Of a stretch of DNA of 64,000 nucleotides, positions 1 through 64,000 are shown piece after piece (position 1 is the first letter of the stretch; each line of letters begins with the position of its first letter). The position numbers were made by a program, and so were the translations under genes. This stretch comes from Candidatus Poribacteria bacterium. Its GTDB lineage: Bacteria; Poribacteria; WGA-4E; PCPOR2b. The notes beneath the pieces are model-generated. The model was given only the letters and a program-made list of their open reading frames with translations. It made no database searches and was not told the DNA's origin. The DNA is taken from NCBI GenBank assembly GCA_965116925.1, contig OZ220744.1, forward strand, positions 4,576,001-4,640,000, written 5' to 3'.

Positions 1-2
1 CC

Positions 3-668
3 GCAAACCTCCAAGAATTTACCCAAATCTTCGCAGAACTGGATGATATTGAAGCCTCGCTTTACTACCAAATCGTTCAAGAGAGGCTGCAGATAATTGA
101 TACCTTACGTGACCAAGCTAGGGACGATGTAGTTGAAAAGGTAATACAAAAACATCTCTATGAGCACCTCTGGTTACTCGATCCTTCTTGGGATAGGGCG
201 ACAGAAACTCCGTTGATGGAGCAAAATGTTAGAGCTGCCTTTGATGAGGTTGATGCGACCCTAACTGAGGAAGAGAAAAGGGGCCGGTTTGACATCAAAT
301 ACAAAATGACATCGGGGAAACATGTCATTATTGAACTTAAACGCGCCGGACGGAAATTAAGAAGTACCCAACTACAAGATCAAGTTGATAAATACAGAAA
401 TGCGCTGAGAAAGATTGTTCAGGCAACAGGGAAGAACGAACCGATTGAAGTAGTATGCCTTGTCGGGCAACGACCTGAGGATTGGGAGACTTCTGAACAA
501 GAGGATGAATCTAGGAGAGCTATGGAAGCCAAGAATACGCGAGTCGTTCTGTACCAAGGACTCATTGAGGATGCCTATAGGAGTTACCAAAAATTTCTGG
601 AGCAGCAAGAAAAAGCGGGTCGTGTCTATGAACTCATTAAAAATATTGAGATTGAGAATGAATCGTAA
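3..668 (+). CDS. 5'-truncated putative restriction endonuclease (PD-(D/E)XK C-terminal domain; resembles ATPase-fused HgiDII/BbrUII-like enzymes)
   Basis: Frame is open from the window edge (ANLQEFTQ...EKVIQKHLYEHLWLLDPSW...). It has an 'RFDI...IIELKR' nuclease-like motif and lies next to hsdM. Family call is from motif recall. Confidence 0.6.
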   Translation, partial: ANLQEFTQIFAELDDIEASLYYQIVQERLQIIDTLRDQARDDVVEKVIQKHLYEHLWLLDPSWDRATETPLMEQNVRAAFDEVDATLTEEEKRGRFDIKYKMTSGKHVIIELKRAGRKLRSTQLQDQVDKYRNALRKIVQATGKNEPIEVVCLVGQRPEDWETSEQEDESRRAMEAKNTRVVLYQGLIEDAYRSYQKFLEQQEKAGRVYELIKNIEIENES

Positions 669-898
669 ATGCGAAAAATGATGCAATCCAAAAACCTCAT
701 CACCAGCGTTCTGTTTCCCTGCCCTGGGCATTCAGGTTACTCGGCGTGCTGAAGATGAAGATCCATTTGAACCACAGAATTATTGGGCTAGCAGATGGAA
801 AGTTAATGCGATAGATCGAATCTATCCACTAGCATGGTTTACAGCCAATGCGTATACTGTTTATCTGACTGATATAAATACAGGAGAACCCTCCAAAA

Positions 899-2356
899 AT
901 GTCAAACGATTCATCAGCCATTGTGCAAAAACTGTGGAATTATTGTAACGTCCTTCGCGATGATGGGATCAGCTATGGCGACTATGTGGAGCAGTTGACC
1001 TACCTTCTGTTTCTGAAAATGGCGGACGAGCAGACCAAACCGCCGTTTAGAAAAGAGTCCGTTGTTCCTGTAGGGCTAGACTGGGAGAGTCTCGTTGACA
1101 AGGAGGGAGCCGACCTTGAAACGCATTATCGCCAGATCCTCGACATGTTGGCACTGGAGAGCGGTACGCTAGGGGTGATCTTCAGAAAATCCCAAAACAG
1201 GATCCAAGACCCCGCCAAACTCAAGCGAATCATTCAACTGATCAACGATGAAACATGGATCGGGTTAGATATCGATGTGAAGGGGGACATTTACGAAGGG
1301 TTATTGCAGAAAAACGCAGAAGATATCAAAAGCGGTGCGGGCCAATACTTCACGCCCCGTCCCCTAATCAAGGCAATCGTAGAGGTGATGAAACCGGAAC
1401 CGAAGCAAACCATCTGCGATCCTGCATGCGGCACCGGCGGTTTTTTCTTAGCAGCCCATGACTATCTATCGAGCAAGAGCGACCAACTTGATAGAGAGCA
1501 GAAGCAGTTTCTCAGAGACGGGACCTTTCACGGTGTGGATCTTGTGGACAGTGTGGTGAGGCTATGTGTGATGAACCTGCACCTTCACGGCATCGGTGGA
1601 GATAAGAGTCCTGTGGAAACAGGGGATAGCCTGATTTCGGATACGGGTGAGCGTTTTGACATGGTATTGACCAATCCGCCCTTTGGCAAGAAGAGTAGCA
1701 TCACAATTGTAGATGAAAAGGGAGGGGCGGGAAAAAACGCGCTCACATACGAGCGGGAAGATTTTTGGGCGACCACCTCCAACAAGCAGCTTAACTTCCT
1801 TCAGCACGTCAAAACAATTCTGGAAATCAATGGCAGGGCAGCGGTTGTTGTGCCGGATAACGTCCTATTTGAAGGGGGCGCGGGGGAAACCGTTCGCAGG
1901 AAACTGCTGCACGAATGCGATGTCCATACATTGCTTAGACTCCCGACGGGCATCTTTTACGCACAAGGTGTCAAGGCAAATGTGCTGTTCTTCGACCGCA
2001 GACCCGCCAGCGAAACCCCGTGGACAGAGAAACTGTGGATATACGACCTACGCACCAATCAGCGATTCACGTTGAAAACGAAACAGATGCGCTACGACGA
2101 CCTTCACGATTTCATCGCCTGCTACAATCCCGACAACCGCCATGACCGGAAAGAGACCGATCAGTTTAAGTCTTTCTCCTACGATGAACTGATGCAGCGC
2201 GACAAGGTCAGTCTTGACATCTTCTGGTTGCGTGACGAAAGCCTTGAGGATACCGAGAATCTGCCGGAGCCTGATGAATTGGCAGAGGATATCGCTGCGA
2301 ACCTAGCTGCGGCGTTAGAGCAGTTTCAAGACATTTATGAGGGAGTCACTCAGTAA
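899..2356 (+). CDS. hsdM: Type I restriction-modification N6-adenine methyltransferase subunit M
   Basis: GQYFTPR, DPACGTGGF (SAM binding) and NPPF catalytic motif; N-terminal 'KLWNYCNVLRDDG'. Confidence 0.95.
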   Translation: MSNDSSAIVQKLWNYCNVLRDDGISYGDYVEQLTYLLFLKMADEQTKPPFRKESVVPVGLDWESLVDKEGADLETHYRQILDMLALESGTLGVIFRKSQNRIQDPAKLKRIIQLINDETWIGLDIDVKGDIYEGLLQKNAEDIKSGAGQYFTPRPLIKAIVEVMKPEPKQTICDPACGTGGFFLAAHDYLSSKSDQLDREQKQFLRDGTFHGVDLVDSVVRLCVMNLHLHGIGGDKSPVETGDSLISDTGERFDMVLTNPPFGKKSSITIVDEKGGAGKNALTYEREDFWATTSNKQLNFLQHVKTILEINGRAAVVVPDNVLFEGGAGETVRRKLLHECDVHTLLRLPTGIFYAQGVKANVLFFDRRPASETPWTEKLWIYDLRTNQRFTLKTKQMRYDDLHDFIACYNPDNRHDRKETDQFKSFSYDELMQRDKVSLDIFWLRDESLEDTENLPEPDELAEDIAANLAAALEQFQDIYEGVTQ

Positions 2357-2387
2357 ATAGATTCGCTCATGTTAAGAAATAGTGCAA

Positions 2388-2421
2388 AGAAACCGAGTTT
2401 TGAAGAAAAAACTCGGTTTCT
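2388..2421. terminator. Perfect 14-bp hairpin between convergent hsdM and trpG (possible bidirectional terminator or repeat)
   Basis: AGAAACCGAGTTTT-6 nt-AAAACTCGGTTTCT; a half copy recurs at 41171-41186. Confidence 0.5.
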
Positions 2422-2425
2422 ATAA

Positions 2426-2568
2426 GTGTCGAGATATGAATCTTGACCTACAATCTATAATTCGATTCAACCCGTCCGGTTTAGACTTTCCAATCCGCTT
2501 TGGTCAATGAGCGAGGGGACCTCGCCCCTACGATTACAGACAGCTTTACACATGTCAACACGCCCTAA
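2426..2568. repeat. Composite palindromic repeat (REP-like units plus ATGTCAACACRCCCTAA end)
   Basis: The same order of modules recurs at 20910-21030. Confidence 0.6.
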
Positions 2569-3128
2569 CTATTCAGGAAATTTTGCAACAGCTTTTTCCC
2601 CTCGCTGGTCAAGATTGATTCTGGGTGGAACTGCACCCCCCAGATCGGATAGTTCTTGTGTCGAAATCCCATAATTTCGTCTTGATTTGTCCACGCGGTG
2701 AGTTCAAGGCAATCCGGCAGCGTCTCCTTTTTCACGATGAGAGAGTGGTAACGTGTCGCCTCAAATGGGTTTTCGAGGTCGTCGAAAATCTGCTCACCGT
2801 TGTGGTGAATCATTGAGGTTTTGCCGTGCATCAGACGTCCGGCGCGGACGACATCGCCGCCAAATACATCGCCGATACACTGATGCCCCAAGCAGACACC
2901 GAGCAGGGGAACACGCCCTGCAAACTGACGGATCAGATTGCAGGAGATCCCCGCTTCCCGTGGTGTGCAGGGCCCCGGCGATATGACAATCTTCTCAGGG
3001 GCGAGATCTTCAATCTGGTCAAGCGTGATTTTGTCGTTGCGATGGACAACAAGGTTCGCTCCCAACTCGCCGAGATATTGCACGAGGTTATAGGTGAATG
3101 AGTCGTAATTGTCAATCATAAGTATCAT
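2565..3128 (-). CDS. trpG: Anthranilate/aminodeoxychorismate synthase component II (glutamine amidotransferase)
   Basis: [29 protein letters not shown]; in an operon with trpE. Confidence 0.93.
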
Positions 3129-3139
3129 CGTTTCTTCTC

Positions 3140-3826
3140 CTAACCGTTTCTGCGGATTCTCATCATCTCATCGCCGCCTTTCTGGAACTCATAAGGTACG
3201 CGACAAATATCAACCGTAAATCCAGCTTCCAAAAAATGTGATTGGATCGGTGTAATGTAGGGTGACTTTTCGCAATTCAATGTCAACAGTGGGAAAATTC
3301 GTACCTCTTGAGAAACGCGACAGAGTTCCTGTATAGAATCCCGATGAAAATCGAAAGATAGCTGAACAGAATACAGAAAAAGCAGATGCGAGCAGAGTAC
3401 CAGATCGAACTGGGAATCGGTGAAACTGAGTGTGGGCAGAGATTCAGGCAGATAACGTCCTTGCACCTTTCCCGCCTCAAAATCTTCCAGAAACTTCCTC
3501 ATGGTCTCAAGACGGTAGTGCCCCCAATGCACTGGATCCGCAAAGAAATCCCAAACGAAGTTATCAGAGTTTTGTTCCACTTGAGAGATGAGGGGATCGT
3601 AGTTCTCTTCAATTCTCCGCTCGATCTGTGCTTTTGAAAACGAGTAGATCGGATCAATTGACAGAACCGTATGCCCCAAGGTATTCATCTCGGTGTTAAA
3701 ACTGGCAGGGCCGTCACCGACACCGAGGATACGTAAGTTCAGTTCCTCATCGGAGAGATTGAACATCTGCGTGTATTCTTGCAATGATCTGCCCCAAGGG
3801 ATGACTTGGTCGAGTTTCACACTCAC
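3140..3826 (-). CDS. Putative SAM-dependent methyltransferase
   Basis: [11 protein letters not shown] motif I-like; '[20 protein letters not shown]' motif. Confidence 0.75.
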
Positions 3827-3847
3827 GGTTTGCCTCCTGTCGTCGAT

Positions 3848-5332
3848 CTACTCTAATCCCGCTTCAGCGATTTCAATTGCCCTTAACACCGCTCGCGCCT
3901 TGTTGACCGTTTCTTCATACTCCGTTTCGGGCACAGAGTCTGCGACGATACCACCGCCCGCTTGGATGTAGGCAATTCCATCTTTGACGACGAGGGTGCG
4001 AATCGTGATCGCTGTGTCCGCATTGCCAGAAAAGCTGAAATAGCCAACGGCTCCGCCGTAGGGTCCCCGGCGGGTCGGTTCAAGCTCGTCGATAATCTCC
4101 ATCGCCCGGATCTTCGGGGCACCGGACAGCGTTCCAGCGGGCAGGCAGGCACGTATCACATCATAGGGGGTTTGCCCCTCGCGCAACTCTCCGATAACGT
4201 GCGAAACGATGTGCATCACATGTGAATAACGTTCGATTATCATCATCTCGCTTACGCGCACAGTATGGTATTCGCAGACGCGCCCTAGGTCGTTACGTCC
4301 GAGGTCAACGAGCATGACGTGCTCTGCCCGTTCCTTCGGGTCGGCAAGCAGTTCCATCCCCAATGCCTCATCTTCGGCTGGAGTCGCTCCACGTGGACGG
4401 GTTCCTGCGATTGGGCGCATCTCCGCAACACCGTCCTCAACGCGCACCATCATCTCCGGTGAGGCACCCGCAATCTGGAGTTCATCGAACTTGAGGTAGA
4501 ACATATAAGGCGATGGGTTGACAGTGCGCAAGGCACGATACGCATCGAATGTATCGACCGATATCGGAACACTAAAGCGCTGTGATGGCACAACCTGAAT
4601 GATGTCCCCCGCGGCGATATATTCCTTCGCCCGAAGGACAACCTGATGGTAATCGTCCTTCGTGAAGTTTGAGGTGACGGGCACACCGCTTGGACTGACA
4701 ACCGGCTTGTTTGTGTAATTCATCAACAACGGCTGCTTGAGTTTAGCGATCAGTTCGTCGATCTGATCAAGTGCTTTTTTATAGGCTTGGTCAACATCGC
4801 CGTTGATGTGGGCGTTGGCGACCACCTTGATCTGATGGTTCACATGGTCAAACACAAGCAGCGTATCGGTGACCATAAAAAAACAATCGGGTAGTTCTCG
4901 ATCATCTTCGGTAGTGTCGGGGAGTTCCTCGACGTAACGCACCATGTCGTAGTTCAGGTAGCCGACCGCTCCACCGTGAAATCGCGGCAATCCCTCGACT
5001 TCAACGGGTTGATAGTGAGCCATCAACTCTTCAAGCTCCTCTAACGGGTCTTTGCTTTTGAATTCAACCGTACCCCCGGTTCGGAGGTTATCAATCTGGA
5101 CCAGATTGCCCTTGCCCCTAAGTAGGACTGATGGATCACTGCCGAGAAACGAATATCGGGCGACGTGTTCACCGCCTTCGACGCTCTCCAGCAGAAATGC
5201 GTGGTCACTTCCTCCGATTTTGTAAAATGCGGATACAGGTGTTTCCATATCCGCCAGCATCGTCTTGTAGACGGGAATCAAGTTGCCGTGTTGTGCTTTT
5301 TCTCTAAAATCTTCTAAGTTTGGGTAATACAT
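3848..5332 (-). CDS. trpE: Anthranilate synthase component I
   Basis: LLES (Trp feedback site), [35 protein letters not shown]. Confidence 0.95.
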
Positions 5333-5352
5333 CGAAGTCTCCTTGAAAACTA

Positions 5353-5733
5353 TCAGTATACTGCATCTGGGTCAAAAACCTTTTCACCAACAATGTGCGT
5401 AGAGTTACCATCGGGGGAGACTTCCCGAAAGAAGCAGGAACGGTAGCCGACGTGGCACGCCCCGCCTTTCTGTTCGACTTTGATTAGTAGCGCATCGGCA
5501 TCACAATCAAAGGCGACCGTTCGCACGGTTTGCGTGTGTCCTGAAGTCTCCCCCTTGATCCAGTATTCCTGGCGGGAGCGGCTCCAAAAGCAGACACGCC
5601 CTGATTCTAATGTCTTCCGCACAGCCTCGCGGTTCATATAGCCGACCATGAGGACCTCTTTGTTTTCGTCATCCTGTATAATGGCAGGAATTAAACCGTT
5701 CTGATCGGTCTTGAGTTGATTTAGGATTTCCAT
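5353..5733 (-). CDS. hisI: Phosphoribosyl-AMP cyclohydrolase
   Basis: [29 protein letters not shown]. Confidence 0.96.
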
Positions 5734-5764
5734 TTTTTCTCCTTGCTCAACAGAAAATAGGCAT

Positions 5765-5806
5765 AAAAAAAGCCGTAGACAACGGGGTTCGTATGCCTAC
5801 GGCTTT
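5765..5806 (-). terminator. Intrinsic terminator of the attenuator upstream of hisI
   Basis: Minus strand: AAAGCCGTAGGCA-loop-TGTCTACGGCTTT running into a 7-U tract, between the leader peptide and the hisI RBS. Confidence 0.9.
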
Positions 5807-5831
5807 GGTTTCTAGATATGAGTCCAAAGAT

Positions 5832-5933
5832 TTATCTCAACAAAGGCACACTGCTCCCCTCAACACGATGCCACCACCAGTGCCAATGATGAGATGCGAT
5901 TTGAAATTGTGGTTGTCGGTTCAGGGTTTGCAT
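5832..5933 (-). CDS. His/Trp-rich attenuator leader peptide MQTLNRQPQFQIASHHWHWWWHRVEGSSVPLLR (not in the ORF track)
   Basis: Translated by hand: ATG at 5933 preceded by GAAAGG; eight consecutive His/Trp codons at 5891-5868; TAA at 5834-5832; terminator follows. Confidence 0.9.
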   Translation of the reverse strand: MQTLNRQPQFQIASHHWHWWWHRVEGSSVPLLR

Positions 5934-5970
5934 AGTACCTTTCAACTTCCTGTTTGTTCAGATTATGTAA

Positions 5971-6000
5971 AGCATATCACAATTTTAGTTTCGGTGTCAA
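5971..6000 (-). promoter_or_regulatory. Sigma70-type promoter of the leader-hisI-trpE operon
   Basis: TTGACA (6000-5995), 18 nt, then TATGCT with a TGn extension (5976-5971). Confidence 0.7.
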
Positions 6001-6021
6001 GAAAAATCCGATGCGGTGTTC

Positions 6022-6834
6022 TCACCCAACCAGCGGCTGCAAAAACTCGATGCTTCGACGGGCAATTGTCTCTGGATCCGGCTCAAAGTTGAAGACCTCG
6101 GTCGAGAGATAGCCTGTGTAATTGATTTCCTTCAATGCCTCGATAATTGGTGGGTAATCCACATTACCGGAGCCGGGGAGATATCCGTTATCGTCGTTGG
6201 TGTGAAAGTGCGCCACGTGTTCGGCGTATTTGCGGATCTGTGTGGGCATGTCCAAGTTTTCGGCTGCTGTACTCGTTACATCAAGGATGATTTGAAAAAT
6301 CGGATTATCGACTGCTTTGACCATCTCTACTGCGGCTGCCGGTGTATTGATAAAATTTGTATGTTGGCTTGCCAACGGTTCCATGCACAAAATGACACCC
6401 TGTTCTTGAGCGAATTCTGCACACGCTGCGAAGGTTTCCTGTGCATAGCTCCACGCTTGCTCTGGTGCCAGTGGATCCAGTACGTTGCGTTCATTGGGTG
6501 AACCGATGACCATAATCTTCCCACCCAGATCAGCACAACACGAAATCAGTTCAAAAAAATAGTCGCGTGTTTTCTCGCGGATATCTCCGTCGGGGTGATT
6601 GACGTGCAATCCTTTTGGTGAGACCAGCAGCCAATGTAGTCCAGCGATTTCGATTTTCGCTGTATCTGCCGCTTTTCGGATGCGATCTCTTTCGGCTTGG
6701 CTGATGTCCACCACCGATTCTGCAAGCGTGAAAGGTGCGAGTTCCACGGCATCGTAGCCGAGTTTGGCAGCGCACAGAAAAACATCTTCGATCCCCCAAT
6801 CCTCAAACATTTCGTTGCAGATAGCTAGTTTCAT
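6022..6834 (-). CDS. Sugar phosphate isomerase/epimerase (D-tagatose 3-epimerase-like TIM barrel)
   Basis: CMEPL, ILDV, HFHTND, PGSGNVDY, YLSTEVF motifs. Confidence 0.85.
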   Translation of the reverse strand: MKLAICNEMFEDWGIEDVFLCAAKLGYDAVELAPFTLAESVVDISQAERDRIRKAADTAKIEIAGLHWLLVSPKGLHVNHPDGDIREKTRDYFFELISCCADLGGKIMVIGSPNERNVLDPLAPEQAWSYAQETFAACAEFAQEQGVILCMEPLASQHTNFINTPAAAVEMVKAVDNPIFQIILDVTSTAAENLDMPTQIRKYAEHVAHFHTNDDNGYLPGSGNVDYPPIIEALKEINYTGYLSTEVFNFEPDPETIARRSIEFLQPLVG

Positions 6835-6872
6835 GGTTCACTCCTGGTTCCACTTATGGTGGATTTTGGAAT

Positions 6873-6980
6873 TATAGTAGATTTTAGAATTAATGAGACA
6901 CTCCAAATCGGCGCAGTTAGAAACAGTGCCTACCAAACATGGAGAGCGAAAGTGTCTATTTATTTTTTGAATTCACTATA
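6873..6980. mobile_element. 108-bp MITE-like element, copy 1
   Basis: TATAGTAGATT...AATTCACTATA ends; near-identical to the copies at 10262 and 37934. Confidence 0.75.
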
Positions 6981-7054
6981 ATTAGATGCTGTGAATGAGC
7001 GAAGTCAGCAACCTTGTTCGCGGAGTTACGGCACACGGAGTGTGCCTACTACTA

Positions 7055-7651
7055 TTAAGGATCTTCCTTCCACCGTTGGATGAGATCTGTATCGATGTCA
7101 AATTGATCCAGTGCCTTTGTGACGATGAAATTGATCATATCGTCAACCGTTTTGGGGAAGTGGTAAAAACCCGGCATGGCAGGCAGCACCACCACGCCGA
7201 GTTGGGATAGCTTGAGCATATTTTCGAGATGGATGGCGCTGAGCGGCGTTTCTCGTGGCACGAGGACCAGTTTACGCCGCTCTTTGATACAGACATCGGC
7301 GGCGCGCTGGATGAGATTTCGGGAGATGCCCGCCGCTATCGCGCCGATAGTTCCCATGCTGCACGGTGCAACGACCATACCCGCAGTGCGGAAGGAGCCG
7401 CTGGCAATCGACGCTCCGATGTCGGACTGATGGTGGTAAATCACCTGATCTGACGGGTAGCCGATTAGGGATTTAAGGCGGAAATTGTCCAGATCTACAC
7501 GGAGCTGCAGCTCTTCCCACAACGCCCTTGCGCCGGAGTCGGAAATCGTCAGGTGGATTTCATAGTCGTCGCATCGGGTGAGAGTCTCTAGCAGACGCAC
7601 ACCGTAGATGACGGCACTTGCTCCCGTTATCCCGACAATTATACGTTTCAA
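7055..7651 (-). CDS. ubiX: Flavin prenyltransferase
   Basis: GITGAS, IASGSF, APCSMGT, RAADV..KERR.LVLVPRETP. Confidence 0.93.
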   Translation of the reverse strand: MKRIIVGITGASAVIYGVRLLETLTRCDDYEIHLTISDSGARALWEELQLRVDLDNFRLKSLIGYPSDQVIYHHQSDIGASIASGSFRTAGMVVAPCSMGTIGAIAAGISRNLIQRAADVCIKERRKLVLVPRETPLSAIHLENMLKLSQLGVVVLPAMPGFYHFPKTVDDMINFIVTKALDQFDIDTDLIQRWKEDP

Positions 7652-7676
7652 ACAATCCTCCTCTTTGTTCCCATTT

Positions 7677-8039
7677 TTACCGGTTCTGAACGTTCTTTAT
7701 CCAGTCTCCCAAGTTATTTTTCACTCGCATCAACCGGTCGGGAGAAATTTCGCCTATTGTTCCAGTCAAAATATTCCCTGAGACCACAGCGAGACGAGTT
7801 GTACGGATAACGCTCGCCGTTTTCAAACCGGAACGGACAAAGTCTGGAGAATCTTCATTGATAATTTCATCAAAACCTTCAACATATTGATTGAGATTTG
7901 ATGAAATCATACAAATTAGCCAGTCATCATAATTGCCGGGAATTTGTGCTAGCAGGAGTGCTGGACGTTGTTTTCCAGCACCCAAGTCGGTCTGTGGAAA
8001 ATTGAACAGAACAATCTGTCCTGCCCTTCTCACACCCAC
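7677..8039 (-). CDS. PemK/MazF-family toxin
   Basis: 'GQIVLFNFPQTD...KQRPALL', 'SGLKTASVIR'; overlaps the upstream small ORF. Confidence 0.8.
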   Translation of the reverse strand: MGVRRAGQIVLFNFPQTDLGAGKQRPALLLAQIPGNYDDWLICMISSNLNQYVEGFDEIINEDSPDFVRSGLKTASVIRTTRLAVVSGNILTGTIGEISPDRLMRVKNNLGDWIKNVQNR

Positions 8040-8245
8040 CTCTCCTTCAAATCGGATTCATCGTAGATTACATCTTCTTCTTCAATATCGCGCATCGCTG
8101 CAGCCAATGAAAGATGTGACCAATCCAAATTCTCTTTTCGCACACTTTGGCGCTGCATTAGAAATTCAATAAAATCCAATGCTTCTGCTTGTAATGGTTC
8201 AGGTAATCTCTGAACTTGCTCGTGAATTCTTTCAACAGTGGTCAT
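8030..8245 (-). CDS. Putative antitoxin (DUF2281-like)
   Basis: 'LPEPLQAEALDFIEFL' and an acidic C-terminus; coupled to the toxin. Confidence 0.7.
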   Translation of the reverse strand: MTTVERIHEQVQRLPEPLQAEALDFIEFLMQRQSVRKENLDWSHLSLAAAMRDIEEEDVIYDESDLKERWV

Positions 8246-8269
8246 AACAGCCTCCTGATAGAGGGCGTA

Positions 8270-9532
8270 CTACTCTTCATGGAACGGCGGTAGGTTGCCA
8301 TCGGTGTCGAACGCTAAAGGCTTCAGTTCGCCGGTAACCTCCAAATCGGTGCGGAGTTTTGCATCTTCGAGCAGGGCTTCGGAGATGTCCACCTCTGCGA
8401 GACCGAGGGTGCTTTCAATTCGCACTACTTTTGATTCTTCAGGCGGAGTGAGTCCAACCGTGTTCAATGCGATCTCAATAGCCTCGCGGTCTGTGTCGTA
8501 ATAGAAGGGCGTTTTCGACTTCTGCGGTCCCATTCCGGTGATACCATTCATATATGTCGCGTGCCGATCCATCTTTTCCACAAGGCGTGTTGTGGTGAAG
8601 TCCGCCAATCCAACGCCTGTTGCGTTACCATCGCTATCGTCGGTCAGATCTCGGACGAAGATTCGTACAATCGCGGGTTTTTCTGGCTCTGGTTCAAGGA
8701 TCTGCATCATTCGACCGATGATGTTGGTATCCATGCCTGTCCCGCTGATGTTTTTGCCCATCCAATCCACGATTAGAAGGTCAAAGGCATCAAACGGCAG
8801 ACGTCCCATCAGCGACTTGGATTCGACGAGGAGTTCACGTTCGCGACGCATGATTTCATCGGCGCGCATGGCGGCGACCTTCGCTGTCTGTTCGTGTGCG
8901 TTTTCGACCAGTCCAACTCCAAAACCAACCCTTCCAGCATCTATGAGCAAGCCGGTAACTGTCCGGATGATATGCTCGAATCCGTAGTGGAAGAAGGCAC
9001 GATGATACATATTCGCACCGTGCTGTTTGCCAAATCCGATCGTCAACATCTTCAGGGTGCCGCTCTCAACCGTGCCTCTGAAATCGGTGTGTGCTTTGAT
9101 CCGATTGACTGGAACAATGTGATCCGCGTTGGCGGCGTAGGTATCAAGGAATACTGGCAATCCGTCGGCGGTTTGACCGATTTCGACGACCTCCATTGTT
9201 GCCTTGATTGGTACACCGACTGTTTCTTCAGTGACGCCATAATGTTCTAGTACGGCTCGCTGTCCTTCTGCGGTTGCGCCCCCGTGGCTCCCCATCGCTG
9301 GTACGACAAACGGGTTTGCACCGATGTCCTTGAGGTATTCCGCCGTTGCTTTAATAACGGTGGCGATGTTTGCAACCCCTCGGCTGCCACCGCCAATAGC
9401 GACGGTATCTCCTTTGCCGATGATTGACGCCGTGCCGATTTGATCCAATTCCTCTTTAACTGCTGCGGGCAAATCTGCGACGACGGGAGCATCAAAATGT
9501 TGTTTTATACGAACCATTCTTGGTAGTGTCAT
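8270..9532 (-). CDS. Lactate racemase (LarA) N-terminal-like domain protein
   Basis: GSRGVANI, PAMGSHGGAT, NRIKAHT, GKNISGTGMD motifs. Confidence 0.75.
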   Translation of the reverse strand: MTLPRMVRIKQHFDAPVVADLPAAVKEELDQIGTASIIGKGDTVAIGGGSRGVANIATVIKATAEYLKDIGANPFVVPAMGSHGGATAEGQRAVLEHYGVTEETVGVPIKATMEVVEIGQTADGLPVFLDTYAANADHIVPVNRIKAHTDFRGTVESGTLKMLTIGFGKQHGANMYHRAFFHYGFEHIIRTVTGLLIDAGRVGFGVGLVENAHEQTAKVAAMRADEIMRRERELLVESKSLMGRLPFDAFDLLIVDWMGKNISGTGMDTNIIGRMMQILEPEPEKPAIVRIFVRDLTDDSDGNATGVGLADFTTTRLVEKMDRHATYMNGITGMGPQKSKTPFYYDTDREAIEIALNTVGLTPPEESKVVRIESTLGLAEVDISEALLEDAKLRTDLEVTGELKPLAFDTDGNLPPFHEE

Positions 9533-9699
9533 TGATTCAATCCTCCATATCTGTGAAATGTTGATACCATGTTACTAGAAGTTGGGGCGAATAACAAGAG
9601 AGAAATGCGTGAAACGTGATGCGTGAAACGTGACCCGTCCTAAATAAGGTTGACATGAGCGAAGGCAAAAATCAGTTCGTTCGAGTGGTTCTAGGCGCG

Positions 9700-10201
9700 C
9701 TAAAATGTCCGTCCACTTGCCTGAATGAACGGTTTGAGTTCTGTGACCAATTGCCGGAATTTGTCTGGGCGGAGCGATTGCGCCCCATCGGACAATGCGT
9801 TTTCAGGATCCGGATGCACTTCGATCATCAGTCCGTCCGCCCCTGCGGCGACCGCAGCCTTTGCCATTGGATTGACATATTCCCAATGCCCTGTCCCGTG
9901 GCTCGGATCGGCGATGATAGGCAGGTGACTCATCTTCTTGATTACCGGAATTGCATTCAGGTCAAAGGTGTTCCGCGTCGCCGTTTCAAAGGTACGGATG
10001 CCCCGCTCGCACAGGATGACGTTGTAATTCCCTTCGGAGAGGATATAGCAGCTCATGCTTGCCGCGTTCGTCCCCAATCGCTGCGATGACGGTATGCTTT
10101 GTGCCCTGAATAGGATGGGGTGTATAGTTGAGTTCCCTGATTTGAGCGATGACAGCGTCAATAGATTGTTGTTCCGCTCCTACTTTCATCACGATGACCA
10201 T
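9700..10201 (-). pseudogene. aroF: DAHP synthase (type I-beta) with a large internal deletion and frameshift
   Basis: The N-terminal regulatory part (MVIVMK...AAIGDERGK) is joined out of frame near 10050 to the C-terminal part ([38 protein letters not shown]). The central KPRT region is absent. Confidence 0.85.
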
Positions 10202-10261
10202 GATGTGTCTCCTTGATCAATCCGTTTTACTTTCACTAATGGTGGTTTTGGAAGAGCCAAC

Positions 10262-10369
10262 TATAGTGGATCTTAGAATTAATGAGACACGCCAAACCGG
10301 CGCAGTTGGAAACAGCGCCTACCAAATACGGGGGGCGAAAGTGTTTCTTTATTTTTAGAATTCACCATA
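10262..10369. mobile_element. 108-bp MITE-like element, copy 2
   Basis: Same ends and body as copy 1; supplies the stop codon of ORF 10355-11947. Confidence 0.75.
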
Positions 10370-11947
10370 AGTTTGGCTCAAACTCACCCGCTCGATTTTT
10401 CCTGATTCAATCTGTAAGTCACGCCAATCGGAATTTGCATCCGTTTTCACTTTTGGTCGCCAAGAGAAGGATACCGTTGAATTGCCACCATTATAGAATA
10501 CCACATCCCCGTAACCCTCCATAGGCGGTCGTATCAGTGATAGGAGATTCCGAGGTAGGCAATGCTCACCGTCCTGCGTTCGTACTTCCAAGGTCGGCAC
10601 AACCGCGCTCTGGATTTCACGCGTACCAAGCAGAAGAGGCCCGTAGCACGAGGTGACGGCTCCATGTCCCCAATTCCGTCCATGTCCTGCTGCAACTGAG
10701 CAGACGGCACCGCCCATATCCGCGTGTTCCCTGCCGCCGCGAAGCACTCTCCGTGCGATCTTCAGGCGCGTGGAGGCACTTTGGAATGCCCGCATCGCAA
10801 ACTCCGGATTACCGCTGAGTTGGTAAGCGAGGGTCATGGCTGCTGTTGATGGTTCTCGAATCGGCTGCACCGAACCGTCGTCCGACCATTCGCCCCAATA
10901 TGCCATATCTGCACGGCGACCGACGCCGTGCTCCCGTCGTCGGACCTCCTGCGGAAAGATGAGGGCCAGGTGTCTTGGTATAGGTGGCATCCCTACCAGT
11001 TGACCGCGCATAGGCTGATCAAAAGTCGTGTCCTGAAATGTGCGGCGATAGTAACTGATTGCAGCAGCAGCAGGATCATGGTACGGATCAAGTACGGATT
11101 CAACGAGTGGTTCGACAATTCGTTTTGCCGCATCTCTGAAAATTGTATCTTCCGACAGATGGTAGAGATCGCCTAGCGCATAAATCGCACCGGAGGCGAG
11201 GAGATTTTCAATTCCCGCCAACGGATCGCCTGAGAGGTGATGCGTGCCGTGAGCGGCTATCCCGTGTAGATTTCTCTCTTCAACTTCCGCTTCGCCCACG
11301 CCATTTCCGTCCAAATCCCAGAGCAGGGGCATTGGTGACTTAGCAGCGATAATTCGCTCTGCCCGTTTCTGACCATAGCGCAGCGACCAATCGAGGTAGC
11401 GTTCCTCTCCCGTGATTCGATATGCTGCGAGGGCGATATGGATGAATCGGAAGTGCTCGGCAAGTTCATACGCCGTATCTGCATCGTTATGGACTGTTCG
11501 GCTGCCAATGTAGTAGCCGCAAAACGTGTCGCGGTCATAGTCGTACCAAGCGGGGATCTCCCCCACCCAATTCCCGATGTGCTCGGCGGCATCCATCAGC
11601 ATTGAGCGCGCTTCCTGATCGTCCGGCACAAGATCTATGTATCGTGGTAGGAATAGCAGAAACGGCTCCGTGCCGTGGTGCGCTTCCGCCTCCGGTTCAT
11701 AGCCGTGCAGACATTCGCGTTCAATCCAACCTGCCAATGCGGATTTCAGGTTTCCGAAATGTTTCAAAACGGTTTTATCGCCGGTCACAAGGTAGTGTGG
11801 AAACCACGCTAGGGCGTAGTTGGCTTCGTCTTCGCCGCCGCCGTTTGGTCCGGGCGGATCGAGCACCATGCTCTGCTTCAGCCATTGATCCATCTCCTTA
11901 CGGAGATCTACATAGTATTCGTAGCATTCTTGAAGGGTATTGTTCAT
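10355..11947 (-). CDS. Hypothetical protein (possibly an alpha/alpha-barrel glycosidase-like fold)
   Basis: 530-aa ORF with RBS in an operon; helical 'AAYRITGEERYL'-type segments. Confidence 0.6.
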   Translation of the reverse strand: MNNTLQECYEYYVDLRKEMDQWLKQSMVLDPPGPNGGGEDEANYALAWFPHYLVTGDKTVLKHFGNLKSALAGWIERECLHGYEPEAEAHHGTEPFLLFLPRYIDLVPDDQEARSMLMDAAEHIGNWVGEIPAWYDYDRDTFCGYYIGSRTVHNDADTAYELAEHFRFIHIALAAYRITGEERYLDWSLRYGQKRAERIIAAKSPMPLLWDLDGNGVGEAEVEERNLHGIAAHGTHHLSGDPLAGIENLLASGAIYALGDLYHLSEDTIFRDAAKRIVEPLVESVLDPYHDPAAAAISYYRRTFQDTTFDQPMRGQLVGMPPIPRHLALIFPQEVRRREHGVGRRADMAYWGEWSDDGSVQPIREPSTAAMTLAYQLSGNPEFAMRAFQSASTRLKIARRVLRGGREHADMGGAVCSVAAGHGRNWGHGAVTSCYGPLLLGTREIQSAVVPTLEVRTQDGEHCLPRNLLSLIRPPMEGYGDVVFYNGGNSTVSFSWRPKVKTDANSDWRDLQIESGKIERVSLSQTYGEF

Positions 11948-11969
11948 TGGGTCCTCTCACAAGTTTAGG

Positions 11970-12983
11970 TCAAGCCTCTAACGGTGCTGGCAATTCAGGT
12001 AGGTATTGGTATTCCGGATCGGTTTCTTGTATCTTTAGGATCGTAATAATTTCCTTCCAGGTCTCATACAGACCGGTCGGACAATACGGAAGTTCATGTT
12101 TAATTAGCCTGTGCAATTTCCCTAGGTTGTAGCATGGGACTGCGGCATACATGTGGTGTTCTATGTGAAAATTCATGTGCCAGTATAGGAACTGAACCAA
12201 CGGATTAAGGATAATCGTCCGACAGCAGAGCCGGAAATCGGGCACATTATCCGTAAGTCCTACATGTTGGGTGGTATTGCAGAGGAAGAGGAGCCAGCCA
12301 CCGTATGCCGGAGCTAATGTAATAAGGACCGGCACCAGCCAGAGACCAAAGTAGAGCGAAATACCGACGATTAGGGCATGGCCCACGAGTTGGGTGCGAG
12401 CCCAGTTGAATAACTCCCGTCGTTTCTCCATATCCGACTCGGGAAACATGACTGTTTTTTCATGATCATCTAACTTGCCGAGACTGAGTCGAATAATCGA
12501 TTTCCACCGAGCGTAGAACCCCCATGGGTTCACAACCGCACTTTTGAGGAAGCCGGTGAATGTCAACTTTACTGGGAACACGACTTCATAATCGTCCGGA
12601 GGGTGCAGGGTATATTTGTGATGTTCGGAGTGGCTCGCCCAGAACCGAACGTGATTATATGCGCCAAGAAAACTAAAGATTCGCAGGAAGAAGACATTCA
12701 AGAATCTCGTCTTAAAAACCGAGTTGTGAACCAGTTCATGGAATCCGTTCAGGAGGAATGCCCAGATGGTTCCATGGAGGAATAGAATTAACAGTAATAC
12801 CGGCAACGGCAAGTGCGCTGCGGCGTAGAAAGCGGCGGTTCCTGTCAGTGCAAGTAATCCAAGGTGACCGAGGGTTTGGAGCATTCCTTTCCAATCGCTG
12901 CGTTGGTTGAGAGATCTAAATACTTCACGGTCAATCTGTGGTCTATACCAATTAATTTTTCGTTGATCTGCGTCATTGTTCAT
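11970..12983 (-). CDS. Membrane fatty-acid-desaturase-family di-iron enzyme (MocD-like)
   Basis: Three His boxes: HELVH, HSEHH, HIEHH; transmembrane segments. Confidence 0.85.
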   Translation of the reverse strand: MNNDADQRKINWYRPQIDREVFRSLNQRSDWKGMLQTLGHLGLLALTGTAAFYAAAHLPLPVLLLILFLHGTIWAFLLNGFHELVHNSVFKTRFLNVFFLRIFSFLGAYNHVRFWASHSEHHKYTLHPPDDYEVVFPVKLTFTGFLKSAVVNPWGFYARWKSIIRLSLGKLDDHEKTVMFPESDMEKRRELFNWARTQLVGHALIVGISLYFGLWLVPVLITLAPAYGGWLLFLCNTTQHVGLTDNVPDFRLCCRTIILNPLVQFLYWHMNFHIEHHMYAAVPCYNLGKLHRLIKHELPYCPTGLYETWKEIITILKIQETDPEYQYLPELPAPLEA

Positions 12984-13058
12984 GTGGCGTGTTTCCTTTC
13001 GTTTTGTTGGTAGAGGGAACGTACAAATTTGCTCTTACAGTAGCCTACGGTGTCTTCT

Positions 13059-13988
13059 TTACCCGCCTGCCTCGACTTGTTCAATAAGCGGCTTGAGATT
13101 AGCAAAGTTAATTCGCATTGCGTCTGCGCCGGAGCCATTCGATGGCAGGTAGTGTGTGGCGACTGCAAAAACGACATCACAGCGGTAGTCGCGGAGATTA
13201 CGCAGCACTGTCAGGTAATCGACATCACCTTCGCCCAACGGGCAGTACTCAAAATCAAGTTTTAAGCCGTCATTGACGCGCAAATCCTTCACATGGAGCG
13301 AATGGAGATAAGGGCACACATTCATAAAGCCTGTTGTCGCCGAATCCAATTCGCCGACGGTCAGGTTATCGGACGGATGCCACATAATTTTAATCCGCTC
13401 GGAGCCAACCCGTTCAACAAGCGCGCGACAGTGGTTGGTGGTGTTAGTATAGTGCCACGGCAGATTGGCGAGGACAACATCAATGTTATATTTTTCAGCT
13501 TCATCCGCCACGATCGCGAATATTCTGACCAATTTTTCCATATCAACGTCGGTGATGATACCTCCTCGCGTCAGCCAACGCATGGGCCATGTCGGCTTGC
13601 CGGCTGAATATTCGCCGGGCCATGCGAAAGTGTAAGCCAACACCGAATCCGCGCCAATACGGTTGGCAGCTCGCATACTCTGAGTGAGGAGATTAAAGTC
13701 TTTTCGGAACTCAGGATGGTCCTGCAGCGTGTCTAACTCTAGATCTGCCAAGTGGATATGACCAAAAGCACCACCGGTGCCAAGCATAAACAGTTCGACC
13801 CCGTGTCGGGCAGCTCGCTCACCAAGCTGATCGACGCTGGCATCGGTTACTTCACCACCGATTGCCCAGTCGAGGTCAGTGAACCAACCATACTTTGCGC
13901 CGAGCTCCTCCGCTAGGGCAAGTTCTTGGTCAAAAGGTAAGCCTGTCATTTGAAGAAACATCCCAATTTTGAATCGGTAGTCGGCCAT
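13059..13988 (-). CDS. Sugar phosphate isomerase/epimerase family protein
   Basis: LHVKD and PLGEGDVDY motifs. Confidence 0.75.
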   Translation of the reverse strand: MADYRFKIGMFLQMTGLPFDQELALAEELGAKYGWFTDLDWAIGGEVTDASVDQLGERAARHGVELFMLGTGGAFGHIHLADLELDTLQDHPEFRKDFNLLTQSMRAANRIGADSVLAYTFAWPGEYSAGKPTWPMRWLTRGGIITDVDMEKLVRIFAIVADEAEKYNIDVVLANLPWHYTNTTNHCRALVERVGSERIKIMWHPSDNLTVGELDSATTGFMNVCPYLHSLHVKDLRVNDGLKLDFEYCPLGEGDVDYLTVLRNLRDYRCDVVFAVATHYLPSNGSGADAMRINFANLKPLIEQVEAGG

Positions 13989-14186
13989 CGGTTATCATCT
14001 CCTGTTCACGTTGTCGTCGCCGCTATATTGACAGACGCATTATACCACAAAATTCTCAAAAATTCCTAATCGCTGTTGACATTTGACGTATTTTATACAT
14101 CTGTCGTCTGATTGGAGTTTTGGAGATCGGGCAAGATGCCCGACCTGCGGATATAGGAGGTTGATTTTCTAAACTAGCAACGTGGG

Positions 14187-16127
14187 TTAGTATATAAACC
14201 CATACATTCGTCTGCTAAGTATAACACCCAGTATGCTCCAGAAACTGGCAAGCGTGAATTCTCCTAAAATTAAACCAAGGAAGAAATATATGGCTCGGCG
14301 GTGCCCCTTCAGTCCTCCATATTTGAGGATGATCCATTTGGCGAACCAGCTAAGGAAAATAGAGAACCAGAAGGGGTTTATCGCATAGCCAGCCGATATA
14401 ACGTACCCTGCGGGGTGAAGTCCCCACCATAGAAATCTCATCCGCATTGCCATAAGGAAGATAACGCTGACAAACCCGGTGAGCATACTAGCTAAGTCAC
14501 TTGTCCTACCTTCTGTGGGAAAGGTGAGCCACTGTTCAAGCCGGCGAAAACCATCAGCAGCAAAACGCATCAGTGAACTTCCACCGTCCTTGTATCCGAT
14601 ATGCAGGTAAATCCAGAAGAATATCAACGCACTGAATACCATGGCTATGAGTATTGCAGAGAGTAATATTCTATTATTTAGTCTGGCTTCGTGTGCGAGT
14701 TTGAAGGACTCAAGCTGGTGCGGCATTGGATGTGGTCTGTAGGTACGGTTGAAGTAAAAGAAAAAGGAAAGTATCGTTAGGTTGGCAGCTCCAATACTTC
14801 GTGTGCCAAGCGCATTAACCATCATGATTGGTGGGTCGCCATAAGCAAAGTCGTGTATGGGGGTCCCAAATTCTACGCGTATTCGGGTGATGGCTATTGA
14901 GAAGGCAAGGTACAACAGAAAGAACAGCAGAATGACCCCTATCGACATCCCGGCTCTGTAGCAAAATAGGGTGATGAATGCCATCCCACCAAGGATTCCG
15001 CAGATCGCCCATCTGTACCGGATCGGTTCATGAGAATCATCAATTCCCCTTTTACCGATGATTGTTTTGAACACACGCACGAGATGCCTTCGACTCAGCC
15101 AGAGTGCGATGACTGCTATCCCCATAGCGCCTCCAAAGGTCTGCTGGTTCAGTTGTGCGAGATAGAAAGAGCCACTCAGTCCAGCGACTCCACGAAAACC
15201 GATCATGCTTCCGACAACTTTCTGGGCTTTCCAGAATAGATAGAAAAACCAGCAGGAAAAGGACATATCCAAGGGCATAAAGAAGGCAAGTCCTGCAATA
15301 CAGGGAACAAGCCCTACGGGCATCCAGCCGACAGCATTCCACGGCTTTTCTGTTAGATAGGCACCGATATTATGACGATAAGGGTTGAAACCGAGGTCGG
15401 GTATTACGGGATAGAGGTAATTGAGTCCGTTGATAAGGCTGATACCACCCCCAACGGTAAATCCAATCCACATCAGCTTATTAGCGAAAAAGCCTTCGCC
15501 AACCTTTGTCATTTCGAGTGGCAGTTGGATGATGGGATAGCTAAGTTTTTCTTCCTCAACCCACTGTCTCCTTATGACTACATTAATGCAGAGCATCACG
15601 AAAACCAAGACAATTGTAAAACTAACCCACGACAATGCCGGTACAAACCACCCCTCAATATACCGGAGGGTGTACAGACTGGAATCACCCTTGTAATAGG
15701 GTTCCAATATCCTTTTGTCACTTACCGCTATCCAAGTGGGGATATATTTATGAAAAAGGGTCCCCCAATCGTTCTCAATAGTTGCAAATCCAAAGGCGTG
15801 TTCTATGATGGGTGCGAGCGTCTGCATCATGTCAGTTGCACTTAAAGCTGATGCAATAGTCAACATCGCGTAGACGACAATCAAGTCGCCTTGGGAGAGG
15901 GAAATTTTAGGCAGGTACTTTCTCAGCAGTAGGTTCAGCGCAGCGAGGATGGAAATGAACAAAATGACGTTGAAGAACAGTGCCATGTTTGTAGAGACGG
16001 CTTGGTACTGGTAGGGTTGTTTGGCGAGGACAAGCCAATAGCTATTTAAGGGTATTAGGATTAACCCAATGGCGATTCCACGTAGCGTATTTCCCGATGA
16101 TTTCCTCGTCACCATGTCTTCTTCCAT
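14187..16127 (-). CDS. Large polytopic membrane protein (DUF6785/DUF6784-like, putative transporter)
   Basis: Many TM helices; EKLSYPIIQLP, ITRIRVEFG, YRPHPMPHQLE, WWGLHPAGY; paralog at 25730. Confidence 0.7.
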   Translation of the reverse strand: MEEDMVTRKSSGNTLRGIAIGLILIPLNSYWLVLAKQPYQYQAVSTNMALFFNVILFISILAALNLLLRKYLPKISLSQGDLIVVYAMLTIASALSATDMMQTLAPIIEHAFGFATIENDWGTLFHKYIPTWIAVSDKRILEPYYKGDSSLYTLRYIEGWFVPALSWVSFTIVLVFVMLCINVVIRRQWVEEEKLSYPIIQLPLEMTKVGEGFFANKLMWIGFTVGGGISLINGLNYLYPVIPDLGFNPYRHNIGAYLTEKPWNAVGWMPVGLVPCIAGLAFFMPLDMSFSCWFFYLFWKAQKVVGSMIGFRGVAGLSGSFYLAQLNQQTFGGAMGIAVIALWLSRRHLVRVFKTIIGKRGIDDSHEPIRYRWAICGILGGMAFITLFCYRAGMSIGVILLFFLLYLAFSIAITRIRVEFGTPIHDFAYGDPPIMMVNALGTRSIGAANLTILSFFFYFNRTYRPHPMPHQLESFKLAHEARLNNRILLSAILIAMVFSALIFFWIYLHIGYKDGGSSLMRFAADGFRRLEQWLTFPTEGRTSDLASMLTGFVSVIFLMAMRMRFLWWGLHPAGYVISAGYAINPFWFSIFLSWFAKWIILKYGGLKGHRRAIYFFLGLILGEFTLASFWSILGVILSRRMYGFIY

Positions 16128-16255
16128 AGAAGCTAGGCAGACAAAAGTTTAGGTCCCCGATTCTCGGAGGAGCACGACAGAAATCTGCTCAAACCGCGGA
16201 TTTCCGACCTCAAATTCAACGGGGTGTTGGATCGTTATTCTTTGTTTTTGTATCT

Positions 16256-17338
16256 TCACCCTATCCGCAGGCTCCGGTCTTCTAGTGGTAGATCTACTCG
16301 CACATTACCGCGTCGATGGGATTCGCGCATACCGATAGCAATCTCTAAAGCCTCTCTACCAAACTCTCCCGGACAGATTTGTTCTTCCCCGAGTTCGATA
16401 GATTTGCAAACCCCTTCCATAGCGTCCACCAGTGAGCTACGTGGATGCCAAGGATTGGGAAATTGACACTGAATGGGGCTGCCGTCTTCCGGATGCGTGC
16501 TCCAGAGTTCAAACTGTGCGTGGGCATTGCGCGAGACGATGCGTCCTTTGTCTCCGAGAAATTCCAGCGTCCATCCAAACCTTGAAGTGTCAGTTCGGCT
16601 GTTCATATATGTCCGCACACCGTTCTCGTAAACGATGTATCCGGTTCCGGAAAGATCTTGATCGGCTGCGGCTGCTTCATCGCTATCCATCACACCGAAA
16701 ACCCACTTGGCGGGCGCACCGGCGAAGAGACGGAGGAGGGCAAAGGTATGGCTGTGCAGGTTTGACAGACTGGAGGTGCTATGGCAGATCATCGATCGCA
16801 GTTCGCCAATTGCTCCGTCCGCGATTGCCTGTCGTGCATTGGTGTACCAGTTGTACCAGTTGAGGTGACAGGCAATTGCTAGAATCGTGCCGTGCTTCTG
16901 ACACGCTTCAATCATGGCATCCGCTTCGGCAAGGCTAGGACACATTGGCTTGGTAGCAAAGATTGCTTTGACGCCCAGCTCTGCCAAGCCGATGGTAACC
17001 TCTGCCCGTTCCGCTGGTCGGGTTGTCACAGAAACAATATCAGGTTGCTCTTTTTCGACCATCTCGTGGTAGTCGGTGTAAAGGGCTTCGACCCCCCAAC
17101 GCCGTTTGAAATCATCGAGTTTTGATTGGTCGACATCCGCAGCGGCAATCAGATCGACGTTTCTTGCTTCAAGCATCCCCGGTGCATGAGCAAAGGGCCA
17201 AGGGTAGTGTGGGTTACCGATTACTTCATCGTCGATGGTGCTGCCCATCCTGCCACACCCAACAACGGCACCACGGTAAATACGTTTGGGTTCACTTTCG
17301 TTGATAACACGAAATGCTTCTCCTATAGGTTGAGCCAT
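16256..17338 (-). CDS. Gfo/Idh/MocA family oxidoreductase
   Basis: GCGRMG Rossmann motif, PDIVSV, TKPM. Confidence 0.9.
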   Translation of the reverse strand: MAQPIGEAFRVINESEPKRIYRGAVVGCGRMGSTIDDEVIGNPHYPWPFAHAPGMLEARNVDLIAAADVDQSKLDDFKRRWGVEALYTDYHEMVEKEQPDIVSVTTRPAERAEVTIGLAELGVKAIFATKPMCPSLAEADAMIEACQKHGTILAIACHLNWYNWYTNARQAIADGAIGELRSMICHSTSSLSNLHSHTFALLRLFAGAPAKWVFGVMDSDEAAAADQDLSGTGYIVYENGVRTYMNSRTDTSRFGWTLEFLGDKGRIVSRNAHAQFELWSTHPEDGSPIQCQFPNPWHPRSSLVDAMEGVCKSIELGEEQICPGEFGREALEIAIGMRESHRRGNVRVDLPLEDRSLRIG

Positions 17339-17390
17339 GCGATTTTCCCTTTCCTGATCTGAGTTGATTGGCGATTATGTTTGATGTGCG

Positions 17391-18389
17391 CTACCCACTG
17401 CTTAGGCTTCGATCGGCTAGGGGCAGTTCGAGTTTCTCACCACCCCGCAGGTGCGATTCCCGCATCGCGATACCGATTTCAAGGGCTTCACGCCCGTATT
17501 CCCCGGGACACAGCGTTTCTGTGCTTTCGTCGAGATCTTTAATGAGTGCTTCAATAGCGGCTTGCTGAGAACTAACGAAGCGCTTTGGGTTGGGAAACTG
17601 CCGGCGTACAGGTTCTCCGGTCTGAGTACTGATGGAGCGATCCGGGTAACGGGTCCACATCTCAAAGTCGGCGTGCTCGTTGCGGGAGGAGAGCCAACCG
17701 TCACTTCCGATGAAATCGAATTGATGCCAGCCACCGGTGGTGATGAATCCCCGTACATCATTCTCGTAGAGAATCATGCCGCTCCGCCTGTTATCACTGT
17801 CGATATGTCCAACGACCCACTTGGCGGGTGCATCGGCAAACAGGCGAAACAGGGAAAGGGTATGTCCGCCGTGCATGTAGCTACAAAGCATTGATGCTAG
17901 CTTACCAATCTCTCCCGCTCGAATGGCTTCTAGACAGGCTAAAAACCAAGGGCTCCAGTTTTGGTGACAGGCAATCACTAGAAGGACGTCATGCTTTCGA
18001 CACGCCTCGATCATCGCGTCAGCTTCAGCAAGACTTGGTGCTATCGGCTTGGTTGCATATATTGCCTTGACCCCACCCGCTTCCGCTGTCCCGATAACCA
18101 CCTCCGCTCGTTCCGCAGGCCGGGTGGTTACACTCACAATGTCAGGTTTCTCGTTGGCAAGCATTTGCCGATAGTCGGTGTAGAGAGCATTGACGCCCCA
18201 ACGGCGTTTGAAATCCTCCAACTGGTCCGGCAACAGGTCTACCCCTGCGACCAATTCCACTCCCTTTGCTTCGACGTAGGCGGGCGCATGCGCCATCGGA
18301 TAAAAAAAATGGGGTCGTACATCGTCTTCGTCGTCGATAGTGCTCCCAATCCGTCCACAACCGATAACAGCTGCTCGATAGGCTGCCAT
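17391..18389 (-). CDS. Gfo/Idh/MocA family oxidoreductase (tandem paralog)
   Basis: GCGRIG, PDIVSVTTRPAERAEV shared with its neighbour. Confidence 0.9.
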   Translation of the reverse strand: MAAYRAAVIGCGRIGSTIDDEDDVRPHFFYPMAHAPAYVEAKGVELVAGVDLLPDQLEDFKRRWGVNALYTDYRQMLANEKPDIVSVTTRPAERAEVVIGTAEAGGVKAIYATKPIAPSLAEADAMIEACRKHDVLLVIACHQNWSPWFLACLEAIRAGEIGKLASMLCSYMHGGHTLSLFRLFADAPAKWVVGHIDSDNRRSGMILYENDVRGFITTGGWHQFDFIGSDGWLSSRNEHADFEMWTRYPDRSISTQTGEPVRRQFPNPKRFVSSQQAAIEALIKDLDESTETLCPGEYGREALEIGIAMRESHLRGGEKLELPLADRSLSSG

Positions 18390-18442
18390 ATCAATTACCT
18401 CCTCAAGGCGCTCTAGCGGATATTTTTTTTAATCGTTCTGAT

Positions 18443-18510
18443 AAACAAAGAGGGCAATCCCCTTTGTGTAGTGACAGACTGCCACCGAAACAGCAAGGAG
18501 ATCACCCTCT
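18443..18510 (-). terminator. Possible terminator or stabilising hairpin downstream of a LamG gene
   Basis: AGAGGGTGATCTCCTTG / CAAAGGGGATTGCCCTCT imperfect stem followed by TTGTTT on the minus strand. Confidence 0.4.
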
Positions 18511-18552
18511 CAGATTGCTACTTTGATTTCACGCACGGAGTATATCCCGTGG

Positions 18553-19344
18553 TTAGTGTGAGGCTTTAATTTGTCCCCATGTTGTAGTAAGGCTGTTGGC
18601 AGGATTGACGGATAAGAATGCGTCTTGTCCTGTCTCCATATTTGCCTTAATCTCCTCTTCACTCAGCTGCCGCGTCCAGAAGCGGAATTCATCGAGGAGG
18701 CCTGTGTATGGGTTGTTCCCATCAACGCGCTGTCCGAGATGGATGCCGAAAGCCTGATTTCTGGTAACAGAAGCCTCGTCTCCCTTACCTGAGCCGACTT
18801 TTCTGCCATCAACATATATGTCGAGTGTAGCACCTCTGCGGACAAAAGCGTAATGGTGCCACTGGCCATCATTATACGCCTTTGGCGTTTCCACGATGGG
18901 GCCATTAGGTTCTACACCATCCCAGAAGAGACATGTGATATTATTTGGGGGATGCGTTCTGATCCAGAACTGCGGTTCGCCACCACCGACATTGAATCCC
19001 CATATTAAACTTCCAGCATTTGCCTGTTCGTCATAATTGAACCAAATCTCTGTAGAGAAGTCGTCAGCCCCAACATCCATGGAGTCATGCCAAGGCATGT
19101 CTACAAAGCTTTTGCCATCCAGTTCAATTGCGCCGCCGTGTTTTCCGTTGGCAACAAACTTGGCATCCTGAATTAACTTACCGTCATTTACCCCCAAGGG
19201 GCTCAAATCTTCTGCCACATTTCCCTTCCCTTCATCCATTGGGAGGTAGATAACCAAACCGTCAGTGTCTGCCGCGGTGTGTCCCACGATAGGTATAAAC
19301 ACAAGGACAATGACTAACAATGCTGCAATGACATAGTTAAACAT
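18553..19344 (-). CDS. Secreted LamG/concanavalin A-like domain protein
   Basis: AAGGAGG RBS before ATG 19344; signal peptide; DGQWHH, GLLDEFRFW; ends LTTTWGQIKASH. Confidence 0.88.
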   Translation of the reverse strand: MFNYVIAALLVIVLVFIPIVGHTAADTDGLVIYLPMDEGKGNVAEDLSPLGVNDGKLIQDAKFVANGKHGGAIELDGKSFVDMPWHDSMDVGADDFSTEIWFNYDEQANAGSLIWGFNVGGGEPQFWIRTHPPNNITCLFWDGVEPNGPIVETPKAYNDGQWHHYAFVRRGATLDIYVDGRKVGSGKGDEASVTRNQAFGIHLGQRVDGNNPYTGLLDEFRFWTRQLSEEEIKANMETGQDAFLSVNPANSLTTTWGQIKASH

Positions 19345-19797
19345 CAGTTGTTCCTCCTTTGACATATTCTCAGACCTAAAGGATTTGGCTACTTCCAAAT
19401 CCGTTTGTTAGTGAGATTTTGTTATTGATAACATTTGCTATTCAAAGGTAGTTTGACGGCGCCTTCCCGATGCAAGGTTGGGGCTGAGAAGCGTGCCATG
19501 GACAGTGTTCTGCCCACATTTACAAGAAGATATTGTAATCCCGGTTTTTATGCCTAGTGATTACAAACCATAGTAACCACGAAACCCTTGTAAATACAAG
19601 GGTTTGGTTTCGTTGGGTTGTCCCTATCTCCGGCTCTTGACGGAGCGGCCAAGTCCTTACGAAACCTCCGGTTTGGTTGTATCGCGCTGATGCATGCCAA
19701 ACCGTGAATCCACGATTCTGTAAACGTTATCTCCACGCAACGGAATCGGGAATACAGTTAGTCTATCTCCCAAAGCTAGAGCATTGGGTTCTATAAC

Positions 19798-19940
19798 TAT
19801 AGTGGACCTTAGAATTAATGAGACACTCAAAACCTGCGCAGTTGGAAACAGCACCTACCGGATTAGAGTGAATCCGGTGCGGTTACAAAACGCACCTACC
19901 GGGGGGCGAAAGTGGCTATTTATTTTTTCAATTCACTATA
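19798..19940. mobile_element. MITE-like element, copy 3 (143 bp, two internal REP units)
   Basis: Same termini as copy 1, plus an extra GGTGCGGTTACAAAACGCACCTACC unit. Confidence 0.75.
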
Positions 19941-20053
19941 AAGTGTCAAAAATTTTGAAGAATCGTGTTGTTCAACACGATGTTAAGTGCCAATCCATTA
20001 GAAGATAGTAATTGCGATTGAGAACGTTTTACCGGTCAATGCTATTAACGCGA

Positions 20054-20887
20054 TCACTCAAATCGGGCTTTGATCTGTCCCCAAGTTGTGGTTAGCATAC
20101 CATCGGGAGAAACACCCAGAAGCGGACCGAATCCCAACTTCATGTTGTCTTTTATCTCATTGACGGGCAGTGCACGATTCCAGACGCGCACCTCATCGAT
20201 GATGCCGTGGAAGTTTCTGAAACCAGCAAAACTCCCGCCGATTCGGAGGTCATTGTCAACATCTTTTAATGGGAGCGCCTCGTTTCCTTTATCCTCGAAC
20301 ACCAGTTTTCCATTGAGGTAAACGCGGTGCTCGCCCTCCTTCCAAGTCCCTGCGGCGTGATACCAGACATCGTTATTTACCTCAGCCTCCGGGTTCGGGT
20401 CATTGTTTTTCCTTGACCCCTTTTCTACGCTGAGTTGGAGGGTAAGTTTGACACCGTGCTTTCTAAACTTGAGCGCAAAGCCACCGCGCAACGGATCGCA
20501 GTCGCAACTATCGTTAGTAATTGACTCCTTGGCGATGAGTCGCGGAGCGGTAGAGATGCCCTCTCCTTTCATCAGGAACCAGCACTCGGCTGTGCCTGCG
20601 GATTCATGCAATTGAAGTTCCTTAGAATTTTTCGTTTCGATAATGACAACATCATCATCGCCATCAAATTCTATCGCCTTGCCATGCTTGCCCGGAACCC
20701 ATTGTGGTCCCCCTTCGAGTTTACCATGGTTTCCGAGTCGAGTCCGATCAAACGCTGTATCACCCTCCCCTTCATTAAATGGGAGGTAAAGGATCAAAGA
20801 GTCGTCATTTGCATATTTCTGGGCGTTGGTCAAAGATGGAAAGATTAACAGGCTGCCTATCGCGAAAGTGAGAAACAATATCCTCAT
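20054..20887 (-). CDS. Secreted LamG domain protein (paralog A)
   Basis: Start set at MRILFL by comparison with paralogs; WYHAAGTW, GIIDEVRVWN; ends LTTTWGQIKARFE. Confidence 0.9.
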   Translation of the reverse strand: MRILFLTFAIGSLLIFPSLTNAQKYANDDSLILYLPFNEGEGDTAFDRTRLGNHGKLEGGPQWVPGKHGKAIEFDGDDDVVIIETKNSKELQLHESAGTAECWFLMKGEGISTAPRLIAKESITNDSCDCDPLRGGFALKFRKHGVKLTLQLSVEKGSRKNNDPNPEAEVNNDVWYHAAGTWKEGEHRVYLNGKLVFEDKGNEALPLKDVDNDLRIGGSFAGFRNFHGIIDEVRVWNRALPVNEIKDNMKLGFGPLLGVSPDGMLTTTWGQIKARFE

Positions 20888-20909
20888 GACTTTATCCTCT
20901 GAGATTTGG

Positions 20910-21030
20910 GTGTCGAGATATGAATCTCGACCTATAGGTTGAGCGCGGTGAAATCCCGATAGATTGGGATACTCGGAACGGCATCGGGAGATGCCCCGCC
21001 TACGCGTTGTCAAATGTCAACACACCCTAA
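20910..21030. repeat. Composite palindromic repeat (second copy of the 2426-2568 type)
   Basis: GTGTCGAGATATGAATCTCGACCTA ... CCTACG ... ATGTCAACACACCCTAA. Confidence 0.6.
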
Positions 21031-21115
21031 ATAGGATGTTGAGTACGAATCTATTACGATTACGAGATAGCAAGTGCAATCGGGAACGCGTTGCCGGTCA
21101 ATGCTATTAACGCAA

Positions 21116-21946
21116 TCACTCAAATCGTGCTTTGATCTGTCCCCAAGTAGTGGTTAACATACCCTCGGGAGAAACCCCCAGCAGTGAACCGAATCCCAAC
21201 TTCATGTTGTCTTTTATCTCATTTATGGGTAGCGCGCGATTCCAAACGCGCACTTCATCAATGATGCCTTGAAAGTTTCTGAGACCTGCGAAAGTCCCAC
21301 CGATTCGGAGGTCGTTGTCTACATCTTTCAGTGGGAGTGCCTGGTTTCCCTCATCCTCGAACACCAATTTCCCATTGAGGTAAACACGATGCTCGCCCTC
21401 CTCCCAGGTCCCGGCGACGTGATACCAGACATCGTTGTTTATAATAGCGTCCGGATTCGGGTCATTGTTTTTCCTTGACCCCTTTTCCACGCTGAGTTGG
21501 ATGTTAAATTTTCCGTGTTTTCTAAACTTGAGCGCAAAGCCACCGCGCAACGCGTCGCAGTCGCAATGATCGTTAGTAATTGATTCCTTAGCGATGAGTC
21601 GCGGAGCGGTAGAGATGCCCTCTCCTTTCATCAGGAACCAACACTCGGCTGTGCCTGCGGATTTATGCAATTGGAGTTCATTGGAATTTTTCGTTTCGAT
21701 GATCACAACATCGTCATCACCATCAAATTCTATTGCCTTGCCATGCTTTCCTGGCACCCATTGTGGACCCCCTTCGAGTTTACCATGGTTGCCAAGTTTA
21801 GTGCGATCAAAAGCTGTATCTCCCTCTCCTTCATTAAGTGGGAGGTACAGGATCAGAGAGTCGTCATTTGCATATTTCTGGGCGTTGGTCAAAGATGGAA
21901 GGATTAACAGGCTGCCTATCGCGAAAGTGAGCAACAATGTCCTCAT
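21116..21946 (-). CDS. Secreted LamG domain protein (paralog B)
   Basis: Highly similar to 20054-20887, including the downstream UTR. Confidence 0.9.
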   Translation of the reverse strand: MRTLLLTFAIGSLLILPSLTNAQKYANDDSLILYLPLNEGEGDTAFDRTKLGNHGKLEGGPQWVPGKHGKAIEFDGDDDVVIIETKNSNELQLHKSAGTAECWFLMKGEGISTAPRLIAKESITNDHCDCDALRGGFALKFRKHGKFNIQLSVEKGSRKNNDPNPDAIINNDVWYHVAGTWEEGEHRVYLNGKLVFEDEGNQALPLKDVDNDLRIGGTFAGLRNFQGIIDEVRVWNRALPINEIKDNMKLGFGSLLGVSPEGMLTTTWGQIKARFE

Positions 21947-22214
21947 AACCGTATCCTCCTATTCCTAGGTTTCAGTTAATTTCTAACTTTCACACACTAC
22001 AACAAAATAGGGGAGATATACCCCAAAACGGTTAAGGAATGAGAATTTAACTACTGATACGTTTCGACCAACTCTTCCTCTTGCGAAGGAGAAATCAGAG
22101 CAGGTTAATGATGGAGTTATTTGGTTGCCAGTCCCAAATAACCTCTAACCTCACTGTGGATAGTATCCTTGATGGAGCTGCATGAATTGGAAACAGATAG
22201 TTCAAGCTCGAGTA

Positions 22215-22363
22215 ATATTATAACACAGATTCCGGAAAAATAGAACATAAACTGCATTTGTAGCTGCAAGATACGAATGTTAGCAAAATTCCAACACAGT
22301 TTTTCATATCTTTCTGAGATTTTACCATTTTTTTGTAACTGTTTTGAATCTGTGCTATAATAT
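22215..22363. promoter_or_regulatory. Pair of divergent extended -10 promoters forming an 18-bp inverted repeat
   Basis: GAATCTGTGYTATAATAT at 22232-22215 (-) and 22346-22363 (+); 17/18 identical; each contains TGnTATAAT. Confidence 0.7.
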
Positions 22364-22645
22364 CGACGGTTCTAGTCCAAAAGTACGATAAGAAATTGTT
22401 CGACAGTTTTGAGTGCTATCTTCCCCGTTTCATAGTGGGTTATGTGTATGTTTTGGAAAGATTAAAAGAGAGCGGTACTAATAGTCCATTCAAACCCTAA
22501 CGTCGGAGAAATGAGCCAGCGAGCGGCAGAGCCTGTCTCTGATGTAATCAAGACGCTGTGGTGCACCTCCAAACTAATTTCGTGGAGCAGTCACAGAAGG
22601 TAAAGGTTAAAATTACTGACAAATAGTAAATAGGAGGACAAGGTT

Positions 22646-23473
22646 ATGAAGACACTGTTTCTCGTTTTGGCGATAGCTAGTCTTTTGATGTTTCCGTCTT
22701 TAGCTCCTAGTCAGAAATATGCAAATGATGAATCTTTAATCCTGTACCTTCCATTTAATGAAGGGGAAGGAGATACGGCCTTTGATAGGTCCAGATTTGG
22801 TCACGACGGTAAGTTAGATGCACCAAAATGGGTTCCGGGCAAGTTTGGCAAGGCGTTAGAGTTTGATGGAGAAGATGATGTTGTCATCATTGAAACGAAA
22901 GATTCTAAGGAACTCCAGATGGAAGGCTCAGACGGTACACTGGAGTGTTGGTTTATGATGAAAGGAGAAGGCAACGCAAATCTTCCTCGACTTATTGCCA
23001 AAGAATCGGTGACCAACGACTGGGTTGTCACGCACGGACGCGGCGGTTATACACTCCGGTTTCAAAAGTATTCTAAGTTTAACCTCCAACTCAGTGTGGA
23101 GGAGGGATCACGGGAGATCAATAAAGAGAAAAAGGAGGCTGGTGTAGATTTCAATGTCTGGTATCATGCTGCCGGCACCTGGAAGAAGGCTGAGCAACGT
23201 GTTTATCTCAATGGGAAGTTGGTAAATGAGGATAAGGCGGCAGATCTGACATTTCCAGTGGAAGATAAGGAGAATGACCTGCGAATCGGGGGAACTTTCG
23301 CAGGGTTCAGAAACTTCCACGGCATCATCGATGAGGTGCGCATCTGGAATCGTGCGCTGCCTGTGAATGAGATAAAAGACAACATGAAGCTAGGGGTTGG
23401 TCCGCTTCTAAGCGTTTCTCCGGCTGGGCAGCTAACCACGGCTTGGGGACGGATCAAAGCATGGCGAAAGTGA
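22646..23473 (+). CDS. Secreted LamG domain protein (paralog C, inverted)
   Basis: Same subfamily (QKYANDESLILYLPFNEGEG); ends LTTAWGRIKAWRK. Confidence 0.9.
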   Translation: MKTLFLVLAIASLLMFPSLAPSQKYANDESLILYLPFNEGEGDTAFDRSRFGHDGKLDAPKWVPGKFGKALEFDGEDDVVIIETKDSKELQMEGSDGTLECWFMMKGEGNANLPRLIAKESVTNDWVVTHGRGGYTLRFQKYSKFNLQLSVEEGSREINKEKKEAGVDFNVWYHAAGTWKKAEQRVYLNGKLVNEDKAADLTFPVEDKENDLRIGGTFAGFRNFHGIIDEVRIWNRALPVNEIKDNMKLGVGPLLSVSPAGQLTTAWGRIKAWRK

Positions 23474-23552
23474 TAAAGATTCTGGCATACTCCAAGCCCA
23501 AACGTCTTCGCCTGAATTTGCTATCACACATAAAGAGAGGTGATCCCCCGGA

Positions 23553-24644
23553 TCAGAAGCGGATGAGTCCGCGTGCAACTTCCCCGTTCAGCATGTCATC
23601 AAACGCTTCATTCACCTCTTCTAATTGGTAGGTTCGGGTAATCAGTTCATCCAACTTGAGAATACCAGCGCGATAAAGCGCAAGTAGACGTGGCATGTCA
23701 TAGCGGGGACGCGCCGAACCGTAGTTACTGCCCATTATCGTTTTTTCACCCCAGAACACAATCGCTGCGTCGAGGGACAGCGGTTCGAGAGGTGGCGCAC
23801 CAACCCAGATCGCTTTTCCTCGATTGCGTATTGCTTGCACTGTTTGTTCATAGGTGGTGCGTGTGCCGATCGCCTCAAACGCATAATCTGCGCCCAACCC
23901 ATCTGTCAAGGCTTGAATCTCTGGGATCGGATCGACTTCGCTGGCGTTGATTGTGTGCGTGGCACCAAACTGGCGTGCCATTTCCAGCTTTGCGTCCACC
24001 AGATCGACTACAATAATTCTCTCAGCACCGGCGATGGCTGCTCCCTGAACGACGTTTAAGCCGATGCCGCCGGCACCAAAAAGCACGACGCTACTTCCTG
24101 GCCTCACTTGAGCGGTATTGGTCGCTGCACAAACCCCTGTTGTGACACTACAACCGATGAGGGCAGCCGTATCCAGCGAGATGTCATCATCGAGCGGGAT
24201 AGCGCATTCCTGCGGAATCACGCTGTATTCTGCAAAGGAAGCCACCATCCCAAAATGGTAGATGGGCACCCCATTCTTTTTATAACGCGTTGTGCCGTCA
24301 AGCAGGTTTCCACGTCCGCCCTGTCTTGACTTCATGCAGAGATTGCCATACCCTTGCGTGCAATAGCTACAGTGACCGCACGATGGAACCCATGAGAGAA
24401 TCACGCGATCACCCGGTTTCACTAGGGTAACGCCTGAACCGACCTCCTCGACCACGCCTGCACCTTCATCTCCTAACACGATAGGGAACGGAACACTCAA
24501 CAGGCCGGTGATTGCGTGGTGGCAGCTATGGCAGACGCCAGTCGCTGCCATCTTGACAACAATTTCACCTGCTTTGGGCGCTTCCATCTCGATATCTTCT
24601 ACGACAACCGGTTGGTTCAGTCCATATAAAACAGCAGCTTTCAT
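23553..24644 (-). CDS. Zn-dependent alcohol dehydrogenase (class III-like)
   Basis: GVCHS, GDEGAG, CxxCxxC structural Zn site, GAGGIG. Confidence 0.9.
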   Translation of the reverse strand: MKAAVLYGLNQPVVVEDIEMEAPKAGEIVVKMAATGVCHSCHHAITGLLSVPFPIVLGDEGAGVVEEVGSGVTLVKPGDRVILSWVPSCGHCSYCTQGYGNLCMKSRQGGRGNLLDGTTRYKKNGVPIYHFGMVASFAEYSVIPQECAIPLDDDISLDTAALIGCSVTTGVCAATNTAQVRPGSSVVLFGAGGIGLNVVQGAAIAGAERIIVVDLVDAKLEMARQFGATHTINASEVDPIPEIQALTDGLGADYAFEAIGTRTTYEQTVQAIRNRGKAIWVGAPPLEPLSLDAAIVFWGEKTIMGSNYGSARPRYDMPRLLALYRAGILKLDELITRTYQLEEVNEAFDDMLNGEVARGLIRF

Positions 24645-24767
24645 AATTTTTTTCTCCAGTGGTTAGGCTATTCCTCGATCTTTGCTCATTTGTAACGGCA
24701 GACTAGAGTTCAATGTAAACGACTTGGTGAGGTCGAATAGACAGTAATGCTTTGCGTAGTTTCGGTA

Positions 24768-25004
24768 TCATCGGTAGATTACCAGCATCTCCTTTGCCAG
24801 TTCCAATGTTTGGATAGCTTGGTCACGACTTACAGAAGGAAAATCATCCAAGAATTCGTCAAGGCTATCGCCGGCTTCCAAATAGTCCATCAGGTTTTTG
24901 ATGGGAACGCGTGTACTCTTAAACACAGGTGTACCCGAAAGAATTTCGTCATCACATGTGATGACGCTGTCCATTGAGATCGTTTTTCGTTCTTTAGGCT
25001 TCAT
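24768..25004 (-). CDS. DUF433-family protein (antitoxin-like)
   Basis: 'ILSGTPVFKSTRVP...G.SLDEFLDDFPSV'. Confidence 0.85.
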   Translation of the reverse strand: MKPKERKTISMDSVITCDDEILSGTPVFKSTRVPIKNLMDYLEAGDSLDEFLDDFPSVSRDQAIQTLELAKEMLVIYR

Positions 25005-25037
25005 GATTTGCTACCTTCTTCTAAAGCGAGGGCAAAG

Positions 25038-25496
25038 CTACTGCATATCGCGAATTATTGTCGCCAAACGGATGCGTTGCTCCAACAGTTCAAGTTTTAC
25101 TTCTGTCTCATCACTGTCTGTTGCGGTAGCCCTTGACATAATCCACTGGAGCTGTTCCTCGTGCATGGCTTTGTACTCGCGAAACTCCCTGATCGCGATA
25201 TTAGGTTGATTTTGTGCTACTGCGAGTTGAAGCCGTGCTTCAGATAGTTTAAGTTGTGCTTCTCTTACTTCTATAGAGGTGATAAGTCCAATATCCTCTT
25301 TAGTTTCCGCCTGCAAAAGTGTTTGTTCACGTAATTCGACGGTTTCTTGAAGTGCTTGGATAATCTCTTGTTGCATCTGAGCCTTAAGCCCAGCACCTTG
25401 AGCAGGGGTTGAAGACGAAGATAGGTTCAGAATAACGATGACCGAACCGATAGCAGTCAAAATACTAAGGCTGGCGATGATGTGGCGGGAAAACAT
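25038..25496 (-). CDS. Hypothetical exported helical protein
   Basis: AGGAGG RBS, N-terminal hydrophobic segment, coiled-coil-like composition. Confidence 0.6.
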   Translation of the reverse strand: MFSRHIIASLSILTAIGSVIVILNLSSSSTPAQGAGLKAQMQQEIIQALQETVELREQTLLQAETKEDIGLITSIEVREAQLKLSEARLQLAVAQNQPNIAIREFREYKAMHEEQLQWIMSRATATDSDETEVKLELLEQRIRLATIIRDMQ

Positions 25497-25729
25497 AGCG
25501 ATTCCTCCTAACTTCTTACTCGATTGTATTTCTGTCGTATAATGTCAGATAGAACCAAATCCGACAAAGTGGTGCTCGGTTGCACAACCTTACCAACATT
25601 TTAACATTTTCAGTTAAGCCAATACCAACCAAATTGAATAACAAAGCCAGATTGCTAATGAGTTATATCAGTTTTTGTTATCTCCATTTGAAACAGAATA
25701 CGGCATACTGTGAAGGTATACCCCAGTAT

Positions 25730-27748
25730 CTACCGTGAGCCGCCAAAGAAGATTCGCATGTGGATAATGTCGCCTACGATTGTCCAGAAACCCCCAACCA
25801 TATATCCTCCCAAAATCAGTCCCAGGAAGAATGGCCGCGCCTGTCGATGGAGCTTGAGCCCACCATATTTAAGGACAATCCACTTGGCGATAAAGCCGAT
25901 AAGAACAGAGAACCAGAAGACATTAATGTCATGACTATTGGAAATGGCGTACCCCACCGGGTGAAACGGAAACCATAAAAATAACCTTCGCATCACAGTG
26001 AAGAAGAGGACAAACATAAAACCAACCCCTATAGCCCCTGCCCCGGTATAATCAAATTCAGACGGATTCAGCATCCAGTTCTGTAGGCGAACATACCCGG
26101 CATTTGCAAATCGTTCAAGGGAGCTACCTCCGGACTCGAAAGCGATATGCAAATAGACCCAGAAGAAGCTGAGGGTTCCTACAATCAGGGCGAGGGTCAT
26201 AGCAATAACTAACCCGCTAGTACCTCTCCTTGTTCGATTGGCTAGAGCGAATCCTTCGATTTGATGGGGCATCGGGTGCGCGCGGTAGGTAAAGTTAAAA
26301 AAATTAAGCATTGTCAACACTGTTAAGTTCCGAGCACCGAAACGACGAGATCCCAGAACATCGGGCAGAATTTGATCGGGCCCCGTAAAGACAAAATCGT
26401 GAAACGGGGCACCGAATTCGGCTCGAATCCGCGTCACGCCAAGTGATACGAGGTAGTAGAGTATAAAAAAGGTGATACCGATCCAAACGGCGAGCCCTGC
26501 CCGCCAGAGAAAAAGTGTTAGGAAACCGATACCTCCGATAGTACCGAGGAGCGCGGTGCTATAGCGCATCGGTTCATGAGAATCGTCCAATCTGCTGTCG
26601 CCTAGTATACGCTTAACAACCGCGACGAGATGTCTCCAGTTTGACCACAATGCCACCAATACAATGCCGAGCAGCGCGCCAAATGACTGCTGAATTTGAA
26701 CAACGGCATAGGAACCCGCAACGAACTGAAGTCCCATTGCGACGACAACCACTTTCTGAATCTTCCAGAACCAATAGAAAATCCAGCAAGAAAAGGACAT
26801 CTCTAACGGCATAAAGAACGATAAACCAACCATTGGAAGAATAACCCCAGTTGGTATCCACCCCATTGCGTTCCACGGTTTGGCTGTGAAATATGTGCCT
26901 AAGTTGTGATAGTAAGGGCTCCACTTAATGGACGGGATGGTGGGAAAAATCCAACCCAACCCATTAATTAGTGCAACCCCACCCGAAATGCCAATCCCAA
27001 GCCACAATCCCTTATTCCTGAAGATTGCGGACGTCGAATCTGTCATCTCTAGGGGGAGCTGAATAATTGGATAGGATAGCTTCTCATTTTCAACCCATGC
27101 CCTTCTGACAATCACATTGATACAGATCATCACAAAAACGAGTACCACGACGAAAGCCGACCACCACAGACAGGGCATCAGCCAACTGTTAATATGTTTG
27201 TCAATATAGAGGGTTGAATCCCCCTTATAATACGTATCTAGTATATTTCTATCGCTGACCGAAAGCCATGACGGAATATGTCGCCAAAACAGTTCTCTCC
27301 ACTCATTTTCAGGCGTGGCGTGCCGGAAGGGGACCTCCATGATGGTTGTGAGCGTTTGCATCATTTGGAACGATTGAATCGCAGAGGTCAAACTGAGCAG
27401 AATATAGACTGTTATCAATTCCCCTTGGGTCAAAGCAAGTTGGGGTGCGAATCGCCTTAAGGGAAAGTTTAGAAGTAGCAGCACACCAATAATGAAGATG
27501 ACATTAAAGAAAGGCGATATAATTGTGGGAACGGATTGATACTGGTAGGGTTGTCGAGAAATTACCAGCCAATAGGCATTGATGGGGATTAAAATTAGAG
27601 CTAGCCATACAGCGCGCGTAGAAATCATTGATGGCAGAGAAGCGGCTGATGAACGTCTTGGGTTCATAGCTTCACCGAAAAAGGGATCCCGTGTTTGTGA
27701 GGCAGATTGGGAATCTGCCTCACAAAAGAGTTGCGTCTCTATCATCAA
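25730..27748 (-). CDS. Large polytopic membrane protein (DUF6785/DUF6784-like), paralog of 14187-16127; true start may be 27667
   Basis: Shared QPYQYQ, EKLSYPIIQLPLEMT, YRAHPMPHQIE and FPFHPVGY motifs. Confidence 0.7.
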   Translation of the reverse strand: MMIETQLFCEADSQSASQTRDPFFGEAMNPRRSSAASLPSMISTRAVWLALILIPINAYWLVISRQPYQYQSVPTIISPFFNVIFIIGVLLLLNFPLRRFAPQLALTQGELITVYILLSLTSAIQSFQMMQTLTTIMEVPFRHATPENEWRELFWRHIPSWLSVSDRNILDTYYKGDSTLYIDKHINSWLMPCLWWSAFVVVLVFVMICINVIVRRAWVENEKLSYPIIQLPLEMTDSTSAIFRNKGLWLGIGISGGVALINGLGWIFPTIPSIKWSPYYHNLGTYFTAKPWNAMGWIPTGVILPMVGLSFFMPLEMSFSCWIFYWFWKIQKVVVVAMGLQFVAGSYAVVQIQQSFGALLGIVLVALWSNWRHLVAVVKRILGDSRLDDSHEPMRYSTALLGTIGGIGFLTLFLWRAGLAVWIGITFFILYYLVSLGVTRIRAEFGAPFHDFVFTGPDQILPDVLGSRRFGARNLTVLTMLNFFNFTYRAHPMPHQIEGFALANRTRRGTSGLVIAMTLALIVGTLSFFWVYLHIAFESGGSSLERFANAGYVRLQNWMLNPSEFDYTGAGAIGVGFMFVLFFTVMRRLFLWFPFHPVGYAISNSHDINVFWFSVLIGFIAKWIVLKYGGLKLHRQARPFFLGLILGGYMVGGFWTIVGDIIHMRIFFGGSR

Positions 27749-27767
27749 ATAGGATGAGGTGCATAGA

Positions 27768-29309
27768 CTATTTGATGATTATCATCTTCTTCGTCGTGGC
27801 AAAATCGCCTGCTTGTAGGTGATAGAAATAGATGCCGCTGGACACAGGTTCGCCTGTATCGTTACGACCATTCCAGTAAATCGCTCTCTCTTTTGACGTA
27901 TATATAGCGGCGGGTTGATGTCCGACGTCGAATGTACGGACAACGTAACCTGTCAAATCAGAGATAGTCAAAGTGACGAAGGCGTCTTCTGCCAACTGAT
28001 ACGGGATCCATGTCTCGGGATTGAACGGATTTGGGAAGTTTTGGTACAGAGCATTTCTGCGTATCTGTCCCCACAAGACAACCTGCTTCCCCAAGGGTTC
28101 GACTGGAAGTGCCAAATCAAAGGCATTATAGATATAGGCTGCACCCGTACCGCCATTTTTCAAGCTGGAACCAGTGATGCCATGATTGGCACTGAGGGAG
28201 ACGGAAACGCCGAATCTCTCGCTTGCCTCTACGTCGCTAGCAATCAGCTTCGCCCTTTCAACCCAAGCGTTACCCTTACGCAAAAAGGAATAGACCGCGC
28301 CGGAGTTGCTTCCTTTAGCATCGTGCCGGTACGATCCCACGAGAGCACCAATATTTCCGGTGGCTCCATTGATGGAGACGGAAATTCCGAAGTCGTCCTT
28401 TGGTTGCCCATCGCTGGCTGTAAGTTTCGCCTCTTCTTTCCATTTGTCTCCGTCGCGCACAAAGACATACGCCGCACCAGTACCTTTATTGTGCCCATAC
28501 GCCCCGACAATAGCGTACCTTCCACTGAGGTCAACGGAAAATCCAAATTCGGCGTTCCTCGCCCCGTCGCTGGCAACGAGCTTCGCTTCCTGTGTCCAAA
28601 GCTGCCTGACGCGCTTGTAGACATACACCGAACCGGACCGATTTCCTTTATCATCGTCCCAAAGAGCTCCGATGATAGCGTGGTCCCCGTCGATGGCGAC
28701 AGCAGAACCAAAGATGTCCCCTCCCTCCGCGTCGCGGGGTGTAAATTTTTGTTGCTCTACCCATTTGTCCTTAACGCGTACGTAGACAAACACCGAGCCG
28801 GAGTCAGCTCCTTTATCGTTGTCTTGGGGTACTCCGGCAATGGCGGTGTCCCCGCTGATGTCGACAGAAAAAGCGAAACTGTCATTTGCTTCCCCATCGT
28901 CGGGATCGAGTTTACCGTGTTCTTTCCAATTTTTTCCATCGCGCTGGTAGATATAGGCTGAACCTGACCATATATCATCGTGATGAGAACTGACGATCGC
29001 CCAGTCGCCATCGATGGATACAGAACGACCGAAGAAGTCGCCTCCCGCTCCATCTTTGGCAGTGAGTTTCGCCTGCTGAGCCCAAACCCCTCCATCGAGG
29101 AAGAAAATATAGGCTGAACCAGACCGGTCTCCGTCATCATCGTTACCCGGGGCACCGACAATGGCGTAGTTTCCGCTGATGGAGACAGACGTGCTGAAAT
29201 TGTCATCCGCCGCAGCATCACCGGCGGTCAGTTTGACTTCTTCGGCGTGGATTCCGGTTGCTTGACACATCGCCAACATTACAACAAACAGGATCGGTAC
29301 TTTTTTCAT
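27768..29309 (-). CDS. Secreted FG-GAP repeat beta-propeller with C-terminal FlgD-Ig/Por-secretion-tail-like domain
   Basis: Seven 'FG.SV.ISG..AIVGA...G.AY' repeats; 'LYQNFPNPFNPETWIPYQL...WNGRN..GEPVSSGIYFY'. Confidence 0.9.
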   Translation of the reverse strand: MKKVPILFVVMLAMCQATGIHAEEVKLTAGDAAADDNFSTSVSISGNYAIVGAPGNDDDGDRSGSAYIFFLDGGVWAQQAKLTAKDGAGGDFFGRSVSIDGDWAIVSSHHDDIWSGSAYIYQRDGKNWKEHGKLDPDDGEANDSFAFSVDISGDTAIAGVPQDNDKGADSGSVFVYVRVKDKWVEQQKFTPRDAEGGDIFGSAVAIDGDHAIIGALWDDDKGNRSGSVYVYKRVRQLWTQEAKLVASDGARNAEFGFSVDLSGRYAIVGAYGHNKGTGAAYVFVRDGDKWKEEAKLTASDGQPKDDFGISVSINGATGNIGALVGSYRHDAKGSNSGAVYSFLRKGNAWVERAKLIASDVEASERFGVSVSLSANHGITGSSLKNGGTGAAYIYNAFDLALPVEPLGKQVVLWGQIRRNALYQNFPNPFNPETWIPYQLAEDAFVTLTISDLTGYVVRTFDVGHQPAAIYTSKERAIYWNGRNDTGEPVSSGIYFYHLQAGDFATTKKMIIIK

Positions 29310-29542
29310 GATTGTTTTCCTTTGGCTTTTTTCCTCACCTTGGATAGGTCAGAGAGTTGCGGTCAGTTTGCAGGGATATACGAATGAGTGGTTGAGCAAA
29401 TAAACGGATCTAAGCCTTCAGAGTTTTGTGAATTTCCTTAGGCTGAACGAGGTAAAATCAGGACTGGTTGGGACAATTCAGATGGCGGATTGCTGAAGTG
29501 AAATTGATGCAACAGCAATCTCTTTATAGATTTCGACCCTTC

Positions 29543-31093
29543 TCACCTTCCACTTTTTTCATGGTCAGCGAGAACTGCATGTGCGGCGTTGTGCCCGGGT
29601 GCGCCACTTACTTCGCCCCCCGGATGCGTTCCGGCACCGCACATATACATTCCCTCAATCGGTGTGCGATAGCCACCACGTGCGAACAACCTGTCACCCA
29701 GTAATTGCCCGGGGACATGACTCGTGTGATGAATATTGCCGTCAGTCAAGTATACCCGACGCTCCAGATCCATCGGCGTATACACTAGCCAATCAATGAT
29801 AGATTTACGGAAGTTTGGCGCGTATTCGGTCAGTACGTCAATTAGCCGGTTGCCTTCTTGCTCACGCAGTTGGTCCCATGTCCCGTCTTTCGGCTTAACC
29901 GGCTCATATCGTACCCACATCGAAACGATGTGAGTATCTTCTGGTGCTACGGTTCGATCATAGACAGTTGGAATCTGAACATCAATGATTGGGTAACGCG
30001 TGGGGCGCCCTTCCATCGCGTCCTGTGCCGATTTTCGATAGTAGTCGGTGGATGGACAGATGCGTATTGAAGCAACATAGCGTGGGTCGTAATCGGGTCC
30101 GAGGTGCCGACTAAAGTCAGGCAGTTCACTGACTGCTGCGTGAAATTTCAACGTACCAAAGTCAGTGTCTAGTTCGGTGACTGCTTGGACAACACTGGGT
30201 TCTAAATGTTCAGCACCGACTAACCCTAGGAACGTTCGCTTAGGATCTGCATTGGAAAGGACTAACTTGCTGTGTAACACCTGTCCATCGGTCAACTCCA
30301 CACCTTGTGCCTGCCCATTCTCGATCAGAATTCGCTTGACTTCTGCACCCAGACGAATCTTTGCGCCGAAGCTCTGCGCCGCTCGTGCCATCGCTGTGGT
30401 AAGCGTTCCCATTCCGCCGGTAGCCAAGCCGAGATTGTGTGGGGCAGCCAGCAGGTTCGGTTTAATCGAAGCGTAGCCGAACAACACACCCGGCTCATCC
30501 ATGTTCTTCATGTCTAGCGTGTGCATGACCGAAGCCTTCACTTCGTCCGTCTCGAACATTTCGTCGAGCAATTCGGTAAGCGTCCCGTTGAGCAGGCGGT
30601 CAAGTAACGCTTCGTTCCCGGTACTGCTGACGCGCTCGCACAACTCGGCGACCGTCGGCGGCTCAGTGAGGAAGTATTCATTGAATAGCCCACCCGCCCG
30701 TTTCCAAAAGTTGATCCATTTGCGGTAGCCAACGGCATCTCGCTCGGAGAATTTCTCTATCTCCCGGCAGGTACGCTCGGTATCCCCCCAATGCAGCAGA
30801 TAACGATTATCAGGCAATGGAAAAAATCGCTCTGGATCAAGTGCCTGTACGCGATAGCCGTGCTTATAGAGGTCCAAGTCGCGTACAATCTTGTCCTGTA
30901 AAATGTGAACGATAAACGAACAGGTAGAGATGTGATAGCCGGGAAAAATTTCCTCAGTCGTGCAGGCACCACCCACCACGTGCCGCCGTTCCAAGACCAG
31001 TACTTCCAACCCGGCTCGTGCGAGGTAGGCTGCAGCAACCAACCCATTGTGTCCCCCACCAACAATAATGGCATCGTATGGAGCTATGTTCAT
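29543..31093 (-). CDS. Phytoene desaturase-like FAD-dependent oxidoreductase (PYROXD2-type)
   Basis: GGGHNGLVAAAYLA, GGMG, CGAGTHPGGEVSGAPGHNAA. Confidence 0.88.
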   Translation of the reverse strand: MNIAPYDAIIVGGGHNGLVAAAYLARAGLEVLVLERRHVVGGACTTEEIFPGYHISTCSFIVHILQDKIVRDLDLYKHGYRVQALDPERFFPLPDNRYLLHWGDTERTCREIEKFSERDAVGYRKWINFWKRAGGLFNEYFLTEPPTVAELCERVSSTGNEALLDRLLNGTLTELLDEMFETDEVKASVMHTLDMKNMDEPGVLFGYASIKPNLLAAPHNLGLATGGMGTLTTAMARAAQSFGAKIRLGAEVKRILIENGQAQGVELTDGQVLHSKLVLSNADPKRTFLGLVGAEHLEPSVVQAVTELDTDFGTLKFHAAVSELPDFSRHLGPDYDPRYVASIRICPSTDYYRKSAQDAMEGRPTRYPIIDVQIPTVYDRTVAPEDTHIVSMWVRYEPVKPKDGTWDQLREQEGNRLIDVLTEYAPNFRKSIIDWLVYTPMDLERRVYLTDGNIHHTSHVPGQLLGDRLFARGGYRTPIEGMYMCGAGTHPGGEVSGAPGHNAAHAVLADHEKSGR

Positions 31094-31152
31094 TGGGATG
31101 GTTACCTCCCCGGTCGATTCTCTGACCGTGGATTTCACTCCGAAGTCAAGGA

Positions 31153-32214
31153 TTACGCCTCCGCATATACTACACCTTCAATGTCGCGTGTCTCCGAGCC
31201 TTGGTCGCCTCCCCAAGACATGAAGTAGAAAATCATAAAACGGTCATCATTCAGTGGGATAATGCTAGAATAGCCGCCGATTGTACGACCGACGGTTACC
31301 GGCTCGTGGACAGAGCGGGTTGACCATACTAGTGTGGGTGAGTTGCGCCATGTGCCGTTCCAGTCGCCTTCGTGGGAGTAGTCACTAAATCCAACGCCGC
31401 ACCAGCCTTGATCCAGATCGCCAACCCAGCGGTATGAGCAGAGTAGTGTGCCTTTACGGGTGAGAAATAGTGTGGGTGAATGTCCATAGATGGGATACAT
31501 GGTCAGTTCCAAATCGGACCATGTGCGTCCTTTGTCTTCTGAGAAGGTCCAGTAGAGGGGCATCATACCGTGCCCCGCGGGGGAGTCGTCACTTGCAACC
31601 ATTGCCATCAGTCTGCCATCGGGTAGTTCGATCAGCTCGTTTTGAGCGATGACACCGCGGCAGAGAACGACGCCTTCATCCCAAGTGCGACCACCGTCAA
31701 CTGACCGTAGCTGCGCACTTGCTGCAACCCGTTCGCCTCGAAGGCGTCCCCACACCGGCATGAGCAATGTGCCATCGGATAACTCGCGGATTTTACCGTA
31801 GGTGTGCACGTCGGACCAATCAAAGTTAGCAATCCCGTCTCCGACAAGCTCAGGTTCGGACCAAGATTCGCCGGCGTCTGTAGATCGGCATAGATATATG
31901 CCCTGATGAGGACCTCCTATGCCAGAGATGGGTAACAATATCGTTCCGTCGTTAAGCTCCGCCATGCCGTGATAAGCGAGAAATGAGGTTGGATGGTCAG
32001 GACGCGACGGAATAAATTGATGGATAGGACCCTCCCACGTCTTTCCATCGTCACGGGAACGCTTCATCCCTGAGATGGTTCGCGGCTGTTCCGCATGGGG
32101 ATCTGGATAACGTGCAGTAATGAGGATATCGCCATTCTGCAATCGTTCTACGCCGGGGGTAGCGACATGACCTTCCCATACGACGACGCGACTTTCACGG
32201 TGAAATTGTGGCAT
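31153..32214 (-). CDS. Sialidase-like BNR/Asp-box protein
   Basis: Four Asp-boxes: SRDDGKTW, STDAGESW, SVDGGRTW, SEDKGRTW. Confidence 0.85.
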   Translation of the reverse strand: MPQFHRESRVVVWEGHVATPGVERLQNGDILITARYPDPHAEQPRTISGMKRSRDDGKTWEGPIHQFIPSRPDHPTSFLAYHGMAELNDGTILLPISGIGGPHQGIYLCRSTDAGESWSEPELVGDGIANFDWSDVHTYGKIRELSDGTLLMPVWGRLRGERVAASAQLRSVDGGRTWDEGVVLCRGVIAQNELIELPDGRLMAMVASDDSPAGHGMMPLYWTFSEDKGRTWSDLELTMYPIYGHSPTLFLTRKGTLLCSYRWVGDLDQGWCGVGFSDYSHEGDWNGTWRNSPTLVWSTRSVHEPVTVGRTIGGYSSIIPLNDDRFMIFYFMSWGGDQGSETRDIEGVVYAEA

Positions 32215-32365
32215 GTCCGCCTCCTCAAAAGGTTATCAGTGATCGGAAACATGTAGATAGAATCATGTTATAGCAAAAAATCAAGCTTTTGTCACTATCA
32301 AAATGCTGAGAGCGTGAAACGTGATGCGTGAAAACCGTGAATCGGGAATTTTATGTAAACCTATT

Positions 32366-33178
32366 TTAGGACGAGACAGTATCCTCTCTCACCCAATGCC
32401 GGAACAACGGTTTTACGTTGTTGGGGAAAGCGTCGTAAACGTCCGGCGGGATGGGTGGTACGTTGTTCTCCTGTCCACCCGCCTCGTCTACGATGCGGAT
32501 ACGCTCATCCGAACCGTCCATCAGTACATCCAGATTAAGCCACCACGGTGCATAGCGTACCACTACCGAAGTCCGTGGTTGATCGGTACGATTTGGAGCG
32601 GTAGCGTGCCACATCCGGCTGTCCATCACGAGCACACTGCCTGCGGGTCCTGTCGCCTGCATTTCGGTTGGGTAGGGAACATTCGGATCTACGCCGTTGT
32701 TTCCGGTTGGGTTGTTGTTCGATCGATGGCTGCCGGGGACAATCAGGGTGCCTCCGTTTTCGCATGTGAACGGTGAGAGCATCCACAACGTTGTGATGTG
32801 CATCGTTGCGTCGGGGTACGGGGCAGGGATGTGACCGGCGTTGTTCTGATTAAAGGGCCAATCGCCGTGCCACCCACCACGCTCGTTGCCCGGATAGTTG
32901 ATTGTGCCGGTCGTGAAAGATACCCGCACATGGGGCCCTAACAGTGCCTCGACAAGGGCAAGCATACGTGGATCAGCCAAGTATGGAGCGATTGATTGAT
33001 CGTAGCGGATAAACCCCGGCACATGGCCGATACCGCCGGGGGCGTTGGGATTGCGATGTACAAGGGTCGATTGTTCGACGCTCTCACGCACGGCATCAAC
33101 CTTGTTTTCTGGGATGACCCCCTCCATAACATACCACCCATCAATTTTCAGGTGTTGCAACGCTTGATCCAAACTCAT
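32366..33178 (-). CDS. Phytanoyl-CoA dioxygenase (PhyH)-family Fe/2OG dioxygenase
   Basis: WHGD, NGGT.IVPGSH, GSVLVMD.RMWH, NRT..PR. Confidence 0.9.
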   Translation of the reverse strand: MSLDQALQHLKIDGWYVMEGVIPENKVDAVRESVEQSTLVHRNPNAPGGIGHVPGFIRYDQSIAPYLADPRMLALVEALLGPHVRVSFTTGTINYPGNERGGWHGDWPFNQNNAGHIPAPYPDATMHITTLWMLSPFTCENGGTLIVPGSHRSNNNPTGNNGVDPNVPYPTEMQATGPAGSVLVMDSRMWHATAPNRTDQPRTSVVVRYAPWWLNLDVLMDGSDERIRIVDEAGGQENNVPPIPPDVYDAFPNNVKPLFRHWVREDTVSS

Positions 33179-33190
33179 TGTGAACCCCTC

Positions 33191-34246
33191 CTACCAATCG
33201 GGTCGACCGACATAGAGTCCGCGATTGACCATCGGTAGCGATACGCGCATACCGCCTAGACGGTCGGATTCGATCATGCCCATCAGCATCTCTTGGCTGC
33301 GACGTGCAAGTTGAATCGGTCCCTGCGTCTCCTCTCCGGTATCCAACGCCTCGGCAAGGTTCTTAATGCCCATCTCCGTGCCGCTCTCGCGGGGTACTTC
33401 TGGGAAGGGCATCTCCTCTAGGATACGAGAGGCATCCGACGCTTTGCGAAATTGACAGGTCATCCCGTTGTTAATGGTGCGCATCTTTCCTTTTGTGCCG
33501 CATACTTCAAATTCAGGACCTGTACCTGCGGTGTTGTAACCGTGGACTCCGTTGGAAAAGCGAACATAGCCGCCCCCGATTCCGGGGTCAGTATTGAGAC
33601 GGTTGCCGTCCCAATCTTCGGGGTCGCAAATGATTGAACCTTGCACGAAGTCGATCTCTACATCACCCGCGAGGTAGAGCAGCATATCGGCGGCATGGGT
33701 CAAACCCCATAGGGCAGAGGTGGCACCGTATTGGGCGATAACGCATTGCACATCACCAATCTCACCCGCATCGATTAATTCGCGCATCTTGCGATAAAAC
33801 GGCATGAAGCGCCGTTGTGTTCCATAGTTGAATTTGGTGCCATTGCGCTCAACAGCGTCTACCATGGCATCGGCTTCCTCCATTGAGCAGCAGAGCGGTT
33901 TCTCGGCGTAGATACCTTTCACGCCGTGGTCAGCGGCGAAGATTGCGACTTCGGCACGTTGCGGTGGACGGGTAGCAACGCATACAATATCCGGCTGTTC
34001 TTTTTCAATCATTTCGCGGTAGTCGGTGTAGGCGTGTTGCGCGTCATAACGTTGGCGTGCGGTTTCTGCCTTCTCAGGGATCACATCTGACACTGCTACC
34101 AGATCCGTTCGATCGCACGCCACAGCTGCCGCTGCGTGGGAGTAGGGAATCCAAAGGAAACGCTCCGGCCGTCCTTCCATTTCGTCATCAATTGTGGCAC
34201 CCATCCGACCACATCCAATTAAACATGCACGGTATTGCTTTGCCAT
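33191..34246 (-). CDS. Gfo/Idh/MocA family oxidoreductase
   Basis: GCGRMG..IDDE and EKPL. Confidence 0.9.
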   Translation of the reverse strand: MAKQYRACLIGCGRMGATIDDEMEGRPERFLWIPYSHAAAAVACDRTDLVAVSDVIPEKAETARQRYDAQHAYTDYREMIEKEQPDIVCVATRPPQRAEVAIFAADHGVKGIYAEKPLCCSMEEADAMVDAVERNGTKFNYGTQRRFMPFYRKMRELIDAGEIGDVQCVIAQYGATSALWGLTHAADMLLYLAGDVEIDFVQGSIICDPEDWDGNRLNTDPGIGGGYVRFSNGVHGYNTAGTGPEFEVCGTKGKMRTINNGMTCQFRKASDASRILEEMPFPEVPRESGTEMGIKNLAEALDTGEETQGPIQLARRSQEMLMGMIESDRLGGMRVSLPMVNRGLYVGRPDW

Positions 34247-34285
34247 CGTATACTCCTTTTGTGGAACAATTGCGTGGTTGTTGTA

Positions 34286-36037
34286 CTACTCTGTTGCTCG
34301 TAGCTGGTCGGTAGCAACCTTATCTACCTCCCATGTATGCGGGTTAATGACCACACCGTAAGCATCGCGGGCGTGTTCGAGCGTAACTTTTTCGTCGAGC
34401 ACATCTCTCAACACCGCTTGCGGGGCTCGATCAAAAGGATTTCCCCACCCGCCTGCACCCGCGGCGATATGACGGAAGACATCGCCGCGTTGGATAGTCA
34501 TTGTGGGTTTGGGAGGCAGTTCACGCGCCTCGCCGTCAGGATTCAAGATATTTTGTGACGGGGCACCTGCACCCCCTCCTTGCAGTCCGTAGGGTTGATA
34601 TTTTGTCCGATCTGCTCGGATCTGTAGTGTTGCTTCTTCGGCTAGCAAGCGAAAATCTCGTACCAAACTCAGTCCCCCGCGGTAGATTCCCGCGCCGCCG
34701 GTGTCGGGAAGATAACTGTAGCTCTCGATGCGGAGTGGTAGTTCAACTTCTAATACTTCGGTGGGGTTGTTGGAAAAGTTGACGACACTGCTTGCTGCAC
34801 CGTCGATCCCATCTTTATCCGAACGCCCGCCCCATGAGCCGTAGAGAAATTCAAGGAATACGAATCCTCGCAATTCCGTTTTTCCATCCTGCACGACGCG
34901 CTCGTAACCGCCGATGCTGACACCGGTGTCGCCTCCGATTTCACAGGCGGGAACCCGGTCGGGCGCGGCTTGGGCGAGTGCACCAAAGACCACGTTAGCG
35001 ATACGAAAACCGGTTAAGCCGCGTGCAGCAACTGGTCCCGGTGCTAGTGGATTGAGAATAGTACCTTCTGGTGCAATGACTGTGATTGGGCGGAAGTAGC
35101 CACCATTGTTCGGAACATCCGCTCCCATTAAGCAGCGTACGCAAGCGTAGGCTGTCGATTGTGTAAACGAGAGTGGACAGTTGATGCCCCCTCTGACCTG
35201 TGGCGATGAGCCTGTAAAGTCAACGGTCATCTGGTCACCGGTAATGGTGATGGTCACCGCAATCGGAATCGGGTCAGGGTCTATACCGTCGTCGTCGAGG
35301 TAGTCAGTAAATGAATAGGTGCCATCGGGTAGACCACCAATTTCTGATCTCGCGGTTCGTTCAGCATAGTTGAGCAGCTCAGCGAAATAGGCTGAGAGTT
35401 GTACTACACCGTACTTCTCGAATAACGCCCGGACTCCCTCGTGACCAACGTGCAGGCACGCCAATTCCGCCCGCAAATCACCCAGGACCTGACGCGGGAT
35501 ACGTACATTGCGAGCGATGAAGTCGAAAACCGTTTGATTCGCCTCACCTTTGTCATACAGTTTGAGCAGTGGGATACACAAACCTTCCTGATAGAGTTCT
35601 GTTGCGTCACAACCATTTCCGCCCGGCGTTTTGCCCCCGATGTCGGTGTGGTGTGCGATACAGACCACGAAGGCAATGGGGATCGGATCGTCGAGAAAAA
35701 TAGGTTTGCACAGATACATATCAGGCAGATGAGAGCCGCCTTCATACGGGTCGTTGGTGATGTAGATGTCACCATCACACATCTGCCCGCCGAACTTAGC
35801 GATGACCGCCCGCATAAATTCGGGTACAGATCCGAGATGGAGCGGCAATGTCAATCCCTGTGCGATGAGTTGCCCCTCAGCGTCGCACACTGCTGCGGAC
35901 AGGTCCATCGCATTTTTCAGATTGGATGAGTACGCTGTACGTACCAGCGTCAGTGCCATCTCATCAACCAAGGCGTCTAGTGCGTTTTTAATGAGTTCTG
36001 ATGTAATGGGGTCAAGAGAGTTTTCTGTGGTGTTCAT
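34286..36037 (-). CDS. Hydantoinase B / oxoprolinase family protein
   Basis: NDPYEGGSHLPD, HHTDIGG, EGL.IP, GGAG.YRGG, GAGGWG.P. Confidence 0.92.
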   Translation of the reverse strand: MNTTENSLDPITSELIKNALDALVDEMALTLVRTAYSSNLKNAMDLSAAVCDAEGQLIAQGLTLPLHLGSVPEFMRAVIAKFGGQMCDGDIYITNDPYEGGSHLPDMYLCKPIFLDDPIPIAFVVCIAHHTDIGGKTPGGNGCDATELYQEGLCIPLLKLYDKGEANQTVFDFIARNVRIPRQVLGDLRAELACLHVGHEGVRALFEKYGVVQLSAYFAELLNYAERTARSEIGGLPDGTYSFTDYLDDDGIDPDPIPIAVTITITGDQMTVDFTGSSPQVRGGINCPLSFTQSTAYACVRCLMGADVPNNGGYFRPITVIAPEGTILNPLAPGPVAARGLTGFRIANVVFGALAQAAPDRVPACEIGGDTGVSIGGYERVVQDGKTELRGFVFLEFLYGSWGGRSDKDGIDGAASSVVNFSNNPTEVLEVELPLRIESYSYLPDTGGAGIYRGGLSLVRDFRLLAEEATLQIRADRTKYQPYGLQGGGAGAPSQNILNPDGEARELPPKPTMTIQRGDVFRHIAAGAGGWGNPFDRAPQAVLRDVLDEKVTLEHARDAYGVVINPHTWEVDKVATDQLRATE

Positions 36038-36296
36038 CGTCTGCCCTTTTTACAACCTATCAAAGATAAGTTTGAGACTTGGTACAGATTTCTTACTCCT
36101 TTTGGGGGCTGCCATCTGACCAGAGTGGGAATCTTTCACTATTGACATCGCGTCCTAATAGTGCTACACTGTACCGCAAAATCGGAGAAAAATCAAGACG
36201 AAAATCGGATTGACTGGAGAGAGGTTTCAGTTTAGTAATAGTGGAGTGAGTTTTACCGTTTGTTATTAATGACAAATCTATTCAGGACTTTACGAT

Positions 36297-37253
36297 ATGA
36301 ATGAGTTAAGAATGAAATACCTCCTTGCAATTTTCCTGATTGGAACAAGTGCTATTTTCATTTCCTGTCATGATGAGGAGGTAGCAGAACACTACAATCG
36401 GGGAAATGCCTATCAGGAAGAGGGCAGATTCAATGAAGCGATTTTAGCGTACAAAAAGGCGATTGAGATAGACTCTGACTTCGCAGAAGCGCATTATAAC
36501 TTGGGGAACGCCTACTATCGCCAAGGGCAGATTGATGAAGCGGCGCTAGCGTACAGAAATGCGATCCGTATCCAGCCGGATTTTGTAGCGGCGCGTAACA
36601 GTTTAGGACTCGTCTATCGCATACAAGAGAATAATGCGGCTGCGATAGTGCAGCTCAAAGAAGCAGTCCGAATCGCCCCGGATAATGCACAGGCGTATAA
36701 CCATCTGGGCCGCTCCTACATGGAGCAAGGTAATTTTGAGGCTGCTATTGTTGCTTTCGAGAAAGCGATTCAATTCAATCCGGATAGTGCATACGCTCAC
36801 TACTATCTTGGAAATGCGTACAAAGCACAGGGCAAACTCGACCCAGCCATTGCTGCCTTCAAACAGGCTGTTGCAATAAGTCCACACGACGCTTTATCGC
36901 ATCATAATCTAGGAATCTCTCTTTATGATCAGAACCGGTTTGATGAAGCCGTAACCCACTTTGAAGCAGCGGTTCGCATTAGCCCGAGCTTGGCAAATCT
37001 ACACAACAACTTAGGGAATGCTTACAAAGCACAGGGTAAACTCGATGAGGCTGTTGTTGCATTCGAGAGGGCAGCGAGCGTTAACCCGGGTGATGCAAAG
37101 GCATATTACAATTTGGGAATGATCTACGCTGAACGAGGGGGCGATGGGGAAGCTATGACCCAGTACAAGCGGGCTCTCCAGCTTGCTCGTACCAATCCTG
37201 ATCTACAGGAACTTATACCTGAGATAGAAGGTCGTATCAAAGCATTAAAATAA
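36297..37253 (+). CDS. TPR-repeat lipoprotein
   Basis: About eight TPRs (AEAHYNLGNAY...); lipobox-like 'FISC'. Confidence 0.9.
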   Translation: MNELRMKYLLAIFLIGTSAIFISCHDEEVAEHYNRGNAYQEEGRFNEAILAYKKAIEIDSDFAEAHYNLGNAYYRQGQIDEAALAYRNAIRIQPDFVAARNSLGLVYRIQENNAAAIVQLKEAVRIAPDNAQAYNHLGRSYMEQGNFEAAIVAFEKAIQFNPDSAYAHYYLGNAYKAQGKLDPAIAAFKQAVAISPHDALSHHNLGISLYDQNRFDEAVTHFEAAVRISPSLANLHNNLGNAYKAQGKLDEAVVAFERAASVNPGDAKAYYNLGMIYAERGGDGEAMTQYKRALQLARTNPDLQELIPEIEGRIKALK

Positions 37254-37286
37254 AGCTAAACCCTTTCTACTGCATCGGAGGAAAAT

Positions 37287-37874
37287 ATGCGCGTTATTGT
37301 AGTTGGCTGTGAATACACCGGCGTTACCACTTTAATTGAGGGGCTTATGGACTGGGGGCATGAGCGTGACATCAATCATCACCTTGATGATCACTTTACC
37401 ATCCCAGACCGTCAACATCTAGCGCCTGAAGATAGAGAGACGATGACCAACCTCTCTCCTGCGCTCAAAGAGCGGTTTCAGCGGATGCAGCTCGTTTATC
37501 ACATCCGCCTGATGCACCGCCTTGACCATATCTTGTTGGGTGGTTTTCATATTGAGGAGGCGATTTATGGTCCCCACTATTACTATCCCGGTGGTGTGGC
37601 GAGTGAGATACGCCAGTATGAAGAGGAGATGCCGAAGAACGCAATCTTGGTGCATTTGACTGCCAGTGCAGAAGTGATTCAGAAGCGTATGGAGACAGAT
37701 CCTCACGAGTATTCCCTGATCAAGACAGAGGATATTCCGATGCTTCTCGGTCGTTTCCAAGAAGAATTCGACGCGTCTCTGATTCCGAACAAGATCCAGA
37801 TTGATACCTCCGATTTGACACCGGACGTACTTCTTCAGACTTTTTTAAGCGAATCCGCTCAATTTGCAGAATAG
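37287..37874 (+). CDS. Nucleoside/nucleotide kinase-like P-loop protein with a degenerate Walker A
   Basis: N-terminal GCEYTGVTT; 'LVHLTASAEVIQKR'; 'IDTS'. Confidence 0.65.
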   Translation: MRVIVVGCEYTGVTTLIEGLMDWGHERDINHHLDDHFTIPDRQHLAPEDRETMTNLSPALKERFQRMQLVYHIRLMHRLDHILLGGFHIEEAIYGPHYYYPGGVASEIRQYEEEMPKNAILVHLTASAEVIQKRMETDPHEYSLIKTEDIPMLLGRFQEEFDASLIPNKIQIDTSDLTPDVLLQTFLSESAQFAE

Positions 37875-37933
37875 AATCATACCACAACAGCGTAGATGGA
37901 ACTATGCTCAATTCTGTGCGTGTGTGGGTATAT

Positions 37934-38041
37934 TATAGTAGATTTTAGAATTAATGAGACACTCCAGATCGGCGCAGTTGAAAACAGCGCCTACCAAACA
38001 TGGGGGGCGAAAGTGTCTATTTATTTTTTGAATTCACTATA
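37934..38041. mobile_element. 108-bp MITE-like element, copy 4
   Basis: Near-identical to copy 1. Confidence 0.75.
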
Positions 38042-38357
38042 GTTCCTCCCCAAACCGTCTTTCCTCCAGTGTTAGCTTGTCATGTTACATTTCTGCTGAT
38101 CTACAGCACACCTCCTCTCTACTGTCCCGATAGGTTGAGATCTCGCTTCATTAGAGACGTGATTGTGTATTTCTCTCCATCTTCAAGCACTCGCTGCCCC
38201 ACAATTTCAATCGAGGGAAGCGAATAATTATCTAGGAATTTTCAGGAGATTGACCGAAAGAATTGCGAAGAAATACCCTGCATCTGGATTTAACGAATTA
38301 AATTTGAACCCCGAAGTTCATACTGACTGATACGCATTATCGCCGAAAGGAGACAAT

Positions 38358-39710
38358 ATGCACGAAACACAGGATACCATGACGACCTCCCCAGCGCGGG
38401 CGTTCCTTGTTGGGGTTAAATTAAAAAATGAATTGCAGAGCGACGCAGAAAGCTCACTCGAAGAATTGAGAAGGCTTGCGGAAACGGCGGGAATGGAAGT
38501 GCTAGCCGAAATCATACAGCCGAAAGAAACGCCTGATCCCGCCTATTTTATCGGACGAGGTAAGTTAGAGGAATTGGAGGCGATAGTCAGTGAACTCAAG
38601 GTAGAGGCAGTAGTTTTTGATAACGACCTTACACCCGCACAGACTCGTAACTTGGAAAAATCCCTTGATATCGTTGTTGTCGATCGAACGAGCCTGATTC
38701 TACAGATTTTCGCGCAACGCGCACAGACTAAAGCGGCTAAATTACAGGTAGACCTTGCCCAACTGCAATATGCGTTGCCGCGTTTGACCCGAATGTGGAC
38801 ACACCTCTCTCGGCTTGGTACAGGTGCGGGTGGCACTGCAGGGGTAAGTGCTGGACGCGCCGGCGGTGTGGTACGTGGTCCGGGCGAGACCCAACTACAG
38901 ATTGACCGACGGTTGATTCACACACAAATTTCACGTGTAAAAAAAGCACTCCAAAAAGTTGAAAAACATCGCCGCGTACAGCGAAAGCAACGTCAGGAGA
39001 TGATTAATGTCTCACTTGTCGGTTATACCAATGCAGGGAAATCGACGCTCTTTAACGCTTTGACGAGCGAAAAACGGTTGGCTGAAGATAAGCTGTTTGC
39101 AACGTTAGATCCAACAACCCGCCTCCTCGATTTACCGGATAATCAACACGTGCTATTGAGTGATACGGTCGGTTTTCTCAAAAAGCTACCACACCATTTG
39201 GTGGCTGCATTCAAGGCAACGTTAGAGGAGGTCGCTGAGGCGGATCTGCTGCTCCATGTCGTTGATGTCTCCCATCCCGAAGCGGAGAGCCAGATCAACG
39301 CTGTCGATGAGGTGCTTAAAGAATTAGGTGCCTTTGAGCGACCAACGCTCATGCTGTTTAATAAGATTGATCTTCTGGAGGAGGAAGGGCATATCCAGCT
39401 GTTCCGAAGTAAATATCCCGACAGCCTTGCAATATCGGCGCAGAATGGCGCGGGGCTGGAAGCACTAAAAGACCTACTTGCTGAACGCTTCTCGACTCAG
39501 GACGTAGATATGTCGCTCGCACTCTCTTATCAGGATGGGAAGGCGTTAGATTATCTGTATAAGCATGGTGAGGTGTTCGATACGGATTATCAGGGCGAGT
39601 CAATCCGTGTCAAAGCGAAGATTCCGCAACGCTACCTAAAGGCTTTGGATCGCCTCACGACGAACTCGACTGCTGTCATACTAGATTCAAAGATTGATTC
39701 GTTAGGATAG
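38358..39710 (+). CDS. hflX: Ribosome-splitting GTPase HflX
   Basis: GPGETQL, GYTNAGKSTL, LFATLD, DTVGF, NKID. Confidence 0.96.
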   Translation: MHETQDTMTTSPARAFLVGVKLKNELQSDAESSLEELRRLAETAGMEVLAEIIQPKETPDPAYFIGRGKLEELEAIVSELKVEAVVFDNDLTPAQTRNLEKSLDIVVVDRTSLILQIFAQRAQTKAAKLQVDLAQLQYALPRLTRMWTHLSRLGTGAGGTAGVSAGRAGGVVRGPGETQLQIDRRLIHTQISRVKKALQKVEKHRRVQRKQRQEMINVSLVGYTNAGKSTLFNALTSEKRLAEDKLFATLDPTTRLLDLPDNQHVLLSDTVGFLKKLPHHLVAAFKATLEEVAEADLLLHVVDVSHPEAESQINAVDEVLKELGAFERPTLMLFNKIDLLEEEGHIQLFRSKYPDSLAISAQNGAGLEALKDLLAERFSTQDVDMSLALSYQDGKALDYLYKHGEVFDTDYQGESIRVKAKIPQRYLKALDRLTTNSTAVILDSKIDSLG

Positions 39711-39712
39711 TA

Positions 39713-40366
39713 TTGGGAATGTTCCAACATCTTTACTGTGATGTCTATTACTGGACGGAACGCCACGGCAAACCTGAAACACCTTACGATTGGAATAGTT
39801 GTGCGATTCGTATAGACCGGGCAAACGTCTTGGCATTGGTTGATCCACTGCCCTTAACGGATGCGGAGATTCGACAAATCGAGGAGATTGGTACGCCAAC
39901 CCACATCCTCTTGACCTGCAATTGGCATCTCAGAGAAGGGGAGATTTTCCGACAGCGATGGGGCTGTAAAATTTACCTTAACGCGCTTGGATTGTCAGAA
40001 GCGGAAACGACGATAGACGGGACTTTTGAGGGTGGAGATCGGTTGTGGGACGCTGTTGAAGTGATTCATATTCCGCACGCTGGTTGGAGGGAAGAGACCG
40101 CGTTTCTGGTAGAACAAGAGAAGGGACTTCTCATCGTGGGAGATGTGGTATGTGGCGGACGGGCGGATATTGGTGTCCCCGACGGTGAGATCGGTATCTT
40201 TACCAATCAGCTTGCAGCTATTTCGGACCGTGGGGAAGCCCGAAGTTTGCTGGTAGGTCTGATGGAGTATCCTTTCGATGCCATCTGTTTTGCACACGGC
40301 ACTCCGATTCGGCATCAGGCGAAAGCAGCGTTGCAGCGATTTCTCGACACGAACACATTGTCATGA
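39713..40366 (+). CDS. Metallo-beta-lactamase-fold protein (degenerate)
   Basis: LVDP, ILLTCNWH.R, LIVGD, CFAHG. Confidence 0.7.
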   Translation: MGMFQHLYCDVYYWTERHGKPETPYDWNSCAIRIDRANVLALVDPLPLTDAEIRQIEEIGTPTHILLTCNWHLREGEIFRQRWGCKIYLNALGLSEAETTIDGTFEGGDRLWDAVEVIHIPHAGWREETAFLVEQEKGLLIVGDVVCGGRADIGVPDGEIGIFTNQLAAISDRGEARSLLVGLMEYPFDAICFAHGTPIRHQAKAALQRFLDTNTLS

Positions 40367-40394
40367 AGCAAGCAAAGATTGAAGAGGATTAACG

Positions 40395-41153
40395 ATGCAA
40401 CCAACTCAACCAACATGGAGACGCTATCAAGAACTTCGTCCCGACGAATTGGCGGACTGTATTAAAGCAACCCCAATCGCCTTCTGGCCTCTTGGTCTTA
40501 TCGAACATCACGGGTGGCATTTACCTGTTGGATATGATGGACTTAAAGCGGAACGCATCTGCATTCGGATCGCCGAAAACACCGGCGGAATTATCCTACC
40601 AACGATGTGGTGGGGCGCAAATGGCGGCCACGGGGATTTTCTCTGGACGCACTATCAACCGGAGGAAGCGACCGTTGCGATTCTGGTCAATACCACCAAA
40701 CAGCTGATCAGATTTGGGTTTCGGATTATCGTGCTACTCGCAGGACACTATCCTTGGCAGGGGATACTAGAAAAACATATTCCGCCGGTCCAACAAGCGC
40801 ATCCCAACACCTTTTTTTTATGGGGTACAGAAATGTCAATCTGCGGAGAAACCGTAAAACTCCCCGGTGATCACGCGGCGCGGGAGGAGACCTCCTACGG
40901 ACTCTGTCTATTCCCGGAGTTCATCGATATAAACACCCTGCATTCAGGACGGGATACATCAGCTTGGCCCAAGGGCGAAGTTCCTCCTGTCGAGAATCGC
41001 CATCCTGGTGTGTGCTTTGATCCAAACGACCCGCTGTTTGGACAGATGGGAGAGGATGCACGGACCGCCTCAGCAGAGAGGGGAGAGGAAGGTATTTCGC
41101 GTTTGGTCGCTCATTTGTCGGAGGTAATAGAATCTCTAGGCGAACAGGCGTAG
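40395..41153 (+). CDS. Creatininase-family protein
   Basis: G.IEHHGWHLPVGYD, DHAA.EETS. Confidence 0.85.
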   Translation: MQPTQPTWRRYQELRPDELADCIKATPIAFWPLGLIEHHGWHLPVGYDGLKAERICIRIAENTGGIILPTMWWGANGGHGDFLWTHYQPEEATVAILVNTTKQLIRFGFRIIVLLAGHYPWQGILEKHIPPVQQAHPNTFFLWGTEMSICGETVKLPGDHAAREETSYGLCLFPEFIDINTLHSGRDTSAWPKGEVPPVENRHPGVCFDPNDPLFGQMGEDARTASAERGEEGISRLVAHLSEVIESLGEQA

Positions 41154-41261
41154 AAGTGCAGTTGGAAAAAAGAAACCGAGTTTTTTCGCAAGTAAGGGCG
41201 GGGTGACCCCGCCCCTACGCAAGACCGAGAGTCCTAATGGCAACGAATGCAGATGCAAGCC

Positions 41262-42539
41262 CTACTTTTTCACGCGCTGCCCGCCTTCGATAGCGAGAAG
41301 AAACGCCTTCCCATCTTCCGACATCTCCGCCTCTTCGGGCGGCTTGCCTTCAAGTTCTTTCCTCAGCGCGGGATAAGCGGTGACAGCAGGTATCTCGTCA
41401 AGCTTTGTGAGCGGTGGAATACGAGACTCAGCAGCTTCAATTATGGAAGCAAGCCTTTCAAGTTTTTGCTTTTGGTGTAGTTCGTCCCGTTCTTTGAATT
41501 CGGGCATGACACGCGATGCAAGTAGTTCCAAAGATTCGCAGATATCTTCGTGACGGTTGCGGCCTGCCTGCTGGATAAAAACTACCTGATCTACCCCCAT
41601 CTCTTCGTATTTCAGCAGATGTTCGCGGAGTTGATCTGGTGTGCCGATGCCGCCTCTCGCTTCACGGGGTGGCTCTGGAGCTGTCTGAAACGACTCCCAA
41701 ACGTCCGTGTGACCGGGGACATGGGATCCTACGACATAATAGTGTGAGAGTCCATGCGTGAAAAATCGTAAGCCCTCCAAGCCTCGCTCGATGGCTGTCT
41801 CTTCATCCTCATGGCATGAGAAACCACTCACCATTGCGACACTCAGATTCACCGCCTGACCGATGGGCTGACACTCCTTCTCGGCAATCTCATAATACTC
41901 CTCGACCCAAAACTTTGCATCATCTGGATGGACAAACGCAAACGTTAAAGCGCCCATACCGTTCCGTGCCGCGTACCGCATCGTGTCTCGACTGGGACAG
42001 GCAACCCAGATAGGTGGGTGCGGCTTCTGCACCGGCTTTGGCAAAACGTTTCGGGGCGGCATCGAAAAGTAGTTCCCTTCAAAACCTGCGTATGGCGTCT
42101 GCACCATCATTTTGGCAGCTTCGCGGGTGCACTCCTCCCACATCTCACGTTTTAGTTCAGGTTCGACTCTGAAACCATCGAGTTCTATGTGCGAAGCGGA
42201 TTCGCCGGTGCCCCACTCCACACGTCCGTTTGAGACGAGATCGAGTGTCGCGATCCGCTCGGCAACACGGGCGGGATGATTGTATGCGGGCGGCATCAGC
42301 ACAATGCCGTGACCGAGCCGAATCTGCTTTGTCCGCTGACTGCACGCGGCGAGGAACACTTCGGGAGCGGAGGAGTGAGAGTACTCCTCAAGGAAATGGT
42401 GTTCGACCTCCCACACATAATCATAGCCGAGTTGATCCGCAAGTTCGACCTGATTGAGGGCGTCTTGGAATAGCTTCAGTTCATCGCCATCGTTCCACGG
42501 ACGCGGGATCTGGTGTTCGTAGAATATACCAAATTGCAC
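41262..42539 (-). CDS. LLM-class flavin-dependent oxidoreductase
   Basis: VEHHF.EEYSHSSAPE, AERIATLD.VSNGR, PKPVQKPHPPIW; GTG start. Confidence 0.92.
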   Translation of the reverse strand: MQFGIFYEHQIPRPWNDGDELKLFQDALNQVELADQLGYDYVWEVEHHFLEEYSHSSAPEVFLAACSQRTKQIRLGHGIVLMPPAYNHPARVAERIATLDLVSNGRVEWGTGESASHIELDGFRVEPELKREMWEECTREAAKMMVQTPYAGFEGNYFSMPPRNVLPKPVQKPHPPIWVACPSRDTMRYAARNGMGALTFAFVHPDDAKFWVEEYYEIAEKECQPIGQAVNLSVAMVSGFSCHEDEETAIERGLEGLRFFTHGLSHYYVVGSHVPGHTDVWESFQTAPEPPREARGGIGTPDQLREHLLKYEEMGVDQVVFIQQAGRNRHEDICESLELLASRVMPEFKERDELHQKQKLERLASIIEAAESRIPPLTKLDEIPAVTAYPALRKELEGKPPEEAEMSEDGKAFLLAIEGGQRVKK

Positions 42540-42555
42540 AGGTCACGACCTCCAC

Positions 42556-43581
42556 TTAGTTCCCTGAAGATTTAGAGGGCATTGAACCTTCGTCATGCCA
42601 AATGCCAATTTCTTTGTAATAGCGGATTGCCCCGGGGTGAAACGGTGTGCCGGTATCCTTCACAACATTCTTGGGGTTTATCGCCTTACCCGCGGGGTGT
42701 ATCTTCACGACTTCGGCACGCTGTTCATAGAGGGTTTTGGTGAACTGGTAAACTGTTTCCACATCCAAATTTGCAGCGGTAATCAGGTGCATGGCACCGA
42801 CATTCATACCGTGGAAGGGTTCGTCTTGACCCCGATACGTCCCCGCAGGGATAACAACAGCGTTAAAAAAGGGGTAGTTTTCAAACAGACGCTGTTTCGC
42901 TGCATCATCAAACGGGATGAAAAAGATGTTCTGGGACGCACCGGCTCGTGTAATCGATGCGGTCGGGACCGCTCCACCCAAGAACGCAGCGGCGGCGGAA
43001 CCGTCAGCGAGCATATCAACGGCACCCGCTTGGGTGTTGTGAAGCGGCGTAAAATCTTGATAAGTCACGCCGTGTGCAGCCAAGATCGGCTCCAGAAAAT
43101 ACTCAAATCCCGCGCCTGCGGGGCCCACCACCGCACGCTTTCCCTTCAAATCCGAAAGGGTCTTTACGCCGGAGGATCGTGGCGTGATAAAGAGGGCAAC
43201 ATTGGGCGCAAGGGTCATCACCACTCGGATGGGTTGTTCCCCTTTCCATGCCCCTTCACCCCGAACAGCGAAATAAGAGATAGCGGCATTGGCAAGCGCA
43301 AATTCTAACTCACCCTTGGCGAGACGCCGGATATTCTCCTGTGTGCCTTTGGTCGCTTCTGCAGAAACTTCCCAGTTCAGGTCGTCTGTATGGTTGCTGA
43401 CGACCTGCGCGATCGCACCACCGACGACGAAAAACGCCCCACCCGGCGGTGCCGTGCCCACGCTGAGAAATTTACGTTTTTGCGCGCTAACGTTAGAAGT
43501 GGTGAAACTTAGTGAAACGATAAGTCCAATAATCACAAGGCAGATCAAGTTGATTCGTTTGCATTTTTTCGTTAAATTCAT
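42556..43581 (-). CDS. TAXI-family TRAP transporter solute-binding protein
   Basis: GTAPPGG.F..VG, T.GT.EN, IPAGTY.G, PFHPGAIRYY; signal peptide. Confidence 0.9.
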   Translation of the reverse strand: MNLTKKCKRINLICLVIIGLIVSLSFTTSNVSAQKRKFLSVGTAPPGGAFFVVGGAIAQVVSNHTDDLNWEVSAEATKGTQENIRRLAKGELEFALANAAISYFAVRGEGAWKGEQPIRVVMTLAPNVALFITPRSSGVKTLSDLKGKRAVVGPAGAGFEYFLEPILAAHGVTYQDFTPLHNTQAGAVDMLADGSAAAAFLGGAVPTASITRAGASQNIFFIPFDDAAKQRLFENYPFFNAVVIPAGTYRGQDEPFHGMNVGAMHLITAANLDVETVYQFTKTLYEQRAEVVKIHPAGKAINPKNVVKDTGTPFHPGAIRYYKEIGIWHDEGSMPSKSSGN

Positions 43582-43677
43582 TTTTCTATTCCTTTGACAA
43601 GAATTAATTAGCCCACGTTGATGGGCTCTGTTGACATTTGACAAATTAAGTCAATCCTGATGCACTTGAATTTTGTT

Positions 43678-44106
43678 TCAGCGGTTCTCGTCTGTCCACA
43701 AGCAGCGATCAGGTCCATCGCACTGGTAAGGCACCATTTTTGATAAGCTGCCTACGCTGTACTCCGGGAATTCACGCCCTGCTTCTATAACATACCCTTC
43801 GTTTGTAAAAATAGGCAATTCTAATTTGGCGAGCGCATCAAAAGGTTCGATTTCCAGCCACACATCCAGCTCACCCTCCACTGTTTTGTAAATGAAATCT
43901 GCGGAATGGCTTTCATGTTTCAGAATCACAATTGCACCGGATTGTTTGACCGCTCCGTTAGATGAGCGGACTTTCAAGCCCACGACAAGGTCGGCTGTTG
44001 GTAGGGGATCCGATTTGACCTTAAACCATAAGCCGTGGGCAGATCCCTCCGGTGCTCCTTCATTTGGACCGAGAATTTGGAATGTGACAGTTGGGATCAC
44101 ACTCAT
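43678..44106 (-). CDS. Hypothetical protein
   Basis: 142-aa ORF with a GGAG RBS. Confidence 0.5.
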   Translation of the reverse strand: MSVIPTVTFQILGPNEGAPEGSAHGLWFKVKSDPLPTADLVVGLKVRSSNGAVKQSGAIVILKHESHSADFIYKTVEGELDVWLEIEPFDALAKLELPIFTNEGYVIEAGREFPEYSVGSLSKMVPYQCDGPDRCLWTDENR

Positions 44107-44218
44107 AATTTATTTCTCCGTTTCATAGTGGATTTTAACAATTAACGGTACAGTGTGAATAGGCAAGATTGGTAAACCTCATTAGCATAGTAAAAGTGCC
44201 AGTGCTTCTACTATCGTT

Positions 44219-44350
44219 TTATGGCAGAATCATTTCCACTGCAGCTAAATCCAGCGTATTGACAACGCCATCTCCATTCACATCGACATTCAGATTTTGA
44301 ACTTCATTTCCAATCTGGTTGACAACCACAATCAAATCTAAGATGTTCAC
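44219..44350 (-). pseudogene. Detached dockerin-like (EF-hand) module fragment
   Basis: Hand translation VNILDLIVVVNQIG...VDVNGDGVVNTLDLAAV; its GTG overlaps the LRR gene's TGA in another frame. Confidence 0.7.
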
Positions 44351-46539
44351 TTAAAAAAGATCTCAACCCCTCTGCTCTGGAGAGCGGGAATATGGGTGTT
44401 GATGGATTCGGCATTCAAGGGATTTCCCCGGACATCAACTATATCTTCACTCCCTAGCTCCGTATTTGGCACGAGGGGTGAAATATCCGAGATGCTGTTG
44501 TCGAAAAGCGACAATTCTGTTAAGGTAGCCAGTGCCGCCAACGCTGAGATGTCCGTGATGTTGTTCTTGCCAAGATACAGCCATGTCAGCGAAGTTGCTG
44601 CTTCAAGCCCTGTCAAATCGTTTATGTTGGCGTTAGAAGCCTCAAGCGTCGTCAACATTGCCATATCGTCCAGTGTAATGGACTCCCCTACCGGTTTGCC
44701 GAGTTCTGATTCAATCACAACTTCAATCTTAGCGCGGAGATTTGGGTCGGGGATATTCACCGGGGTGTCAGACCGAACACGAACCCCCCTTCTCTGGAGG
44801 GTAGGGATATGTATGTTGATGGATTCGACACTCAGGGGGTTTCCATCCACACTAACAGAATTGTCCCTCCCAAATCCCGTATTTGAAATCAGAGGTGAGA
44901 GATCCGATATGGCGTTGTTCCGAAGTGTCAGATGTACCAAGTTGGGCAACTTCGACAACGCCGATATGTCCGATACACTGTTGCTGTTAAGCGTCAGATT
45001 GGTCAGATTAGCCAATCCTGACAACGGGGAGATGTCCGTGATGCTGTTGCCGTGAAGCTCCAATCTTGTCAGGTGAGTTAAGCCAGACAGCGGGGAGATG
45101 TCTATGATGCTGTTGTTACCTAGCTCTAGCCTTGTCAGGTGAGTTAATCCCGATAATGCTGATATATCCGAGGTGCTGTTGCTGCCTAGCTCCAGTCTTG
45201 TCAGATTAGTCAACCCTGATAACGCTGATATATCCGAGATGCTGTTCCTGCTAAGCATCAGATTGGTTAGATTAGCCAATCCTGACAACGGGGATAGGTC
45301 CGTAATGTTGTTGTCGGAAAGCCACAGGTAGGTCAGATTGGTCAGTCCCGACAACATTGATAGGTCCGTGATGCCGACATCAGAAAGCACTAGTTTTGTC
45401 AGGTGAGGTAACCCCGACAACGGTGAAATATCCGATATATCGTTACCAAAAAGATCTAGGGCAGTCAGGTGGGTCAATCCCGACAACACTGATAGGTCCG
45501 TGATGCCGGTATGAGAAAGCGTCAGGTCTGTCAGATTGGGCAACCCCAACAATGGTGAAATGTCCGATATATCGTTACCAAAAAGATCTAGGGCAGTCAG
45601 GTTGATTGCCGCTTCAAGCCCCGTCAAATCACTGATGTCAGCTCGATCGGCTTCAAGCGTGGTCAAACTCTCCATATCCGCTGCTGTGATCGGAGCAATG
45701 GACGTTCTGCTGAGTTCCCTCTCAATCTCAGCGCGGAGGTTGGGATCGGGTATTTCTACAGATTCATCAGCAATAGGCTTACGCTCGCCATCGACCGATT
45801 CAAGACGCGATATGCCAATGCTGTCCGCTCGCTTTCCAAGAATCTGGATGGCTGTTTCTTCGAGTCGTTTCAATAACTCTACCGAGAGGGTCGTCCGTGG
45901 ACTGGCATGTTGCCGCTCGTCCCGCGTCAGCGAAACTGCCTTCGACACTTCTGCCTCTATCGCCATGATCGCGTCATAATCTGCGATCGACGCCTTAGCG
46001 ACCTTGACAACTAAATCTAGCGGGAGCTCAACAGCTCGACTCGTATTCCGCTCCCGCATCTCGTTATAAAACTCATCAAACTGACTAATCTTATATGTGT
46101 AAGGGATAAGCACCTTATTATCCGTTACCATTACTTTTCCACCAGGTCGAAAGATATGGTAGTTGACCTGAGATCCTATCATAAAGAGCAAGAGCCGCTC
46201 GCCTAGTCTAAATTTGAGGCTACCCGATATGTGCCAGTTTATGCGCTTGCCTCTGTGTTTTTTCATGCCAGCCTTGCCCATAACTCTAAACCTCAGCAGA
46301 CGATCCCCGACCGCTGGGTCGCCTTTTATCACGGACTCCACGCTTAGGGTGATAGACGTTGAGTGGGCTTCGGGTATTAACCTCATGCCTGTCACTTTCC
46401 CCAGGACAACTAGATCGGTGTGCTTCACCAGATTCGCTATATTGGAGTCCCATGATGGCGTTGCAAGGGTAAGTGCATCTGATGAGTAGGGGCCGAATAG
46501 GAACAAAATCAGCAGCGTGAATGTTGCAAAAACTTTCAT
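44347..46539 (-). CDS. Secreted internalin-like leucine-rich-repeat protein
   Basis: Two 'IPDPNLRA' caps, 22-aa LRRs (LSGLTNLTxLxLxxNxIxDIS), signal peptide at MKVFATF. Confidence 0.92.
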   Translation of the reverse strand: MKVFATFTLLILFLFGPYSSDALTLATPSWDSNIANLVKHTDLVVLGKVTGMRLIPEAHSTSITLSVESVIKGDPAVGDRLLRFRVMGKAGMKKHRGKRINWHISGSLKFRLGERLLLFMIGSQVNYHIFRPGGKVMVTDNKVLIPYTYKISQFDEFYNEMRERNTSRAVELPLDLVVKVAKASIADYDAIMAIEAEVSKAVSLTRDERQHASPRTTLSVELLKRLEETAIQILGKRADSIGISRLESVDGERKPIADESVEIPDPNLRAEIERELSRTSIAPITAADMESLTTLEADRADISDLTGLEAAINLTALDLFGNDISDISPLLGLPNLTDLTLSHTGITDLSVLSGLTHLTALDLFGNDISDISPLSGLPHLTKLVLSDVGITDLSMLSGLTNLTYLWLSDNNITDLSPLSGLANLTNLMLSRNSISDISALSGLTNLTRLELGSNSTSDISALSGLTHLTRLELGNNSIIDISPLSGLTHLTRLELHGNSITDISPLSGLANLTNLTLNSNSVSDISALSKLPNLVHLTLRNNAISDLSPLISNTGFGRDNSVSVDGNPLSVESINIHIPTLQRRGVRVRSDTPVNIPDPNLRAKIEVVIESELGKPVGESITLDDMAMLTTLEASNANINDLTGLEAATSLTWLYLGKNNITDISALAALATLTELSLFDNSISDISPLVPNTELGSEDIVDVRGNPLNAESINTHIPALQSRGVEIFFK

Positions 46540-46628
46540 TTTTGACTTCCTGTCAATGTAATCCAAGAGATGAATACGGCGCGATGCTCCCATCTTCACC
46601 CGACACAACCTTTAACTAATAAATTATA

Positions 46629-47705
46629 CTAGCCGACCCGATACCGTTCAACCGCATCCATATCGAGCTTCACCCCCAGTCCTGGTCCGTCCGGAACCTT
46701 TGCCAGCCCGTCTTTAATAATCAACGGTTCAGCAAGAAGTGAATGCTCTAGCAGTATGTAAAGCGAAACGTGGCTCAATGACGCATTCGGGAGGGCGGCG
46801 GCGAGATGTACCATAAAGACTGCGGAGACACCTGTAAAACCCATCTGGAGCCAGAACGGCTTGTTCGCAGCGGAGGCGATGTTGGCACATCGTAGGATGC
46901 CAGCGAACCATCCACCCACCACGTAATAGTCGTAGGCGGGCGAGGGAAGCGAAATTGTTGGGGAGGGTGAGCCAAAGTGGATTGCTAGCGGGAGGCTAAG
47001 TTCTTTCTTCAGCCGCAGATACCCCTCAACGTCCTCCTGAACGATTGGCGATTCCAAGCACTTGACATGGGGATATTCTTTCAACCGTCGACCGAAGGAG
47101 AGGGCGCGCTCCACAGTGCCGAAGGTAGTGTTAGCATCAATCGTGAGTTCGTAATCCTCCGGTGCTACATCTGCAATGGCTTGAACCTGTTCCACCACGT
47201 CAGTGTGGGCGCGGCGTTTGAATTTATGCACTCGGAAGCCGCTTTCTAGCGCAATTTTTACCTCCTTTTGCATCACCTCCGGCGGGAAACACTGCGACCA
47301 ATATGCGATTGGTGCACTCTCCTGACAGGGACCGAACATCTGTGCCATCGGCAGTCCGACCGCCTGACCCATCAGGTCGTAAAAGGCGATCTGAAGAGGT
47401 CCCGCGCTATCATCCATGATAAATTCAAAGGGGCTTCTGCCTAGATAGGTCTGGAGTTTCTCTTCGGGGATACCTGCGCCTTCGCCGATTCCCACACAGC
47501 CCTCATCGGTGTGCACACGATAGATCGACGTTTCCACAGTGGGCGGCGACGATTCACGCCACTGTCTTTCAAACTCGCTTCGATTTGCTTGAAGTTCATC
47601 ATCCGTTGCGCGATTGCCGAAGTTCCAGCCTTTCTGAAGATGGTCTCGCACACGCTCCATATATGGGATCTCCACAGGAATCTGCTCAATTTGGGTAATT
47701 TTCAC
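46629..47705 (-). CDS. Mandelate racemase/muconate lactonizing enzyme family protein
   Basis: KFK, IDAN, LESP, PDGPGLGV; GTG start with a GAAAGG RBS. Confidence 0.85.
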   Translation of the reverse strand: MKITQIEQIPVEIPYMERVRDHLQKGWNFGNRATDDELQANRSEFERQWRESSPPTVETSIYRVHTDEGCVGIGEGAGIPEEKLQTYLGRSPFEFIMDDSAGPLQIAFYDLMGQAVGLPMAQMFGPCQESAPIAYWSQCFPPEVMQKEVKIALESGFRVHKFKRRAHTDVVEQVQAIADVAPEDYELTIDANTTFGTVERALSFGRRLKEYPHVKCLESPIVQEDVEGYLRLKKELSLPLAIHFGSPSPTISLPSPAYDYYVVGGWFAGILRCANIASAANKPFWLQMGFTGVSAVFMVHLAAALPNASLSHVSLYILLEHSLLAEPLIIKDGLAKVPDGPGLGVKLDMDAVERYRVG

Positions 47706-47821
47706 GGTTTTTCCTTTCGCATGGTAATCTTTATAGGACTCACGCGTTTCAGGGCGGGGCAAGATGCCCCGCCTACAGTTGGCTGCATAAGTCGTTTTTA
47801 TATGTCCCGATGCCCCTCGCA

Positions 47822-48943
47822 TCATGCGCTCTTATCTCTCCAATGTGCTAACTGCTCTTCATCCAGCTCGACACCCAGTCCGGGACCTTCGGGGACATGA
47901 GCAACTTCAGGTCCAAGAGCAAGTGGGGTTTGTAGTAGATCCGCTTCATGGTAGAGCGGTCCAATGAGGTCTGCTGGGTAAGTTTCGCTGTCAATAGTGG
48001 GCATTGTAGCTGCGACGTGCAGCATCGCAGCAGTCCCAATCCCCAACTCCAAATTGCTCCCGATACTACCCACTGCGCCGGCAGCTTTTGCGACATGTAC
48101 AATTTCGAGGGTGGCACTCAACCCACCGTGCTTACCGGGATACACGCTAAAAATATCAGCGGCACGTGCATTGGCTAGCAGCCACGCATCTGCAAGTGTG
48201 AAGAGGCTTTCATCCGCCATGATTGGAATGTGTGTCGCCTCCCTGAGTTGTGCTAGCGAAGCCGGATCATCGGGAGAGATAGGTTGCTCTGCGAAGAGTA
48301 TATCGTAAGGTTCAAGTTTGGGGAGCATACGACGGGCAGTATCCAAACTCCAACCACAATTGACGTCAATGCCGATCGGAATCGTCGGACCGGCAACTTC
48401 TCGCACCGCTTTAACACGCTGCAGATCCGTTTCTGGATCGAGTCCGACCTTGACCTTCAGGCAACGGACTCCCCAATCGAGGAATCGCTCCGCCAGACTG
48501 ACCGCTTGGGGAACAGCGAACGCCCCGACTACCATCTTGATCGGAATTTCGTCCCGTACGCGTCCACCGAGTAATTGGTAAACAGGCACCCCTGCTGCTT
48601 TTCCGGCTAAATCCCACAGCGCCATCTCTACCGCCGCCTTTGTGAATGGGTTGAGCTTAATCTCTTTATCCATGATCGCTCGCAGCGAATTGATCTGGGT
48701 GGGGTCTGTGCCAACGAGTGCGGGGGCAATCAGTTCCTCTATGGCAGCGACACAACCGCGACTGGTTTCACCACTCCAGCGAGGTGCAACCGTCGCTTCG
48801 CCCAGACCGACTAAATCCGTATCGGTGTGGATGCGGACGATGACGTAGGGCGAGTCGATATGTTCGCCGTGGGCGGTCTTTGTTGTTAAGCCCGCCTTCA
48901 AGGGAACTCGGACGGGGATCGGTTCAATCTGTGTAATTCTCAT
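47822..48943 (-). CDS. Muconate cycloisomerase-like enolase-superfamily enzyme
   Basis: AAVEMALWDL.GK, KVKVG, DVN, EQP, ADES, GPGLGVE. Confidence 0.9.
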   Translation of the reverse strand: MRITQIEPIPVRVPLKAGLTTKTAHGEHIDSPYVIVRIHTDTDLVGLGEATVAPRWSGETSRGCVAAIEELIAPALVGTDPTQINSLRAIMDKEIKLNPFTKAAVEMALWDLAGKAAGVPVYQLLGGRVRDEIPIKMVVGAFAVPQAVSLAERFLDWGVRCLKVKVGLDPETDLQRVKAVREVAGPTIPIGIDVNCGWSLDTARRMLPKLEPYDILFAEQPISPDDPASLAQLREATHIPIMADESLFTLADAWLLANARAADIFSVYPGKHGGLSATLEIVHVAKAAGAVGSIGSNLELGIGTAAMLHVAATMPTIDSETYPADLIGPLYHEADLLQTPLALGPEVAHVPEGPGLGVELDEEQLAHWRDKSA

Positions 48944-48978
48944 AGGCGGTCTCTGTTGGTGTAGGCGTACAGTTTTAG

Positions 48979-49872
48979 TCAGTCGAGTTGAATGAACTGT
49001 TTCCAATTTTCGTAGATAATGTTGTGAATCGCTTCTTCAGGAAACTTGGGGAACTTAGTCCCTTGGACAATATCGTTCACCTTGTGCTGTCCGGCGATAA
49101 CCTGCTCCGGGGTAGCCGAGGGAAAATCGGAACCGAAAATCAGCTTATGTTCTACCCCGTACTCAAGTGCTGTAATGAATGCTTGATAGTGCCGCCACGG
49201 ACGATAATGGAGCGCGGAGATGTCCACATACAGATTGGGATGTTTACGAATCAGGACCACGCAATCGGTCTCCCACGGATGTCCCATGTGTGCAATAATC
49301 ATACGAAGATTCGGGCAGGCGACTGCGATATCCTCCAACATAACCGGGTTGGAATATTTTAACGGTCCGGGACGAACAAAGGAGGTGCCTTGATGCCAGA
49401 TCACTGGGATATCCAACGCTTCAGCCTTTTTGAAAAGCGGTAGATGTTTCGGATCCTGCGGATCAAAGTTTTGGTAGATTGGTGCGACTTTCAGTCCGCG
49501 AAGCCCAAGTTCTTCGACGTTATAGACAAGTTGATCCACACAATCTTCATCGTTTGGATCGACCGAACACCAACCGATAAAGCGGTCTGAATGCTGGTTG
49601 ACAAAGTCAGCGACCATTTCCTGTGGGATATTGATGCCGCAGAAGGGCGCTTTCAGCCCGAACACAACAACCTTATCGCAATCCTTGGTTGCTTCAAGTA
49701 GGGTTTCAGGCGTGGAGTCGAAAGCATTTTTTTCCTCTTCCTCCTCACCGGCGAAATAGACGTCCGGCGTAATTCGCATCTTCGCTTTCTTGGCGGCAAG
49801 CGCGAATTCGACAAATTCGTCGGAATAGTGATCGGGATACCAACCGAGATTTGTGTGGATGTCAACAAGCAT
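48979..49872 (-). CDS. Amidohydrolase_2 family protein
   Basis: VDIH, PVIWHQG, IAHMGHP, FGSDFP. Confidence 0.88.
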   Translation of the reverse strand: MLVDIHTNLGWYPDHYSDEFVEFALAAKKAKMRITPDVYFAGEEEEEKNAFDSTPETLLEATKDCDKVVVFGLKAPFCGINIPQEMVADFVNQHSDRFIGWCSVDPNDEDCVDQLVYNVEELGLRGLKVAPIYQNFDPQDPKHLPLFKKAEALDIPVIWHQGTSFVRPGPLKYSNPVMLEDIAVACPNLRMIIAHMGHPWETDCVVLIRKHPNLYVDISALHYRPWRHYQAFITALEYGVEHKLIFGSDFPSATPEQVIAGQHKVNDIVQGTKFPKFPEEAIHNIIYENWKQFIQLD

Positions 49873-50217
49873 TAAAACACTCCTTTTATTTGGGATTTTT
49901 TAGCCGATCCTGCATAAAACGACGATCAGCTGAATTGAAGAGGTATGCTATCACAGCTCCATGGGTAAGTCAATTTATTCGTGATGTAAATTAGGGCTTT
50001 TTAATTCTCCCATATTATTGCCCTGATATCCCATCGGGATGCAAAACCATCTGAATCACGGATAAACACGGATTGACGGATTACATTGATAAAAGACATC
50101 AACAACAACCGGCATAAGAACGCGCAATGAATTGCGCTACTACAAACAGCGGGCGTTGCTGCGACAACGAGATATGAGTAGAGGGTCGGGATCCGGCGAT
50201 CCCTCCTACAGGAGTAC

Positions 50218-50355
50218 TATAGTAGATTTCAGAATTAATGAGACACCCCAAATCGGCTTGTCCCGATACTCGGGATACCAACCTGTCGGGATTGGAAACA
50301 GCACCTACCAAACAGGGGGAACGAAAGTGTCTATTTATTTTTTAAATTCCCTATA
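50218..50355. mobile_element. MITE-like element, copy 5 (138 bp, nested insertion)
   Basis: Same termini as copy 1; the internal REP is interrupted by a segment containing TCCCGATACTCGGGAT. Confidence 0.7.
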
Positions 50356-50367
50356 AATACCCTTATG

Positions 50368-50646
50368 CTATAAATGTAGAGCAGACGAGATTGGGCGAAA
50401 CCTAGGTAGGTACTTAATGAAATCTTCTGTTTCTTCGTCAAGAGAGGGAGGGCTTGCCGCAATCTCGGTAATCTCTCGGTGCCAATCAACGGCACCACGC
50501 CGGATAAGGTCCGCTAGACGACGGATACCCTCGTTAAGGGTGCTGTGGTCATCCTCGCTAGACTGTGGATAAATGTTCAAAATTCGGTAAGCAAGCAGGT
50601 TCACCCATCGAAACACCAGCCCCGGCAAAAACCACCAACTTACCAT
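50368..50646 (-). CDS. Hypothetical protein or gene remnant
   Basis: 92-aa ORF in a decayed, repeat-rich region. Confidence 0.3.
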   Translation of the reverse strand: MVSWWFLPGLVFRWVNLLAYRILNIYPQSSEDDHSTLNEGIRRLADLIRRGAVDWHREITEIAASPPSLDEETEDFIKYLPRFRPISSALHL

Positions 50647-50707
50647 TACGCAAAGCGTTTAGCAGAGGTGCAGGAAAGTTAATCTTTGCAATTCTCATGT
50701 CTTATCC

Positions 50708-50878
50708 CTAGTCGTTTTCGTAATGATTCAGTACACTGTCTCTAGCATTCGGGTAAGCGACCTTGATCGCGGGAAGGTCGCCGAGTAGCCACGCTTCACC
50801 TTCTTCTATAGCAATACAAAACCGCGTTTCCGGTTTGGGGTTACACGCATTCAGGATGGTGAAAAGTTCTTCACGAAT
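50708..50878 (-). pseudogene. Gene fragment resembling DUF4276-family proteins
   Basis: Hand translation IREELFTILNACNPKPETRFCIAIEEGEAWLLGDLPAIKVAYP...END*; no start; REP cluster upstream. Confidence 0.6.
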
Positions 50879-50908
50879 AGGACTTACGCAGTTGAACGCT
50901 CAAAGTCC

Positions 50909-51023
50909 TGTAGTTCGGCGATTTATCGTCGTAGGACACAATTTCCAACGCCCGATGAATCGGGCAACTACAGCAGAAGCATTATCAAGGATCCCGTAGG
51001 GAACAACGGTCGTTGTTCCCTAC
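50909..51023. repeat. Cluster of GTAG-type REP palindromes
   Basis: TGTAGTT...AACTACA inverted pair (50909-50972) and a perfect GTAGGGAACAACG/CGTTGTTCCCTAC hairpin (50996-51023). Confidence 0.7.
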
Positions 51024-51110
51024 TGAAGTGCGTAACTCCTATATGTGCTAGGTGCTGGTTTTAATATTGTCTACATCCTGTGGCACACCCAGCTGTTGAC
51101 TATCATAACG

Positions 51111-51250
51111 CAAGTTGCTAGTTGATAAGCCGCAAGTTGAGCGTAAGCGAAATCCCGATTTATCGGGAAGAGTTTACAACCTACACAACACATACGATAG
51201 GGGCGTGCCCTCCGAATCGCGACTCGACCTGCGGGCTATCTAGCAACTTG
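51111..51250. mobile_element. MITE-like element of a different family
   Basis: 11-bp perfect inverted ends CAAGTTGCTAG / CTAGCAACTTG with imperfect inward extension; non-coding. Confidence 0.5.
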
Positions 51251-51517
51251 GGTAATTATAACATGACGACACACAGAAATGCTGAATAAAAACAACCCTA
51301 TCGGTAAGGACATTACGCGTCATAAAGTAACGGAATAAGTAGGTAGACGGGAAGATATCTGTCATCAATGCAACGACAGTTTTCTTTGATTGCGGGGTTC
51401 GGCTAGAAGACCCATGTGGCGGTCCGTGGGTGATACAGATGGATGGGGAAAAACTAAGGACCCCGGAGTATCAGAGTCCTTAATTTTCCCTTTAAAGGAA
51501 TGGAACGTAAAACGGAT

Positions 51518-51667
51518 CTACTTCAGGATGACCATCTTTCGCAGGAGGGACATATTGTCCGCCTGTAGCTGGTAGAAATAGATGCCGGTTACAACGTGCT
51601 CACCGAATTTGTTGCGACCATCCCAATACGCCGCATGGCTTCGATTTGTGTAATAGCCTGCCTGTTT
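51518..51667 (-). pseudogene. Orphan C-terminal half of an FlgD-Ig/Por-tail-like domain
   Basis: Hand translation KQAGYYTNRSHAAYWDGRNKFGEHVVTGIYFYQLQADNMSLLRKMVILK*, homologous to the end of 27768-29309; in-frame stop upstream. Confidence 0.75.
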
Positions 51668-51768
51668 GGAGAAGGCTTTGGTTTCTTGGGAGCACTGTCT
51701 TGTAGATTTTCAAAGATTCCGGAGGATTCTTGGATTGTAATATGACAAGCCTGCCGCAAAATGCACCC

Positions 51769-52743
51769 TTAATTTTCAACTTCAACCATGAAACTGACCC
51801 ATATAATTTGGTCGGTATGTTTCGCTGTGCAGAAAATTTGATAAACACCGGCTTTATGAAACGTGGTAGTCAGGTTGACAGTGGGGCCGAATGAGGTGAT
51901 GTTCGCGCCATGATGCATCTGTTGCGAATCGGTGGCATCATGAACGGTGTTATGTCCACCGTGAGACTCAGTAGGCATAGGCTCACTAGCTGGTAGGATT
52001 CCATGTGTATGAACAATGCTGTCAAGTTGAGAATCCACAATAGCAAAATGCATTGGTGCATCCAAAAACGAAACCAAATCTGTTATTGGCTCTCCACGTC
52101 GCGAAAAATGATAGGCGATGTGAACTACTTCACCTGCCTTTATCCGTTCGGGTGCCTCCATTTTCACATGATAGGTGTTTCCATTTTCGGCATCAGCTAT
52201 CCATATCGGTTTTGTGTATCGGTCATTGCCTTCGTCCGTATAGCCGTTGACAGTCTTTTCTCGGCGAAAATCACGAGGCTGTGCACCCATTTGCGGTTCA
52301 CCTATGACATCCACATAGAGATGTCTCGCAAATGCGCCTTCCGGGGTTACGACATCCAATGCAATAATGTACCGGCCCGCCTCTGGAAAAGACCACTGTA
52401 CCGTATAGATGCCTCTTCGTTCCTCCATGACATTCCGGGAATCAAAATCTTCGGGGTGAATATGCCCAACGATCTGTAAATTTTCACTCACCAATAAAAC
52501 GTGCAGAATCCGGGCGTGATGTACTAACAGGTCAGTGAACGGTTCACCGTTTGCATCGGTGAGGTGAAACTTAAGAACGGTAGGCGTGCCGGCCTCAATC
52601 GATTGTGCTTCGGTGTTCATCGCCACGTTTAGATCCCGGGCTATAGCGGTATGAATCTGATGTTTGATTTCTTCACATCCAATTAATGACATCAAAAAGC
52701 AGCAGCCGATAGTTATTGCCAAAAGTGTGTAAAATCGTTTCAT
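51769..52743 (-). CDS. His-rich lipoprotein, possible heavy-metal-binding protein
   Basis: Lipobox LIGC; two repeats of H-(x)n-HxH (HHARILH..HIHP; MHF..HTH); 'FPEAGRY' and 'FHKAGVY' Ig-like ends. Confidence 0.65.
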   Translation of the reverse strand: MKRFYTLLAITIGCCFLMSLIGCEEIKHQIHTAIARDLNVAMNTEAQSIEAGTPTVLKFHLTDANGEPFTDLLVHHARILHVLLVSENLQIVGHIHPEDFDSRNVMEERRGIYTVQWSFPEAGRYIIALDVVTPEGAFARHLYVDVIGEPQMGAQPRDFRREKTVNGYTDEGNDRYTKPIWIADAENGNTYHVKMEAPERIKAGEVVHIAYHFSRRGEPITDLVSFLDAPMHFAIVDSQLDSIVHTHGILPASEPMPTESHGGHNTVHDATDSQQMHHGANITSFGPTVNLTTTFHKAGVYQIFCTAKHTDQIIWVSFMVEVEN

Positions 52744-53169
52744 TGTTTGTTGACTCCTTTTATCTTTTGCAGGAATATGTAGTAAATATGGTTGACACCA
52801 TCAACCAAAAAGGGATTCTTATCGTTACGTTAAGAACCTGAATTGTTTAAGGGAATGTGTTGGCATTCCGTTAGGGAATTCACTTCAGAAACAGATATGT
52901 TATTCTATGGTCTTGACGTATAAGTGATTCTTGTCAAAAACCCAGTGGTGGCTTGGGTTTTAGCGATCGTGCCTAAGACTTGCCGATTTAGTGTGTGATT
53001 TTTTATTAACAGCGACATTGAACCATTTGCTACTTGGATTGAAGGGCTGTAAAGCCCAAGTTATCAGGGTTGCCTCCGACGCCGGAGTCAATGTTTATCG
53101 GTGTTTGACAGACGATGGTATACCTATTATCACTCCCTTTCTCAAAAAATAATTAAAGTCAAAAAGAAC

Positions 53170-53199
53170 TTGACAACACCTGTCGCAATTATGTAGAAT
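53170..53199 (+). promoter_or_regulatory. Sigma70-type promoter of the recombinase gene
   Basis: TTGACA-18 nt-TAGAAT; GGAGG RBS before ATG 53253. Confidence 0.65.
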
Positions 53200-53252
53200 A
53201 ACATTTCAGCAGAATTTAGAGAGCTTACGGAACTTAGAATGGAGGAAAGATC

Positions 53253-54161
53253 ATGAATGCATCAGTTTGGAATCAAGTCACTATCAGCGACGAAACGGAG
53301 GAATTGGTTAAAGCTAGCCTTGCACCGAGTACTGTCGAGACGTATCGGCTTGCAATGCAACAGTTGGAAAAATGGTTGGATGGACGTGTCCTAAACGATA
53401 ATCTGTTGGCAACTTACATCACGGGGTTGTATCAAGATGGAAAGTCGCCAGCGACAATCAGTAAAATTGTCGCTGCGGTCAAATGGACGACGAAAACTCA
53501 AGGTGGGGGAATCCTCTTTGAGATTACGGACAAGGCACTCGCTGGCATTCGGCGTAAGGGCAAGGGCAGAGGACGAGGACAGGTGGATGGTATAACATGG
53601 GAGGAGGTAGATCGAATTTGTGCGCTTGTCGAAGCGGAGGGAACCATTGCTGGATTGAGGGATTCGGCGATGATTCGATTGATGAGTGATTGTCTGTTAC
53701 GAATCAGTGAAGTGGTCGCAGCCGATGTGGAGGATGTCAATAGTGCATTGAGGATTCGTCAGTCAAAGACCAACCCGGGTACGGCGGGCATCCCCGATGT
53801 GACATTGTATATTGGTGAGCCCACGCAGGAGGCGATAAAGCGGTATTGTGAAGCGGCAAACATCACCAAAGGCCCACTCTTTCGGTGGGTTCGTTCGGGT
53901 GATAACATCGCCAGCGATAGGATAACGATTGATGGCGTGAGAAAAATTATCAAGCGCAGGGCGCGTGCGGCAGGTATCGAAGGCAAAATCTCTGGACACT
54001 CCCTGCGTATCGGCTCTGCCATTTCGCTTGCCCAAGCGGGTGCGTCTGTTGTGAATATGCAGGTGGCGGGACGGTGGAAATCGCCTCAGATGCCAGCGCA
54101 CTATGCACGCGCAGAGTTAATAGAACAAGGCGCGATTGCACGGTTCAAATACGGAAAGTGA
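53253..54161 (+). CDS. Tyrosine recombinase (Cre-like)
   Basis: LLRISE, SKT, GHSLR, AGRW, HYA catalytic motifs. Confidence 0.9.
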   Translation: MNASVWNQVTISDETEELVKASLAPSTVETYRLAMQQLEKWLDGRVLNDNLLATYITGLYQDGKSPATISKIVAAVKWTTKTQGGGILFEITDKALAGIRRKGKGRGRGQVDGITWEEVDRICALVEAEGTIAGLRDSAMIRLMSDCLLRISEVVAADVEDVNSALRIRQSKTNPGTAGIPDVTLYIGEPTQEAIKRYCEAANITKGPLFRWVRSGDNIASDRITIDGVRKIIKRRARAAGIEGKISGHSLRIGSAISLAQAGASVVNMQVAGRWKSPQMPAHYARAELIEQGAIARFKYGK

Positions 54162-54178
54162 AACGTGATGCGTAAGTT

Positions 54179-54404
54179 GTAGGTTGGGTTGAACGGTTAA
54201 AAGCGAATACATATCAACGACAGTAGATATTCTGTATTTCAACAAAACCGTCTTGTCGATAGAAAGAGTGAAACCCAACATCCTAATCCGCCGCCGATCA
54301 AGCGTTGGGTTTCACTCTACTTGAGAACTTCCAACCAGAATCGTCTCTCCAAATCCAATTGTAATATGTGGTGTTTTTCATTGATTCCGTTCAACCCAAC
54401 CTAC
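54179..54404. repeat. REPIN-like element with nested inverted repeats
   Basis: Perfect 18-bp outer IR GTAGGTTGGGTTGAACGG / CCGTTCAACCCAACCTAC; inner IR AGAGTGAAACCCAAC / GTTGGGTTTCACTCT. Confidence 0.75.
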
Positions 54405-55193
54405 GGGCTGTTGCTTATTGTATTGTACCACGGCAGGGAAGTTGCCCTCCAGATAGGCGAGAGCTTCGTCAATAGGACATTCGCACTGCATATTAGCAAA
54501 CGGAAACTCCCCCGTCTCCCGAAATAGTGCACCGTTCCGGGCGTGGAAATCTCCTGACCGATCTGTAAACTGCCCCCAATGCCCCATGGTGTAACGAACC
54601 TCCGGTCTCGGTTCCGCACTCTGTTTCCAACGTTCTGGAAACAGTTTCTGAAATGGTGGCACGGAATTGAGCCAACTTCCGCAGCGGACAATTTCAACAT
54701 CGGAACGTCGGACTTGAGAGTCTTGCAGTAAACGAAGCAGGGAGGCGGCGAACGGAATCCACATATCGCTCAGAGGGGATCGGGGTTGATAGACGTTGAG
54801 GATGTGAATGTTGAGCTGGTCACCCCCGTAGTCGTAACTCCAGCACTCGTAAGGTCGGGTCTCCGGCGGTGGCAGCGTATCCGGGCGTTTCTTCAGATAG
54901 GGCAACAAGAGGTCTAATCCCGCTGCCTCAAGTTGTTCGGTAGATAGCGCGTTTATATAATGGTCGAAAACCGCCCGCAGTTCTTTTAGAATCCCCGTCC
55001 ATTCCGGGGCAGCCTCCCCGTTGGTTGGGTGATGTTTGCCGTCGTAGAACGAGGTGTTCCGGTAAATATTTACCCGACCATTCACCAACGCTTCAAAGTC
55101 GCTCTCCCCTTCGCGAAGGCGTTTATGAACAAACCAGAGACTGAGTTTAGTAAACTCTTTCACGTAGTTGATGTGTACTGAATCATGCTTCAA
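54378..55193 (-). CDS. Hypothetical protein
   Basis: 271-aa ORF, TTG start with a GGAGG RBS; CGSWLN and WGQF motifs. Confidence 0.65.
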   Translation of the reverse strand: MKHDSVHINYVKEFTKLSLWFVHKRLREGESDFEALVNGRVNIYRNTSFYDGKHHPTNGEAAPEWTGILKELRAVFDHYINALSTEQLEAAGLDLLLPYLKKRPDTLPPPETRPYECWSYDYGGDQLNIHILNVYQPRSPLSDMWIPFAASLLRLLQDSQVRRSDVEIVRCGSWLNSVPPFQKLFPERWKQSAEPRPEVRYTMGHWGQFTDRSGDFHARNGALFRETGEFPFANMQCECPIDEALAYLEGNFPAVVQYNKQQPVGWVERNQ

Positions 55194-55240
55194 GGTGTGC
55201 TTTCCTCCTGCCGATAAATGTCCTACACCCTGTGGACAGG

Positions 55241-56674
55241 CTATCCTTCTGTATCCCGCTGTGGAGCGCGTTTAATTGACCAGAGTGTCTTGAGAAGAAT
55301 CTTGATATCTAAGCCAATTGACCAGTTCTCGATATAGTACAGATCATAACGGATACGTTCCTCCAACGAGGTATTCCCCCGGAGTCCATTGACCTGCGCC
55401 CAGCCGGTGAGTCCACATTTGACGCGGTGCCGGTCTAAGTAATGTGGGATCGATTTGCTGAAATCATCAATCAATCCCGACATCTCCGGGCGGGGACCTA
55501 CGAGGCTCATATCTCCCTTGACGACATTGAAGAATTGGGGCAGTTCATCCAAACACCAACGCCTTAGAAACTTGCCGAGCCTTGTCTGTCGTGGGTCGTC
55601 TTTTGAAGCCCAGACGTGTCCAATGCCCGCCTCTGCATCTTGCCGCATCGATCTAAACTTATAGATGTAAAAAGGTTTACCATCCCGTCCTACCCGTTCC
55701 TGTTGAAAAATAACCCTTCCCGGTGACGAAAGCTTCACAGCAAGGGCGATGCTGAACATCAATGGACTACAAACAATCAGTGCAATGCTGCTCAACAGGA
55801 TATCCATTCCGCGTTTAATCATCCCACGCCAACCTTGAAGTGGTAGTTCCTTCAACCTGACCACAGGAATGCCATCAAAATCCGCCACCCGTGTGCGACC
55901 AATCATCACCTCATAGAGATCTGGTAGCAGATGCAGCCGTACAGATAGCCCTTCGCACACATCTACAATCTGCAAAATCTCTGTGTGGGAAATCGCCGGT
56001 GAGGTAATGAAAAGCTCATCAATCCGATATTTCTGGACGAGGCTCCGAACCTCTGTGAACTCACCAAGAATGCGGTGAGGGATCGGCTGTGAGGGAGGGA
56101 GTTCACCGAGCAGAACACCGACAAATTGGTAGCCGTTGCCTGTCTTCTCTTGGAGCGTGTGGATCAGTTGCTGTGTCGTCCTATTAAAACCGACAACCGC
56201 GACACGGTTAATGCCAACTCCCAACTGTTGAATCGCTGCTTTGAAGCGCTGAACCGCGAGCCGATTGAAACAGAGGAGAATCACACTTACCCCACACGAT
56301 AAGATCATCACCCAGCGTGAGTATTGGTGGTTGTGATAGATAAAGAAAATCGCGCCGAGTGTGGCAATTGATGCAATCACCCCCGCTTTTGAGATGGACG
56401 CTACTGTTTCGAGTGTAATGTGCCCCTCAATCCGGTAAAGCCCAACCCCTCGAAGCGCAAGGATCCAGATGAACCCCATCAGCGGGACAAGTTGGAAATA
56501 GTAATCGAGTGGGGGTGGTGCTCCTTTATGGATGGCGACCCCATCTAGCCAGCCCGATTCAAATCGGAGCCAGTACGCAAGAAAAATCGATGCGCTGATG
56601 AAACAAACATCAAGAAGAAGGGTGAAAACAGTAAGGAGTTGGTCTAGGGTTTTGTTTGACATTGTTATATTCAA
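55241..56674 (-). CDS. wcaJ: Undecaprenyl-phosphate glucose phosphotransferase
   Basis: N-terminal TMs, KFRSM, LDELPQF.NV.KGDMSLVGPRPE, GLTGWAQVNG, DLYYIENWS. Confidence 0.88.
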   Translation of the reverse strand: MNITMSNKTLDQLLTVFTLLLDVCFISASIFLAYWLRFESGWLDGVAIHKGAPPPLDYYFQLVPLMGFIWILALRGVGLYRIEGHITLETVASISKAGVIASIATLGAIFFIYHNHQYSRWVMILSCGVSVILLCFNRLAVQRFKAAIQQLGVGINRVAVVGFNRTTQQLIHTLQEKTGNGYQFVGVLLGELPPSQPIPHRILGEFTEVRSLVQKYRIDELFITSPAISHTEILQIVDVCEGLSVRLHLLPDLYEVMIGRTRVADFDGIPVVRLKELPLQGWRGMIKRGMDILLSSIALIVCSPLMFSIALAVKLSSPGRVIFQQERVGRDGKPFYIYKFRSMRQDAEAGIGHVWASKDDPRQTRLGKFLRRWCLDELPQFFNVVKGDMSLVGPRPEMSGLIDDFSKSIPHYLDRHRVKCGLTGWAQVNGLRGNTSLEERIRYDLYYIENWSIGLDIKILLKTLWSIKRAPQRDTEG

Positions 56675-56821
56675 TTCCAGTGCACCTGTTCGGATTGATG
56701 GAATTTTATCAAAAGAACCAGCAATTTATCAATGGTAATCTGTACGAGAGGATTGTTCAAGAAGCGATAAAGTACGTGACAAAGAGTATCATGAGGCACG
56801 AAACTCAATCCGATTTTAGCA

Positions 56822-56851
56822 TTGCGACTGGGCTAGTAGGTATGCTATAAT
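56822..56851 (+). promoter_or_regulatory. Extended -10 sigma70 promoter
   Basis: TTGCGA-18 nt-TATAAT with TGn. Confidence 0.6.
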
Positions 56852-56938
56852 CGGATTCTCAGTCGTCCCAATCGAATCGGGATCTGGCGTTTCCCTACAC
56901 ACAGGTTTGGGCTGCGTATCCGAAGAAGGAAGAATTGT

Positions 56939-57802
56939 ATGAGAAACTCCTTACAACCTCAATGGGATCGGAATTCAAAGCAACTTACAGTCCCAATTAA
57001 ATTGGGATTCAAAGCAATTTGTGCAGTTGTTATCTTGCTAGCGATTCCGTCGTTGGTTTTGGCACGAGCCACCGTGTCTATCCAACCGTTAGAGATGGAA
57101 TCTCCAGTCGTTGGGAAGGAATTTTCCGTAGATGTAGACATCAACGGCGGAGAAAATGTTGCCGCTTATCAATTCACTGTGGAATTTAATCCAAACACGC
57201 TTGCATTTGTGGACGCAAAGAATACCGATTATTTGCCGGATGCCTTTGTAGTGCCACCACTTATTACTGATAATAATGTTACATTGGCGGCGGCCTCTCT
57301 GGCTGATGCTTCCAATGGAGACGGCACTCTTGCAACCATTACTTTTGCCGTGGTTGATGTTAATCCTTCTGCAATCAAATTTACAGCGGTTCTTCTTTCG
57401 GATCCGGAGGCTAATCAGTTAGGCGTAATCACGACAAATGGTCAAATAACCGGTCCGGCAGATACAAATGAATTTCCTGTCGCTGTTATTGACGTCACAC
57501 CGAAGAAAGTTTTCACGGATCAAACGGTTACGTTGAGCGCTGCAGGTTCGCAAGACGATAGCGGAATTAGAACTTACGTTTGGCGTTTTGGCGATGGCTC
57601 TAGCGCCGATCGGAAAGAAACGGTCACGCATGTTTATAAGCAACCCGGCACTTATACCGTCACGCTCACGGTTACCGACGATGGGGTTCCTCCGCTGAAA
57701 GATGAAGCCATATTTGTTATCACAGTTACCGATAAAGATTTGTCTGTCCATCAACAGGGGAAACAGATAACATCATGGGGACAACTTAAAATCAGAAAAT
57801 AG
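56939..57802 (+). CDS. Secreted cohesin-like plus PKD domain protein
   Basis: 'FSVDV...VAAYQFTVEFN...GDGTLATITF' cohesin-like; 'WRFGDG...H.Y..PGTYTVTLTVTD' PKD; ends ITSWGQLKIRK. Confidence 0.85.
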   Translation: MRNSLQPQWDRNSKQLTVPIKLGFKAICAVVILLAIPSLVLARATVSIQPLEMESPVVGKEFSVDVDINGGENVAAYQFTVEFNPNTLAFVDAKNTDYLPDAFVVPPLITDNNVTLAAASLADASNGDGTLATITFAVVDVNPSAIKFTAVLLSDPEANQLGVITTNGQITGPADTNEFPVAVIDVTPKKVFTDQTVTLSAAGSQDDSGIRTYVWRFGDGSSADRKETVTHVYKQPGTYTVTLTVTDDGVPPLKDEAIFVITVTDKDLSVHQQGKQITSWGQLKIRK

Positions 57803-57841
57803 GGAACAAACAAGTGGACGGCCTCAAAAGGAGTTAGGAAT

Positions 57842-58876
57842 ATGAGATTGATTCAGTTTCAACTGCCAGAAAAGGGCAGGCGAATTGGATGTATTAATGG
57901 TGAGTATGTTGTTGACCTGACCAGCATCAATGCGGAGTGGACGCGAATTTATAACCTCTTTCTTGAGGCTCGCAGAAGCGGGCAGACTATCGATGCGTAT
58001 CTTGCAGCGACGGCTACTGAAGCTGCAGATCAGGTGTTGTATAATCAGCTTCTTACCGGACGACCGGGGGATGCGAGCGGCTGGATTTTGCCTCCACTTG
58101 ACCATCCAGACCCAGCCCACTGCACAGTTTCTGGAACAGGACTAACGCACCTCGGCAGCATGGAGGCGCGCGACCAGATGCACACAATCACTGACACCGA
58201 TGAGGGGACAAAAACAGATTCACAGAAAATGTTTGAGATGGGGTTGAAAGGTGGCAAGCCCGCATCCGGTGAGCGTGGGAGTCAGCCCGAATGGTTCTAT
58301 AAAGGGAACGGGACAATTCTACGAGGACACAACGACTTTCTGGATATCCCCGACTTCTCAGAAGATGGCGGCGAGGAACCGGAAATTGTGGGTTGCTACG
58401 TCATTGACGACGATGGGATTCCGTGTCGGCTCGGTTTTACGATCGGCAACGAGTGGGCAGATCACCCTATGGAACGTGTGAATTATCTGTGGCTTGCTCT
58501 CTCAAAAATGCGCGTTTGTGCCGTTGGTCCTGAGTTAGTAACCGATGAGTCGTTTGCAGATGTTCGAGGCAGTTGCCGCATTGTGCGGGAATCGGAGGAG
58601 ATCTATCATTCTGGCGATCTCCTCACGGGCGAAGCGAATATGAGCCATACCCTCGCCAATCTTGAGGATCACCACTTCAAGTATTCCCACTTTCGGATCC
58701 CCGGCGATGTGCATCTGCACTACTTCGGGACGATGAAACTCTCTTTCCCGGATCGGCCGACCTATCAGACGGGGGATGAGATCGAAATCCGCTTTGATGG
58801 GATGGGGGCAGCACTCGTCAACTATGTCCGTCAGATTCCGGTTTCAAAGACGCCGGTTGGAGTAGAGAAGGGATAG
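57842..58876 (+). CDS. AraD1/GguC-like fumarylacetoacetate-hydrolase-superfamily protein
   Basis: GTGLTHLGS, QPEWFYKG, DGGEEPE, NLEDHHFKY. Confidence 0.85.
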   Translation: MRLIQFQLPEKGRRIGCINGEYVVDLTSINAEWTRIYNLFLEARRSGQTIDAYLAATATEAADQVLYNQLLTGRPGDASGWILPPLDHPDPAHCTVSGTGLTHLGSMEARDQMHTITDTDEGTKTDSQKMFEMGLKGGKPASGERGSQPEWFYKGNGTILRGHNDFLDIPDFSEDGGEEPEIVGCYVIDDDGIPCRLGFTIGNEWADHPMERVNYLWLALSKMRVCAVGPELVTDESFADVRGSCRIVRESEEIYHSGDLLTGEANMSHTLANLEDHHFKYSHFRIPGDVHLHYFGTMKLSFPDRPTYQTGDEIEIRFDGMGAALVNYVRQIPVSKTPVGVEKG

Positions 58877-58919
58877 TGCGTCAATTCGTCGGTTTGTTGA
58901 CACTAACAAGAGTAACCCG

Positions 58920-59876
58920 CTATCGAGCGATGCGAAACCCAATCACAAATTCCGTGTACTCCTTACTGAAGAAATCGTAACTTGTGCATGTGCTATAATC
59001 GTGATTGTAGTACCAAGCCCCACCCCGTACCACGCGGAAGTGTGGGTTGTCTTCGTCATACCATGTACTCGTCCACTCCCACACGTTACCGAGCATATCG
59101 TAACAACCGAAGGGGCTAACCCCATCTGGAAAGGCACCCACAGGGGTTGTGCCGCCCGCGCCAAGCTCTACGGTGTTGCAGCGCGGTCTGTCGATTTCAT
59201 CTCCCCACGGAAATATACTTCCATGGTCACCGCGGCATGTCCGTTCCCACTCCTCAAAGGTAGGTAATCGGCAAGCTGCCCACGCTGCATACACTTCCGC
59301 ATCCTCACAACTCACCTCCACGACCGGGTGATCTCCCCTCTTCTCTGGATATGCTCCGTCCTCCCAAGATTGTGGATGCCGATGCCCTGTCGCCTGAATG
59401 AACCGCTGGTACTGTGCATTCGTCACCGGGTAGCAAGCTATCTGGAATCCCTCCACCCAGAGTGGGGTCAACTCCTCACCGATCAGCACCTCTCCGGTAG
59501 GGATGCCAACCATGTTATCCAAAACCTGAAAGGCGGCATCACGGACGTTTTGATCCGTGTGATTGAGGGCATGACCGAGCGGTGAGATAACCTCTCCGAT
59601 CGGCGGCGTTGTGAGAGGGCGCATCTGCTCCCAGCCGAGATTTGTTGCTAACAGCAGCCGGGCGGTTTCCGTTAAGGATTCCTCAAAGTGCCATGTCCAG
59701 TACTGTTTGAGTAGTTGCTGCAACGCTTCTGGATCATCGCTCTGTGCGAGTGCAACCCGCGTTTTCCGCCGATCTGTCCCGCTCTGCCCGTTCAGCGTCT
59801 CCAACTTTATCAATTCTGGCAATGTGTCTCCCACTTTCTCAGAACTCAGATGCGTATCACTCCAATGCCGATACAT
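58920..59876 (-). CDS. FGE-sulfatase (SUMF1-like) domain protein with a helical HEAT-like N-terminus
   Basis: YPVTNAQY, HPVV.VS, RLPT..EWE, DMLGNVWEW, RGGAW, GFR. Confidence 0.85.
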   Translation of the reverse strand: MYRHWSDTHLSSEKVGDTLPELIKLETLNGQSGTDRRKTRVALAQSDDPEALQQLLKQYWTWHFEESLTETARLLLATNLGWEQMRPLTTPPIGEVISPLGHALNHTDQNVRDAAFQVLDNMVGIPTGEVLIGEELTPLWVEGFQIACYPVTNAQYQRFIQATGHRHPQSWEDGAYPEKRGDHPVVEVSCEDAEVYAAWAACRLPTFEEWERTCRGDHGSIFPWGDEIDRPRCNTVELGAGGTTPVGAFPDGVSPFGCYDMLGNVWEWTSTWYDEDNPHFRVVRGGAWYYNHDYSTCTSYDFFSKEYTEFVIGFRIAR

Positions 59877-60993
59877 CCTCCACCAGTTGCTTCAACCGTC
59901 TCAGGAACTGTGCGGCGATTACACCGTCAACAACTCGATGATCACACGACAGCGTCAGTGCCACCCGCACCCCCGGCACTACCCGCCCCTCTTTGACCAC
60001 AGGCTTCTCCACAACTGTTCCAACAGCGAGAATCGCCGCTTCCGGCGCGTGGATAATGGCATGAAAGGTTTCGATGTCGTACATCCCCAAGTTCGTAATG
60101 CTAAACCCCGCACCGGATGCATCATCCGCCGAAAGCTTTCCAGACCGCGCCCCATCGACCAGCGAACGCACAGTTTCGGCAATTTCGGCAAGCGAACTTT
60201 GATCAGCATCGCGTATCACAGGCACAACCAGCCCATCCTCCACTGCGGTGATTAGCCCGACGTTCACTGCGTGCGGGATGGCAAACGCATCGCCCTCAAC
60301 CTGCGCTCGCATTTGAGGGTATTCGCGGAGTGCCAATCCGGCTGCCTTGACGAAACAGTGGGTGATTGAGATGTTCGCTGGACGGTCATTCAAAAGCGAC
60401 GCTGCATCCGCCTCTAATGTCAGGTAGAAGTGCGGGGCACTTTGGAAACTCTCTTGCGTCATCCGAGCGATCGCACGACGCATTGAACTCATTGGCACCA
60501 GATCGACATCCGACGCCGCCCGACTATCTTCGATTGCACGTTCCACATCCCCGGTTGTTATCGCGCCACCGGGACCGCTACCCGATAGTTCTGTTAGGTC
60601 AATTCCGTGTTCTGCTGCGAGCTTCCGGGCGGCGGGGGATGCCCGTACCCGCCCCGTTGCCGCACGACGCGGACGCGTTGATGGACTCGGAGCTGCGCTT
60701 GCCTGCGTTGCTTCAGGAGTTGGGGGGGGAGTGTCCTCAACTTCGGGGATAGGCTCATCCGCTTCGCCGATAAAGCCCATCGTCACACCCACGGGTCGCT
60801 TCTCCCCTTCGTGGATAAGTATCTTGCGTAGGAGCCCCGATGCGGGTGCAGTAATCTCAATGGTTGTTTTTTCGGTCTCGACCTCACACAGGAGTTGTCC
60901 CTCCTCAACCCGGTCCCCCTCTGCCACACTCCATCCGATAACCGTTGACGCCTCACTGCTGAAACCTGATTTGGGAAGCACGATAGGTGTCAT
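59857..60993 (-). CDS. acoC: Dihydrolipoamide acyltransferase E2
   Basis: Lipoyl ETEKT, E3-binding ASPAARKLA, catalytic DHRVVDG. Confidence 0.85.
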   Translation of the reverse strand: MTPIVLPKSGFSSEASTVIGWSVAEGDRVEEGQLLCEVETEKTTIEITAPASGLLRKILIHEGEKRPVGVTMGFIGEADEPIPEVEDTPPPTPEATQASAAPSPSTRPRRAATGRVRASPAARKLAAEHGIDLTELSGSGPGGAITTGDVERAIEDSRAASDVDLVPMSSMRRAIARMTQESFQSAPHFYLTLEADAASLLNDRPANISITHCFVKAAGLALREYPQMRAQVEGDAFAIPHAVNVGLITAVEDGLVVPVIRDADQSSLAEIAETVRSLVDGARSGKLSADDASGAGFSITNLGMYDIETFHAIIHAPEAAILAVGTVVEKPVVKEGRVVPGVRVALTLSCDHRVVDGVIAAQFLRRLKQLVEDVSALE

Positions 60994-62012
60994 ACAGACA
61001 TGACCTCCTGAATCGTTGCCACAACCCGTTCTTGAGAGGGGATGTAGGCATTTTCCAATGTCGGACTGAAGGGCACAGGCGTGTGGGGTGCGGTGATGCG
61101 TTTAATCGGTGCCTCAAGACTATAGAACGCCTCGTCTGCTGCTAACGCTGCGATGTCTGTGGCGAGACTGCAGCGAGGGGTGTCCTCATCGACAATCACG
61201 AGGCGACCTGTCTTCTCCACCGAATCCAGAATGGTTCCACCGTCCAACGGACTGAGCGTCCGTGGATCGATTACTTCAACACTGACCCCTTCGGCTTCAA
61301 GCGTCTCCGCCGCGGATAGTGCCACGTTGACCATCTTCGCTATGGCAACGACAGTTATATCGCTGCCCTCGCGTCTGACCTCCGCCACCCCCAAAGGGAC
61401 GGTGTACGGTTCTTCAGGCACATGTCCCTTCTCACCTAACAGCGTCTTGTGTTCAAGGAAAAACACCGGATCATCGTCCCGAATGGCGGAAATCATCAGT
61501 CCCTTGGCATCGTAGGGCGTGGTGGGGATTACCACTTTCAAGCCGGGGATGTGTGTGAAGATGGAATAGAGGCTCTGCGAGTGTTGTGCCGCCGCGTTTA
61601 CCCCTGCCCCAATCAGCGCACGGACGACCATCGGAACCTTCGCCTTGCCGCCGAACATGTAGCGCAGTTTCGCTCCCTGATTGTAAATCTGATCCATGGG
61701 TATACCAAAAAAGTCGATGAACATCAACGCAGCAATGGGGCGTAAGCCCGTTGCCGCCGCACCAACGGCTGCCCCGATAAAGCCCGCCTCACTGATCGGC
61801 GTGTCGCGCACCCGATTGCGTCCAAACTTGCTGACTAACCCGCGGGTAATGCCCATCGGTCCGCCCCAAGAATCCTCGGCACCCGGCTCGTCTGATCCGG
61901 CACCGCCAACGATATCCTCACCCATGATAATGACCGAAGCGTCGCGCTCCATCTCCTGATGAAGTGCTTCACGGATAGCCAATCCAAGGGTCATTGTACG
62001 TTCTTCGCCCAT
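60990..62012 (-). CDS. acoB: Acetoin dehydrogenase-type E1 beta subunit
   Basis: GED, the AcoB-like insertion GGAG...DSWGG, DTPISE, AAQHSQ. Confidence 0.8.
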   Translation of the reverse strand: MGEERTMTLGLAIREALHQEMERDASVIIMGEDIVGGAGSDEPGAEDSWGGPMGITRGLVSKFGRNRVRDTPISEAGFIGAAVGAAATGLRPIAALMFIDFFGIPMDQIYNQGAKLRYMFGGKAKVPMVVRALIGAGVNAAAQHSQSLYSIFTHIPGLKVVIPTTPYDAKGLMISAIRDDDPVFFLEHKTLLGEKGHVPEEPYTVPLGVAEVRREGSDITVVAIAKMVNVALSAAETLEAEGVSVEVIDPRTLSPLDGGTILDSVEKTGRLVIVDEDTPRCSLATDIAALAADEAFYSLEAPIKRITAPHTPVPFSPTLENAYIPSQERVVATIQEVMSV

Positions 62013-62992
62013 TATATCACCTCCTGATAATCAACGTAAACGTCTGTCGTCACTTCGCTCGCATCGGGGAAGGGGCTGTTAGCAGCAAATTCGACCGCCG
62101 CCTCAATGGCATCGGCAACCTGTGCATCAATTGCATCCAGTTCGCCATCCGCCAACAATCCTTGTTCGACGACACGATTTCGGAACCGCAGGATGGCACA
62201 ATGATTGGTTCGATACTCCTCAATTTCCTCCCTCGACCGATATCCCTGCGTATCGCCTTCGTAATGACCATAAAAGCGGTAGGTCTGGCACTCCAACAGT
62301 GTGGGACCTTCTCCTGCTCGTGCCCTGTTAATCGCTGCACCTGTTGTTTCGTAAACGTCGAACAGATCCAAACCATCGACAGTAACGCCGGGGATGCCGT
62401 AGGCTTGAGCGCGTGCGGCAATGTCGCCGCCAGCCGAGGCGTATTTCACGCTGGTCGATTGGGCGTAGCGGTTGTTCTCCACAACAAATATGGCTGGGAG
62501 TTTCCAGATGGCTGCCAAGTTCAAGCCCTCGTGAAAGGTGCCCTCGTTAGCACCGCCATCACCGAAAAAGCTGACGGCAACCGCTCCACTGCCCTGCACC
62601 TGTGCCGTGAGTGCCGCCCCACAAGCCAGTGGAACACCGCCGCCGACAATGCCGTTAGCACCGAGCATACCCCGGTCTATATCGGCGATGTGCATGGAAC
62701 CGCCCTTACCTTTGCAGGCACCGGTGGCACGTCCATACAACTCCGCCATCATCTCGTTGACACCAACACCCTTGGCGATGCAGTGACCGTGACCACGGTG
62801 AGTGCTGGTAATGCTATCTGCATCGGACAGGTGGGCACAGACACCAACCGCCACCGCTTCTTCCCCTGCGTAAAGGTGAACGAAGCCCGGAATCCGCCCG
62901 GCGGCGTATTCGTCATGCACGCGATCCTCGAACTTACGGATGGTGACCATCCGCTCGTAGATTTCAAGTAGTTTGTCTTTTGGAATGTCCAT
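62012..62992 (-). CDS. acoA: Acetoin dehydrogenase-type E1 alpha subunit (ThDP)
   Basis: PGFVHLYAGEEA, STHRGHGH, GKGGSMH, GDG...ENN; start MDIPK with a GGAGGG RBS. Confidence 0.85.
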   Translation of the reverse strand: MDIPKDKLLEIYERMVTIRKFEDRVHDEYAAGRIPGFVHLYAGEEAVAVGVCAHLSDADSITSTHRGHGHCIAKGVGVNEMMAELYGRATGACKGKGGSMHIADIDRGMLGANGIVGGGVPLACGAALTAQVQGSGAVAVSFFGDGGANEGTFHEGLNLAAIWKLPAIFVVENNRYAQSTSVKYASAGGDIAARAQAYGIPGVTVDGLDLFDVYETTGAAINRARAGEGPTLLECQTYRFYGHYEGDTQGYRSREEIEEYRTNHCAILRFRNRVVEQGLLADGELDAIDAQVADAIEAAVEFAANSPFPDASEVTTDVYVDYQEVI

Positions 62993-63000
62993 ACAATTTC

Positions 63001-63062
63001 CCTCCAATTTGATCAGGATTTCTCCGCGCAGCGGAGTTCTCGCCCGCGGGAAAAGCAACTTA
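63001..63062 (-). repeat. GC-rich stem-loop motif immediately upstream of acoA
   Basis: Ungapped similarity to 63933-63994 (36/41 identical over the core). Confidence 0.7.
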
Positions 63063-63072
63063 ATTTGTATTG

Positions 63073-63924
63073 TCAACCCATCACTAAACCACCGGCGACG
63101 TTGATAGCGAGGCCTGTGAGATAATCGGATTCGGACGAAGCGAGAAAAGCTGCTGTTTTTGCCACATCCTCTCCTACGGCAACCCGTCCCAAGGGAACAT
63201 CCGAATTGCGTTGTCTCATCGCTTCAGCGTGCCGTCCACTGGTCCGCCACTCTTCACCGGTAATATCTTCTGACGATAGCGCAGCCGCTATGTAACTTAC
63301 CCGCTCTGTATCGACAATGCCGGGACAGATGGCGTTCACGTTAATGTGATGAGGTGCTAATTCCTGTACTAAGGCTTGGGTAAAGCCGATGACTCCGAAT
63401 TTGGAGGCGGCATACGCTGCACAACGTGCCGAACCCTGTTTACCCAACATAGAGGACACGGTAATGATCTTTCCGCCCTCGCCACGGTTTATCATGTGCC
63501 GAGCAACTGCTCTACAACAAAGAAAAGTCCCTTTGAGGTTGATTTTGTGCACGGTATCCCACGCCTCTTCCTCTAGTTCGACCACCGGCACACGGTCGGG
63601 ACCAGGACGAGAGCCGGCATTGTTCACAAAGATGTCTATATGCCCGAACCGCTCAACGCCTTCATTCACCAATGCATCTACCTGATCGGTGCTGGATACA
63701 TCTGCTAAAATAGCTATTGCCTGTTGACCGAACCCTTCAATTTCACGGACGACGGAAGGGACTCCCTCCCAATCGTTTGAGTCATAGGCATAAGGATCGC
63801 TGACAACGTCATTGACAATGACATCGGCGCCCTCCTTGGCGAGACGTGTCGCAATTGCACGACCAATGCCGTGCTCACCACCTGCACCTGTCACCAAGGC
63901 AACCTTCCCGTTAAGATTGTACAT
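63073..63924 (-). CDS. Short-chain dehydrogenase/reductase
   Basis: TGAGG..GIG, NNAG, YAASK, ICPG.VDT. Confidence 0.92.
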   Translation of the reverse strand: MYNLNGKVALVTGAGGEHGIGRAIATRLAKEGADVIVNDVVSDPYAYDSNDWEGVPSVVREIEGFGQQAIAILADVSSTDQVDALVNEGVERFGHIDIFVNNAGSRPGPDRVPVVELEEEAWDTVHKINLKGTFLCCRAVARHMINRGEGGKIITVSSMLGKQGSARCAAYAASKFGVIGFTQALVQELAPHHINVNAICPGIVDTERVSYIAAALSSEDITGEEWRTSGRHAEAMRQRNSDVPLGRVAVGEDVAKTAAFLASSESDYLTGLAINVAGGLVMG

Positions 63925-63932
63925 GTGATTTT

Positions 63933-63994
63933 CTTCCGAATTCATCGGGTTTCCTCCGCGCAGCGGAATCCTCGCTCGCGGGAAAGACAACTTA
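63933..63994 (-). repeat. Second copy of the stem-loop motif, upstream of the SDR gene
   Basis: See 63001-63062. Confidence 0.7.
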
Positions 63995-64000
63995 TAGTAG

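Follow-up and report, generated by a model that had tools for sequence, protein, structure and literature searches.

Background

Several known attenuators read more than one amino acid: thrL holds codons for Thr and Ile, ilvL/ivbL for Ile, Leu and Val, and aromatic leaders for Phe, Tyr and Trp, multivalent leaders of the last kind being reportedly covered by the Vitreschak 2004 and Lopatovskaya 2010 surveys. The His and Trp pathways are separate and share only PRPP. In the available part of PMC1262725, complementary triples are described in actinobacterial trp leaders, and Trp leaders were found in Actinobacteria but none for His. PMC9413887 describes His leaders carrying three to five consecutive His, and PMC1183508 names the thr and ilv attenuators and models the trp and his attenuators separately; PMC4833913 was likewise included in the literature compared. 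Judging by titles and abstracts, this literature contains neither a mixed His/Trp leader nor a Poribacteria attenuator, and supplements and older surveys may list more.

Here we examine a leader on the minus strand of a stretch of 64,000 nucleotides of Candidatus Poribacteria DNA, referred to as the window, whose coordinates are used throughout. Given its ORF, its geometry, antiterminator (2:3) and terminator (3:4) helices that covary across the phylum, and folds of ribosome-masked RNA, the locus is almost certainly a real trpL-type, ribosome-dependent transcription attenuator. It probably responds to limitation of either His or Trp.

Leader and operon in the window

Promoter, GAAAGG, ORF, control codons, pairing segments and terminator all lie where the earlier note had placed them, the promoter being a promoter-like site only. 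This sigma70-type site (TTGACA-18-TG-TATGCT; 5971..6000, minus strand), predicted from sequence, is the only one in 1.2 kb against a chance mean of 1.4, so its count carries no above-chance signal; similar hexamer pairs, judged by eye, occur upstream of homologous leaders. A Shine-Dalgarno-like GAAAGG (5938..5943, minus strand), of which AAGG is retained in most same-genus leaders, precedes a leader ORF of 33 codons running from ATG 5933 to a stop at 5832 (5832..5933, minus strand). The ORF is present as described, and an ORF listing gives it in a 37-aa form beginning at an upstream TTG. Control codons 15-22 (5868..5891, minus strand) are CAT CAT TGG CAC TGG TGG TGG CAT, or HHWHWWWH; with one mismatch tolerated, the window holds a single match to the codon pattern H-W-H-W-W, where chance would give 0.01.

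The putative RNA switch is built from elements inside and behind this ORF, all on the minus strand. GGCAU (5868..5872) is the 5' arm of a weak 1:2 hairpin, a possible pause or protector, in the minimum free energy fold of 5891-5840. Segment 2 (GUGUGCCU; 5844..5851), the 5' arm of the antiterminator, falls within leader codons 28-30, and segment 3 (AGGCAUAC; 5791..5798) is common to antiterminator and terminator; both are placed by folds and covariation. Folding also gives an inner antiterminator helix, CUUUGG (5829-5824) with CCAAAG (5808-5803), spanning 5803..5829, which is lost in most relatives. An intrinsic terminator hairpin with U-run occupies 5765..5806 (fold -21.8 kcal/mol, z -6.25, with covariation) and was not picked up by a simple terminator scan.

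The operon, also on the minus strand, begins with hisI, encoding phosphoribosyl-AMP cyclohydrolase (5353..5733; NF000768, 178.6 bits against a cut-off of 126), whose closest relatives among titled records are from Ca. Poribacteria. It continues with trpE, encoding anthranilate synthase component I (3848..5332; TIGR00564, 600 bits against a cut-off of 518), of which a separate pabB-like paralog lies elsewhere in the genome, and includes a trpG/pabA glutamine amidotransferase (2565..3128; TIGR00566 and NF005799 above cut-off). The identities and order of a hisI-trpE-trpG operon, as claimed earlier, hold, except that a 228-aa gene (3140..3826) sits between trpE and trpG. We regard it as a SAM-dependent methyltransferase-like passenger: Pfam and NCBIfam profiles give no match, and its atlas look-alikes (0.99) carry PF08241 in 42-46% of members. 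The gene is present in 12 of 31 genomes, behind trpE wherever coordinates permit checking, and in two genomes the copy between trpE and trpG is interrupted by an internal stop.

The earlier note had the leader composition matching the operon exactly. His and Trp codons do go with hisI and trpE, but just one his gene is in the operon, and the other his and trp genes of this genome are scattered. The covariance model described below finds no match upstream of 15 other his/trp loci in this genome; with no other his region matching, control would extend to a single step of His synthesis. No His-rich ORF of at least 20 aa precedes hisG in this genome. Three weaker model matches in the genome proved to be ordinary terminators behind a leuA-like gene and tRNA-like stretches. 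The W-H/Y-W-W pattern has 9 further matches in the genome against 6 in the control, and the one genomic match that was checked falls within the coding sequence of an ABC transporter. Partial coverage of the leader or hisI is given by assembled RNA-library contigs from four studies, which carry no information on strand, ends or level; depth steps near 5987 in these contigs coincide with loose ends from diverged strains and were set aside.

Elsewhere in the window, a DAHP synthase I-like ORF (9700-10161, minus strand) matches only the C-terminal part of its profile and is possibly truncated or frameshifted. The window also encodes a PemK/MazF-like toxin (7677-8039, minus strand), a UbiX prenyltransferase (7055-7651, minus strand), a lactate-racemase-domain protein (8270-9532, minus strand) and a type I HsdM-like methyltransferase (899-2356, plus strand). 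A tandem pair of trpD-like genes was seen at G000:C1:6119793-6121712 (L159).

Folding and covariation of the RNA switch

Covariation was counted on alignment A3, because RNAalifold on alignment A1 gave a terminator without the antiterminator, which was missed there since family f2 was out of register in segment 2. On A3, two-sided change is seen in 5 of the 8 antiterminator pairs (89% of cells paired) and in 8 of the 11 terminator pairs (95% of cells paired). These scores were reached by 0-1 of 500 shuffles, and slid registers scored far lower; as relatedness alone can beat shuffles, and as the structures were derived from this very sequence, the weight rests on the two-sided counts.

When RNA was masked for ribosomes stalled at codons 15-22 and cut before the terminator 3' arm, it folded into the antiterminator at -24.6 to -27.9 kcal/mol, extended by a GGGG:CCCC helix, and the same antiterminator appeared in masked folds of four relatives. 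RNA masked beyond segment 2 began the terminator stem, in equilibrium folds that include no kinetics. In equilibrium folds, 2:3 also prevails in unmasked nascent RNA, and we infer from this that termination is triggered mainly by the running ribosome itself, through its cover of codons 28-30. On these folds, a leader lacking its ATG would not super-attenuate, in contrast to E. coli trpL.

These results largely bear out the structure drawn in the earlier note. Its pairing of GTGTGCCT (5851-5844) with AGGCATAC (5798-5791) covaries and is reproduced by the masked folds. Two of the checks it proposed came out in its favour: with the ribosome footprint masked, a stall gives the antiterminator and passage beyond segment 2 the start of the terminator, and in the alignment of relatives the H/W cluster is kept and both stems covary. 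Its 1:2 helix through GGCACTG finds no comparable support, the best-folding hairpin using GGCAU (5872-5868), and neither of the two candidate registers (87% and 78% of cells paired) showing covariation above shuffles.

Conservation across Poribacteria

Of 151 phylum genomes, a sample dominated by one family, 145 contain the element according to a covariance model, which gives rough E-values and was built from 17 spread sequences that match by construction. hisI was present in all 61 genomes of the order, at 63 loci, 59 of which have trpE directly behind. At 50 of these 59, a short ORF contains a W-[H/Y]-W-W core; in most cases the first Trp follows the ATG by about 16 codons and is itself followed by a stop 15-17 codons later. 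The central codon of the 50 cores is CAT in 44, CAC in 4, TAC in 1 and TAT in 1.

The other nine of the 59 loci depart from this arrangement. The leader at L022 reads HHWHWRWH, and that at L012 (genome G009) reads HHW followed by an insertion within the control codons. The core lies 549 nt upstream at L030. L055 reads QHFW, L056 reads FHHWC with an early stop and no start in that frame, L058 reads FHYWC with an early stop, and L034 has no His. Locus L038 is at a contig edge, and at L057 the element was looked for and not found. In addition, the attenuator is tandemly duplicated in G005 (L003), and in G105 (L291) repeats replace the leader beside hisI.

His codons and linkage to hisI

His codons were scored in a His window extending from two codons before the first Trp through the last Trp. 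With most short leader translations read by hand from the displayed DNA, 55 of the order's 57 readable leaders linked to hisI were found to have His in this His window, the two without it being L032 and L034. Among hisI-linked leaders of other families it was found in six of seven (HHHWCWW, HWHWGW, HRHW twice and WRHWHW twice), and the leader at L105 has a His three codons before the first Trp, outside the His window. In the hisI-linked H-R-H-W leaders, His outnumbers Trp.

By comparison, His is absent from the His window in 13 of 14 homologous leaders without hisI, some of them outside the phylum, in a set in which a trpS leader found twice was counted once and L278 was left out because the gene behind it was unchecked. 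In genus g10, leaders reading KRWWY, SRWRH and RRWCH precede trpE alone, two of the three having His two codons after Trp, and hisI is a different gene, about 50% identical, beside CobW-family genes. This replacement hisI heads a cluster with CobW-family proteins (L063:285-3474; also L061 and L062) and may be a zinc-limitation-type paralog. In another Poribacteria class, hisI lies elsewhere or was not found, and leaders before trpE or trpS-trpE read WRWWW, WCWWW and WCWW. Leaders before trpS read WRWW and WPWH, the latter with a His just after Trp, and three leaders before ADH synthase are of the F/Y-W-R-W type. The exception is G078, where HAYHWFWWW lies ahead of an AsnC-like gene, trpD and trpC/trpF-like genes. 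The trpD and trpC/trpF-like genes were identified by eye, and no hisI appears before the contig ends. Kin are not independent, and by our reckoning the match between His codons and hisI is worth approximately two independent contrasts, the other class and genus g10.

The central CAU can base-pair, so its conservation alone leaves His sensing undecided, and the His codons could instead reflect RNA pairing and ancestry in an attenuator that responds to Trp only, with hisI a hitch-hiker on basal read-through. Pairings of GGCAU with GUGYC and of AUUGG with CCAAU could account for these codons, and the central codon folds into a hairpin in f2. CAC is rare (CAU makes up 44 of 48 His cases, and 35 of 35 in f2), which points to an RNA constraint as well, and the Tyr substitutions in L006 and L032 preserve pairing. 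Many f2 leaders hold a single His, and G078 places a His-bearing leader on a Trp-only operon. Furthermore, the five hisI-trpE loci found outside Poribacteria (L108, L110, L115, L119 and L120; Omnitrophota, Auribacterota, Verrucomicrobiota and unnamed bacteria) all have the order hisF-hisI-trpE, which suggests that hisI came with trpE; hisI-trpE may then be ancestral, with two losses. As hisF is directly upstream of hisI at these five loci, no leader is expected there; heads of his-trp junction operons in those phyla may carry leaders of their own.

The deciding comparison is with hisI-less leaders on the same scaffold, because Arg at the central site keeps the pairing but is not seen there in hisI-linked cores. 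CGU or CGC at the central codon, which preserves RNA pairing, is common without hisI, yet it was seen in none of the 50 hisI-linked cores (found with a pattern that allowed only H or Y). With the central codon left free, it was again seen in none of 35 f2 cores, all of which have CAT (35 leader rows of 37, two chance rows having been dropped, from a search whose first gap was too narrow, missed families f1 and f3 and was used for the f2 codon count only). The codon after the Trp run, on the other hand, varies freely among CAU, CGU, CGA, UGU and others. The HHH and H-R-H-W leaders of other families put His elsewhere, and the 1:2 helix shows no covariation. By the general mechanism of attenuation, four His codons would be expected to stall the ribosome under His starvation regardless of their origin. 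We thus consider a Trp-only response unlikely. A queuosine-codon idea, based on NAY codons around the core, was dropped, as Gly, Ser, Arg and Thr also occur at adjacent positions.

Copies of the scaffold before other genes

The same scaffold occurs before genes other than hisI and trpE. A copy before pheS in the other Poribacteria class (L276:1500-1771) holds Phe codons only, and L270, L271 and L275 of that class are the F/W/Y leaders before ADH synthase, with which the archaeal-type route to aromatics begins. Outside the phylum, a WRWW leader precedes iorA, encoding indolepyruvate ferredoxin oxidoreductase alpha, in Thermodesulfobacteriota (L253:813-1060), and a WQYYYFYF leader precedes aroK-aroC, with trpE divergent, in Desulfobacteraceae (L231:814-1008); both belong to the 14 leaders without hisI counted above. 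Extra copies in genus g11 (L273:1407-1620 and L274) have HH...W...H leaders and are not followed by any evident biosynthetic gene. In genus g14, copies L287, L288 and L289 are decayed and have lost the Trp run, and two of them precede an ABC transporter and a sigma54-type regulator. Copies without a Trp run also occur outside Poribacteria, in Chloroflexota (L195, L198, L201, L204, L213, L241, L243, L248 and L251) and Armatimonadia (L216); the ones that were checked lie ahead of ABC transporters or of a SpoU rRNA methylase and are possibly antibiotic- or stress-responsive attenuators.

Scaffold copies before ABC transporters and the SpoU methylase in Chloroflexota and some Poribacteria could also suggest that the H/W run serves to slow or arrest translation in general, in answer to translation stress or antibiotics, and is no amino-acid sensor. 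This is very improbable, as biosynthetic and synthetase genes (pheS, trpS, aro genes and trpE) have cognate control codons, and the transporter-linked copies that were read lack the Trp run. Least credible is that the hairpin is a mere terminator of the upstream epimerase gene, which ends at 6022, and that the ORF encodes a small H/W-rich peptide whose function, if any, is separate: no terminator was found between that gene and the leader, and leader translation is only predicted, but the covarying antiterminator, promoter-like site and fixed ORF geometry persist phylum-wide, and residues outside the control codons drift freely among relatives.

Proposed mechanism

In an attenuator responding to either His or Trp, the trigger would be a drop in charged tRNA-His or in charged tRNA-Trp. 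When neither amino acid is scarce, the ribosome would translate through segment 2, at codons 28-30, as far as the stop (codon 34), whereupon 3:4 would form and transcription would end at about 5765. A stall at any of codons 15-22 would leave segment 2 free to form 2:3, and hisI-trpE-(methyltransferase)-trpG would be transcribed. The His codons may ensure that an ample supply of Trp is not by itself enough to switch off an essential His enzyme. The OR-gate coupling of two pathways put forward in the earlier note finds support in the co-occurrence of His codons with hisI, and its dual response stays a prediction from sequence.

With regard to history, a Trp-type leader (W-R/C-W-W) on a reusable scaffold would carry His codons where hisI is in the operon. 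We lean slightly towards the full form of this proposal, in which a cross-pathway His-or-Trp attenuator sits on a reusable scaffold whose codons have been rewritten (Trp, Phe, Phe/Tyr/Trp or His/Trp). Its His input would be gained or lost by CGU/CAU changes that spare the fold and accompany the arrival of hisI in the trpE operon or its departure, and hisI would be the sole His transcriptional control point found. If true, this brings two separate pathways under multivalent attenuation, in a phylum not yet cultured, and offers a rare traceable change of regulatory input alongside operon content, via single-base codon changes. Spanning about 240 nt, the leader has natural homologs, predicted to be Trp-only or Phe-only, that are available as controls, and it could become a two-input amino-acid sensor part.

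Comparison with known attenuators

Searches with Rfam models (Trp_leader, which we take to be RF00513, His_leader, T-box and aptamer models) gave three chance-level matches only, at E-values up to 10. Like trpL of E. coli and Salmonella and the actinobacterial trp leaders, the Poribacteria leader has a short ORF with tandem UGG ahead of trpE, and an alternative antiterminator and terminator based on a repeated short complementary triple. It differs from trpL in its interleaved His codons, in having hisI as first gene, in its phylum and in matching no Rfam family, and from E. coli trp in having no covarying 1:2 helix.

With hisL of gammaproteobacteria and the His leaders of the Bacillus cereus group and Eubacteriales, it shares His codons before a his gene, together with a terminator and an antiterminator. 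In the available portions of PMC9413887 and PMC2965389, however, known His leaders have three to five or more consecutive His and stand in front of hisG/hisZ/hisS-type genes or of entire his operons, whereas the Poribacteria leader mixes one to four His with Trp and, among his genes, would control hisI only.

As in thrL, ilvL/ivbL and the aromatic leaders, several amino acids feed one switch, which is an OR by construction, and codons of two amino acids are kept in the control window, matching the operon genes. On the evidence of its sequence, the Poribacteria leader is an attenuator that would work like these multivalent ones, outside the Rfam Trp and His families. Those leaders join end products of one branched pathway, whereas the Poribacteria leader would join two separate pathways.
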